From Mobula birostris (lineage: Eukaryota): a stretch of 64,000 bases of DNA. Under the pieces are notes generated by a model. The model did no database searches, was not told the DNA's origin, and saw only the letters and a list, made by a program, of their open reading frames with translations. A program made the position numbers and the translations under genes. Below are positions 1 to 64,000 of the stretch, piece after piece. The stretch spans positions 29,475,144 through 29,539,143 of the forward strand of contig NC_092380.1 of NCBI RefSeq assembly GCF_030028105.1, given 5' to 3'. Each line of letters opens with the position of its first letter. Position 1 is the stretch's first letter.

Positions 1-279
1 GAACTCTCAATGGATATGATTAAATATTCTCATTTCAGCCTGATACAGCTGAAAAGCACAACTGCTTTCAATGTTAGTACAGTCAACAAAGATGTCTTAA
101 TGCATTTCAACAAACTACCGCTGCTTAAAACTGACAGAAACAATGCTGATTGTAGACGGATTTAATATATATTATTTCTGTTTTTTTGCATGATTTTAAT
201 GTATTCAATATGCATATACTGTAATTGATTTACTGATTTATTATTATTTTTTTTCTTCTGTATTATACTTTATACATTA

Positions 280-1580
280 TTTTCGCCAAACAATTGGTAC
301 TAGAACGTACAATCATCACAGCGATAATTGATTCTGCGCTTCACACTCCCTGAATTACAAATATTAAAAATATTAAAAATAGTTAAAATTAGTAAATATT
401 AAAAATTTAAATTATAAATCATAAATAGAAAATAGAAAAATGGGAAGTAAGATAGTGCAAAAAAAACTGAGCGGCAGGTCGAGATATTTGGAGGGTACGG
501 CCCAGATCCAGGTCAGGATCCGCTCAGCAGTCTTATCACAGTTGGAAAGAAGCTGTTCCCAAACCTGGCCGTACGAGTCTTCAAGCTCCTGAACCTTCTC
601 CCGGAGGGAAGAGGGACGAAAAGTGTGTTGGCTGGGTGGGTCGTGTCCTTGATTATCCTAGCAACACTATTCCAACAGCATGCGGTGTAAAGTGAGTCCA
701 CGGACGGAAGATTGGTTTGTGTGATGTGCTGCGCCGTGTTCACGATCTTCTGCAGCTTCTTTCGGTCTTGGACAGGACAACTTCCATACCAGGTTGTGAT
801 GCACCCTAGAAGAATGCTTTCTACAGTGCATCTATAAAAATTAGTGAGGGTTTTAGGGGACAGGCCAAAGTTCTTTAGTTTTCTCAGGAAGTAGAGGCGC
901 TGGTGGGCCTTCTTGGCAGTGAACTCTGCTTGGTTGGACCAAGTCAGGTCAGTTGTGATATTGACCCCTAGGAACTTAAAGCTTTTGACCTGTTCCACTT
1001 GCGCATCACCGATGTAAATTGGGTCGTGTGGTCCGCTACTCCTTCTGAAGTCAACAACCAATTCCTTCATCTTGCTGACGTTGAGGGATAGGTTATTTTC
1101 TTCGCACCATGCCACCAGGTTCTTAATTTCCTCTCTGTACTCAAACTCATCATTACCCGAGATACGGCCTACAATTGTTGTGTCATCAGCAAACTTATAT
1201 ATTGAGTTTGATGGAAACTTGGCTACACAATCATGGGTGTACAGTGAGTACAGCAGGGGGCTGAGTACACAGCCTTGTGGGGCACCAGTGCTCAGAGTGA
1301 TTGTAGAGGAGAGCTTGTCCCCTATATTTACAGCCTGGGTCCTGTCTGTGAAGAAGTTGAAGATCCAGCTGCAGATCTGAGTGCCAATTTGGAATGACGG
1401 TATTAAAGGCAGAGCTGTAGTCAATGAAAAGGAGCTTTATGTATGCGTCTTTATTCTCCAGGTGTTCTAAGGAGGAATGTAGGGCCAGAGAGATGGCATC
1501 TGCTGTTGACCTGTTGCTCCGGTAGGCGAATTGCAAAGCGTCGAGGTTGACCGGTAGGCTGTGGGGTTGACCGGTAGGCT
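280..1580 (-). mobile_element. Rex1/Babar-clade non-LTR retrotransposon, 5'-truncated (RT C-terminal half plus 3' UTR)
   Basis: ORFs 513-1424 and 1231-1602 give [27 protein letters not shown] and [43 protein letters not shown], typical of Rex1/Babar RT, with an internal deletion/frameshift near 1385. It interrupts an older + strand Rex 3' tail (about 160-275 and 1591-1672). Confidence 0.85.
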
Positions 1581-1672
1581 TCAATGCAATTATGTATTGC
1601 ATTGAACTGCTGCTGCTAAGTTAACAAATTTTGTGACACATACCGATGATAATAAACCTGATTCTGATTCTG

Positions 1673-2960
1673 ACATTACATTTGCCTTCCTCACCACCGG
1701 CTCAACCTGCAAGTTAATTTTTAATGAATCCTGCACAGGGATTCTCAAATCCCTTTGCACCTCAGATTTATGAATTTTCCCTCCATTTTTAAAATAGTCT
1801 GCACTTTATTCCTTCTACAAAAATGCATGACCATACACTGTATTCCATCAGCCACTTCTTTGCCCATGCTCCCAACCTGTCTTAGTCCTTCAACACTACC
1901 TGCCCCTCCACCTATTTTTGTATCATCCACAAACTTGGCCACAAAGTCATCAATTCTGTCACCCAAGTCACTGACATAAAATGTGAAACAAAGCAGTCCC
2001 AAAACTGGCCGCTGCAGATCACTACCAGTCACTGGCAGCCTCGCAGAAAAAGCCCCCTTTATTCCCACTCTTTACTTCCTGCCAGTCAGCCAATGCTCTA
2101 TCTTTGCTAGTATCTTTTCTGTAATACCATGAACACTTACCTTGCTAAGCAGCCTCATGTGTGAGACCTTGTCAAAGGCTTTGTAAAAATCCAGATTCAC
2201 CACATGCGTGGTTCTCCTTTGTCTATCCTGCTTTTTCTTTCCTCAAAGAATACCAACAAATTTGACAGGCAAGATTTCCCCTTTGGGAAACCAAGCTGAT
2301 TTTGGCTTCTTTTATCATGTGCCTCCAAGTACCCTGAAACATACTTAATAATGGACTCTAATATCTTCCAAGCCACCAAAGTCAGGGTAAGTGCCCTATA
2401 ATTTCCTTTCTTCTGCCTCCCACCCTTCTCAAAGAGTAGAGTCACACTTGCTATTTTCCAGCCCTCCAAAACCAATCCAGAATTTGTAAATGTGGAAAAA
2501 TTATTGCTGATGCTTCCACAATCTCTTCAGCCACCTCTTTTAGAACCCTGTGTGTAGTCCATCTGGTCCAGGTGACTTATCTACCTTCAGAATTTGCAGC
2601 TTCACGGGCACCTTCTCCTTAGTAATAGCAACAATACTTCTATCCCCTGATACTCTCACATTTCTGGCATTCTCTCATGTCTTCCACAGTGAAGACTGAC
2701 ATAGAATACTTCTTAAGTTTATTCAACATTTCTTTGTGCCCCACTCCTATTTCTCCAACATCATTTCCCAGCAGTTCAATACCCACTATTGCCTCTCTTT
2801 TACTCCTTATATACCTGAGAAAAACTTTTTGTATCCTCTTTTGAATTATTGGCTAACTTACCTTTATATTTTATCTTTTCTCCCGTTATGGTTTTCCTAA
2901 TTGCCTTCTGTTAGTTTTTAAAAGCTGCACAGTCCTCTAACTCACCAGTAATTTTTGCTC
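1673..2960 (-). mobile_element. Old degenerate CR1 LINE, RT part (continues at 8941-10870)
   Basis: Broken ORFs with KFVDDTKIGG and WKIASVTLLFEKGGRQKKGNYR..GKSCLSNLLVFFEE. Colinear with the 8941 piece when both are compared with the younger CR1 at 5440-5560. Confidence 0.8.
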
Positions 2961-3521
2961 GCAAACACGAGGTATTCTGCAGATGCTGGAAATTCAAGCT
3001 ACACACATCAAAGTTGCTGGTGAACGCAGCAGGCCAGGCAGCATCTCTAGGAAGAGGTACAGTCGATGTTTCAGGCTGAGACCTTTCGTCAGGACTAACT
3101 GAAAGAAGAGCTAGTAAGAGATTTGAAAGTGGGAGGGAGAGGGGAGATCCAAAATGATAGGAGAAGACAGGAGGCGGAGGGATGGAGCCGAGAGCTGGAC
3201 AGGTGATTGGCAAAAGGGATATGAGAGGATCATGGGACAGGAGGCCCAGTGAGAAGGAAAAGGAGGAGGGGGGGGAAACCCAGAGGACGGGCAAGGGGTA
3301 TAGTCAGAGGGACAGAGGGAGAAAAAGGAGAGAGAGAGAAAGAATGTATGTATATAAATAAATAACAGATGGGGTACGAGGGGGAGGTGGGGCATTAGCG
3401 TAAGTCTGAGAAGTCAATGTTCATGCCATCAGGTTGGAGGCTACCCAGACGGAATATAAGGTGTTGTTCCTCCAACCTGAATGAGGCTTCATCTTTAGAG
3501 GAGACCGTGGATCGACATATC
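2961..3521 (-). mobile_element. Penelope-like element, 3' part / pseudo-LTR (continuation of 7264-8465)
   Basis: RLEEQHLIFRLGSLQPDGMNIDF (end of the GIY-YIG domain), a pyrimidine-rich tract and a terminal region carrying a hammerhead motif. Confidence 0.8.
3061..3096 (-). ncRNA. Minimal type-I hammerhead ribozyme motif (probably mutated) in the Penelope pseudo-LTR
   Basis: Minus strand reads AGUC-CUGACGA-A-AGG-ucucag-CCU-GAAAC-AUC-GACU: core CUGANGA and GAAA, stem I AGUC/GACU, stem II AGG/CCU. Confidence 0.65.
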
Positions 3522-6500
3522 AATAGAGAATAGACAGTAGGTGCAGGAGTAGGCCATTCAGTCCTTCGAGCCAACACCGCCATTCACTATGATCATGGCT
3601 GATCGTCCACAATCAGTATCCAGTTCCTGCCTTATCCCCATAACCTGTGATTCCTCTATCTTTAAGAGCTCTATCCATCTCTTTTTTGAAAGCATCCAGA
3701 GACTTGGCCTCCACAGCCTTCTGGGGCAGAGCATTCCATATATCCACCACTGTCTGGGTGAAAAAGTTTTTCCTCAACTCCGTTCTAAATGGCCTACCCC
3801 TAATTCTTAAACTGTAGCCTCTGGTTCTGGACTCACCCATCAGCGGGAACATGCTTCCTGCTTGCAACGTGTCCAATCCCTTAATAATCTTATATGTTTC
3901 AATAAAATCCCCTCTCAGCCTTCTAAATTCCAGAGTATACAAGCCCAGTCACTCCAATCTTTCGACATAAGACAGTCCCGCCATCCCGGGAATTAACCTT
4001 GTGAACCTACGCTGCACTCCCTCAATAGCAAGAATGTCCTACCTCAAATTTGGAGACCAAAACTGCACACAGTACTCCAGGTGTGGTCTCACCAGGGCCC
4101 TGTACAGCTGCAGAAGGACCTCTTTGCTCTTATACTCAATTCCCCTTGTTATGAAGACCAGCATGCCATTAGCTTTCTTCACTGCCTGCTGCACTTGCAT
4201 GCTTGCTTTCAGTGACTGATGTACAAGAACACCTAGATCTCATTGTGCTTCCCCTTTTCCTAACTTGACTCCATTTAGATAATAATCTGCCTTCCCGTTC
4301 TTACCACCAAAGTGGATAACCTCACATTTATTCACATTAAACTGCATCTGCCCACTCACCCAGCCTGTCCAAGTCACCCTGCATTCTCATAACATCCTCC
4401 TCACATTTCACACTGCCACCCAGCTTTGTGTCATCGGCAAATGTGCTAATGTTACTTTTAATTCCCTCATCTAAATCATTAATATATTTTGTAAACAGCT
4501 GCGGTCCCAGCACTGAACCCTGCAGTACCCCACTGGTCACCGCCTGCCATTCCGAAAAGGACCCGTTAATCTCTACTCTTTGTTTTCTGTCAGCCAGCCA
4601 ATTTTCAATCCATGTCAGTACTCTGCCCCCAATACCATGTGCCCTAATTTTGCCCACTAATCTCCTATTTGGGACTTTATCAAAGGCTTTCTGAAAGTCC
4701 AGGTACACTACATCCACTGGCTCTCCCTTGTCCATTTTCATAGTTACATCCTCAAAAAATTCCAGAAGATTAGTCAAGCACGATTTCCTCTTCATAAATC
4801 CATGCTGACTCGGACCAATCCTGTTACTGCTATCCAGATGTGTCGTAATTTCATCTTTTATAATTGACTCCAGCATCTTTCCCACCACCGACGTCAGGCT
4901 AACCGGTCTATAATTCCCTGTTTTCTCTCTTCCTCTCTTCTTAAAGAAAGGGACAACATTAGCCACCCTCCAATCCACAGGAACTGATCCTGAATCTATA
5001 GAACATTGGAAAATGATTACCAATGCATCCACGATTTCTAAAGCCACCTCCTTAAGTACCCTGGGATGCAGACCATCAGGTCCCAGGGACTTATCAGCCT
5101 TCAGACCCAACAGTCTATCCAACACCATTTCCTGCCTAAGATAAATTTCCTTCAATTCATCCATTACCCTAGGTCCTTTGGCCACTATTACATCTGGGAG
5201 ATTGTTTGTGTCTTCCCTAGTGAAGACAGATCCAAAGTACCTGTTCAACTCGTCTGCCATTTCCTTGTTCCCCATAATAAATTCACCCGCTTCTGTCTTC
5301 AAGGGCCCAATCTTGGTCTTAACTATTTTTTCCCTTTTCACATACCTAAAGAAGCTTTTACTATCCTCCTTTATATTCTTGGCTAGTTTACCTTCATACC
5401 TCATTTTTTTTCCGCGTATTGCCTTTTAGCTACCTTCTGTTGCTCTTTAAAAGTTTCCCAATCCTCCGGCTTCCCACTCGTCTTTGCTATGTTATACTTC
5501 TTCTCTTTTATTTTTATACTGTCCATTACTTCCCTTGTCAGCCACGGCCTCCCCATACTCCCCTTAGGATCTTTCTTCCTCTTTGGAATGAACTGATCCT
5601 GTACCTTCCACATTATTCCCAGAAACACTTGCCATTGCTGTTCCACTGTTATCCCTGCTAGGGTATTGTTCCACTGAACTTTGGCCAGCTCCTTCCTCAT
5701 AGCACCATAGTTCCCTTTGTTCAACTGTAATACTGACACTTCTGAGTTTCCCTTCTCCCTCTCAAATTGTAGATCAAAACTTATCATATTATGGTCACTA
5801 CCTCCTAATGGCTCCTTTACCTCGAGGTCCCTGATCAAATCCGGTTCATTGCACGACACTAAATCTAGAATTGCGTTCTCTCTGGTAGGCTCCAGTACAA
5901 GCTGTTTTAAGAATCCATCTCGGAGGGACTCTACAAACTCCCTTTCTTGGGGTCCAGTACTAACCTGATTCCTCCAGTCTACCTGCATGTTGAAATCCCC
6001 CATAACAACTGTAGCATTACCTTTGCGACATGCCAATTTTAACTACTGACTCAACTTACACCCTACATCCAGACTACTGTTTGGGGGCCTGTAGATAACT
6101 CCCATTAGGGTCTTTCTACCCTTAGAAGTTCTCAGTTCTATCCATACTGACTCTACGTCTCCTGATTCTATGTCCCCCCTCGCAAGGGACTGAATGTCAT
6201 TTCTCACCAACAGAGCCACCCCACCCCCTCTGCCAACCTGCCTGTCCTTTCGATAGGACGTATACCCTTGAATATTCGTTTCCCAGGCCCTGTCCACGTG
6301 AAGCCATGTCTCTGTTATTCCCACAACATCACACTTACCAATTTCCAGCTGTGCCTCAAGCTCATCCACTTTATTTCTTATACTCCGTGCATTCATATAC
6401 AATACTTTTAATTCATTACTCCCCTCACCTCCCATATCAATTCCTATTTCACTTGGCCATAGTGTACGATCCCTTCTTGAGCTTTCTGCTCTGTTGATTC

Positions 6501-7263
6501 TGCTGTCATTCTTAACTTTTCTTATTCTCACTTTCCCTTTATCTCCATCCTTACGTTTCCAGTTCGTCCCCTCTCCCCACGACTTAGTTTAAACACACCC
6601 GTGTTGCAGAGGCAAACCTGGCTGCCAGAATGCTGGTGCCCCACTTATTAAGGTGCAACCCGTCCCTTTTGTACAATTCGTCCTTACCCTGAAACATACC
6701 CCAGTGGTACAAGAATATAAATCCTTGCTTCCTGCACCAGTTCCTCAGCCACACATTCAGATCCATTATCTCCCTGTTCTTGACCACTCCAGCAAGGGGA
6801 ACTGGAAGCAAACCGGAGATAACCACCCTGGAAGTCCTGCTTTTCAGCCTTCTTCCGAGTTCTCTGAAGTCACGCTGTAGAATGTCTTTCCTCTTCTTCC
6901 CCACGTCATTCGTGCCGACATGCACCACCACTTCCGGATGCTCACCTTCACTCTTGAGAATTCCCTGCAGTCAGTCCGTGACATCCTGGATCCTGACACC
7001 AGGGAGGCAACACACCATCCTTAAATCTCGCCTGTTGCCACAGAAACCGCTTTCTGTACCTCTCACTATGGAGTCTCCTCCTACCACGGCTCTGCCTGAC
7101 GTCTGTCTCCTCGGCTTTGCCTCAGCACCAATTGTTGATTCGCAGACCCGTCCGCCTCTCAGACTGGCACTGTTTTCTGCCCCGACAGCTTCCAAGAGGG
7201 AGAACCTGTTTACGAGAAGCACATCTCCCGGGGTCTCCTGTACTTCAAGCATCCTTTCCTTGA
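3522..7263 (-). mobile_element. Relatively young CR1 LINE, truncated within ORF1. ORF1 is an SGNH esterase-like domain; ORF2 (APE endonuclease + RT) has a few frameshifts/stops.
   Basis: ORF1: VVGGDSIVRG, VVHVGTND, DGLH (6584-7250). ORF2: YMNARSIRNK..GITETWL, MGDFN, GSDH, GNYRPVSLTS, YLDFQKAFDKV, FADDTKLGG, LEFRRLRGD (3613-6531). CR1 3' tail at 3522-3600. Confidence 0.95.
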
Positions 7264-8465
7264 AGAATGGGATGGGACGTGGAATTAAAATGTGTGGCCA
7301 CTGGGAGATCCTGCTTTCTCTGGCAGACAGAGTGTAGGTGTTCAGTGAAACGATCTCCCAGTCTGCGTCGGGTCTCACCAATATATAGAAGGCCACTTCG
7401 GGAGCATCGGACGCAGTATATCACCCCAGCCGACTCACAGGTGAAGTGTCGCCTCACCTGGAAGTACTGTCTGGGGCTCTGAATGGTGGTAAGGGAAGAA
7501 GTGTAAGGGCATGTGTAGCACTTGTTCCGCTTACTATAAGTGCCAGGAGGGAGATTGGTGGGGAGGGATGCAGGGGGACGAATGGACAAGGGAGTCGCGT
7601 AGGGAGCGATCCCTGCAGAATGCAGAGGGGGGGAGGGAAAGATGTGCTTAGTGGTGGGATCCCATTGGAGGTGGCGGAAGTTATGGAGAATAATATGTTG
7701 GACCCAGAGGCTGGTGGGGTGGTGGATGAGGACCAGGGGAACCCTATTCCTGATGGGGTGGCGGGAGGATGGCGTGAGAGCAGATGTGCGTGAAATGTGG
7801 GAGATGCGTCTGAGAGCAGAGTTGATGGTGGAGGGAGGGAACCCCCTTTCTTTAAAAAAGGAGGACATCTCCCTCATCCTGGAATGAAAAGCCTCAACCT
7901 GAGAGCAGATGCGGTGGAGATGGAGGAATTGCGAGAAGGGGATGGCATTTTTGCAAGAGACAGGTTGAGAAGAGGAATAGTCCAGATAGCTGTGAGAGTC
8001 AGTAGGCTTATAGTAGACATCAGTAGATAAGCTGTCTCCAGAGATAGAGACAGAAAGATCTAGAAAGGGGAGGGAGGTGACGGAAATGGACCAGGTAAAC
8101 TTGAGGGCAGGGTGAAAGTTGGAGGCAAAGTTAAAGAAGTCAACGAGCTCAGCATGCGTGCAGGAAGCAGCACCAATGCAGTCGTCGATGTAGCGAAGGA
8201 AAAGTGGGGGACAGATACCAGAATAGATTTGGAACATAGATTGCTCCACAAAGCCAACAAAAAGGCCGGCATAGCTAGGACCCATACGGGTGCCCATAGC
8301 TACACCTTTAGTTTGGAGGAAGTGGGAGGAGCCAAAGGAGAAATTATTAAGAGTAAGGACTAATTCTGCTAGATGGAGCAGAGTGGTGGTAGAGGGGAAC
8401 TGATTAGGTCTGGAATCCAAAAAGAAGTGGAGTGCTTTGAAACCTTCCTGATGGGGGGTGGAAGT
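7264..8465 (-). mobile_element. Penelope-like element: RT C-terminal half plus GIY-YIG endonuclease
   Basis: ORF 7245-8540: GVAMGTRMGPSYA, RYIDDC, LPFLD, DVYYKPT; then CYTC and VIYCVRC..LYIGET.RRL..RFTEH (GIY-YIG). Confidence 0.9.
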
Positions 8466-8940
8466 ATAGAAACATAGAAAATAGGTGCAGGAGTAGGCCA
8501 TTCGGCCCTTCGAGCCTGCACCGCCATTTATTATGATCATGGCTGATCATCCAACTCAGAACACCGCCCCAGCCTTCCCTCCATACCCCCTGACCCCCGT
8601 AGCCACAAGGGCCATATCTAACTCCCTCTTAAATATAGCCAATGAACTGGCCTCAACTGTTTCCTGTGGCAGAGAATTCCACAGATTCACCACTCTCTGT
8701 GTGAAGAAGTTTTTCCTCATCTCGGTCCTAAAAGGCATCCCCTCTATCCTCAAACTGTGACCCCTCATTCTGGACTTCCCCAACATCGGGAACAATCTTC
8801 CTGCATCTAGCCTGTCCAATCCCTTTAGGATCTTATACGTTTCAATCAGATCCCCCCTCAATCTTCTAAATTCCAACGAGTACAAGCCCAGTTCATCCAG
8901 TCTTTCTTCATATGAAAGTCCTGCCATCCCAGGAATCAAT
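8466..8940 (-). mobile_element. CR1 3'-end fragment
   Basis: MIPGMAGLSYEERLDELGLYSLEFRRLRGDLIETYKI.. followed by the CR1 3' UTR and a tttctatg tail. Confidence 0.9.
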
Positions 8941-10870
8941 GCTGTCTTTGACCTCCCCTGTTAACCGTAGTTGCCTCAACCTCCCTTTAGAATATTCCTC
9001 ATCTTTGGGATGTATCTTTCCTGTACCTTCTGAATTTTTTCCCAAAACACCAGCCATTGATGTTGTACCATCATCCCTCCTAGTGTCCCCTGCCAATCAA
9101 CTTTGGCCAGCTCCTCTCTCATGCCTCTGTAATTCCCTTCTCTCCACTGTAATATGGATACATCGCTCCATTTCAAACTGCAGAGTAAGTCTGTTGTATT
9201 ATGATCACTGCCTTCTAAGGGTTCCTTTATTTTAAACTTCCTAATCAAATCTGGATCATTGCGTTAACACCCAATCTAGAATTACCATTCTCCTAGTAGG
9301 CTCAACCACAAGTTGCTCTAAAAAGCCATCTCATAGGCATTCTACAAATTCCCTCCAGCACCAATTGGACTTTCCCATTCTACCTCCATTTTGAAATCCA
9401 TCATTATCGCAATGTTGCCTTTTTTTGCACTCCTGTTCTATCTCCCGATGTAATTTGCATCGCACATTTTAGCTACTGTTTGGAAGCTTGTATATAACTC
9501 CCATCAGGATATTTTTACTACCTTGCAGTTTCTTAACTCTACCCACAAGGATTCTACATCTTCCAATCCTATGTTACCTCTTTCTCAGGATTTGATTCCA
9601 TTTTTACCAACAGAGCCACATCACCCCCTCTGCCTACCTGCCTGTCCCTATGATACAATGGGTATCCTTGGATGTTATGCTCCCAACTATGAAATTGTTT
9701 CAGCCATGACTTGGAGATGCCCACAACATTTTACCTACTAATCTGTAAATGTGCTAAAAGATCATCTACCTTATTCCATATACCGTGTGCATTCAAATAA
9801 AACACCTTCAGTCCTATATTCATCACCCTTCTTGATTCTGTCCCCCATTGCACTTTATCTCATCCCACTGACTGCAATTTTGCCCCATCATCTGCCTGTC
9901 CTACCTCACAGTCTCACTACACACTGCATCTACTTGCGTACCAACTGACCCATCCTCAACCATAATCACTCTGGTTCCTCCATCCCTTGCCAAATTAATT
10001 AAAACACTCTCCAACAGCTTTCGCAAACCTGCCCGTAAGGATACTGGTCCCCCCTCGGGTTCAGGTGTAACCTGTACTTTTTGTACAGGTCGTACCTTCC
10101 TTGGAAGATGTCCTAATGATCCAGAAATCTGAAACTCTGCCCCTTGCACCAATTGCTCAGCCACACATTCATCTGTCCTATCAACCTGTTCTTACCCTCA
10201 CTGACAGGTGGTACCTGCAACAATCTGGAGATTTACTACACTGGAGATCCTGCTTTTCAGCCTACTGTCTAATTCCCTATATTATCTCTTCAGGACCTGC
10301 TCCCATTTCCTATCTGTGTCACTGGTACAAATATGTACTTACATCTGTTCACCTTCCCACTTTAGAATGTCATGGACCTGATCCGAGGCAGCCATGATCC
10401 TGCCACCTGTGAGGCAACATACCATCTGCATGTCTCTTTCACATCCAGAGAATCTGCTTTTTGGTCCTCTAAAACCCTGTCACTACTGCACTTCTCTTCT
10501 CCGCCCATTCCTTCTGAGCCACAGAGCCAGACACAGTGCCAGAAACATGGTCACTGAGGCTTCCCCCGGCAGGTTGTTTCCCCACCTCCCCAACAGTATC
10601 CAAAGCAGTATATTTATTATTGAGGGGTACTCTTCGCTGGCTGCCTATTCCCTTTCCCTCTTCTGATAGTCACCCAGGTACCTGTCTCCTGTAACTTAGA
10701 GATAGCTACCTCCATGTATCTCCTATCTATTACCTCCTCATTCTCCAGTGTCAGCCGAGGGTTATCGAGATGCCACTCTAGTTCCTTAAAACTGTCTCCA
10801 TGGAGCTGCAGCTTGATGCACTTCATGCAGATATAGTTATTAGGGAGACTTGAGGTCTCACATTTCACAC
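8941..10870 (-). mobile_element. Old degenerate CR1, endonuclease and ORF1 part
   Basis: KEPLEGSDH and GNYRGMREELAKVDW; ORF1 remnant with C..C zinc finger (YICMKCIKLQL..ELEWHLD) at 10617-10868. Confidence 0.75.
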
Positions 10871-11219
10871 AAAGGACATACCACTACCTCCAAATCCATT
10901 CTTTGCACACTAGCTATGTACTAACAGATAAAAAACTTAGCAGAAACTTTCTAAATTACTTACTTAGGAACTCCTCCTGTACTTGCCTAAGCCTGCTGAG
11001 ACAAAGACAAACCACACAAACAATGCCCCACTCACACAATGGCTGCTCCACTTACATCTTTCTTTTTATTGGCCCCCATGGTAATTGCAGTCTACCAAAA
11101 AAAAAAGGCCAAAAAGCTTACTAGGTTTATTTAAACCTCATGCTGCATCACGAATGAATGGTCTCTCATGCTGATCGCCACCCTCTGAGAAAAATGCTGA
11201 AAAGTACCTGAGCTCTGGT

Positions 11220-11911
11220 TGAGAGGCGGAGGAGGAGAAGATGGCGGCATGACGTAGCGCACGCGGACTCTCCGGTGAATGATATCTGTGATCTGTCAAG
11301 TAGGGTACCATGCACAATTCTGATTTGATGGAGACAGACATGAGAGTATGGAGGAACATCTGGAAAACTTCTGAAATGCCCGCTTCGCTGCCGCTGCCAC
11401 TGTGTGGTAACCGGAATCTCCGGAGCAGAAGGACCCGAATCCTTGGCTTTGCTTGTTTCAGCGGCCGGGGCTAGGTCGAAGGCGCTCGGCAGAGGATGGC
11501 GCTCGGGAGGTTGTATTGGAGGGGCTGGTCAGAGGCTCGAAGTTTTCGGATGGACGGACTTGGTGTCGGCTGTGGTCGGCTGCTTCCAAGGCATCGGCAG
11601 TTGTCGGTGCCTTGGAGGTTTATGGCAGGAAGTTTCTTCCTTTTGACGCCTGCTATCGGGGACTCGGGAGTCGATCGGGACTTGAGACTTTTTTTTTACC
11701 ATGCCCATGGTCTGTTCTTTATCAAATTATGGTATTGTTTGGCACTGCTGTAACTATATGTTATAATTATGTGGTTCTGTCAGTGTTAGTCTTTGGTTTG
11801 TCCTGTTTTCTGTGATATCACTCTGGAGGAACATTGTATCATTTCTTAATGCATGTATGCATTTCTAAATGTCAATAAAAGAGGACTGAGTGTTCTCATA
11901 ATCTAAAAAAA
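11220..11911 (+). mobile_element. Non-autonomous retroposon (~690 bp), GC-rich head, A-rich tail
   Basis: Starts gaggagaagatggcggc and ends caataaaagaggactgagtgttctcataatctaaaaaaa. A near-identical 3' end recurs inverted at 17379-17445. No convincing ORF. Confidence 0.55.
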
Positions 11912-11922
11912 CTTCAGCTGTG

Positions 11923-12255
11923 TCACCAGCAAACTAACTCTTGCACTGATTGACATCGGCAGAGAAAAATGTCATTGATGGCAGGTGGTCTGGTGCCAGT
12001 GATGTGTTGGGCTGTTTTGACTACCCATTTTATAGCCTTCGTGTCTGCCACAGTGCAGTTTCCATACCATACAACGATGCAGCTTGTTAGGATGGTCTCT
12101 ACTGCACATCTGCAAAAAGGCATGAGTATTGTCTATTGTTATGCATAGTCCAGCTCTGTTCAGCCTTCTCAGAAAGTAGAAGGATTGGTAAGCTCTCCTG
12201 ATCGCATAGAGTGGGTTCAGAGACCGGGAGTGGTTGTGCAAGATATGCACTACTG
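11923..12255 (-). mobile_element. Degenerate Rex1/Babar RT C-terminal fragment
   Basis: RRAYQSFYFLRRL and FCRCAVETILTSCIVVWYGNC. Confidence 0.75.
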
Positions 12256-12299
12256 ACTTAATTTAGGGTTGACCCTAATTTATAGTTTTTCCTTATTAT

Positions 12300-12950
12300 G
12301 TACAGTATTGAAATGTACAGGGACTGATTAGGGAGAGTCAAAATGGCTTTGTGGTAGATCCTAACTAATCTTACAGACTTTTTCAAGGAAATTACCAGGA
12401 AAGCAAGGCAGTGAATGTTGTTTACATGAACTTTAGCAAAGCCTTTGACAATGCTCAGCATGGGAGTGTTGTGAAGAAGTTTCGGTCATTTGATATTCAA
12501 GATGAGGTAGTAAATTCGTAGCAGATAGTCACCTCTCTGACTGGACGCCTGTGACTCACAGCGAGGCTGGGTCCATTGCTGTTTGTCATCAATATCAGTG
12601 ATTTGAAAGGTGATATGGTGAACTGAATCAGCAAATTTGCAGATGACACCAAGATTGGGGATGTAGTGGACGGAAAGGCAGACTACCAAAGCCTGCAGTG
12701 GGATCTGGAGCAACTAGACAAATGGGCAGAAAAATGGCAGATTGAATTTAATGCAGACAAGTGTGAGGTGTTACATTTTGGGAGGACCAACCAGGGTAGG
12801 TCTTCATGGTGAGCAGTCAGGCACTAGGAGTACGCTAGAACAGAGGGATCTGAGAATACAAATCTAGAATTTTTTGAAAGTGGAGTCACAGTTAGATCGG
12901 GTCTTAAACATAGCTTTTGGCATTTGGTCTTAATAAATCGACGTGTTGAG
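12300..12950 (+). mobile_element. Degenerate CR1 RT fragment
   Basis: tttagcaaagcctttgacaa (FSKAFD), aaatttgcagatgacaccaag (KFADDTK) and the KWQIEFNADKCEVLHFG coding stretch. Confidence 0.75.
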
Positions 12951-15053
12951 TCATAGAGTCATAGAAAAGTACAGCACAGATACAGGCCCTTTGGCCTATC
13001 TAGTCCATGTTGAACCATTTAAACTGCCTACTCCCATCGACCTGCACTGTCACCATAGCCCTCCATACCCCTATATCCATTTACCTATCCAAATTTCTCT
13101 TAGATGTTGAAATCGAGCTCACATGCACCACTTGTGTAGGCAGCTCATTCCACTCTCTCAGAACCTCATGTTCCCCTTAAGCTTTTTACCTTTTACCCTT
13201 ACCGATGACCTCTGGTTGTAGTCCCATCTAACCTCAGTGGAAAAAGCCTGCTTGCATTTACCCTGCCTATATCCCTTATAATTTTGTATACCTCTATCAA
13301 ATCTCCTCTCAAACTTCTACAGTTCAATGAATAAAGTCCTAACTTATTTAATATTTCCTTGTAACTCAGGTCCTCCAGACCCAGTGACATCCTTGTAAAT
13401 TTTCTCTTTGCTCTTACAACCATAATTACATCTGTTCTGTAGGCAGGTGACCAAAACTGCACATTGTTGTAGCGTGGATGAAATCATTGGAGAGACAGAG
13501 TCACTGGTAGATACAAAGCAGCTTCTTTATTCGACACAGCAAGGTACAGCAGGCATCATACTGACAGAGACGCTTTCGGTAGAAAGGTCAGCTAGCCCAA
13601 TTTGGGCTCGATATTTATATGCTAAACACAGAAGACAATCGCTACTTAAAGTGATAGACAATGCATAGACAATGCTTCCTTTTGAAGCTACATACAAGAC
13701 ATCACACCTTCTGACTTCATCCTTTCCTTCCAACGCCAACATGTCTGGGTTGGTATCCACAGCCTTTAGTTAAATCCACAATACATTTATTTGGCATTTT
13801 ACGTGTTAACATAGAAGACAATTAATATTTATAAAGTATAGATAATACTATCTTCAAAACTACAGCATCTGGTTAAACTACGGCGCCAGAAGCATTTGGT
13901 TTTCACACATTGTTGTGAACTCAATCCACAGTACTTTGTCAAATAGAAGTCTGGTGGCCAAAGTCATTTAAGTGTAAGTGAATCATCTACCCAAAAAAAT
14001 TCACTCTAATACACACAATATTTCAATTAGGCCTCACCAACATTTTATACAACTTCAACATAACATCCCATCTCCTGTACTCAGTACTTTGATTTATGAA
14101 TGCCAATGTGCCTAAAGCTTTCTTTACAACCCTATCTACATGTGACACCACTTGCAATGAATTATGGACCTATATTCTCAGATCCTTTTGGTCTACTGCC
14201 CTACCATTCACTGTGTAAGACCTATTCTGGTTAGTCCTATCAAAGTGTAACACCTCACACTTGTCTGCATTAATTCCATCTGCTATTTTTAGCCCATTTT
14301 TCCACCTGGTTAGATCCTGCTGCAAGCCATGATACCATTCTTCACTGTCCACTACCTCCCCAATCTTGGTGTCATGCGCACATTTGATGATCTAATTAAC
14401 CACATTATGATCCAGATCATTTATGTAGATGACAAACGACAATGCACCCAGCACTGATCCCTGCAGCACTACATAGGCCTCCAGTCAGAGAGGCAACCAT
14501 CTAATGCCACTCTCTGGCTTCTCACACAAAGTTAATGTCTAATCTAATTCAGTACTTCATTTTGAATGCTGAGTGACTGAGCCTTCTTGACCAACCTCCC
14601 ATGCAGGTTCTTGTCAAATGCCTTGCCAAGGACCATGTAGGCAACATCTACTGGCTTGCCATCACCAACCTTCTTGGTAACTCCCTCGAAAAACTCTATA
14701 AGTTTGGTTAGACATGACTACAATGCACAAAGCCATGCTGATTATCCTTAAACAGTCCATGTCTGCCCAAATACTTATACCTAGTCCCTTAGAATGCCTT
14801 TCAATAACTATCTCACTATTGATGTCAGACTCGCCAGCCTACAATTTACTGGATCATTTTTAGAACCTTTCTTAAACATCGGAACAACATTGGCTATCCT
14901 CCAATCGTCTGACACCTCATCTGTCACTAAGGATGATTTAAGTGTATTTTCTAGGGACCCAGCAATTCTGAACTTTCTTCCCACAGGATCCACCCTGATT
15001 CCTTGTCAGGTCCTGGGGATTTATCCATATTAATTTGCCTTAACAAACACATC
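12951..15053 (-). mobile_element. Old CR1 (host of nested insertions; further pieces at 19129-19515 and 23544-23876)
   Basis: 3' tail at 12951; ORF remnants QFWSPAYRTD..LRGDLIEVYKII, KCEVLHF and DWRIANVVPMFKKG. Interrupted by a solo LTR. Confidence 0.75.
13465..14013 (-). mobile_element. Solo LTR (549 bp)
   Basis: TGTTGTAG...CTAATACA termini (TG..CA, imperfect inverted repeat), 5-bp TSD CACAT/CACAA, AATAAA on the minus strand near 13526. CR1 sequence resumes seamlessly on both sides. Confidence 0.75.
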
Positions 15054-18000
15054 GAGGAACAACTGCACAGGTGCATGGACGTCAGTGAGTTAGATTAGCA
15101 GGAAGAGTATAAAAGGAGACAGCTTTATTAAAGGTAGACAGAGTAGGAGGGCTTTGGCTCAATGGGACTTCGGCGATAATGGGTCAAGGTGAGGTAAGCT
15201 ACTTGTGCAGAATAGAAACAGGAAGTATGTCTCTGAGGCTGGTGTTCTGTGCTAGGTGTCAGGTGTGGAAAGTGTGGGAGACTCCCAGCCCCCCCAGAAG
15301 GCCACATCTGTGCCAGGTGTGTCGAGCTGCAGCTCCTTAGGGACCAGGTTAGGGAACTGGAGATGCAGCTCGATAACCTTCGGCTGTTCAGGGAAAGTGA
15401 GGAGGTAATAGAGAGGAGCTATAAGCAAGTAGTCACACCAGGGCCTCGGGAGACAGATAAGTGGGTAACAGTCAGGAGAGGGAAGGACAAGAGTCAGATG
15501 CTAGAGAGTACCCCTGTGGCTGTCGCTCTTAACAATAAGTACTCCTGTTTGAGTACTGTTGGTGGGGGACAGCCTACCTGAGGGAAGCAACAGTGGCCGC
15601 ACCTCTGGCACAGAGTCTGGCCCTGTGGCTCAGAAGGGTAAGGAAAGGAAGAGGAAGGCAGCAGTGATGGGAGACTCTATAGTTAGGGGATCAGACAGGT
15701 GATTCTGTGGACGCAGGAAGGAACTGGGATGGTAGTTTACCTCCCAGGTACTAGGGTCCGGGATATTTCTGATCACGTCCATGATATCCTGGGAAGGTGA
15801 ACAGCCAGAGGTCATGGTACATATTGGTACCAACGACATAGATAGGAAAAGGGAAGAGGTCCTGGAAACAGACTACAGGGAGTTTGGAAGGATGTTGAGA
15901 AGCAGGATCTCAAAAGTAGTAATCTCAGGGTTACTGCCTGTACCACGCGACAGTGAGTATAGGAATAGAGTGAGGTGGAGGACAAATGCATGGCTGAGGG
16001 ATTGTAGCATGAGGCAGGGATTCAGATTTCTGGATCATTAGGACCTCTTTTGGGGCAGACGTAACCTGTACAAAAAGAAGGGAGGTTTGCTAAGGCTATC
16101 GGGGAGAGTTTAAATTAGAATTGCAGGGGGGGTGGGAACCGAACTGAAGGACAGAGGATAGCTGTTGGCCCACAAATAGAGAAAGCTAGGAGATAGTGTG
16201 AGAGGGAGGATAGGCAGGTGATAGAGAAGGGATGTGCTCAGACCGATGGTTTGAGATGTGTCTACTTTAATGCAAGAAGTATCATGAACAAAGCAGATGA
16301 GCTTAGAGCATGGATCAGTACTTGGAGCTATGATGTTGTGGCCATTACAGAGACTTGGATGGCTCAGGGGCAGGAATGGGTACTGTACTTACATGTTTCA
16401 GAAAGCACAGGGAGGGAGGCAAAAGAGGTGGGGGCGTGGCACTGCTGATCAGAAATAGTGTCACGGCTGCAGAAAAAGGGGAAGTTATGGAGTTATTGTC
16501 TACTGAGTCTCTGTGGGTGGAAGTTAGAAACAGGAAGGGGTCAATAACTCTACTGGGTGCTTTTATAGACCACCCGATAGCAACAGGGACATCGAGGAGC
16601 AGATAGGGAGACGGATTCTGGAAAGTTGTAATAATAACAGGGTTGTTGTGGTGGGAGATTTTAATTTCCCAAATATTGATTGGCTTCTCCCTAGAGTGAG
16701 GGGTTGTCAGGTGTGTTCAGGAAGGTTTCCTGACACAATATGTAGATAAGCCTACAAGAGGAGAGGTTGTACTTGATCTGGTATTGGGAAATGAATCTGG
16801 TCAGGTGTCAGGTCTGTCAGCGGGAGAGCATTTTGGAGACAGTGATCACAATTTACCGTAGCATTGGAGAGGGATAGGAACAGACGAGTTAAGAAAGTGT
16901 TTATTTGGAGTAAGGGGAAATATGAAGCTATCAGGCAGGAATTTGGAAGCATAAATTGGGAACAGATGTTCTCAGGGAAATGTACAGCAGAAATGTGGCA
17001 AATGTTCAAAGGATAATTGCGTGGTCTGTATAAGTACATTTTAATGAGACGGAAAGGATGGTAGGATAGAGGAACCGTGGTGTACAAAGACTGTTGAAAA
17101 TGTAGCCAAGAAGAAAAGAAAAGCTTACAAAAGGTTCAAAAAAACTAGGTAATGATAGAGATCTAGAAGATTATAAGGCTAGCAGGAAGGAGTTTAAGAA
17201 TGAAATTAGGAGAGCCAGAAGGGACCATGAGAAGGCCTTGGCGAGCAGGATTACGGAAAACCCCAAGGCATTCCACAAGTATGTGAAGAGGAAGAGGATA
17301 AGACATGAGAGAATAGGACCAAGCAAGTGTGACAGTAGAAAATTGTGTATGGAACCGGAGGAGATAGCAGAGGTACTTTTTTTTTAGATTTTTTTTTAGA
17401 TCATGAGGACACGCAGTCCTCTTTTATTGTCATTTAGTAATGCATGTACTTAATGAATACTTTGCTTCAGTATTCACTACAGAAAAGAATCTTGGCAATT
17501 GTAGGGATGACTTACAGCAGATTGAAAAGCTTGACATTAAGAAAGAGGATGTGCTGGAAAGCATCGTTGGATAAGTCTCTGGGACTGGATGAGATGTACC
17601 CCAGGCTACTGTGGGAGGCGAGGGAGGAGATTGCTGAGCCTTTGGCAATAATCTTTGCATCATCAATGGGGATGGGAGAGGTTCCGGAGGATTGGAGGGT
17701 TGGAGATGTTGTTCACTTATTCATGAAAGGGAGTAGAGATAGCCCAGGAAATTATAGACCAATGGGTCTTTCTTCAGTGGTTGGTAAGTTGATGGAAAAG
17801 ATCCTGAGAGGCAGGATTTATGAACATTTGGAGAGGCATAATATGATTAGGAATAGTTAGCATGGCTTTGTCAAAGGCAGGTCGTGCCTTAAGAGCCTGA
17901 TTGAATTTTTTGAGGATGTGACTAAACACATTGATGAAGTTATAGCAGTAGATGCAGTGTATGTGGATTTCAGCAAGGCATTTGATAAGGTACCCCATGC

Positions 18001-19128
18001 CAGGCTTATTGAGAAAGTAAAGAGGTATGGAATCCAAGGGGACATTGCTTTGTTGATACAGAGCTGGTGTGCTCACAGCAGGCAAAGTGTGGTTGTAGAC
18101 AGGTCATATTCTGCATGGAGGTCGGTGACCAGTGGTGTGCCTGAGGGATCTGCTCTGGGACCCCTTCTCTTCATGATTTTTATAAATGACCTGAATGAGA
18201 AAGTGGAGGGATTGGTTAGTAAATTTGCTGATGACACAAAGGTTGGGGGTGTTGTGGATAGTGTGGAGGGCTGTCAGAGGTTACAGCGGAAAATTGATAG
18301 GATGCAAAACTGGGCTGAGAAGTGGCAGATGGAGTTCAAACCAGAAGTGTGAGGTGGTTCATTTTGGTAGGTCAAATATGATGGCAGAATATAGTATCAA
18401 TGACTCTTGGCAGTGTGGAGGATCAGAGAGATCTTGGGGTCCGAGTCCATAGGACACTCAAAGCTGCTGCGCAGGTTGACTCTGTGGTTTCAGAAAGCAT
18501 GCGGTGTATTGGCCTTCATCAATTGTGGGATTGAGTTTAAGAATCAAGTGTTAATGATTCAGCTATATGGGACCCTGGTCAGACCCCACTTGGTGTATTG
18601 CGTTCAGTTCTGGGCACCTCACTGCAGGAAGGATTGGAAACCATAGAAAGGGTGCAGAGGAGATCTACAAGGATGTTGCCTGGATTGGGGAGCATGCCTT
18701 TTGATAATAGGCTGAGTGAACTCGGTCTTTTCTCCTTGGAGCGACAGAGGAAGAGAGGTGACCTGATAGAGTTGTGTACGATGATGAGAGGGATTGATCA
18801 TGTGGATAGTCAGAGGCTTTTCCCCAGGGCTGAAATGGCTAACACAAGAGGGGACAGTTTTAAGGTGTTTGGAAGTAGGTACAGAGGAGATGTCAGGGAT
18901 AAGTTTTTTACTCAGCGAGTGGTGAGTGTGCGGAATGGGCTGCCGGCAACGGTGATGGAGGCAGATACGATAGGGTCTTTAAAGAGACTCCTGGATGGGT
19001 ACATAGAGCTTAGAAAAATAGGGGGTTAAGGTAATAGGTAATTTCTAAAGTAAATACGTGTTCGGCACAGCATTGTGGGCCGAAGGGCCTGTATTGTGCT
19101 GTAGGTTTTCTGTGTTTTCTATGTTTCT
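15054..19128 (+). mobile_element. Essentially full-length but decayed CR1 LINE (5' UTR, ORF1 zinc finger/coiled-coil/esterase, ORF2 APE-RT, 3' tail)
   Basis: HICARCVELQLLRDQVRELE, VHIGTND, YFNARSIMNK..AITETW, GNYRP, DFSKAFDKV, KFADDTK, FFTQRVV, tail tttctatgtttct; candidate TSD ACATC (15049-15053 / 19129-19133). Confidence 0.92.
17379..17445 (-). mobile_element. 67-bp 3'-terminal retrocopy of the 11.2-kb element family, inserted in CR1
   Basis: Reverse complement is catgcattactaaatgacaataaaagaggactgcgtgtcctcatgatct(a)n. TSD GTACTT at 17373-17378 and 17446-17451. The empty site is visible in the sister CR1 near 42745. Confidence 0.8.
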
Positions 19129-19515
19129 ACATCTTCCTCTGTAATCTGTATAGGGGCCATGATAGGATAATCTGTATTGCCTCACTTCTGTAGACTCTGT
19201 GTCCATCTCCTGAATAAATACAAATGCAAAACAATCATTTAAGATTTCCCCCAGCTCTCTGGCTCCACATATGGATTACCATTCTGATCTTCCACAGGAC
19301 CAGTTTTATCCCTTGCAATCCTTTTGTTCTTAACATATCTGTAGAATCCCTTCGGATTCTCCTACAGCTTGTCTGCTAGGACAACCTCATGCATTCTTTT
19401 AGCCTTCCTGATTTCTTTCCTGTGTTCTCATGCATGTCTTATATTCCATAAGCACCTCATTTTTCCTTACCTGCCTATTCTGCTATGCACCCCTTTTTTT
19501 CTGAACTAGGGCCTC

Positions 19516-22500
19516 TGGTGGTGGCATCCATTAGTCTCGCGAGACCATGGATCTGCGCCTGGAAAGTCTTGCTTCAGTCTGTGTTAGAGCAGCGTCTGTT
19601 GTGGCTGTAGAGGCCCACACGGGAGTGACTGTCTCGGCTGCAGCGACTGCACTTGAAGGCACTGTCCTCCAGTGTTGTCTTGGAGCTGTTTTCCTGATGA
19701 GTGCACTTTTCTTCAGTAGCAAGCCTGAGCTTCTCTTCTCTTTTTAGACCTCTGCGTACTTCCAGCCTCCAGTGAGAGCGATCGCTTGCGATGTCCTCCC
19801 ACCTCTCGACGTTCATTTTCAGTGACTTCATGCCTCTCTTGCAAACGTCTTTGAAACAAAGATGGGGCCCCCCTTGTGCTCCCTTGCCGGAGGCCAGTTC
19901 CCCGTACAGTAGGTCTTCCGGGATCCTCCCGTCTGACATGCGGTGTACGTGGCCCAGCCAGCGGAGACGGCGTTGTTGGAGCAGGGTGAAGAGGCTGGGT
20001 ATCTGGGTGCGGGCCCGGACCTCATTGCTGGTGACTCGGTCAGTCCACTTGATATCCAGGCAGTGTCTCCGGCTGCAAAGGTGGAAGGCATTGAGACGCT
20101 GCTCTTGTCTGTAGTAGAGGCTCCAGGTCTCGCTGCCGTAAAGTAGTGTGCTGAGGTCGCAGGCCCTGTAGACTGCAACTTTGGTGTGCGTCGTCAGCTT
20201 TCTGTTCCCCCAGACTCTCTTTGTCAGCCTGGCGAATATTGAGGCTGCTCGTCCAATCCGTCTGTTGATCTCGGTGTCTAGGGAGAGGCTGTCCATGATG
20301 GTGGAGCCAAGGTATGTAAACTAGTGAACTATCTCCAGCTCGTAGTTGTTGATGGTAATGGCGGGGGGTGCTCAATACCTTGGCCCAACACGTTGGTTTT
20401 CTTCAGGCTGATGGTCAAGCTGAAGTCCTGGCAGGCTCTTGAGAAGCTGTCCATGAGGCGTTGCAGTTGCTCTTCAGAGTGTGTTGCCAGTGCCACGTCA
20501 TCTGCAAACAACATGTCCCTGATGAGTACTTCACAAACCTTGGTTTTTGCCCTCAGCCGGCACAGACTGAGCAGCCTCCCGTCCAGTCTGGTGTGGAGGT
20601 AGACACCATCAGTTGACGTTCCAAAGACGTGCTTCAGCATGACTGCGAAGAAGATGCCAAACAGGGTGGGGGCAAGCACACAGCCCTGCCTCACACCGCT
20701 GCGGATGTTGAAGGCCTCCGAAGAAGAGCCGTCAAACTGAACGACACCCTTCATGTCTGTGTGGAATGACCGAACTATCCTGAGGAGCCTCAGGGGGACA
20801 ACCAATCCTGCCGAGGATTTTGAACGGGCTGTCTCTGCTCACAAGGTCAAAGGCCTTCGTGAGGTCAATGAAAGCGATGTAGAGTGGTTGTCTTTGCTCT
20901 CTGCATTTCTCTTGTAGCTGTCGAAGGGAGAAGATCATGTCGATTGTGGAGCGTTCTGACCTGAAACCACACTGAGACTCGGCATATACCCTTTCGGCTA
21001 TTTTCTGCAGTCTGTTGAGGACCACACGGGTGAAGACCTTCCCAACAATGCTCAGCAAGGAGAATCCCCTGTAGCTGTTACAGTCACTTCCGTCCCATTT
21101 GTTCTTATATAGGGTGACAATGTTGCAGTCTCTCATGTCTTGCGGCACTGCTCCCTCTATCCAGCACTGGCACAGAAGTTCATGCAGGTGGTTTAGCAGG
21201 ACGCCCTTTGCACATTTGATGGCCTCTGGTGAAATGCCATCCAATCCTGGTGCCTTCCCAATGGGCAGGCTGTCGATGGCTTTACTCAGCTCTTCGGCAG
21301 TCGGCAATGCATCAAGTTCCTCCATGACAGGCAGGCATTCTATGGCGTCTAGCGCGCTGTCCGAGAGGCTGTTTTCTCTGGAGAAGAGTTCAGAGTAATG
21401 CTCCACCCATCTCTCCATCTGCTTGCCTTTGTCATTGATGGTCTCGCCTGTTATGGTTTTCAATGGTGCTGTCTTGCTCTGGGCTGGCCCGATGGCTTTC
21501 TTGATCCCCTCGTACACTCCACGGATGTTGCCTGTGTCAAATGATGACTGAATGCATTTGCATAGTTGTAGCCAGTCGTCATTTGCACAGCGTCTGGCTG
21601 TTTCCTGGGCCTTGCTTCTTGCTGTCCTTAGCGATTGTAGTGTTGCCTGGGTGGGGTGCCGTTTGTGTTCTAGTAGTGCAACACACTTCACCTCGATGAC
21701 AGCGGTGAGCTTACTTGAGCTCACTTCAAACCAGTCCTGTGTCTTGCCCCGTTTCTTCCCGAAGGCCTTGAGTGCAGTGCTGTGCATAGTGTCCCTGAGA
21801 GAGTCCCATCTCTGCTGAGCATCTCCTTCTGGTGGCTCTGCAAGGAGAGCATCCTCCAGTGACTTGATGAACTCTGCAGCTTTGTCTGGGTGTTGTGTCT
21901 CACCGGCATCGATGTGCTGCTTGGCGCACTGCATCTTCTTCGGCCGAAATCTGAACTTGCAGCAAACCAGAGAGTGATCCGTGTTGCAGTCCGCACTCTG
22001 AAAGGAGCGAGTCATGAGCACGTGTCTCAGGTGACGGCGTCTTGTGATTATCAGGTCTAGTTGGTGCCAGTGTTTGGAACAGGGATGCTGCCAAGACACT
22101 TTCTGCTGAGCTTTGGTCTGGAAGTAGGTGTTGGTGACACACAATTCGTGGAGCAGACAAAGCTCGAGCAGTCGTTGCCCGTTGTCATTCATGCTGCCAA
22201 TCCCATACCCCCCCAGGCAGCTTGGCCAGGAGTCGTGGTCGGCGCCCACTCTGGCGTTGAAGTAGCAGCAACTGTTCCTGACTTGGGATCTCCTGTATCA
22301 TCATTGAGAGCTGGTCGTAGAACTTGTTCTTTGTGTCTTGTGTAGAGTAGAGGGTTGGGGCATAGACGCTGACAAGGTTGACAGGCCCGTCGGATGTGTG
22401 GAGTCAAAGTGAGAAAATCTGCTCTGTCCCTTTCTCGCTAGGCTCACCATCTTCAGCAGCGAGTTCTTCACGGCAAAGCCGACACCATGCTCCCTGGTCT

Positions 22501-23543
22501 CGTCTGAGCCCTTCCCCTGCCAGAAGAAGGTATGGTCTCTTTCACGTGGGTTCCCGATTCTGTGAGACGTATCCCTTGGAGTGTTGCAATGTCCACTTGG
22601 AGTCTCGACAGTTCATTGTTAATCACTGCTGTCTTGCGTGTGTCGCTGATCTCCCGAAGGTTATCTGATAAACCAGTTGTCATGGTCTGTGTATTCCAGC
22701 ATCCTAGTCTGAGTGCTGGCTTCTTTCTTTGTCTTCTAGTTGTGCTTGGTGCAGCGTTTACAGTCTGCAGTTTGGGCTACCTGTATCCCTAAGCCCCACG
22801 CACCCAGTGGAGCGGGCGGGCTGTGACGGGGCAGCACCGAATTGTCTGGGGGCTGCCCAGCTTGAGGCGGGGGGGTAGCTGTCCTGTGAGACACGATGGT
22901 CTCTCCCTCCGTCGAAAGCAACCCCTGGCGCCTTGCTCTACGCCAATCGAGCACAGGCTCATAACCGGTGACTGCTGCTTTCCGTGTTGTGCCGACGCGG
23001 TGAGGCGACGCTGGAGTGTCCTCTCCAGGGCGCAGGCCTGGGCAAGGTTGTATAGAAGACCGGCAGTTGCCCATGCTGCAAGTCTCCCCTCTCCACGACA
23101 CCGATGTTGTCCAAGGGAAGGGCAAGGGCCGATACAGCTTGGCACCGGTGTCGTCACAGGAGTTGCCAGGATGAGGTTGAAGGCAACATCGGACTGCCTT
23201 AGGGACTCCGGCTCCGGATTTGTCCTCAGGGTTTACTCCCAAAGCCTTTCCCATGAGTGTGTATGGCCGCAAGGCAGCGGAGGTTTGTAATCAGAGTTTT
23301 CCCTCTCTTATTTGGACTGCCTTCCCAGGCTGACGAGCTCCATCTACCTGAAGCACTGGTTTTAAGGTGCCAGGACCCGCCTTCGCCCCTTCTCCTGTCA
23401 GTAGAAACAGTTCCGCCGGGCTTAGAGGCTAAGCCTCACGAGAAGGCCAGGAGTTGGACTTGGTTGTCAGAGGCTATATGAGGCGCATGCCGTGAGGAGC
23501 ACTTTTAGGTAGTGGGAGCTTGTCCCCACTACCACTCCTCGGC
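19516..23543 (-). mobile_element. Apparently full-length RTE-clade LINE, single APE-RT ORF broken by several frameshifts
   Basis: KTAVINNELSRL.VDIA.LQ, NGQRLLELC, HWHQLDLII, TDHSLV, ESQCGFR..RSTIDMIFSLRQLQEKCREQ..FIDLTKAFD, GVRQGCVLAPTLF, LFADD, LRWLGHVHRM and a C-terminal C2H2 finger (CSRCSR..LYSHNRRC). Long structured 5' UTR; 3' gtctcgcgagac palindrome and (CCA)n tail. Confidence 0.92.
23392..23543 (-). ncRNA. Candidate HDV-like self-cleaving ribozyme at the RTE 5' end
   Basis: P1 GCCGaG/CCCGGC, P2 CUCCUG/CAGGAG, P3 GCC/GGC closing loop UUCUCGUGA, GG after P1', J4/2 CUGA. The predicted G1 coincides with the element boundary. Confidence 0.5.
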
Positions 23544-23964
23544 TTGATAGGCACATGCAAGTTTTGTACTTTCAAAATTTCATTTTTGAAGGCCTCCCAA
23601 TTCTCTCACTTACCAAGTACACCTTTGCCAGACAACAGCCTGTCCCAGTCCACACTTGCCAGATCAATTCTGGTACCATGAAAGTTGGTCTTTATCCAAT
23701 TTATCATCTCAACACATGGGCCAAGCCTATCCTTTTCCATATTTACTTTGAAACTAATGGAATTATGATCACTAGGTATGTAGTGTTCCCCTACACAAAC
23801 TTGTGTCACTTGCCCTGTCTCATTCCCTAATAGTAGATAAAGTATTGCACGTTCTCTCATTAGGACTTCTACATACTAGTACAGGAGTTGGGAGATTGTT
23901 GCCGTTGTACACCGTGCTGGTGAGGGTGCACCAAGAGTATTGATGAGGATTAATAATGAGTCCT

Positions 23965-24655
23965 AGCCGGCTGGAGGTATGGTGGCATCAGCGTCAAGTT
24001 CAGAGCGAAGGCTCCCGAGCCAGCTCCCCCGGCACGCTTTCCATCCGCGCTAGGTTAAGCGTCGAGTTCAGAGCGAAGGCTCCCGAGCCAGCTCCCCTGG
24101 CACGCTTTCCATCCGCGCTAGGTTAAGCGTCGAGTTCAGAGCGAAGGCTCCCGAGCCAGCTCCCCTGGCACGCTTTCCATCCGCGCTAGGTTAAGCGTCG
24201 AGTTCAGAGCGAAGGCTCCCGAGCCAGCTCCCCTGGCACGCTTTCCATCCGCGCTAGGTTAAGCGTCGAGTTCAGAGCGAAGGCTCCCGAGCCAGCTCCC
24301 CGGCACGCTTTCCATCCGCGCTAGGTTAAGCGTCGAGTTCAGAGCGAAGGCTCCCGAGCCAGCTCCCCTGGCACGCTTTCCATCCGCGCTAGGTTAAGCG
24401 TCGAGTTCAGAGCGAAGGCACCCGAGCCAGCTCCCCCGGCACGCTTTCCATCCGCGCTAGGTTAAGCGTCGAGTTCAGAGCGAAGGCTCCCGAGCCAGCT
24501 CCCCGGCACGCTTTCCATCCGCGCTAGGTTAAGCGTCGAGCTAGCAACTCGACCTCATAAAAAAGAAATTGCCTGCTACAGAAACATCAACAGGAAAAAG
24601 TTGATAGCCTATGCTCTCTCGTGAGTTTAAAGGCAATTTCTCTCTTCTTTCTCTC
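23965..24655 (+). mobile_element. tRNA-derived SINE whose interior has expanded into a minisatellite
   Basis: A-box-like head (ggtatggtggcatcagcg), A-rich middle, CT-rich tail; 12-bp TSD ATAATGAGYCCT at 23953-23964 and 24656-24667. Confidence 0.6.
23991..24540 (+). repeat. Tandem repeat: 8 full copies of a 67-68 bp CpG-rich unit plus 8 bp
   Basis: Unit gcgtcgagttcagagcgaaggctcccgagccagctcccc(t)ggcacgctttccatccgcgctaggttaa starts at 23991, 24059, 24127, 24195, 24263, 24330, 24398, 24466, with a partial copy at 24533. Confidence 0.97.
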
Positions 24656-24857
24656 ATAATGAGCCCTGATGGAGGGTTTCAACGCAAAAAGTCAGCTGTT
24701 TATTTCTCTCCATAGACGCTGCCTGACCTACTGAGTTTCTCCAGCATTTTCAATGTGTTACTCTGAATTTCCAGCATAGGCAGAATCTCGTGTCCAAGAT
24801 TATTCTGTGCAGTCACCGTATCATAGGAAGATTTAAGAGAATGTTCCTTGGACCAGG

Positions 24858-25546
24858 ACATAACAACATAAGAAAAGGAGCTGGAGTAGGCCATTTGGCC
24901 CATCAGGCATGCTCCGCCATTCAATAAGAACATGGCTGATCTGGCTATGGACTCATCTCCACCTACCTGCCTTTTCCCCATAACTCTTAGTCTCCTACTA
25001 TGCAAAAATCTATCCAACGTTGTCTTAAATATATTAACTGACATAGCCTCCACTGCTTCATTGGGCAGCAAATTTCACAGATTCACCACCCTTTGGGAAA
25101 AGCAGTTCCTCTTCTTCTCCATCCTAAATCTACTCCCCCGAATCTTGAGGCCATGTCCCCTAGTTCTAGTCTCATGTATCAGTGGAAACAACTTTCCTGC
25201 CTCTATCTTATCTATCCCTTTCATCATTTTATATGTTTCTATAAGATCTTCCCCTCATTCTTCTGAATTCCAGCGAGTACAGTCCCAGGCAACTCAATCT
25301 CTCCTCATAGTCTAATCCCCTGATCTCTGGAATCAACGTGGTGAACTTCCTCTGCACCGCCTCCAAAGCCAGTATATCCCTCTACAAGTAAGGAGAACAG
25401 AACTGCCCGCAGTACTCCAGGTGCGGCCTCACCAGTACCCTGTACAGTTGCAGCATAACCTTCCTGCTCTTAAGTTCAATCCCTCTAGCAAGGAAGGCCA
25501 ACATTCCATTTGCCTTTTTGATAGCCTGCTGCACCTGCAAACCAAC
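24858..25546 (-). mobile_element. CR1 3' fragment
   Basis: CR1 tail (acataacaacataagaa..ggagtaggccatt) and decayed ORF2 end (LPNEAVEAMSVNIFKTTLDRFL). Confidence 0.8.
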
Positions 25547-25619
25547 CTAGAGGACTTGAGTTATAGGGAGAGATGGGCAGGTGAGGTCTTTATTCCTTGG
25601 AGGATAGGAGACAAAGGGG

Positions 25620-28095
25620 ATTCTGTCTGCTTCAAGGATGTCTGCAGAGAGTAAGAACTTCAGTATAAATTCTCGATATTAAATGGAACGATTGAACCAT
25701 TGAATGAGTTGGACTGATAGTAAATCAGCTATGATTGATTGGAGGAGCAGATTCAATGTATCATGTTCTCGTATCTTATGGTCTTTTTTTTATGTGAATG
25801 TGCTCTAGAATATCATTGTCACAAATTAAATCTCTGACCACAGTGCCTTTCTCTTCAGGAAATATGGATGGGAATTATATATTTCAGTCCACACCCTCTG
25901 GTCCCAAAGAGAGGTCGACACTTTTGTCCCTAATACAGGTCTGTATGCTCACAGCACAATGTGGAGAGCTCTGTGTCCTTGTGTTGAAAGACTTGGTGTT
26001 GTAAAGATCTTTATCCTTGTAGTGGATTGCTGACTCTTTCTGTACAGTGTAGTGTGGCATGTTTTCATTGACTTCTTTCCATTGTTGTTTCATGTGGCAT
26101 TCACACTTCTAATTGAAGTCAGGCCAGGGAGGAGCAGATGTGAGCCTGTCTGTTTGGGAGTTGGGGTTGGAGTGATCTTCATCTGGCATCTTGTCGAGAG
26201 TACTTGAAGCACACAAACCTCCACACGACGTCAACGTGTTGATCCAGGTCATGCAGGATTCCTGTTGATACAAATGTTCAAAGATGCATTTGTTATCGAA
26301 GTATACAGCTCTGATGTTCTTCTTCTCTGGGTAGCCATGAAACCAAGGCAGCACGGTCATTAACCCCCAAATCCTCCCCACCACACAAAAAAAATGAACA
26401 AAATCAGAACAGGCACATCAACCCATAAATCCCCCTCCCCACACAAAAAAAACTAACAAAACAGAACAGACACATTAACTCCCAAATCCCTCTCTCCACA
26501 TGAAAGAATGAAAAAGATCAGGCGAAAAAACACAAAATATAAAAATCTATAAGATTGAGAAAAAGTCTATAGTCAAAGTCCATATCCAAAACGCAGAAAC
26601 CTGGGCAACAGTCTCTGGCAGTGTGGCAGGCTCTCCCCTCTCCAACACAGAGCAATCAAAAGACAGTCAGCTGGCACTCACCCTCCACAACTTCAAAGAA
26701 CGGGCAAGAAAGTGGCAAATGAAATACAATATTTTAAAATGCATGGTCTTGCACTTTGGTAGTAGAAGTAAATGTGCAGACTATTTTCTGAATAGGGAGA
26801 AAACCCATAACTTTGAGATGCAGAGGGACCTCGGAGTCCTTGTGTAGAACACCCTAAAGGTTAACTGCAGGTTGAGTCGGTGGTGAGGAAGGCAAATGCA
26901 ATGTTAGCAACCATTTCAAGGGGTCTAGAATACAAGAGCACGGATGTGATGCTGAGGCTTTATAAGGCACTTGTGAGGCCTCACCTTGAGTATTGTGAAC
27001 AGTTTTGGGCTCCTCATCTAAGAAAAGATGTGCTGTTATTGGAGAGGGTTAAGAGGAGATTCGCAAGAATGATTCTGGGAATGAAAGGGTTATCATACGA
27101 GCAATGTTTGCTAGCTCTGGGTCTGTATTCACTGGGATTTAGGATTTGAGGTAGATCGCATTGAAACGTTTCGAATGTTGAAAGGCCTAGACAGAGTAAA
27201 TGTGGAAAGGATGTTTCCCGTGCTGGGGGTGTCAAGAACAAATGGGCACTGTCTCAGGATAGAGGGGCATCCATTTAAAACAGAGATGCGGAGAAGTTTC
27301 TTCAGCCAGAGGTGAGTCTGTGGAAATTGTTACCACAGGCAGCTGTGGAGGCCAGTTTACTGGGTGTATTTAAGACAGAGATTGATAGATTCTCAATTGG
27401 AAATGGCATCAAAGCTTATGGGGGAGAAAGGCAGGGAGTAGCACGAAGGAGGGGAGAAAAGGATCAGGCATGATTGAACGGCAGAGCAGACACAATAGAC
27501 CAAATAGCCCAATTCTGCTCTTATGGTCTTACAGTTTCATATTCAAATACCCTGAGCTGTACGAGGAAAGAACACATGACAATTTTTGAGGTAATTTTTG
27601 TTTACAGTTGTTTGTCACTTTGTAAAAGTCAAGTGTGTCCCACCAGCACAGTTCTGTGGATGTGCAGGTATGTGTGTGACTGGAATAAAAGCATAGAAGA
27701 GTACAGCACAAGAACAGGCCATTCAGCCCATAATGTTATGCCAAACCAGCTCAAAAGCAAATCTAAAAACACCCAAGTACTAATCCCTACTACCTATTTA
27801 ATCTCTCCATTCATGTGCCCGTCCAAATGTCTCTTAAAAGCCTCTGATGTATTTGTCTCTTCCACAATACCAGGCAGTGCATGCCAGGCATCCCCAACTC
27901 TCTGAGTAAATAACTTACCTTTCACATCACCTTTGAAACTACAATGTGTGCCCTCTGGGAGGAGACATTTCAACCCTGGAAATAGATACTCTCTGTCTGC
28001 TCTATCTATGCACCTCATAATCTTGAAAACCTCTGTCAGATCTCCCTCGACCTCCAGCGCTCCAAAGAAAACAACCCAAGTTCATGCAGCCTCCC
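25620..28095 (+). repeat. Segmental duplication block A, copy 1 (paralog about 37715-40168); contains CR1 and other repeat fragments
   Basis: Colinear sequence with shared repeat junctions, e.g. aaatctctgaccacagtgcctttctcttcag at about 25828 and 37892, and caaataccctgagctg at about 27545 and 39611. Confidence 0.85.
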
Positions 28096-28954
28096 AAAAT
28101 CCTGTCATGTTCTATGATTCAGTATTTGTACCGATCCGTGATTAAAATGAAAATTGAATTCACAGTTACTCTTATATCGGAGAACTAGCTTAAGGCGATT
28201 CTGCAGGCCGTGTTCTATGAATTATGTTTGTTTTTTTTAATTTTTTTGCGCAATTTGTCCTCTTTTGCACATTGGTTGTTCATCGGTCTCTCGTTTTTTT
28301 TGCGAATTAGATTGTGTTTGTTTCGTGGGTTTCTGCAAGAACAATTTCATGATTGAATATAATGTACATACTTTGGTAATTTTACCTTGAACAGTACATT
28401 GCTCGCATGAAAACGTTCAGGGTTGCACGTGGTAACACGGATGTACTCTGATAATAAATTTTACTTTGAGCATTAAAGGTAATTCACAGTCTATATTATA
28501 AGTGGATCAGGAGGTACTATTCACAAAAAAAGTTTCGTACTGTTCTATAAAATTATTTTCCTCTTGGAGACGTTAGAAATTTCACAATTTTAGTGGTCTG
28601 GCAGTTAGTCTTGGCGCTTCCCCTGTTGCTTGTTCATTGGTGAAAAAGGACTCTCTCTGATCGGGCATTTCCGCTGAGAATTAGTAAATCCCCTAGAAGA
28701 TTAGGCAATTTACCGCCAATCAAGCGCCATTCAGGAAGTGGAGGCAACTGCAGAAAAAAAAAGGTTAATTTTCGATAAAAGAGGGGACTGGGACGGAGAC
28801 CGGGTTTAGAGAGAGCGTTCTATGTGCAGATAAATGTTGTAACTTTCAGTGGAGGAAAAGCGCTTTAGACAGAGTTTAATACGCTACGAGTGACGCGCAG
28901 ATCGAAAACACCCGAAGGCACCCCAGTCTTTATCAGCCCTTTCCGTAGACAATA

Positions 28955-28980
28955 TGGGTGGCTCTGAAAAGAGCCTTTGG
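28955..28980 (-). terminator. Histone 3' stem-loop of H2A copy 1 (downstream element GAAAGGGCTG at about 28935-28944)
   Basis: CCAAA-GGCTCTTTTCAGAGCC-ACCCA on the minus strand. Confidence 0.95.
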
Positions 28981-29006
28981 GTTTTTTAAACTGACGATTC
29001 ACCTAT

Positions 29007-29635
<629 letters not shown>

Positions 29636-30197
29636 GAAAAAGTAAAATTAAACTATTGTCCTAAAAAAAACAATTAGCAATATGTATGTGAGCATAGACT
29701 GCCCACATGGCTAGTTATTTCCTGTCCGCACGGAATGTGAATTAATTCTATCATGACTGTCTCTGGGAAGGTGTCATTCTTTGTAAAATCACATCGCATC
29801 ATGGAACGGTATCTTCACAAACTGTGGTGAAAGCACAGAAACAACAATATGAGAGTTCATTTGTTCTCGATTCAGAGCACTTCGGAAACAGTATAGTGGA
29901 GTAATTGAGAGGCATTACTTCATCTCTCGAACATATACAACAGCAAGCTCACAAAAATCCTGTTCAATTTCATTCTTTGTCAATGGAAATAAGTGTTTTA
30001 AGATGGAGTCAAACTAACGGGGAAGGGGAAGTTCCGTGTTAGTGCAATATGCAGGAACACTAAAATTTCAGCAGGCAAGGGGACAGCTAATTGTCATTAA
30101 CATAATTCTGATAAATATTATCTCCTAAAACAGAGATATTAAAGCAGTTACAGAAAAGTATTGTGGAAATATTGACAAATCTTTCTTGGAAACTTTA

Positions 30198-30488
30198 GGT
30201 GACTTTTAATAGAGCCATTGGTGTTTCAGTTTGTTTTGTCAGCATCCTGTGGAAATGCACTTGGAGCTGATGTACTTGGTCACTGCCTTGTCCCTTCAAT
30301 CACCGTCTGCCTGGCAAGCTCCACGAGCAGCAGCAGGCACATAACAGTCTGGATCTCCCAGGAAGTGACAGTGAACTGCTTCTTGTAATGGTCTGGTTTG
30401 GAAGCCCCGCCACCAATGCGCTTGAAAATCTCTGTCACAAAGGGGTTCATGATGATGGCAATCACCTTGGAGGAGATGGCAATGTCTC
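30198..30488 (-). pseudogene. H2B: H2B pseudogene 1 (5' part replaced by CR1 sequence)
   Basis: [55 protein letters not shown]; frameshift before VTKYISSK; degenerate stem-loop at 30201-30216. Confidence 0.9.
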
Positions 30489-30971
30489 CAAAGCCCAAAC
30501 AACCTTCCTAAAATGGTGGGACCAGAACTGTATGTAATACTCCAGATGTGGCCTAACTACACCTGGAGTATTATAAGTCGGGAGTTTTATAAGCCTACAA
30601 CATAACTTCCTGATGTTTGCACTCATTGCCTCGACTAAAAAGGGCAAGCATGCCATATGCCTTCTTAACCACCTTGTCAACCTGTTCAACCACTTTCAGG
30701 GGACTATGAACTTAGACTCCCAAGATCTGTCTACTTATGAATACCATTAAGGGTCTTGCTCTTAACAGTGTGCTGTCTGTTTACATTTGATCTACCAAGG
30801 TGAAACACCTCACATTTTGCTGGGTTACACTCCATCTGCCATTTCTCTACCCTATCTGCAACTGATCTGTATCACGTTGTATTCCCTGCCAGTCTTCTAT
30901 GCTATCCACAACACCACCAATCTTCACATCATCTGCAAACTCACTATCCCAACCATCTACATTTTCAGAGC

Positions 30972-30973
<2 letters not shown>

Positions 30974-31004
<31 letters not shown>
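30974..31004 (+). repeat. (AC)n microsatellite
   Basis: About 15 AC units at the edge of a Penelope fragment. Confidence 0.9.
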
Positions 31005-31010
<6 letters not shown>

Positions 31011-32058
31011 CTGGAGGAACACGCAGGGCAGGCAGCATCTATGGAGGGGAAGAAACAGTCAGCATTTTGGGCTGAGAAACTTCTTCAGGATAGGGAAGAC
31101 ACCAGAATAAAAAGGTGTGGTGGGGAGGGGAAGGAGGACTAGTTAAAAGGTGATAGGTGAAACCAGATGGGTAGGTAAGGTAAAAGGCTGCAGAAGGAAT
31201 CTGATAGGAGAGGAAATGGATCATGTGAGAAAGGGAAGGGTCGCAGCGGGAGGTGATGTAGGTGGAGAGAAGAGAAACGAAGCCAGAGTAGGGGACAGAA
31301 AGAGAGGACAGGGAGAAGGAAAACATTTTTTTAAACTGGAAATCGATGTTCATGCCATTAGGTTGTAGGCTACCCAGGCAGAATATGAGGTGTTGCTTGA
31401 GGGTGGCCTCGTCATGACACAATTGTTGGTCATGCAATGATATGTCAGAGTGGGAATGGGGATAGGAATCAAAATGTTTGGCCACCAGGAAATTATGCTT
31501 TTGGCAGGTGGAGCAGAGGTACTAGCCAAAGTCATCTCCCAATCTATGACAGGACTCACCAACTTAGAGGAAAATGCATTAGGAGCACTGAACGCAATAG
31601 ATGATCCCAGCAGATTGTTTTGTTGTATTGCCTCACCTGGAAGGATTATTTGGGGGTGAGGGAGGAGGTACATGGGCAGTTGCAGCATTTCTGTCACTTA
31701 CAGAGGTATGTACCAGGAGGGAGATTAGTTGGAAGGGACGAATGTTCAAGGGAGATCGAGAAAGGGGAAGGAGGTGTCAGAAATGGATTGAATGAATTTA
31801 AAGGCAGATCTCCCATGTCTGTGCCCATAGCTATTGCTTGAGTCTGGAGAAAAAGGGAGGATTCAAAGAAATTGTTGAGGGTGAGAACCGGCTCTGCCAG
31901 AGAGAGGAGGGTGGTGGTGGAGGGAAACTGTTTTTTATTTTGTTGCGGAAGAAGCGCAGAATTCTAAGGCCTTCTTGATAGAGGATAGAAGTATATAGGG
32001 ACCGGACATCCATAGTGAAAATGGGGCAGTCAAGGCCAGGAAAATTGAAAGTTATTGA
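31005..32058 (-). mobile_element. Old Penelope-like fragment
   Basis: IFTMDVRSLYTSI and KQHLIFCLGSLQPNGMNIDF; pseudo-LTR similar to 2961-3100 with a decayed hammerhead at 31057-31090. Confidence 0.75.
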
Positions 32059-32061
32059 GAG

Positions 32062-33345
32062 TTCAGAATCAGGTTTATTACCACTGGCATGTGTCATGAA
32101 ATTTGTTAACTTAGCAGCAGCAGTTCAATGCAATGCATAACATAGAAGAAGAAAAAATAAATAACAGTATATGTATATTGAATAGATTAAAAATCATGCA
32201 TAAATAGAAACAATATATATATATATTTAAAAAGTGAGGTAGTGTTCATGGGTTCAATATCCATTTAGGAATCATGTGGCAGAGGGGAAGAAGCTGTTCC
32301 TGAAAATCGCTGAGTGTGTGCCTTCAAGCTTCTGTACCACCTACCTGATGGTAACAATGAGAAAAGGGCATTCCCTGGGTGCTGGGGGTCCTTAATGATG
32401 GACACTGCCTTTCTGAGACCCTGCTCCTTAAAGATATCCTGGGTACTACAGAGACTAGTACCCAAGATGGAGCCAACTAAATTTACGACCCTCTTCAGCT
32501 TCTTTTGGTCCTGTGCAGTAGCCCCCCCACTCCCATATCAGACAGTGATGCAGCCTGTCAGAATACTCTCTACAGTACATATATAGAAGTCTTTGAGTAT
32601 CTTTCTTGACATGTTGTTTCTTCAAACTCCTAATGAAGTATAGTCCCTGTCTTGCCTTCTTTATAACTGCATCGATATGTTAGGTTAGGTTAGGTTCTCA
32701 GAGATCTTGACACCCAAAAACTTGAAACTGCTCACTCTCTCCACTTCTGATTGCTCTATGAGGATTGGTATGTGTTCCTTCATCTTACCCTTCCTGAAGT
32801 CCATAATCAGATCTTTCATCTTACTAACGTTGAGTGGAAGGTTGTTGCTGTGATACCACTCCACTCCACTATCTGGTATATCTCACTCCTGTATGCCCTC
32901 TTGTCTCCATCTGAGATTCTACCAACAATGGTTGTATCATCAGCAAATTTATAGATGGTATTTCAGCTATGCCTAACCACACAGTCATGGGTATATTGAG
33001 AGTAGAGCAGTGGGCTAAGCACACACCCCTGAGGTGCACCAGTGTTGATCATCAGCCAGGAGGATATGTTATCACCAATCCGCACAGATTGTGGTCTTCT
33101 GGTTAGGAAGCCGAGGATCCAATTGCAGAGGGAGGTACAGAGGCCCAGGTTCTGTAACTTCTCAATCAGGATTGTGGTAATGATGGTGTTAAATGCTGAG
33201 CTATCGTCGATGAACAGCATCCTGACATAGGTGTTTGTGTTGTCCAGGTGGCCTAAAGCCATGTGACGAGCCATTGAGATTGTGTCTGCTGCTGACCTAT
33301 TGTAGCAATAGGCAAATTGCAGTGGGTCCATGTCCTTGTTGAGTA
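32062..33345 (-). mobile_element. Rex1/Babar fragment with 3' tail
   Basis: [38 protein letters not shown] and IIKDPQHPGNALFSLLPSGR; tail aataaacctgattctga. Confidence 0.85.
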
Positions 33346-33349
33346 AATT

Positions 33350-34690
33350 GAGGGCACGTGAAGAGTCACAACTGTAGGCGGGAAGGTACTGAGGCAAAGG
33401 GTACAGAATGGAGTCAATATCTTGTAAATATATTGTTTTATTTAAGCATTCTTAATTCATGTAAAAAGTGTATGAATGGCATACGTCATTATGCCACCAC
33501 ATCACATGTGAGTGTCTCACAAAAGAAACCAGATAGATACATATCTCCCAACTTCTAGGATTTTCTTTTGATTAGTTTTTGGAGTTACAAAACATAATGG
33601 AGGTAACGAAGAAGTTTTAAAATTAACCCAAGATGACAACCTACCTGTTAAAGAGCAGCACTTTTTTTTCTTCACAAGAGGACAAAAATACTTGAGTTTA
33701 AAAAAGTGCAGCACGAGTTGCTTTGAAAGGGGAGAGAGACAGTTGAGAAAAAAATTGCAGAGACTGGAAAAATTTATGGTTTCATAAAAGTGAATACCAG
33801 ATGGTAATAATCATAAATTTTAAAATTGGCAGAAATGGCTGGCTGCATTGGAAAGTTTAATGCATTCCATTCCACAACAGGTAATTGATTTTGTATACTG
33901 AATGAATTGGGCAGTACTTTGAAGCAAATGAAATAGCCAATACAAAGTGAGTTCTAGTTCTGCTGAGTGATACAGATGGAAAGGCATAAAGTTTGCTTAG
34001 AAGTTTAACTGCTCCAACCAAACCAGCCAAAATGAGCTTTACTGATATTGTAAACATAATGCAGGCACACTTAGAACCAAAACCATTGTTGCTTGCTAAA
34101 TGTTTTAAGTTTCATAAGTGGAATCAAAAGGAAGGGAAGCCCATTTTAGCTTACAGGACTGAATTTTAAAAATTGTCCAAGCATTGTCAGTTGAGTGGTG
34201 GGCTTAATGATGCACTGAAAGATCATTTCATTTGTGGAATTTTACAAGAAAGCATTCAAAAATGGCTCCTAATTGAGGCACAATTCACATTTAAGAGAAC
34301 AGTTGAAATCACTGTAGCAATGAAAACAGCAGACAGAGATGCCTGTGAGTTGCAGTCAAGAATGAAAGTGAGTGTGAACAAAATTGCAACATCTAAACAG
34401 AAACCTGCCTGGCTGAACAATCTGTTACTGTTGTGGCAGGGGCTCACATACACCAGTTAACTGCGGGTTTAAAGGCAAAGCTTCCAGAAAATGCTAGAAG
34501 TAGAGAACATACAATGAACAGGTCAGGCAGACAAAAATAAATGGACTACACAGGTAGAGAGAAAGATTAAAAAGTCAAGAGGCAGTTTGAAATAGAGCAA
34601 TAATCTGCATGCTGTGATGAAATATCTGATAATGATGACATAGGACAGTGTAGCCGTAAGATTTACAATGTGAAAAATAACAAGAGCAGA
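33350..34690 (+). mobile_element. Heavily decayed Gypsy LTR element (LTR remnant plus gag)
   Basis: From 33834, a gag-like MAGCIGKFNAF..QYFEANEI, LNDALKDHFICGI..ESIQKWLL and a CCHC-like CYCCGRGSH..C near 34422; many stops. Confidence 0.65.
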
Positions 34691-35529
34691 AGGGAATGAA
34701 AAACTCAAGGATATAGGTTTCAAGAGAGAGGGGAAAGATTTAAATGAGACCTCCAGGGCAATTTACTGACACAGTGTGCAGCGGGTACATGGAACAAGTT
34801 GTCAGAGGCAATGGATAAGGCAGACACGATAACAACATTTACAAGATATTTGAAAAAGAGCATAGAGGGATATTTGGCAAATGGAACTTGCTTAGATGGG
34901 CATTTTGGTCAGCACAGATGAGTTGAGCCAAAGGGATTATTTACCCAATGCCTCTGTCTCTAGTTGCTAAGCCAGTGTTGGATCCTGTGGGTTTAACAAC
35001 CTTCCATGTGGAACCTTGTCAAAGGTTTTATTAAAGTCTATGTAAACCACATCATCCACACTGCTCTCATCAGTGTATTCAGCTACCCCTTCAAAAATAG
35101 ACCTAAATTATATTAGTCTCTCCATAACCACAATGTAGTGACTATCCCTCATCAATCACTGGCTTTCCAGGTGCAGGTTATTCCTGTCTCTTGGAATATT
35201 TTGTCAGTCTTCTCCTTGCAACAGATATTAGACTAATTGGCCTTTCATTAAATGAGTTATTTCCATTGTCCTACTTGAATAAATTTGCTGTCTTCCCGTT
35301 ATCTGACACCTCACCTGTAACCAGTGAAGGTCTCCTGTCTTCTCTCCTACAGCAGGCTAGGATAAGCTCATCAAAAATGGAGGGCTACATGGGAGAGAAG
35401 GGCTAGACCGATGTTAGGGCAGGTTAAAAGGTCAGCACAACTTGATGGGCAATAAGGCTTGTACTATGGTGTAATGTTCTATGTGCTAAGTTCACTCTGA
35501 TCCCTGCTAAGCTCAAATTTCATCTCCTT

Positions 35530-37070
35530 ACATGTAGGCCAGTTAGTCCATCTTCAGTGGTTGGGAAGATGTTGGAATCCATTATTAAAGTTGAGGTTTC
35601 AGGGTACTTGGAAGCAGATGATAAAATTGGCCAAAGTCGGCTTGACCTCCTTATCGAGAAGTCTTACCTGTTGGAAATTTTTGTGAAAGTAACAGGCAGG
35701 ATAGACGATGAAGAGTCAGAGAATATTGTTTACTTGGATTTTCAAAAGGCCTTTGTCGAGGCGCCACACATGATACTGCTTAACAAGATAAGAGCCCATG
35801 ATATTACAGGAAAGGTACTAGCATGGATAATAGGTTAGCTGACTGGCAGGAGGTAAAGAATGGGAATAAAGGGGGCCTTTTTTTGGCTTAGCTAGTGGTG
35901 TCCACAGGGGGTCACTTCCTTTCAACTTGTACATCAATGAGCTGGATGATGGAATTGGTGACTTTGTGGCCAGGTTTGCAGAAAATACAAAGATAGGTGG
36001 AGGAGTAGGTAATGTTGAGGAAACAGGGAGTCTGCAGAATGTCTTAGACAGATTAGGAAAATGGGCAAAGAAAGTCTGGTGGAATACTGTGTAGAAAAGT
36101 GTATGATCATGAACTTTAGTAGAAGGAATAAAGGCATAGACTATTTTCTGAATGGAAAAAAAATTCAGATATCAGAGGTGCAAAGGGAGTTCTCAGGCAG
36201 GATTCCCTACAGATTGACTTGCAGATTGAGTCAGTGGTAAGGCAGGCAAATGCAATGTTAGCATTTTGAGAAGACTGGAATAGAAAAGCAAAGATGCTAA
36301 AAGAATAGAATAGAATAGAATATCTTTATTGTCATTGTTGTGGAGCAATGAAACACAGTTTAGCAGCTCAACGTTTTGCAGCATGACAAAGAATATATAC
36401 ATAAAATAAACTCTAAAACCTCAGGAGTGCAGTCCAAAATTAATAATATATGGATGGGGGGGGCGGGGTAGGACTATTGTACACCTGCCATTCCTGGAAG
36501 TGTGATGCATTTAGCTGCCGCCGTCTTAGGAGGGGGGCAGCTAAATGCTAAGATACTAAGGCTTTATAAGGCATTGGTCACATCACACTGTGAACAGTTG
36601 TGGGCCCATTTTCTAAGAAAAGATGTGCTGGCGTTGAAGAGTGTCCACTGGAGGTTCATGAGAATGATTCTAGGAATGAAAGTGTTAATGTATGAGGAGG
36701 GTTTGATGGCTCTGGGCCTGTTCTCGCTGATGTTTAGAAAAATGAGGAGGCATCTCATTGAAACCTATTGAATATTGAAAGGCCTGCATAGTGCGGACAT
36801 GGAGAGGATTTTTCCTGTAGTCGGGGAGTCTGGAACCAGAGGACACAGTCTCAGAATACAAGGATGTCTCCTTAGAACAGAAATGAGGGCACAGCCTCAA
36901 AATACAAGGACATCCTTTTGGAATAGAGACAAGGGGGAATTTCTTTATCAGAAAGTGGTGAATCTCTGGAATTCATTTGTACAGATGGCTTTGGAAGCCA
37001 AATCAATGAGGATATTTGAAGGAGAGGTTGATTGCTTCCTGATTAGTAAGGGCGTCAAATGTTATGGGGA
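35530..37070 (+). mobile_element. Degenerate CR1 ORF2 3' half, with a ~245-bp insertion at about 36301-36545
   Basis: VGKMLESIIK..VYLDFQKAF, LRLYKALV and KVVNLWNS. The insert starts with (agaat)n and is flanked by ATGCTAA on both sides. Confidence 0.75.
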
Positions 37071-37714
37071 GATGCACTCAAACTACGGTTCTGCACAGCA
37101 GCATGCTTCCGTTCTTGGAGCTTGCAGACCGGCTGCGTTTCGATATGTCCAGGTTCAGCCTGGTTGGGGACCTTCAGGGCTTTGCACAGCCCTGTGGAGA
37201 TGAACTCTCACTGGTGTCGTGAACTGAAGCATAGCAGGAGCCAGAAAATCGAAGAGAATCAGAGCAGCTGTCAGAGGGCTCTGCACTCGGTAATTAATTG
37301 ACCACTCTGTCTCTTGATGGTGAGGGAGAGTTTGCTGCCAATTCTCGAGTTGAAGAACTCGAAATATAAAGCAATACTTCAGACAGACTACGACATTGAA
37401 ATAGCAACTGTTGTCTCCTCTCTTGCTGTGGAAGGAGTGATTTCCATCCCTCCCTTGTTCATCAGAGAGGGTGCCTGTGGGATGTCGAAATGTTGAAGTG
37501 AACACATAGTTTTTGATGAACTGTACACCATTGTCTCTCCTTGGGGGCTTTGCCATTGCTTCCATTGTGTGTGGAGGGGATTTATGCTAGAATAAGTGTG
37601 TGTTTTAAGCTAGAATGAGTGGTGGGATGGTTCTTGATGCTGCTTGTGCGTGGCAGTGGGGACAGTGGCTTTGGTGTTCTTATGTTTTTTCTGTCATTCA
37701 TTCTTTGGGAATTA

Positions 37715-40168
37715 GAGGATGTCTGCAGTGAGTAAGAATTTCAGGTTGTACATAGTATACATTGGCTGATATTAAATGGAACCATTGAGTGAGGGTTGGA
37801 GGGACAGTAAATCAGCCATGATTGATTGGCAGAGCATATTCATTGGGCTAAATAACCTAATCATGCCCCTATCTTCTAAGCTCACAAATGAAATCTCTGA
37901 CCACAGTGCCTTTCTCTTCAGAAAATACAGATGAGAACAATACATTTCAGTCCACATCCCCTGATCCCAAAAACTGGCTGACACTTTGGTCCCTAATACT
38001 GGGTGTTTACAGGTCTGTGTGCTCACTGCAGTGTGAAGAGTTTTATGGGTCTATGTCCTTGTGTTGAAGAACTTGCTGTTGTTACATTCTTTATCCTTGT
38101 AGTGCACAACTGACTGTCTCTGCACAGTGTAGTGTGGAATGGTTTCATTGATTCCTGTCAATTGTTGTTTTGTATGGCACTTCTAATTGAAGTGTGGCCC
38201 GGGAAGGGCAGATGTGAGTCTATCCATTCAGGAGCAGGGTTGGATCGATCTTCATCTGGCATCTCATCCAAAGCCATTCCAAGATGGTGGCCCCGAGTTG
38301 TCATCACCTGATAGAGTCCATGAAACACGCAGGCCTCCACACAACATCAACGTGTTGATCCAGGTCATGCAGGATTCCTGTCAGTACAAATGTTCAAAGA
38401 TGCATTTATCATCAAGGTATCCAACTCTGAAATTCTTCTTCTCTAGGTAGCATGAAACCACAAGGAAAAGAAAGGCAGCACGATCACCAACCCCCAAGCT
38501 CCCCCTTCCCAAACAAAACAATGAACAAAAACAGAACAGGTACATCAACACCCAAATCCCTTCTCTGCACACACAAAAAAGAAAAAGATCAGGTGAAGAA
38601 CACAGGATATAAAAAACTATAAGACGGGAAAAATCTACAGTCCAAGTCCACATCCAAAACGCAGAAAACCTGGGCAACACTCTCTGGCAGAGTGACAGGC
38701 TCTCCCCTCTCTGATTCAGAGTAATCAAAAGCCAGGCAGCCAACACTCACTCTTCACAATCACAAAGAATGGGCAAGAAAGTGGCAAATGAAATACATTT
38801 TGAAATGCATGGTCATTCACTTTGGTAGTAGAAATAAATGTGCAGACTATTTTCTAAATGGGGAAGAAACCCAAAACTCTGAGATCTAAAGCGACTTGGG
38901 AGTCCTCATGCAGAACACCCTAAAGGTTAACTTACCAGTTGAGTCTGTGGTGAGGAAGGCAAATGCAGTGTTAGCATTCACTTCAAGAGGTCTAGCATAC
39001 AAGAGTAGGATGTGCTTCTGCAGCCTTATAAGGCACTGATGAAGCTGCACCTTGAGTATTGTAAACAGTTTTGAGCTTCTCATCTAAGAAAAGATGTGCT
39101 GGCATTGGAGAGGGTTCAGAGGATGTTCACAAGGATAATTCTGGGAATGAAAGGGTTATCATACAAGGAATGTTCGATAGCTCTGGGTCTGTGTTCACTG
39201 AAATTTGGAAAGATTTGGTGGGGATCTCATTGAAACCTTTCAAAGGTTGAAAGGCCTAGACAGTGTAGATGTGGAAAGAGATTTGTCCATGGTTTGGAGT
39301 CTAGGAGAAGAGGGCACAGCCTTAGGACAGAGAGGTGTCCACTTAAAACAGAGATGTGGAGAAATTTCTTCAGCTAGAGGGTGATGAATTTGTGGAACTT
39401 ATTACCATAGGCAGCTATAGAGCAGATCATTGGGTGTATTTAAAACAGATATTGATAGGTTCTTGATTGGAAATGGCATCAAAGGTTAGGGGAGAATGCC
39501 AAGGAGTGGTGCTAAGGAGGGGAGAAAAGGATCAGCCGTGATTGAATGGCATAGCAGACTTGATGGGCCAAATGACCTAATTCTGCTCCTGTCTCTTATG
39601 GTCTAATATACAAATACCCTGAGCTGAACCAGGAAAGAACACGTGACAATTTTTTTAAAAAGTAATATTTGTTTACAGTTGTTTGTCACTTTGTAAAGCA
39701 CGGTTCTGTGGGTGTGCAGGTGATTGTGTGACTGAAACAAAATCATAGAACAGTACAGCACAGGAATCGGCCATTCGGCCCACAACGTTGTGCCAAAAGC
39801 ATATCAAAAAACTAATCCTTTTACCTGCACAAAGTCCATATCCCTCTATCGTCCTTACATCCATGTGCCTATCCAAACACCTCTTAAAGGCCTCTAATGT
39901 ACAAACGTTTTTGTCTCTACCACCATACCAGGCAGCACATGCCAGGCATCCCCAATTCTCTGAGTAAATAACTTACCCCTCATATCCTCTTTGAACCTAC
40001 CCCCTCTCACCTTCAATGTGTGCCCTCTGGTATTAGACATTTCAACCCTGGGAAACAGATACTCTCTGTCTGCTCTATCTGTGCCTCTCATAATCTTGAA
40101 AATACTCCATCAGATCTCCTTCAACCCGCAGCGCTGCAAAGAAAACAACCCAAGTTTATCCAGCCTCC
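37715..40168 (+). repeat. Segmental duplication block A, copy 2
   Basis: Colinear with 25620-28095. Confidence 0.85.
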
Positions 40169-40339
40169 TGTGATAGTACATTCCCTCTGAACCAGGCAGC
40201 ATCCTGGTAAACCTCTTCTGCACCCTCTCCAAAACCTCAACTTCCTTCTTATATGGTGGTGACCAGAACAGTATGCAATACTCCAGATGTGGTCCTAACT
40301 AGAGGTTTATAAAGTTGCAACATAACTTCTTGCCTCCAG

Positions 40340-43300
40340 CTCGAATAAGCCCCTTCAACCATTACTCTGTCTTCTATGGGCAAGTCAGTTCTGAATCCAA
40401 ACAGCCAATTCACTGTGGATCTCATGCATCTTAATCTTCCAGATTAGCCTCCCTTCAGAGATTTAGTCAAACGCCTTCCTAAAATCCATGTACACAACAT
40501 CCACTGTTCTACCAACATTAATCTCTCTCGTCACCTTGTTATAAAACTCATTCAAATTGGTAAGGCAGGATCTGACATGCTCAAAGCCATGCTGGCTCTC
40601 CCTAATTAGGCCATGGGTTTCTAAATGGTCATATAACCCATCACTAAGAATTTTCTCCAGCAATTTTCCTGCAACTGATATGAGACTCACCAGTCTATAG
40701 GTCCCAGGATTTTCAATTGTTCCCTTCTTAAAGGAAGGTAGAACATTAGCCACTTACCAATCCCCTGGGACCTTGCCTGTGCTTAGAGAAGATGTGAAGA
40801 CAAATCCTGAAAATACTGGAAATAATCACCAGATGTAGCATGTTCTGTGAGTGTTTCAGCTTTTTCAATTTTTGTTTTAGATTTCCAGTATTTATTTTTT
40901 TGATGTTCAGATTTCTACGACTGGTTGTCGTTGCAGTACAGTGTTCATGAAGTTTATCGGACAGAGTTACAGTGTAATACTGGGATTGTCCAGATCTGGG
41001 CCATCTGTGTTGTGTTTTCTTAAATCTCTGTCCTTATATTAGAGAGTGGCTTGTTAGAAACATAGAAAACCTATAGCACAATATAGACCTTTCGGCCCAC
41101 AAAGCTGTGTTGAACATGTCCCTACCTTAGAAATTACCCAGGGTTACCCATAGCCCTCTATTTTTCTGAGCTCCATGTACCTGTTCAGGAGTCTGTTAAA
41201 AGACCCTGTCATATCTGCCTCCACCACTGTCGCCGGCAGCCCATTCCATGCATTCTCTGCATAAAAAATTTACCCCTGACATCTCCTCTGTACCTACTTC
41301 CAAGCATCTTAAAACTGTGCCCTCTTGTTCTGACCATTTCAGTCGTGGGAAAAAGCCTCTGACTATCCACGCGACCCATGCCTCTCATCATCTTATACAC
41401 TTCTATCAGGTCATCTCTCATCCTCCGTCACTCCCAAGGAAAAAAGGCCGAGTTCACTCAACCTATTCTCATAAGGCATGCTCCCCAATCCAGGCAACAT
41501 CCTTGTAAATCTCCTCTGCACCCATTCTATGGTTCCCACATCCTTCCTGTAGTGAGGTGACCAGAACTGAGCACAGTACTCCAAGTGGGGTCTGACCAGG
41601 GTCCTATAAAGCTGCAGCATTACCTCTTGGCTCCTAAACTCAATCCTACGATTGATGAAGTCCAATGCACGGTATGATTTCTTAACCACAGAGTCAACCT
41701 ACGCAGCAGCTTTTAGTGTCCTATGTTCTCGGACCCCAAGACCCCTCTGATCCTCCACACTGCCAAGAGTCTTACCATTAGTACTATATTCGGCCATCAT
41801 TTTTGACCTACCAAAATGAACCACCTCACACTTATCTGGGTTGAATTCTATCTGCCACTGCTCAGCCCATTTTTGAGTCCTATCAATGTCCTGCTGTAAC
41901 CTCTGACAGCCCTCCACACTATCCACAACACCCCCAACCTTTGTGTCATCAGCAAATTTTCTAACCATCCCTCCAGTTCCTCAGCCAGGTCATTTATAAA
42001 AATCACAAAGCGTAGGGGTCCCAGAACAGATCCCTGAGGCACATCACTGGTCACTGACCTTCATGCAGAATATGACCCGTCTACAACCACTCTTTGCCTT
42101 CTGTGTGCAAGCCAGGTCTGGATCAACAAAGCAATGTCCCCTTGGATCCCATGCCTCCTTACTTTCTCAATAAGCCTTGCATGGGGTACCTTGTCAAATG
42201 CCTTGCTAAAATCCATATACACTACATCTACTGCTCTACCTTCATCAACGTGTTTGGTCACATCCTCAAAAAATTTAATCAGGCTCTTAAGGGACAACTT
42301 GCCTTTCACAAAGCCATGCTGACTATTCCTAATCATATTATGCCTCTCCAAATGTTGATAAATCCTACCTCTCAGGATCTTCTCCATCAACTTACCAACC
42401 ACTGAAGTAAGACTCACTGGTCTATAATTTCCTGGGCTACCTCTACTCCCATTCTTGAATAAGGGAACAACATCTGGAAGCCTCCAATCCTCCAGAACCT
42501 CTCCCATCCCCATTGATGATGCAAGGATCATTGCCAGAGGCTCAGCAATCTCCTTCCTCACCTCCCATAGTAGCCTGGGGTATATCTCATCCGGTTCCGG
42601 TGACATAGCCAACTTGATGCTTTCCAAAAGCTCCAGCAAATCCTCTTTTTTAATGTCTATATGCTCAAGCTTTTCAGTCCACTGTAAGTCATCCCTACAA
42701 TTGCCAAGATCCCTTTCCGTAGTGAATACTGAAGCAAAGTATTCATTAAGTACCTCCGCTATCTCCTCTGGTTCCATACACACTTTTCCACTGTCACACT
42801 TGATTAGTCCTATTCTTTCATGCTTTATCCTCTTGCTGTTCACATACTTGTGGAATTCTTTGGGGTTTTCCTTATTCCTGTCCACCAAGGCTTTCTCATG
42901 GCCCTTTCTGGCTCTCCTAGTTTCTTTCTTAATCTCCTTCCTGCTAGCCTTATAATCTTCTAGATCTCTATCATTACCTAGTTTTTTGAACCTTTCGTAA
43001 GCTCTTCTTTTCTTGTTGACTAGATTTACAACAGCCTTTGTACATCACGGTTCCTGTACCCTACCATCCTTTCCTTGTGTCATTGGAACGTACGTATGCA
43101 GAACTCCATGCAAATATCCCCTGAATATTTGCCACATTTCTTCCATACATTTCCCTGAGAAAAATCTGTTCCCAATTTATGCTTCCAAGTTCCTGCCTGA
43201 TAGCCTCATATTTCCACTTACTCCAATTAAATGCTTTCCTAACTTGTCTGTTCCTATCCCTCTCCAATGCTATGGTAAAGGACATAGAATTGTGATCACT

Positions 43301-45396
43301 ATCTCCAAAATGCTCTCCCACTGAGAGATCTGACACCTGACCAGGTTCATTTCCTAATACCAGATCAAGTACATCCTCTCATCTTGTAGTTTTATCTACA
43401 TATTGTGTCAAGAAACCTTCCTGAACACACCTAAGAAACTCCACCCCATCTAAACCTCTCACTCTCGGGACATGCCAATCGATATTTGGGAAATTAAAAT
43501 CTCCCACCACGACAACTCTGTTATTATTACACCTTTCCAGAATCTAATGTTGTACTGGTCTGTGTCCTCACTGGCTGGTGCTGTGCTTAGGATACAGTGC
43601 CGGTATTTTTACAGAAGTATGTCCTTATAAAACAAACAGAAATTGTCCATTCTGGACTTTAAACATGGATGGGAGGTGATGGGAGGGATTTGGGGCCACA
43701 AGGGGCCATTTGACCCATCCAGTCTGTGCTACTTCCTTGTACAACTATCCCATCAGTCCTGTTCCCCACTTACTCCCCACAACTCTGCAGATTATTGTTC
43801 CTGAAGTCCAGTTCCTCGTTGAACATCCTGACTGGTTGCTTACACCACTCCTGCTGGCAGAGACTCCCAGATGAGAAACACACTCAGAAAAACACAAGAC
43901 AATAGGAGCAGGGGTTCCCACCTGGCACCTCACCCCTGCCCCACCATTCAATGTGATCATGGATGATCTGCCCCAGGCCTCAGCTCCTGTTCTGTGCCAG
44001 TTCCACATCACCCTCATATCCCTGGTCTTTCCAAAATGTATCTCTCTCCTCTTTAAATCCTTCCAGTGATCCATCCTCCTTAGAGAACTTCAAACATCCC
44101 TCACCCTTTGCAAGACATTCCTACGCAACAGCTTAAATTACTTCTCCCTGACCTTGTAACTGTGTCCTCTCAGTCCAGCTTATCACTCTGGGGCAAACAT
44201 CACAACATCTCCCTGACAACATGCCTAAGGGGCATTGTGTGATTCAGGAAGGTCACTCCGCACTTTTCTAAATCCTAAAGGACTTGGATCTGATTTCTCT
44301 GGAACTTTACAATAGGACAACTTTCTCATCCCTGGAACTGTCCTGTTGAATCCATTTGAGTGATCTGTTCTTCAGTAAGGAGACCAGAACTGTCCCCTGT
44401 ACTCCAGTGTGACCTCAACAATTCCCTGTAAAACACAAAAATAATTCCCTATATCTAATCTCTGAACCAACTTTGGTAAAGACCAATGTACCTTTTCCCT
44501 CTGCCTGGTGATCTAGATGATGAAGCTCATGTCATGTCTAAGACGATCCTCCTCACTATCTTCACATCTGCAGATTTTTGTGTCATTTGTAAACTTGCTG
44601 ATCGCACCAGCTACATTAACATCCAAGTTGTTGATGCCTACCACAAACAGAAAGGGTCTTAGCACCAATCCGTGTGACACACCAGTGGTCACAGACTACC
44701 AGTGAGAAGAATTACTCTCCACCACTACCCTCTGCTTCCCATAAGCCAAGCTGATTTTAGATCCAGTTCGCCACCTCACCCCACTGTTGAGCTCTGACTA
44801 TTTAGACCAAACTCCCATGCCTGAAATTCTAAAGTTCTCATTGCAGTCTATGTAAACAACACTGCCCTCATCAATATACATATTTTCCACTTCAAAACTG
44901 CAGTGCGTGGGGTACCAGATTCAGTGGGCAGCACAGGAGAGCCCCTAGGTCTGGAACAGACAGCTTTCCAGTGTGACGAATACGGGCCTGTGGTGAAAGC
45001 CCATCAGTGTCAGTAACTCCCTCCGGAGGAGGAAATCTGCCGTCCGTTCGCCAGCCTCTGTGTGACTCCAGGTCACAGTGGTGTGACGGACTCTGAAAGT
45101 CACTCCAGGAGGACTGGAGATCGGGAGACATTGCTGTCCCTGCTGGCGATGGCCACAGTCCGGGAAAGAATAAAACCATTCACTGGAAGGTCAGGTGTAA
45201 GGCCAATCAGCCCACACTGGACAATACCGGTTGTTCAGACCCATCATCGTCGCCTCATAGCCACGTACGTCCAGACTTCCCATATGTGGATCAGAATGTG
45301 GTCTCTGGGCGGGTTGTGTTTGGCTTCAGCCAGCCACTATGATTGCTCCCTTCAATCTACCATTCAAAAAGTTAGATGAAGGTAAAATTTCCATGT
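40340..45396 (+). repeat. Segmental duplication block B, copy 1 (paralog about 48110-50785), interrupted by a young CR1
   Basis: Shared sequence, e.g. acagagttacagtgtaatactggga (about 40961 / 48733) and aaggacttggatctgatttctctgg (about 44278 / 49506). Confidence 0.85.
41055..43545 (-). mobile_element. 5'-truncated CR1, same subfamily as 15054-19128
   Basis: ORF 42061-42888 (GNYRPVSLTSVVGKLMEKILRGRIY..DFSKAFDKVPHARLIEKV) is nearly the same as 17444-18352. It is absent from the paralogous site near 48820. Confidence 0.92.
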
Positions 45397-46057
45397 CTCT
45401 GTGGTGTACATAGTTCGGTCATTTTACTTTGAACAGTACTTTGCCCGCATGAAAAAGTAGTTCAGGGCTGCATGTGGTAACACGGATGTACTCTGATAAT
45501 AATTTTTACTTTGAGCATTAAACGTAATTCACACAGTCTATATTAATAAAGTATATCTCGGGATTAATAAGGTATATCTATCTGTCTATCTATTATAAGC
45601 GGATCAGTGTCATGTGGTCCTATTCACAAACTTATAGATGTACATAAAAATTAGTTTCGTACAGTTCTATAAAATTTATTTTCCTCTTGGCGGGCTTTAC
45701 AAATTTCATAATTTAGCGGTCTGGCCGTTAGTTTTAGCGCTTGTCTTGTTGCCTGTTCATTGGTGAAAAAGGGCGCTCTCTGATCGGGCATTTCCTCTGA
45801 GAATTAGGAAATCCTTAATGAGTTTAGGCAAATTACTGCCAATCAAGCACCGCTCTGCAGTCATCCAGGAGGTAAGGCGACTGCCAAAAAAAAATCGGGA
45901 CTGGGACGGAGGCCGGGTTCAGAGAGAGCGCTCTATGTTGTAATTTTCAGCAGAGGAAAAGCGCTTTAGACTGACAGTTTAATACGCTATGAGTGACATG
46001 CAGATCGAAAACACCCGGAGTCACCCCATTCTTTATCAGCCCTTTCCGTAGACAATA

Positions 46058-46083
46058 TGGCTGGCTCTGAAAAGAGCCTTTGG
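46058..46083 (-). terminator. Histone stem-loop of H2A copy 2
   Basis: CCAAA-GGCTCTTTTCAGAGCC-AGCCA (3' flank AGCCA instead of ACCCA); downstream element GAAAGGGCTG present. Confidence 0.93.
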
Positions 46084-46109
46084 GTTTTTTAAACTGACGA
46101 TTCACCTAT

Positions 46110-46511
<402 letters not shown>

Positions 46512-47309
46512 CTAAACAGAGAATAAAAAAACTGTTCCGCATTCGGCCTTTTTATAGCTTCCGGGGGATTGCGGAAGGACACTTACGATTGGTGGGAAAG
46601 CAAGCTCTCCAATTGGTGATTTGGAAAAACCCAATCAGCGAGTTGTCCAATTCTCCAATCACCAGACGGCAGCGGGAGAAGCGCGCAAAATAACCGTCAC
46701 TATCCAAAAGGACCTGAAATTTGAAAAGCCCGCCAAGGAAAAAAATTAAACTGTAGTCCAAAAAAAAAGCAATTAGCAATATCTATGTGAGCATAGACTG
46801 CCTACATGGCCAGTCATTTTCTGTCCGCATGGAATGTGAATTAATTATATCATAACTGTCTCTGGGAATGTATCTGTCTTTGTGAAAATACATCACATCG
46901 AAGGGTCTCTTCACAAATTATAGTGGAAGCTCAGAAACAGCGATATGAGAGTTAATTTATTCTTATACAGATTCAGGGCACTTAGGAAACAGTATAGTAG
47001 AGTAATTGAGAGGCATTACTTCATAACTCGAATACAAACAACAGCAAACACAAAAATCCTATTCAATTTCATTCATTGTCACCGAAAGGTTCACTGGGGC
47101 AAGTGTTTGAAGATGGAGACAAACTAATGGCGAAGAAGAGGAAGTTCCGTGTTAGTGCAGTGTGCAGGAACACTAGAATTTGAGCAGGTCGTGGGACAGC
47201 TAGTTGTCATCAACATAATTCTGATAAACATTATCTCCTAAGATAGAAATATTGAAGCAGTTGCAGAAAAGTATTTTGGAAATATTAAGATAAATCTCTC
47301 TTGGAAAGA

Positions 47310-47573
47310 TGGAGCCATTGGGGTTTCAGCATCCTTTGGAAATGTACTTGGAGCTGGTGTACTTGTTCACCTTCTTTGTCCCTTCAAACACGGTGCAACT
47401 GGCAAGCTCCCCAAGCAGCAAAAGGTGCCTGGCAGTCTGGATCTCCCAGGATGTGACAGTAATCCACTTCTTGTAATGGTCCGGTTTGGAAGCCTCGCCA
47501 CTAATGCGCTCGAAAATCTCTTCCACAAATGGACTCATGATGCTGATGATATTGGAGGAGATAGCTGTGTCTC
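47310..47573 (-). pseudogene. H2B: H2B pseudogene 2
   Basis: [64 protein letters not shown]. Same CR1 junction as pseudogene 1; stem-loop half deleted. Confidence 0.9.
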
Positions 47574-50500
47574 CAAAGCCCAAACATCCTTTCTAACACA
47601 GTGCGACCAGAATGGCATGCAAATACTCCAGATGTGGCCAAACCAGAGGTTTATAAAGTTGCAACATAACCTCTTTCCTTTTGAATTCAATGCCTCGTCT
47701 AATAAAAGCAAGCATTCTTAACCACATTACTGACCTGTGCAGCCACTTTCAAGGAGCAATATACTTGGATGCCAAGATCTCTCTGCTCAGCAATGCTGTT
47801 ACCGATCTTCCGTTAACAGTGTACTGTCTCCTTGCATTGGTTCAACTGGGGTAAAAAAAACCCTCACATTTAATAGGCTAAACTCTGTCTGCCATTTCTC
47901 AGCTCATATCTGCAACTGATCTATAGTGTGCTGTATTCTTTGCCAGTCTTCTACAGTATCCAGAACTCCCAGCAATCTTGGTATCATCCACGAATTTACT
48001 AACCCATCCTTCTACATTTCATGCAGGCCATTTATATACATCACAAACAGCAGAGGTCACAGCACAGATCCCTGCAAAACTCCAATAATTACAGACCTCC
48101 AGCTCGAATAGGTCCCTTCAACCATGACCCTCTGTCTTCTATGGGCAAGTCAATTCTGATTCCAAACAGACAATTCGCAGCAGATCCCATGCATCTTAAT
48201 CTTCTGGATTCATCTCCCATGAGGGACTTTGTCAAACGCCTATGTCCATGTACACAATATCCAGTGCCTTACCCTCATCAGTCTCTCTTGTTGCCTTGTC
48301 AAAAGTCAAGTTGGTATGACACGGCCTGACATGCTCAAAGCCATGCTGGCTCTCCCCAGCTAGGCCATGGGGTTCCCAAATGTTCATATATCCTATCCCT
48401 AACAGGTTTTTCTGGCAATTTTCCAACAACTGAAGTGAGACTCGTCAGTCTATAGTTCCCAGGATTTTCTATTGTTCCCTTCTTAAATGGAGGTACAACA
48501 TTAGACACTCACCAGTCCTCCAAGATCTCACCTGTGCCGAGAGAAGACATGAAAATAATCCTGGAAATGCTGGAAATAATTACCAGATGTAGAGTGTTAT
48601 GTTAGTGTTTCAGCATTTTCAATTTCTGTTTTAGATTTTCAATATTTGTTGATTTTTTTAATGTTCATATTTCTACAACTGGCTGTAGTAAAGATCTATG
48701 TCCTACAGTATGATACTGATGATGTTTATCAGACAGAGTTACAGTGTAATACTGGGACTGCCCAGCTCTGGGCCATCAGTGTTCTGTTTTCTTAAAACTC
48801 TATCCTTGTATTAAAGAGTGGTGTGTCGTATTGGTCTGTGTGCTCACTGACTGGTGCTGTGCTCTGGCAGCCCAGTGTGTTTGGAATACAGTGCCAGTGT
48901 CTAAACAGAAGTGTGTCCTTATTTAACAAACTAAGATTGTCCATTCTGCACTTTAAACATGGGTGGGATGTGACGCAACGGAATATATGGCCACAAGAGA
49001 CCATTTGACCCATCCAGTCTGTGCTATCACCTTGTACAACAGTCACTTCAGTCCTGTGCCCCAATCTGCAGGTTATTTCCCCTGCAGGACCCCACAGACA
49101 GAGTCCCAGATGAGAACCACACTCAGAGGAACTCAAGACAACAGGAGCAGGAGTTTCCACCTGGCACCTCACCCCTTTCCCACCATTCGATTTGATCATG
49201 GATGATCTGTCCCAGGCCCCAGCTCCTCTTCTATGCCAGTTGCACAAAACCCTCATATCCCTGGTCTTTCCAAAATGTATCTTTCTCCTCTTTAAATTCC
49301 TCCAGTGATCCATCCTCCAAGTTTTCCTCACCCTTTGCAAGACTTTCCTACACATCAACTTTAAATGACCACTCCCTCATCTTGTAACTGTGTCCCATTA
49401 TTCCAGCTTCTCCCACTGGTAGAAACACCACAACATCTCCCTGTCAACACGCCTAAGGGACCTTGTGAGATTCAAGAAAGTCACTCCTCACGTTTCTAAA
49501 CTCTAAAGGACTTGGATCTGATTTCTCTGGTATTTTATAACAGGACAACTCTCTTATCCCTGGAACTGTTCTGTTGAATCCATTTGAGTGATCTGTTCTT
49601 CAGTATGGTGACCAGAACTGTCCCCAGTACTCCAGTGTGACCTCAACAATTCCCTGTAAAACACAAAATTAATTCCCTATTTCTAATCTCCAACCCACCT
49701 TTAATAAAGACCAATGTACCATTTCCCTCTCGCTAGGCAAGATTAAATTCTATCTGTCATTCCTCTGCCTGGTGGTCCAGATGATGAAGATCATGTCATG
49801 TCTAAGACAATCCTCTTCACTATCTCCACATCTGCAGATTTTTGTGTCATTTGTAAACATGCTGATCGCACCAACTACATTAACATCCAAGTTGTTGATG
49901 TTTACCAGAAACAGAAAGGATCCTAGCCCCAATCCATGTGACACACCGCACCACTGGTCACAAACTTACAGTGAGAAGAACAACTCTCCACCACTACCCT
50001 GTGCCTCCCATAAGCCAAGATGCTTTTAGATCCGGTTTGCACTTCACTTTGTATCTCATGGGTTCTGATGGTTTGGGCCAGACTCACATGCCTAAAATGC
50101 CAAAGGCCTCAAAGAAGTCTATGTAAACAACACTGCCCTCATCAGTATACTTACTTTCAACTTCAAAACAGTTTAGTCCCAAATGCAGTGGAATACGTTG
50201 GAATAAACAGTTAGTCCATTGTGGTGAGTAGTGGTCCGTGGTGAAAACCTATCAGGGTCAGTAATACCCTCTTGGGAGGAAATCTGCCGTCCTTTCGCCA
50301 GCCTCTGTGCAACTCCAGGCACAGTGGTGTGCCAGGCCCTTCTCTGCCCTCTGAAATGGGTTAGGAAGTCACTCCAGAACATAAGGACTGGGCATTGGGA
50401 GACATTGGTATCCCTGTTGGCAATGCCCACACACCTTGAAAGAATTAAACCAATCCCAGGACAGAGCAAGGCCTTTCAGCCCACACGGGATAACACAGGT

Positions 50501-50689
50501 TGTTCAGACCATCCCCTCCGTCGGCTCACACCCATGTAGGTTCAGACTCGCCGTGTGTGGATCAGAATTTTCACAATTTAGTTCTAATTAACTCGGCCTG
50601 AGATCCGCAGCCTCCTCAGTTCCAAGAAGAAATGAAATGATTCTCAGCGGCAGCGCATTTCGCCTTCGCTTCCACCAGCGGCGCCGGAC

Positions 50690-50865
50690 TCTGGGCGGGT
50701 TGAGATTGGCAACAGCCAGCCACCATAATTAATCCCTTCATTCTTCCATTCAAAGCGTCAGATGAATATAATAATTTTCATACGTCCAAACTAACCAATG
50801 ACAAACTTTGTTTTCCTGAATTCTTCATTAGCATAGGGTGGAACTACACTGCCTACTTATTCGGC
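50690..50865 (+). promoter_or_regulatory. H2B copy 1 promoter: GC box, CCAAT boxes, octamer-like ATTAGCAT, no clear TATA
   Basis: gggcggg at about 50693, gattgg at about 50704, ccaat at about 50796, attagcat at 50827-50834. Confidence 0.6.
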
Positions 50866-50912
50866 ACTCTGAGCGACTTCCGCTATTTTTGGGTCGGTAA
50901 CTGACTGAAGAA

Positions 50913-51278
50913 ATGCCTGATCAGCCCAAAGCTCCCAAGAAAGGCTCCAAGAAAGCTGTGTCCAAAGCCAAGGGCACCAAGAAGCGCAGAAGGTCGAGGA
51001 GGGAGACTTACTCCATCTACGTCTACAAGGTGATGAAGCAGGTTCACCCCGACACCGGCATCTCCTCCAAGGCCATGACTATCATGAACTCGTTCGTGAA
51101 CGATATTTTCGAGCGCATCGCGGGCGAGGCTTCCCGCCTGGCCCATTACAACAAGCGGTCGANNNNNNNNNNNNNNNNNNNNNNNNNNNNNNNNNNNNNN
51201 NNNNNNNNNNNNNNNNNNNNNNNNNNNNNNNNNNNNNNNNNNNNNNNNNNNNNNNNNNNNNNNNNNNNNNNNNNNNNN
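50913..51278 (+). CDS. H2B: Histone H2B copy 1 (83 codons visible; predicted 121 aa; end inferred inside the N run)
   Basis: [83 protein letters not shown], then N at 51163-51293; stem-loop downstream. Confidence 0.9.
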
Positions 51279-51293
51279 NNNNNNNNNNNNNNN
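51163..51293. other. 131-N run
   Basis: Direct count; same length and flanks as the second run. Confidence 0.98.
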
Positions 51294-51310
51294 TGACTAA
51301 ACAAACGAAA

Positions 51311-51356
51311 ACAACGGCTCTTTTAAGAGCCACTCACTCTATCGCTGAAAGAGTTG
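51311..51356 (+). terminator. Histone stem-loop and downstream element of H2B copy 1
   Basis: ACAAC-GGCTCTTTTAAGAGCC-ACTCA ... GAAAGAGTTG. Confidence 0.93.
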
Positions 51357-52577
51357 CTCCAATATTTCAACAGTGAATAATAACTAACCTTTCCTTGCAG
51401 ATTTTCAGTTTAGAAATAACTATAATTGATGGTAATCAAGGTTTGCAATCCATCTGCCCGTTTTAATCCCGGGCGCTCTCTCACTACCCATTGTACTGTC
51501 ACGGAGCATTTTCTCTTTCTGTTATCAGCTTGTTTCGGTCTTCAAACATGCACACACAACCATACATAAAGTTTTTTGCTATTACTAATGCGGTTTATCG
51601 CCAACAGTTAGCTGTGCTGGAAACTTTCCTGAGTCTTATTTGTACTTGTGATTCAGTATAGGGTTCACGGTTTTTTCACATCGCAATCTCGGCCCTGATG
51701 GTACGTTATGAACAGCGAACTGTCCACAGCTGATGCGTTTTAAATTAAAACAAAATCCTGTCCTGTTCTATGTTTCCGTATTTGTACTGATCGATGATTA
51801 AAATGAAAATTGAATTCAGTCACTCTCATATCGGAATACTGTACTAACATTCGGCGACTCTGCTGGTTGTTAATGTGAATTAATTGTGGGTTTTTTTGTT
51901 ATTTTGCACATTGGTTGTAGTCAGTCTTTGTTGGGTGGTTTACGTGCCTTTGTTTTGTGGGTATCTGCAAGAAGAATTTCAAGATTGTGTATAGTGTACA
52001 TAATTTGGTAATTTTACTTTGAAACATTACTTCGATCGCAGGAAAGAAGTTCAGGGTTGTAAGTGGTGACACGGATGTACTCTGATAATAAATTTTACTT
52101 ACATTTTAATTCAGTCTATTATAAGTGGATCAGGATCGTGGAATCCTTCTCACAAATATATGTACATAAAAATTTATGTTCGGACTGTTATATAGTTATT
52201 TTCCTCCTGGGTGACTTTACAAATTTTGCAATTTTAGTGCTGCGGCAGTTAGTTTTGGCGCTTCTCCTGTTGCCTGTTCATTGGCGAATAAGGATGTCCT
52301 CTGAAAACTGGGAAATCCCTAATGAGATTAGGCAATTTACCGCCAATCAAGCACCACTCTGCAGTCATCCAGAGGGCAGGATAAAAAACATTAATTTCCG
52401 ATAAATACGGAACTAGGACGGAAGCCAGGTTCAGAGAGAGCGCCCTGTCTGCAGATTAATATTGTTTTCAGGGGAGGAAAAGCACTTTAGACTGAGTTAA
52501 TTACGCTACGATTGACGCGCAGATAAAAAAACAGCCGGAGTCACCCCATTCTTTACCAGCCCTTTCCACAGACAATA

Positions 52578-52603
52578 TGGGTGGCTCTGAAAAGAGCCTT
52601 TGG
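52578..52603 (-). terminator. Histone stem-loop of H2A copy 3
   Basis: CCAAA-GGCTCTTTTCAGAGCC-ACCCA. Confidence 0.95.
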
Positions 52604-52626
52604 GTTTTTTAAACTGACGTTTCACT

Positions 52627-53028
<402 letters not shown>

Positions 53029-53328
53029 CTATACAAAAAATGAGAAAACTGTTCCGCATTCGCCCTTTTTATAGCTTCCAGAGGATTACGGAAGGGCACT
53101 TACGATTGGTGGTGCAGCACTTTCTCCAATTGGTGATTTGTAATAACCCAATCAGCGAGCTGTCCAATTCTCCAATCATCAGCCGACAGCAAGAGAAGCG
53201 CGCAAAATAACTGTCACTGTCCAAAAGGACCTGAAATTTGAAAAGCCCGCCAAGGAAAAATAGAATCTATTGTCCAAAAAAAATGCAATGCTCAATTTCT
53301 GTGTGAGCATAAACTGCCCATATAGTAC

Positions 53329-53620
53329 GTAGAACATAGAAAACCTTCTGCACAATACAGACCCTATGGCCCACAAAGCTGTGCCGGACATGTCCTTACC
53401 TTAGAACTACCTAGGCTTACAGATAGCCCTCTATTTTTCTAAGCTCCAGGAGTCTCTTAAAAGATCCTATCTTTAGCACCTCCACCACCGTCACCGGCAG
53501 CCCATTCCATGCGTAAGAACTCTCTGCGTAAAAAAAAACTTACCCCTGACATCTCCTCTGTACCTACTTCCAAGCACCTTAAAACCGTGCCGTCTCGTGT
53601 TAGCCATTTCAGCCCTGGGG
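53329..53620 (-). mobile_element. CR1 3' fragment, part of a ~630-bp insertion (to about 53960) unique to the H2A-3 upstream spacer
   Basis: Tail and sequence match 41055-41350. The other three copies run straight from ctgcc(c/t)acatggc to gca(c/t)ggaatgtgaattaat. Confidence 0.8.
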
Positions 53621-54589
53621 TGTTCCCTGATCTTGCTGTCCTCATCCATCTACCAGGGTGAACTTTTACCATCAAATAAATGTTCCCAAATAATTCAGAA
53701 TCATCCTTTATATAAAATACTTCGCAACATGGCTTTATTTAGTTAGGGACAGCTAAAGGAACATATTCACTTTACAAAGGGAGAGGGAGAAGCTAAAGGG
53801 GGAAAATGGACAGGGGGGAACAGTTACCACGAGTTTGAGCCTACGGAGCAAAATGGACAGTTGATATCTTGGATTGAGGGATGTACCCTGACCAGATGTG
53901 TTTCTCTAGCGCTTTTGTGTGTTGCTCCAAATTTCCAGCATCAGCAGTCTCTTGGCCTCTCTGCACGGAATGTGAATTAATTCTATCACAACTGTCTCTG
54001 GGAATGTGTCCCTCTTCACAAACCGTGAGTTTATTTGTTCTTATGCTGATTCAGGGCACTTGAGAGGCATTACTTCGTAACTCGAACATGAACAAAAAGC
54101 AAGCACACAAAATCCTATTCAACTTCATCCATTGTCATATACAATTATTTAAATGGTAAATGATTGCAGCATGCTGCTGTGCCAAAGAACTTGCGACTCA
54201 AGGTCACAGTGGTGTAACGGACCCTGTTCGGCTCTGAAAAAAGCTAGAAAGTCAATCCAGAAGGACTGGAGATTGGGAAACATTGGTATCCCTGCTGGTG
54301 ATACCCACACACCAGCAAAAGATTAAAACCATTCCCAGGAATGTCTAGTGCAGAGCAAGAATATTCAGCCCGCACGGGACAACACCGGTTGTTCAGACCA
54401 ACCCCTTCGTCAGCTCACAACCAAGTATGTTCAGACTTCCGGGTGTGGATCAGAATATAATCATTTTCACATTGCTGTTGTAAATAGCTCTGTCAGATCT
54501 GACATCTGCAGCCGCCACTGTTCCTAGAAGAGAAGCAATGATTCTCAGCGGCAGCTTCTCCTGCCTCAGCTTCCATCAGCCGTAGCAGT

Positions 54590-54765
54590 CTCCGGGCGGG
54601 TTGTGATTGACTATGACCAGATACCATGATTGGTCACTTCATACTTCCTTTCAAAGGGTTAGAAGAACGTAATAAATTCCATACTTCCAAACTAACCAAT
54701 CGGAAACGGTTTTACATGAATCCCTTATTAGCATAAGGCGGGGCCACACTGCCGATTTAATCCGC
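54590..54765 (+). promoter_or_regulatory. H2B copy 2 promoter with H2B-box variant CCTTATTAGCATAAG
   Basis: gggcggg at about 54594, gattgg at about 54627, ccaatc at about 54696, ccttattagcataag at 54723-54737, weak gatttaat at about 54754. Confidence 0.7.
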
Positions 54766-54811
54766 ACTCCGAGTGAGTTCCTCTATTTCTGGGTCGGTAC
54801 TGACTGAAAAA

Positions 54812-55177
54812 ATGCCTGATCAGCCCAAAGCTCCCAAGAAAGGCGCCAAGAAAGCCGTGTCCAAAGCCAAGGGCACCAAGAAGCGCAGAAGGTCGAGGAG
54901 GGAGACTTACTCCATCTACGTCTACAAGGTGATGAAGCAGGTTCACCCCGACACCGGCATCTCCTCCAAAGCCATGAGCATCATGAACTCGTTCGTGAAC
55001 GATATTTTCGAGCGCATCGCGGGCGAGGCTTCCCGTCTGGCCCATTACAACAAGCGGTCGANNNNNNNNNNNNNNNNNNNNNNNNNNNNNNNNNNNNNNN
55101 NNNNNNNNNNNNNNNNNNNNNNNNNNNNNNNNNNNNNNNNNNNNNNNNNNNNNNNNNNNNNNNNNNNNNNNNNNNNN
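54812..55177 (+). CDS. H2B: Histone H2B copy 2 (end inferred inside the N run)
   Basis: [64 protein letters not shown], then N at 55062-55192. Confidence 0.9.
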
Positions 55178-55192
55178 NNNNNNNNNNNNNNN
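55062..55192. other. 131-N run
   Basis: Direct count. Confidence 0.98.
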
Positions 55193-55209
55193 TGACTAAA
55201 CAAACGAAA

Positions 55210-55255
55210 ACAACGGCTCTTTTAAGAGCCACTCACTCTATCGCTGAAAGAGTTG
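55210..55255 (+). terminator. Histone stem-loop and downstream element of H2B copy 2
   Basis: GGCTCTTTTAAGAGCC at 55215-55230, then ACTCA and GAAAGAGTTG. Confidence 0.93.
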
Positions 55256-56411
55256 CTCCAATATTTCAGCAGTGAATAATAACTAACCTTCCTTGCAGAT
55301 TTTCGGTTTAGAAGTAATTATAATTTATAGCGATCAAGGTTTGCAATCCATCTGCCCGTTTTAATCCCGGGATCTCTCCCACTACCCATTGTACTGTCAC
55401 GGAGCATTTTCCCTTTCTGTTATCAGCCTGTTTCGGTTTTCAGACACGCACACAAACCTTTACACAAAGTGCATCGTCGTAAGGTAGATATTTGCCGTTA
55501 CTGATGCGGTTTATCGGCAACAGTTGGCTGTGCTGGGACTGTCCTGAGTCACATCGCAATCCCGGCTCTGATCGTACTTCGTGAACAGCGAACCGTCCAT
55601 AACCTCACGCGTTTTAAATTAAAACAAAATCCTGTCATGTTCTATGATTCAGTATTTGTGCCAATCGGTAATTAAAAGGAAAATTGAATTCACAGTTACT
55701 CTCATATCGGAGAATTAGCTTAAGACGACTCTGCGGGTCGCGTTCTATTAATTATTTGTTTTTTTTAATTATTTGCGCGATTTCTCCTCTTGCGGATTGG
55801 TCGTTCATCGGTCTTTGTTATGTGTGTTTTTTTCGTGGATTCAATTGTCTTTGTTTTGTGGGTTTCTGCAAGAATTTCAAGGCTGTATATTGTCTACACA
55901 GTTTGATAATTTTACTTTGAACACTAAACTTAATTCACACAGTCTATTATAAATGGATCGGATCATGTGGCCACATTCACAAATCGTATAATACAAATAC
56001 ACTTTCGGACTGTTCTAGAAATCAGCTTTCTCTTGGCGAACGTTACAAATTTCACAATTTTAGTGGTCTGGCCGTTAGTTTTGGCGCTTGTCTTGTTCCC
56101 TGTTCATTGGGCGCTCTCTGATCGGCCATTTCCGCTGAGAATTAGGAAATCCCTAATCAAATTTGGCAATTTAATACCAATCAAGCACCGCTCTGCAGTC
56201 ATCCAGAAGGCAGAGGCGACAGCGGGAAAAAACTATTAATTTTCGATAAAATTGGGTACTGGGATGGAAGGGGTAGAGAGAAAGAGCGAGAGCGCTCTGT
56301 GCGCAAATAAATGTAGTTATTTTGGGGGAAGGAAAAGCGCTTTAGCCTGAGACTTTAATACGGAAACAGCCGAGTCACCCCAGTCTTTATCAGCCCTTTC
56401 CGTAGACAATA

Positions 56412-56437
56412 TGGGTGGCTCTGAAAAGAGCCTTTGG
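56412..56437 (-). terminator. Histone stem-loop of H2A copy 4
   Basis: CCAAA-GGCTCTTTTCAGAGCC-ACCCA. Confidence 0.95.
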
Positions 56438-56461
56438 GTTTTTTAAACTAACACTTCACCC

Positions 56462-56935
<474 letters not shown>

Positions 56936-58824
56936 TTACGATTGGTGCTGCAGCGCTTTCTCCAATTGGTGATTTGGAAAAACCCAATCAGCGAGCTGTC
57001 CAATTCTCCAATCATCAGACGGCGCAGCGAGAGAAGCGCGCAAAATAACTGTCACTATCCAAAAGTACCTGACATTTGAAAAGCCCGCCAAGGAAAATAT
57101 AATATTAAACTATCGTCCAAAAAAAAGCAATTAGCAATATCTGAGTGCGCATAGACTGCCCACATGGCTAGTCATTTCCTGTCCGCACGGAATGTGAATT
57201 AATTCTATCATAACTGTCTCTGGGAATGTATCCCTCTTTGTGAAAACACATCACATTATTGAAGGGTCTTCACAAGCTGTGGTGGAAGCACAAAAACAGC
57301 CATATGAGAGTTAATTTATTCTTATACAGATTCAGGGCGCTTAGGAAACAGTATAGTGGAGTAATTGAGAGGTAATTACTTCATAACTCAGACAAGCTCA
57401 CAAAGACCCTGTTCAACTTCATCCATTGTCAATAGAAGGTTTAGTGGGAGATTTGTTTGAAGATGGAGGCAAACTAACAGCGAAGTGGAAGGGGTGTGCA
57501 GGAACACTAGAATTTCACCAGGCCGGGGTGGGGGGGGGGCTAATTGTTATCAACATAATCCTTATAAATAGGTCTTCTAAATATACTATAACAGACAGCA
57601 ACAAACTCAGTGGATCAAATTATAAGCATGTTTATTACTTGCAAGGGAAGTCTGCCTCTATATGTTGGGTCATAGGTAGGTAGCTTCAATCTTACGACTC
57701 AAAACAGATTTTTATACATTTACAGAGTCCAGTAATTTATCAATTTCATGTGTTTGAGGTCATTCCATCCCTTATTTGCATTCCTGCCCCATCTCAACTC
57801 CGTTTTTCAGTCTGAGATCACACAGGTGCCATTTTGTCACATTAGAAAGTTATAATTTCATAAAGACGTCAGAGTTACAGACATAGTTCAACAACACAGA
57901 TCTTCACAGCAGTCAGCACTGTTTTGTGCCCTTACAGTACTTTACAACAGCCAGCAACATACTTCAATGAAACACAGATGGCACTGTACTGTAAGGACAC
58001 AGATTTCTACGACAGCAGCATACTGTAAGGACACATACATATACAACCAGTTGTACAAAAAGGTGAAAATCTAAAATTAAATATGCAGACACTGCAAGAC
58101 AGGATGGTGGCTAATGTTGTATTCTTATCTAAGAGCTGCATCAGCAAGGCAGGGAACTACAGGCCAGTGAATCTAACAAAAGCGTTACAAAATATTCTTG
58201 CTGGAAGGGTGGTAGTGGAAGCTTATTATTCAGAATGGAGACCTCTAACCAGTGGGTCATAGGGATCGGTGTCATCTGTCAACTACATTATCAATTTGTC
58301 TGACAACGTTGTTATCATTGTTAGTGAGTTTGACAATGACAGCAACATTGGTGAAGTGGTCAGTGAATATTGTTTAAGTTTACAATGGGAGTGAGCTGAA
58401 TTGGGGGATTAGACAAAAGAATGGCAGATGGATGTTAACGTGGACAAGTATGAGGTGTTGCGTGATGACAGGGAAGGACTATGGAGAGTGTTGCAGAACA
58501 GAAAAACCAAGGTACATTGTTAACTGAAAGTGATGGCATTGGTTATCAGAATGGTGAAGGCAGATGTTTGACCTGCTGCCTTCATTGGTGAAGACATTGA
58601 TTACAGTATAGTTGGGACATCCTGTCGCAACTGTACAAGTTGAGGTGATACCGCAATATATTGTTCACAGTTCTGGTCACCCAGCTCCAAGAAGAATGTC
58701 ATTAATTTGCAAAGGGTGCAGAGAAGATACACGGAGATATCATTGGCTTGGAGGGTTTGAATTATCAGCAGAAGCTTGGCCAGGCTGGGACACCTTTATT
58801 AACCCTAGAGAGCAGGAAGGTATA

Positions 58825-59143
58825 AATAAAGGCATCTGTTAGTCTTGCGAGACCATGGATTTGCGCCTGGAAAGTCTTCACTCTCCAGGGCGCAGGCCTG
58901 GGCAAGGTTGTATGGAAGACCAGCAGCTGCCTATGCTGCAAGTCTCCCCTCTCCACGACACCAGTGTTGTCTAAGGGAAGGGCATTAGGACCCATACGGC
59001 TTGGCACCAGTGTTGTTGCAGAGCAATGGGTGATTAAGTGCCTTGCTCAAGGACACAACACGTTGCCTCGGCTGGGACTCGAACTCACGACCTTCAGGTC
59101 GCCAGTCCAATGTCTTAACCACTTGGCCACGTGCCCACTAGGA
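58825..59143 (-). mobile_element. tRNA-derived SINE with CORE-like domain and bipartite RTE-derived body/tail
   Basis: A box TGGCCAAGTGG, B box GAGTTCGAGTC, then TGTGTCCTTGAGCAAGGCACTTAA. 58881-59020 matches RTE 23021-23160 and 58831-58878 matches RTE 19523-19570. 11-bp TSD AGGAAGGTATA (58814-58824 / 59144-59154). Confidence 0.9.
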
Positions 59144-59679
59144 AGGAAGGTATAGAGGTTTATAAAATAATGAGGTGAATAGATTACATGGATGGTCATA
59201 GACTTTTTCCCAGGATAGGGAATCTAAAACAACTTTAAGGTGAAGGGGAAAGACTTATAAGCAACATTTTCATAAAGAGGCCAAAGATATATCCAACAAG
59301 GACGTTGTCAATGAGAGTACAATTACCACATTTAAAAGATATTTGGCTTTCCCCGAGCACAACAAATGATAAGAAGGAATGTAAAATAGTGGTGGGGTGT
59401 GTTGTACCGTTGTTTAAGCAGACCATCACAGCAGTAATGAGGTCGGGACTTTACGAGGTCATGTAGGTAGGGCTTAGAAATCAAACAAGGGACAATAATT
59501 TTGCTGGGATTATACTGCAGGACTTCCAACATTTGGTGGGAGATTGAGGAGCATGTATGTTGGTAAATCACATGGAGGTGTAATGGGAACAGAGTTGCAG
59601 TGGTTCAACTTCCACAATATTAACCAAATCGTTTCCAACTGTTGTGAAGGTCTGTGTCCTTACAGTATGGTGCTGGCCG

Positions 59680-59931
59680 TTTATTTATATTAATTTGGCA
59701 ATACAGCACAGTTACAGGCCCTTCCAGCCCAATGAGCCCACGCCACCCAATTACACCTTTGTGACCAATTAACCTACTAACCTGGCTTTCTGTCTTTGCA
59801 ATGTGGGAGAAAGCTGGAGCACCTGGAGGAAACCCACGTTGTACAAACTCCTCAGGGACAGTGGCGGAAACTGAACCCAGGTCACTGTTGCTGTATTAGC
59901 TTTGTGCTAACCACTATGCTACTGTGCTGCC
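59680..59931 (-). mobile_element. V-SINE (HE1-like), degenerate
   Basis: tRNA-like head ggcagcacagtagcatagtggttagcac, V-domain-like gtgggtttcctccaggtgctccagctttctcccaca, CR1-like tail gaagggcctgtaactgtgctgta. Confidence 0.75.
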
Positions 59932-59934
59932 ATT

Positions 59935-60990
59935 GTGGAGGGTATTAGATGGTATTTGAAAGGATCTGGCAAGTGTTGATTGGGATAGGTTGTTTTCTGG
60001 CAAAGGGATGCTTGTTAAGTGGGAGGCCTTCAAAAGTGAAATTTTGAGAGTGCAGAATGTGTCAAAACAAACAGCAAGGCTGACATGTTTCAGGAACTTT
60101 AGCTTTCAAGACAGAGGGCCTGGTTAAGAAGAAGCCGCAGATGCAAAGCAAGTACAGGCAGGTAGAAACAAACAAGGGTTATTCGCTTGGCACTCAATAT
60201 GAATTGGATTCGACATTGGATTGTGCGAGAAACCAGAGAGTGGTAGTAGATGGTTGCCTCTCTGACTGGAGGCCTGGGTCCATTGTTTTCCATCTATATC
60301 AACAATGCGGATGATAATGTGGTAAACTGGATCAACAAAATTGCAGGTGAAACCAGTGTTGAAGGTGTAGTGGACAGAAAGGAAGCCCATCAAAGCTTGC
60401 AGCGGGATCTGGACAAGTTAGAGAACTGGGCTGAATAATGGCAGATAGAATTTAATGCAGACAAGTGAGAGGTGTTGCACTTTAGGAGGACAAACCAAGA
60501 TAGGACTTGCACGATGAATGATAGGGCATTGAGGAATTTGGTAGAAGAGGGATCTGGGAACATAGATCCATAATTCCTCGAAAGTGGGGTCACAGGTAGA
60601 TGGAATTGTAAAGAGAGCTTTTGGCACATAGGCCTTCATAAAGCAAAGTATTGAGTACAGGATATGGGATGTTATTTTGAAGTTATATAAGATGTTAGTG
60701 AGGTCTGAATCTAGAGTATTGTGTACACTTCTGGTACCTACGTACAGGAAAAATACCCACTAAGATTGCATGGGTACAGAGAAAATTTACAAGAATGTTG
60801 CCAAAACCCGAGGACTTAAGTTACAGGGAAAAGTTGAATAGGTTAGCACTTGATTTCCAGGAACATAGGAGAATGAGAGGAGATTTGATAGGGGTATGCA
60901 AAACTATGAGGCGTATAGATAGGGTAAATGCAAGCAGGCATTTCCACTGAGTTTGCATGAAACTAGAGCTAGAGGTCAGAGGTTAAGGGT
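59935..60990 (+). mobile_element. Degenerate CR1 ORF2 fragments
   Basis: LGPLFSIYIN..LQRDLDKLENWAE and gagaatgagaggagatttgatag. An older CR1 piece also occupies about 58090-59350. Confidence 0.7.
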
Positions 60991-61579
60991 GAGTACGGGG
61001 TCTTTTTTTTTTGTTAAATTTAAAATGGCTTCTCTTGTTATGTTATACTGAGGAATGTTGAGAAAGTCTCTAACTAGACATTTGCTTGGGTTATTATAGA
61101 TAGCAGGGTGCTATTAACCAATGGGTGGTCATGTATCGTTTTGTTTTTGGATACAATGCTGTATCATATGACTGGGAACGGGGTTTTTGGCGGGGAGTCG
61201 GAGGAGAGACAAGGAGGACGGCGGATGTGCAGAGAGGCTCCGGTCGATCACGTCAGGTGGTCCCGAGCCGTGAGTTGACAGGATTCGGGTGGTCGTCCGG
61301 ATTCGATTGAGCTCCAACGGTTGCGCGCAAAGAACTTGGACTTTGATAAGTGCTGGCGCCTTTTTTTTCATTATTTTCCTCTCTGTATCAAGTTTATATT
61401 AATGTCATAGAATTAGTAATATCTATAAAGTGTATTTGTTAAAATTTACTGGGTGTGCTGGCTGATGATTGAGGTTTGGACTTGATTCGGGCTGCGACTG
61501 ACCCTGTGGGGAGCGCTGAGGCAGATGCTGGGTGGGATTTCCCCTAGACATATACGAGCCAATATAACGGAACGTTACA
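60990..61579 (+). mobile_element. 5' LTR of a Gypsy element (left edge approximate)
   Basis: Interrupts CR1; ends ...CGTTACA directly before a primer-binding site. Confidence 0.65.
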
Positions 61580-61581
61580 AG

Positions 61582-61601
61582 TGGGGGCTACCGTCCTGGA
61601 T
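61582..61601 (+). promoter_or_regulatory. Primer-binding site, tRNA-Pro type
   Basis: TGGGGGCTacCGTCCtGGAT versus the complement of the tRNA-Pro 3' end, TGGGGGCTCGTCCGGGAT. Confidence 0.7.
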
Positions 61602-61650
61602 TTGGATTTTCGGTAAAGTGGTAATAGTCGTCGCGTTAAGTGGTGCGAAG

Positions 61651-64000
61651 ATGGATGGAGATAAGATTGTAAGTTGGTGTGAATTGGAGGAGGTACCGGT
61701 GAATCATGCGTGTGTGTTAAGTGGGGTTGATTATCGCATTCCGGCAGATGTACTGGTGCGAGGGTTGAGTTTGATTAAAAGTATACAGGGCCCAGTTTGA
61801 GGTGAGAACTGACAACAACCCCCTCACTTATATCCTGACCTCAGCAAAGCTGGACGCTACTGGGCACCGGTGGTTAGCAGCCTTGTCTCCCTATGAGTTC
61901 AGCCTGAAGTACCGCCCGGGGAGTCGGAACATCGATGCAGATGCCCTGTCTCGTCGGGCGCACGACGAGTCGGGCACGGCCAAGGAGTGGAAGAGTGTCC
62001 CTGCCCCGGGAGTAAAGGCCGTGTGTCAAGTTGGGAGCGACGGGGAAGTAAGAGCCCAGATGGGAACAGATCAGGCAGTAGATCAATTGGGGGTTGACGA
62101 TGATGCGCTGCCCACTGTTTACTGTAATGTGACTGCTCTGAGGAACAGGCAGCTGCCGGAGTTGAGTCCCCAGGAAGTAAAGGCGGCTCAGCGTGATGAC
62201 CCAAGCCTTGGCACTATCTGGTACGCGGTTAGCCAGGGTGATATGGGGCAGGTGGAGAAGGCGAAACATGCCTCCGTTCCCCTACTACTGAAGGAGTGGC
62301 CTCGGTTGAAGCTGAAGAACCACGTCTTGTACCGGGTCACGTCGCCTCCGGACCACCCCAGGCGCTGGCAGCTGGTCATGCCTGAGAAGTATCGGAAGAC
62401 TGTGCTCCAGGCACTACATGATGATTCGGGGCACTTAGGGGTAGAGAAGACCTATGGATTAGTCAAGGACCGGTTTTACTGGCCCTGGATGAGGGGGGAG
62501 GTGGAAGAATACTGTAAGACCTGTAGTCGTTGCGTCAGGAGGAAGACCTTGCCTGCGCAGGCGGCCCCGTTATCCCACTTGCAGAGTGCGGGACCCATGG
62601 ACCTGGTGTGTATGGATTTCTATTGTCTATTGAGCCAGACACCAGCAACACCGCCAATGTCTTGGTCCTCACGGATCACTACACTAGATATGTGCAGGCT
62701 TTTCCTACTAAGGATCAGAAAGCGACTACAGTGGCGAAGGTGTTACGGGAGAAGTACTTTGTTCATTATAGCCTTCCCCAGTGGATCCATAGTGATCAGG
62801 GACGGGACTTCGAGAGCAGGCTTATCCATGAATTACTGGGTATCCTTGGGGTTGAGAAATCCAGAACCACCCCCCATCACCCGCAGGGTGATCCTCAGCC
62901 CGGGAGGTTTAACCGGACCCTGCTGGACATGCTCGGCGCTTTGGAGATTGGACAGAAGAGTAAGTGGAGTCGGCGCATTGCCCATTTGGTTCATTGTTAC
63001 AATTGTACTCGCAATGATGCTACGGGGTACTCGCCCTACTATCTGATGTTGGGACAGGAAGCGAGGTTGCCCATTGATCTGTGTTTTGGGACTGAAGCGG
63101 GTGAAATACCTGCGAAGCCATGTCTGAAGTACGTGTCCGATATAAGGAGAGAATTGAAAAGGGCGTACGAGTTGGCTGAGGCGGCAGCCACCAAGCAGAA
63201 CCAGCGGAATAAGAAGAGGTACGATCAGAAAGTAAAGTTCGTCCAGCTATTGCCAGGAGACCGAGTCCTTACCCAGAATTTAGGACTAACTGGTAAGCAC
63301 AAGTTGGCAGACCATTGGGCAGCCACCCCCTATGTGGTGGAGAGTCAGATGCCGAATCTCCCTGTTTTCCGGGTGAGACCCAAGGATGGGAAGGGGCCTG
63401 TCAAGGTATTCCATCAGAACCACCTGTTACCTCTGGGTCGAGAGGTGAAGGTAGACCCAGAGCCCGAATGGGAGTTTATGCCTAGTACGAGGACTCTGCG
63501 AGGGCGCGGGACGAGGGAAGAGCCCACTGCGAAGGAGACAGGGCCGGTCCCCACCTCGAAAAGGGATACGTCATCGGAAGACGATGATTCGGACGTGTTT
63601 CCGTTCGCTGATTCCCCGGTGCCGGGAGAAGAGGCTCCTGGCCCTTCCTTCACTGAGTTAGGGTAACCGAGGAAGGGTGTTGCAGAGCCGCCTGTATTAC
63701 AGCCGGAATTGGGGGAGGGGAAGGTGGAACCAGAACCTGAGGCAGAGGGCTCACAGGGGCTGAGGGATCCCGGTGAGGGGGAAGGTCCGACAGATAGGCC
63801 TGGGGGGTCACCTGGGGTGTCTGAACAGGGAGAGTCAGCAGAGGAAGTCCAGAGGCCTCAGAGGAGTAGACATCCCCTGGAGAGACTGATGTATACAGTG
63901 CCGGGAGAACAGGGTGTGATCTCTACTGCCCTGGAAAGTTATGTCACTGCTTTATACACCTGGGTTGGGTTTTGTGTTTTACAAGGAGCAATGGTGAACC
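61651..64000 (+). mobile_element. Internally deleted Ty3/Gypsy element: gag start fused to RNase H end, then integrase (frameshift near 62620); runs off the window
   Basis: MDGDKIVSWCELEEVPVNHACVLSG; VRTDNNPLTYILTSAKLDATGHRWLAAL..NIDADALSR; HHCC LHDDSGHLG..CKTCSRC; LVCMDF / TDHYTRY / IHSDQGRDFES / PQGD..GRFNRTL. Confidence 0.9.

Follow-up and report, generated by a model that had tools for sequence, protein, structure and literature searches.

Introduction

RTE LINEs are almost alone among LINE clades in repeatedly yielding bipartite elements and SINEs, a bias that is unexplained (PMC5786205). The described bipartite RTE-derived SINEs and non-autonomous RTEs, among them WALLSI2, MAR1, Bov-A/Bov-tA and SINE2_Gav (Kojima 2018, PMC5786205), are the closest counterparts of the elements considered here; the same paper has such derivatives arising 'for unknown reasons' and does not mention pairing, and by eye its printed sequences contain stems at the junctions.

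Pairing of retroelement RNA ends across kilobases has a counterpart in Ty1, in which, according to PMC7969010, the short complementary sequences CYC5 and CYC3 near the RNA ends are among the cis-elements needed for mobility; Ty1, however, is an LTR element whose priming, by tRNA, takes place in a particle, whereas RTE is a non-LTR element copied by target-primed reverse transcription. Unlike those of Ty1, the RTE arms turn over fully between families and pair beside a 3' hairpin, and the likeness would be one of working principle only, no homology being claimed. In flaviviruses, it is through a 5' hairpin and a long-range duplex that the polymerase reaches the 3' end; that system deploys an RNA virus RdRp and sequences unrelated to RTE, and would serve as an analogy only.

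A terminal 3' hairpin common to LINE and SINE, as found here, is a feature of R2, L2/UnaL2 and plant RTE (PMC12503042, PMC3747384, PMC6007223). In these cases of stringent 3'-tail recognition the 3' structure is described as self-contained, whereas in the RTE described below it adjoins a helix to which the 5'UTR contributes the second strand. The plant RTE SINEs Au and TS are described, in PMC6007223 and PMC3747384, as sharing only the 3' end, which counts against the arrangement proposed here. R2 SIDEs and template jumps, as presented in PMC3414825, likewise involve internally deleted non-autonomous elements and RT jumps from one RNA to another with untemplated letters at the joints, but are rare and have no duplex link, whereas RTE jumps recur at one base-paired site. 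No account of 5'-3' pairing of RTE ends was found in the literature searched (some older print and patents lay outside its reach).

The RTE element and its SINE

The window, i.e. the whole 64,000-nt stretch of Mobula birostris DNA analysed, contains an RTE-clade LINE with the following parts.

19513..23547, minus strand: RTE-clade LINE copy of family A, ~4.03 kb, frameshifted
23392..23547, minus strand: predicted HDV-like ribozyme at the family A 5' end, its helices fitted to the family sequence by eye
23453-23448/23397-23392 (P2) and 23414-23409 (P1'), minus strand: predicted ribozyme helices; the P1 5' strand is absent from this copy
23280..23355, minus strand: conserved RTE 5'UTR domain resembling, by eye, the RTE half of the Ceph domain
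23054..23088, minus strand: conserved 5'UTR hairpin H5, immediately upstream of the 5' arm
23037..23043, minus strand: conserved GCNCARG-like heptamer, anchoring the start of the 5' arm (5'UTR alignment)
23021..23034, minus strand: 5' arm of the clasp, the 3' end of which is a deletion hot spot
23011..23016, minus strand: 6-bp hairpin seen in the sequence that would compete locally for the inner half of the 5' arm
19574..22701, minus strand: single ORF (APE endonuclease, RT and C-terminal zinc finger), broken in this copy
19576-19574, minus strand: ORF stop codon
19554..19566, minus strand: 3' arm of the clasp, 8 nt past the stop codon and adjoining the terminal hairpin
19523..19552, minus strand: 3' terminal hairpin (outer stem, 2-nt bulge, inner stem), followed by a CAC-type tail

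With a single APE-RT ORF lacking RNase H and a short, microsatellite-ended 3'UTR, the element has the make-up of an RTE. Domain searches located RVT_1 in fragments of the window copy, and Exo_endo_phos plus RVT_1 with no other domain in the intact relatives L051 (65% identical to family A) and L063. Copies of family A are 90-96% identical, and their majority sequence comprises an open frame of 1,050 aa, with no in-frame AUG upstream of the first endonuclease motif, and a 3'UTR of ~50 nt ending in a CAC-type tail, the RTE-type combination of short 3'UTR and microsatellite. The RT tree contained only relatives without established names, with L107, L137 and L141 as outgroups; by eye, and against the supplement of PMC5786205, the UTRs of family A resemble those of RTE-3_BF and RTE-12_AMi, and those of family B RTE-3_AMi, the Ceph-like domain having been compared with RTE-3_BF 325-414. 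The family 5' end is sharp, and helices P1, P2 and P3 of an HDV-like fold could be placed on it by eye, the window copy being without its first 13 nt; an Rfam search returned no match within 19400-23700, the predicted ribozyme included.

The window also contains a SINE with corresponding parts.

58825..59138, minus strand: bipartite SINE (tRNA head, CORE-like segment, RTE 5' part, RTE 3' part)
59154-59144 / 58824-58814: target-site duplication (TSD) of the SINE, 11 nt
59075..59129, minus strand: tRNA-like head with Pol III box A (59129-59119) and box B (59084-59075), by motif match
59034..59056, minus strand: CORE-like segment, 20/23 letters matching the WALLSI2/THER1 CORE by eye
58881..59016, minus strand: part derived from LINE 5'UTR 23154-23021 (self-BLAST), with H5 at 58948-58914, the heptamer at 58903-58897 and the 5' arm at 58894-58881
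58831..58878, minus strand: part derived from the LINE 3' end (self-BLAST), with the 3' arm at 58874-58862 and the terminal hairpin at 58860-58831

The Pol III boxes, the two LINE parts and dispersed copies with TSDs identify this element, at the level of sequence, as a bipartite RTE-derived tRNA SINE, for which there were 5,325 candidates in G000; ARAGORN called no tRNA in the 10 loci submitted, the SINE head included. Folding of its hairpin region gave a z-score of -4.65 (0/200 shuffles), and the spacer between the arms was of a single length in 31/31 aligned copies.

Pairing within the window element

Recalculation confirmed, in both sequence and position, the 13-bp 5'UTR-3'UTR duplex with one bulge that had been claimed in an earlier note on this DNA: on the minus strand, 23034-23021 pairs with 19566-19554, ~3.5 kb away in the LINE, with a bulged C and a single G-U pair (-20.1 kcal/mol), and an extra C-G pair (23035/19553) lengthens it. 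The placing of the SINE arms at the fusion point, separated by a 6-nt loop, was also correct, the self-BLAST parts being 59016-58881 and 58878-58831 and the arms flanking the joint. The G-U wobble had been offered as evidence of the strand on which the duplex acts, and for the window copy it serves as such (plus-strand version, -16.6 kcal/mol), but it fails as a general argument: the stems of 13 families are nearly pure Watson-Crick (four G-U versus four A-C), and assignment of the strand from wobble was consequently rejected. In 11/13 families the antisense duplex is equal or greater in stability.

This single element proves little, because 5/150 shuffled 3' segments matched equally well somewhere in the 5'UTR, a result barely above chance, and because the duplex is absent from the minimum free energy (MFE) structure of the whole LINE RNA; it is the cross-family comparison that is probative. 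Whole-RNA MFE structures contained the duplex in 3/6 families, that of the window not among them, and the procedure, unreliable over 4 kb, was dropped as a test; two-fragment folding contained it in 9/13. The picture of the RNA ends looped together survives as long-range pairing but not as an end-to-end circle: because the 5' arm lies mid-5'UTR, about 525 nt from the family A 5' end, what is looped is the coding region. The 6-bp competitor hairpin is missing from the SINE, and by eye L051 and L052 have a matching hairpin with changed letters.

Pairing across RTE families

The comparison comprised 13 autonomous RTE families with proteins 40-85% identical. Because the arms do not align between clades, which makes column-wise covariation across them impossible, a cognate-versus-foreign matrix was chosen in which the 5' arm of each family was paired with its own and with other families' 3' ends. 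Cognate duplexes averaged -20.9 kcal/mol versus -8.8 ± 4.1 kcal/mol for foreign combinations across the 13 families (0/200,000 permutations), with z-scores of -3.3 to -5.7 in 13/13; when confined to 8 clade representatives, cognate pairing was reached by 1/40,320 permutations, and the signal was lost when either search interval was moved by 20 nt. The pairing position is homologous in all 13 families, just past H5, a hairpin with double-sided changes at 7/7 predicted pairs among 11 families and with G-U pairs kept on the sense strand. Arms from different clades share background-level identity only. Double-sided arm changes separate the sister families C/L058 and L068/L069, and by eye double-sided stem changes are present in the printed Repbase sequences of BovB/BovA2, RTE-11_AMi/SINE2_Gav and MonoRep87. 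In these 13 families, complementary 5' and 3' sequences are conserved as a pair, as in the cyclisation elements of retroelement and viral RNAs. A lack of covariation across families would have refuted the reading in the earlier note; pairing instead persists with changed letters, and on the strength of these comparisons the long-range 5'-3' pairing is real and under selection.

The anchor was defined after the first scan, and that for L052 was chosen with the arm already known. For B2, L063, L057 and L060 an unanchored scan chose another site, and the anchored search recovered the duplex; when a motif rule was applied, the top 5'UTR site in an unanchored scan was the homologous arm in 9/13, and at most 1/25 shuffles were as good in 8/17. 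Anchors set automatically on hairpins did not work for several of the families. Metagenomes furnished 80 loci, 13 of them with both UTRs, and 9 entered the anchored test; L061, L064 and L066 were tested separately, L093 was dropped as unalignable, and the three outgroups stood outside the anchored test. No duplex was found in L064 (293/500 shuffles as good), and L066 had one at only one of two candidate anchors. Viral contigs contained no relative, and none of 27 loci in prokaryote genome contigs was a full-length clade member. A stop codon lay inside, or ≤3 nt from, the 22-nt 3' interval in 12/13 families.

Deletion copies and chimeras

Copy counts were drawn from the best 30-40 matches per search, and the proportions are not genome-wide. 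Among the matches listed for the first 206 nt of family A, 26/30 copies were deletions, with about 20 different joints and with breaks at the arm or ≤52 nt past it (16 in its last 4 nt, 23 within 10 nt past it); no break fell in the 300 nt before the arm among these 26 deletions. The corresponding counts among the matches listed were 17 of 26 deletions in a second copy set and 13 of 25 for family C, and in contigs from four other organisms the 15 best-supported of 525 joints were all arm-to-arm. The joint of the window SINE recurs in the headless bipartite copies L280, L284, L286, L339 and L349. Among the matches listed, TSDs surrounded whole units in 9/19 (family D), 15/25 (A) and 7/12 (C) cases, as against 15/342, 18/600 and 3/132 in the respective controls. 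Stem-guided deletion and a functional composite, posed as alternatives in the earlier note, both hold, because the duplex is kept in never-deleted autonomous elements while the deletion joints lie at the duplex.

A second type of joint was provided by a SINE that has captured the family D 3' tail and has no 5' arm of its own. Among the matches listed, 20/22 copies carry D 5'UTR ending at the arm, with 13 different 5' joints of 4-11 nt and a 3' joint of one length in 21/22, and D 5'UTR was present in 0/8 copies bearing the SINE's other tail; one D-tailed copy, L307, was inserted without any 5'UTR. The acquired 5'UTR suggests that the clasp may pair in trans. Contigs bridging the chimera were few, in two runs, and offer a weak hint. 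RNA ligation before copying (PMC6789731) was considered as an origin of the chimeras, but the untemplated A-rich joints would fit RT jumps better.

Proposed mechanism and alternatives

The complementarity occupies a fixed position and persists despite fully changed arm letters, and deletion and chimera joints alike fall at the duplex. It is likely that the RNA clasps its own ends into a handle for the copying enzyme. The 5' hairpin, long-range duplex and terminal hairpin would probably together constitute a clasp bound by the element's protein to start reverse transcription, and it is this composite that the RT would recognise. We lean, with less assurance, towards the wider proposition that RTE-clade RTs recognise a two-part 5'UTR-3'UTR handle, the 5' half of which can be lent in trans, and that the RT jumps onto it. 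The duplex would be present in the RNP while target-primed reverse transcription proceeds. Once the 3' arm is copied, the RT would often jump over the duplex's inner end and land on the 5' arm; the 3.5-kb loop would thereby be lost and bipartite elements of ~590 nt would result. The joining of a tRNA-CORE head to one of these would have produced the window SINE, in which the clasp is now a local hairpin, and a template in which the 3' tail alone is present could borrow its 5' half from LINE RNA in trans. RTE SINEs would be bipartite because both halves of the clasp are needed, and the same need would bar remobilisation of 5'-truncated copies.

Such a covarying clasp would offer one mechanism for the biased origin of these derivatives, the positions of their joints and the conserved mid-5'UTR domain, and would add non-LTR retrotransposons to the LTR elements and viruses among which RNA cyclisation is found. 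A two-part handle would act as a built-in full-length check and as a factory for bipartite elements and SINEs, and its family-specific pairing code could be rewritten so that any template fits its helper. In the RTE-1_MD gene-insertion system, the payload of the template sits between cognate 5' and 3' UTRs, and screening of UTRs has brought improvements (PMC13708176). Should the clasp hold, it would indicate the UTR bases of importance in such templates, and jumps across the duplex could delete their payload.

The best-surviving alternative, which we consider unlikely though deserving of weight, is that the duplex, though genuine, owes its selection to translation, to RNA stability or to a switch from translation to copying, the arms being kept in derivatives as the duplex steers deletions. 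Family A has the missing upstream AUG, a predicted self-cleaving and hence uncapped 5' end and a hairpin competing with the 5' arm; a ribosome terminating at the stop codon beside the 3' arm would open the duplex, although short 3'UTRs put the arm close to that codon in any case. The deletion hot spot would by itself account for the positions of the joints, and L307 moved without a 5'UTR. Against this, non-coding SINEs retain the stem with changed letters (printed sequences, by eye; other parent LINEs are possible), and a SINE transcribed by Pol III that bears the 3' tail alone has LINE 5'UTR on 20/22 insertions among the matches listed, which places 5' RNA in the copying complex of a template that is not translated.

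It is very improbable that the complementarity works not in the RNA template but in the newly made DNA, by fold-back of the cDNA or by 5' joining: the stability of the antisense duplexes and the even balance of G-U and A-C would suit it, but the jumps reach a 5' arm that is still uncopied, requiring it near the RT as RNA, and sense-strand G-U pairs are retained in the flanking H5 and, by eye, in the printed stems of RTE-3_AMi, RTE-11_AMi and RTE1_LA. Chance complementarity in one LINE, merely marking one deletion, would accommodate the shuffles and the MFE structure of the window element, but is scarcely credible when 13/13 families pair at the homologous position with family-specific letters and dozens of different joints share one position across three families and five organisms.

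The window LINE and its SINE

Two elements of the host, an animal with a genome of 4.0 Gb, are concerned:

23547-19513, minus strand: decayed, near full-length LINE of RTE family A
59138-58825, minus strand: SINE with a tRNA-like head, a CORE-like segment, 136 nt of LINE 5'UTR and the LINE 3' end

The LINE has one open reading frame (APE endonuclease, reverse transcriptase (RT) and C-terminal zinc finger) between a 5'UTR of 850 nt and a 3'UTR of 50 nt, and the SINE, for which the host genome holds 5,325 candidates, has the layout of the WALLSI2/MAR1-type bipartite RTE SINEs described in the accessible part of PMC5786205; both belong to known kinds and are ordinary examples of them. The earlier note had claimed that a 5'UTR arm (23034-23021, minus strand) and a 3'UTR arm (19566-19554, minus strand) pair in the LINE RNA, a duplex termed here the clasp, which the SINE keeps as a local hairpin; on recheck the arms, coordinates, bulge, wobble and 6-nt SINE loop were all correct.

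The 5' end of the family is sharp, with putative HDV-like ribozyme helices and a long J1/2 insert (23547-23392, minus strand; copies L031-L050), and the window copy lacks its first 13 nt. The first in-frame ATG lies within the first endonuclease motif (22701-22681, minus strand), so translation of family A would begin at an upstream non-AUG codon. A 6-bp local hairpin in the LINE (23028-23011, minus strand), kept with altered letters in two relatives (families L051 and L052), competes with the inner half of the clasp and is a possible switch.

Pairing of the arms across families

As the window 5'UTR found an equally good partner in 5 of 150 shuffled 3' segments, and the duplex was absent from the minimum free energy (MFE) structure of the whole window LINE RNA, other autonomous families were gathered: B, C and D from the host genome, with full-length elements added from metagenome contigs, where 13 of 80 loci had both UTRs. 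The 5'UTRs of these families could be aligned, in the order hairpin (H5), GCNCARG-like heptamer and hypervariable stretch, and H5 exhibited double-sided changes at 7 of 7 pairs among 11 families. The 5' arm window was the 26 nt following the heptamer, and the 3' arm window the 22 nt preceding the hairpin at the 3' end (the terminal hairpin). With this anchor, set after a first scan (that of family L052 with its arm already known), arm pairing surpassed shuffles in all 13 families (z -3.3 to -5.7; at most 7 in 1,000), the duplex being detected only via the anchor in B2, L063, L057 and L060.

Mean duplex energy across the 13 families was -20.9 kcal/mol for cognate arms versus -8.8 kcal/mol for foreign arms; only sister families outranked the cognate partner, which came first in 12 of 13 columns and in 9 of 13 rows, and none of 200,000 permutations matched the cognate signal. 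With one family per clade, cognate pairing held in 8 of 8 (1 in 40,320 permutations) for two choices of representatives, and a 20-nt move of either arm window abolished the signal. The outcome that the earlier note had named as refuting, a lack of covariation across families, was not observed in these 13 families. Since the proteins are 40-85% identical and arms of different clades are alike only at background level, the whole arm has been swapped out repeatedly with complementarity kept throughout.

In a neighbouring clade, the anchored duplex passed in L061 (0 of 500 shuffles) and at one of two candidate anchors in L066, and none stood above shuffles in L064. Inspection by eye of sequences printed in the accessible part of PMC5786205 revealed junction stems with other letters in CoeSINE4/5, SINE2-1_PXu, HaSE2_DP and WALLSI, further stems in SINE2_Gav, SINE-1_Pmo and MonoRep87, such stems in the autonomous BovB, RTE-3_AMi, RTE-11_AMi and RTE1_LA, and weak stems in SINE2-2_ACar and SINE2-1_EC. 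The 3' end of L062 (4537-4590) resembles by eye the tail of platypus MonoRep87A/B, the origin of which is given as unknown in the same part of PMC5786205.

Deletion joints in genome copies

The best 30 family A copies retrieved with the first 206 nt, a query ending 300 nt before the arm, comprised 26 internal deletions, three copies that continue through and one that ends inside the arm without a 3' part. Breakpoints fell in the arm's final four letters (16), within 10 nt after it (7) or within 52 nt (3), with none of the 26 in the 300 nt upstream; in every deletion the sequence picked up again no later than the outer part of the 3' arm, through about 20 different joints (counted by eye), many with extra A's. 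A second query, ending in the arm and therefore biased against earlier breaks, placed 17 of 26 deletions among the matches listed at the same four letters, one locus being common to both sets. In family C, 13 of the 25 copies listed broke no more than 20 nt from the arm end, and an amplified family B subfamily lacks 300 nt from just after the arm. Of 525 joints in contigs from four further organisms, the 15 with the best support all link 19558-19579 to 22989-23024.

About half of the whole units have flanking target-site duplications, versus 2-4% in controls, so the deletion units are single insertions. As its own joint is present in five headless copies and its spacer has one length in 31 of 31 copies, the SINE would derive from one among many deletion products.

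The family B subfamily with a full open reading frame has its 300-nt 5'UTR deletion from about 12 nt past the arm (copies L158, L173, L167, L176, L202, L208, L210 and L211). Several family A deletion copies (L277, L282, L283, L286, L289, L297 and L299) all start at family positions 311-320 (about 23350-23340 in the window), before the Ceph-like domain, a candidate second start or stop site.

Proposed mechanism

The arms are complementary, fixed in position, subject to turnover of letters and the place where joints cluster, and the duplex very probably exists in the ribonucleoprotein. In the folded RNA the long-range duplex would adjoin both H5 and the terminal hairpin, an arrangement obtained by two-fragment folding in 9 of 13 families and in the whole-RNA MFE of 3 of 6. 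The element's protein would bind this unit; the RT, having copied the 3' arm, would be left next to the 3' end of the 5' arm, so that its jumps would lose the loop. The products would retain the complete handle, and so be mobile again or acquire a Pol III head. The earlier note's argument for the sense strand from a G-U wobble fails (4 G-U versus 4 A-C positions across families; antisense duplex equally stable in 11 of 13), and the sense-RNA reading derives instead from the jump footprints.

The duplex probably serves as an RT recognition element. The main alternative, that it serves translation or stability with deletion as a by-product, is unlikely, although in family A no AUG precedes the first endonuclease motif, in 12 of 13 families the stop codon is where the 3' arm lies, a SINE copy (L307) inserted alone, and plant RTE SINEs are described in the accessible parts of PMC6007223 and PMC3747384 as having only the 3' end in common.

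A foreign SINE with a family D tail

Pairing in trans is suggested by a natural counterpart of a split-template experiment. A separate tRNA SINE bears either of two tails among its best 30 copies: 22 have the D tail (3' arm plus terminal hairpin), and 8 one unrelated to D, with upstream D sequence in 0 of these 8.

L303-L322, L327 and L328 (e.g. L268:1132-1831): D chimera loci

In 20 of the 22 D-tailed copies the SINE's first base is joined to a D 5'UTR that stops within the 5' arm, at positions that follow one another from copy to copy; the remaining two have an arm remnant only and no 5'UTR (L307), respectively. The 5' joints are of 13 kinds, each 4-11 nt long, whereas the length of the 3' joint is the same in 21 of 22; the SINE's own 5' arm candidate is poor (-7.7 versus -16.2 kcal/mol). 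The simplest reading is trans pairing of tail-only SINE RNA with a LINE 5'UTR, followed by a jump of the RT from the SINE 5' end onto the arm, much as R2 RT jumps from RNA to RNA (PMC3414825, accessible part); the chimeras would be a candidate footprint of such pairing. An origin from several chimeric masters, each formed independently, would require that event to have recurred many times. A few contigs in two other runs bridge the D chimera.

Relation to known systems

Flavivirus cyclisation provides an analogy for the clasp, which is real and general inside this RTE lineage, and the function of which we infer. Among known mechanisms, Ty1 CYC5/CYC3 cyclisation (PMC7969010, accessible part) comes nearest. 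A full-text literature search found no report of RTE 5'-3' pairing (subscription papers, patents and supplements may hold one), nor does any appear in the accessible parts of PMC5786205, PMC6007223, PMC7245038, PMC3747384, PMC13708176, PMC3414825 and PMC12503042; the clasp is apparently unpublished. It accounts for an open question stated in the literature, and an existing assay could test it.

Other features

Elsewhere in the window are a repeated histone gene cluster with H2A/H2B/H4 frames (28000-57600; units 75-86% identical, two N stretches), a tandem repeat of about 68-nt units, 97-98% identical (23990-24540), and frames like the RNase H/integrase region of an LTR retroelement (61775-63666, plus strand). 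RTE-like retrotransposon contigs in prokaryotic genome assemblies (L131-L157) are most likely misbinned host DNA.
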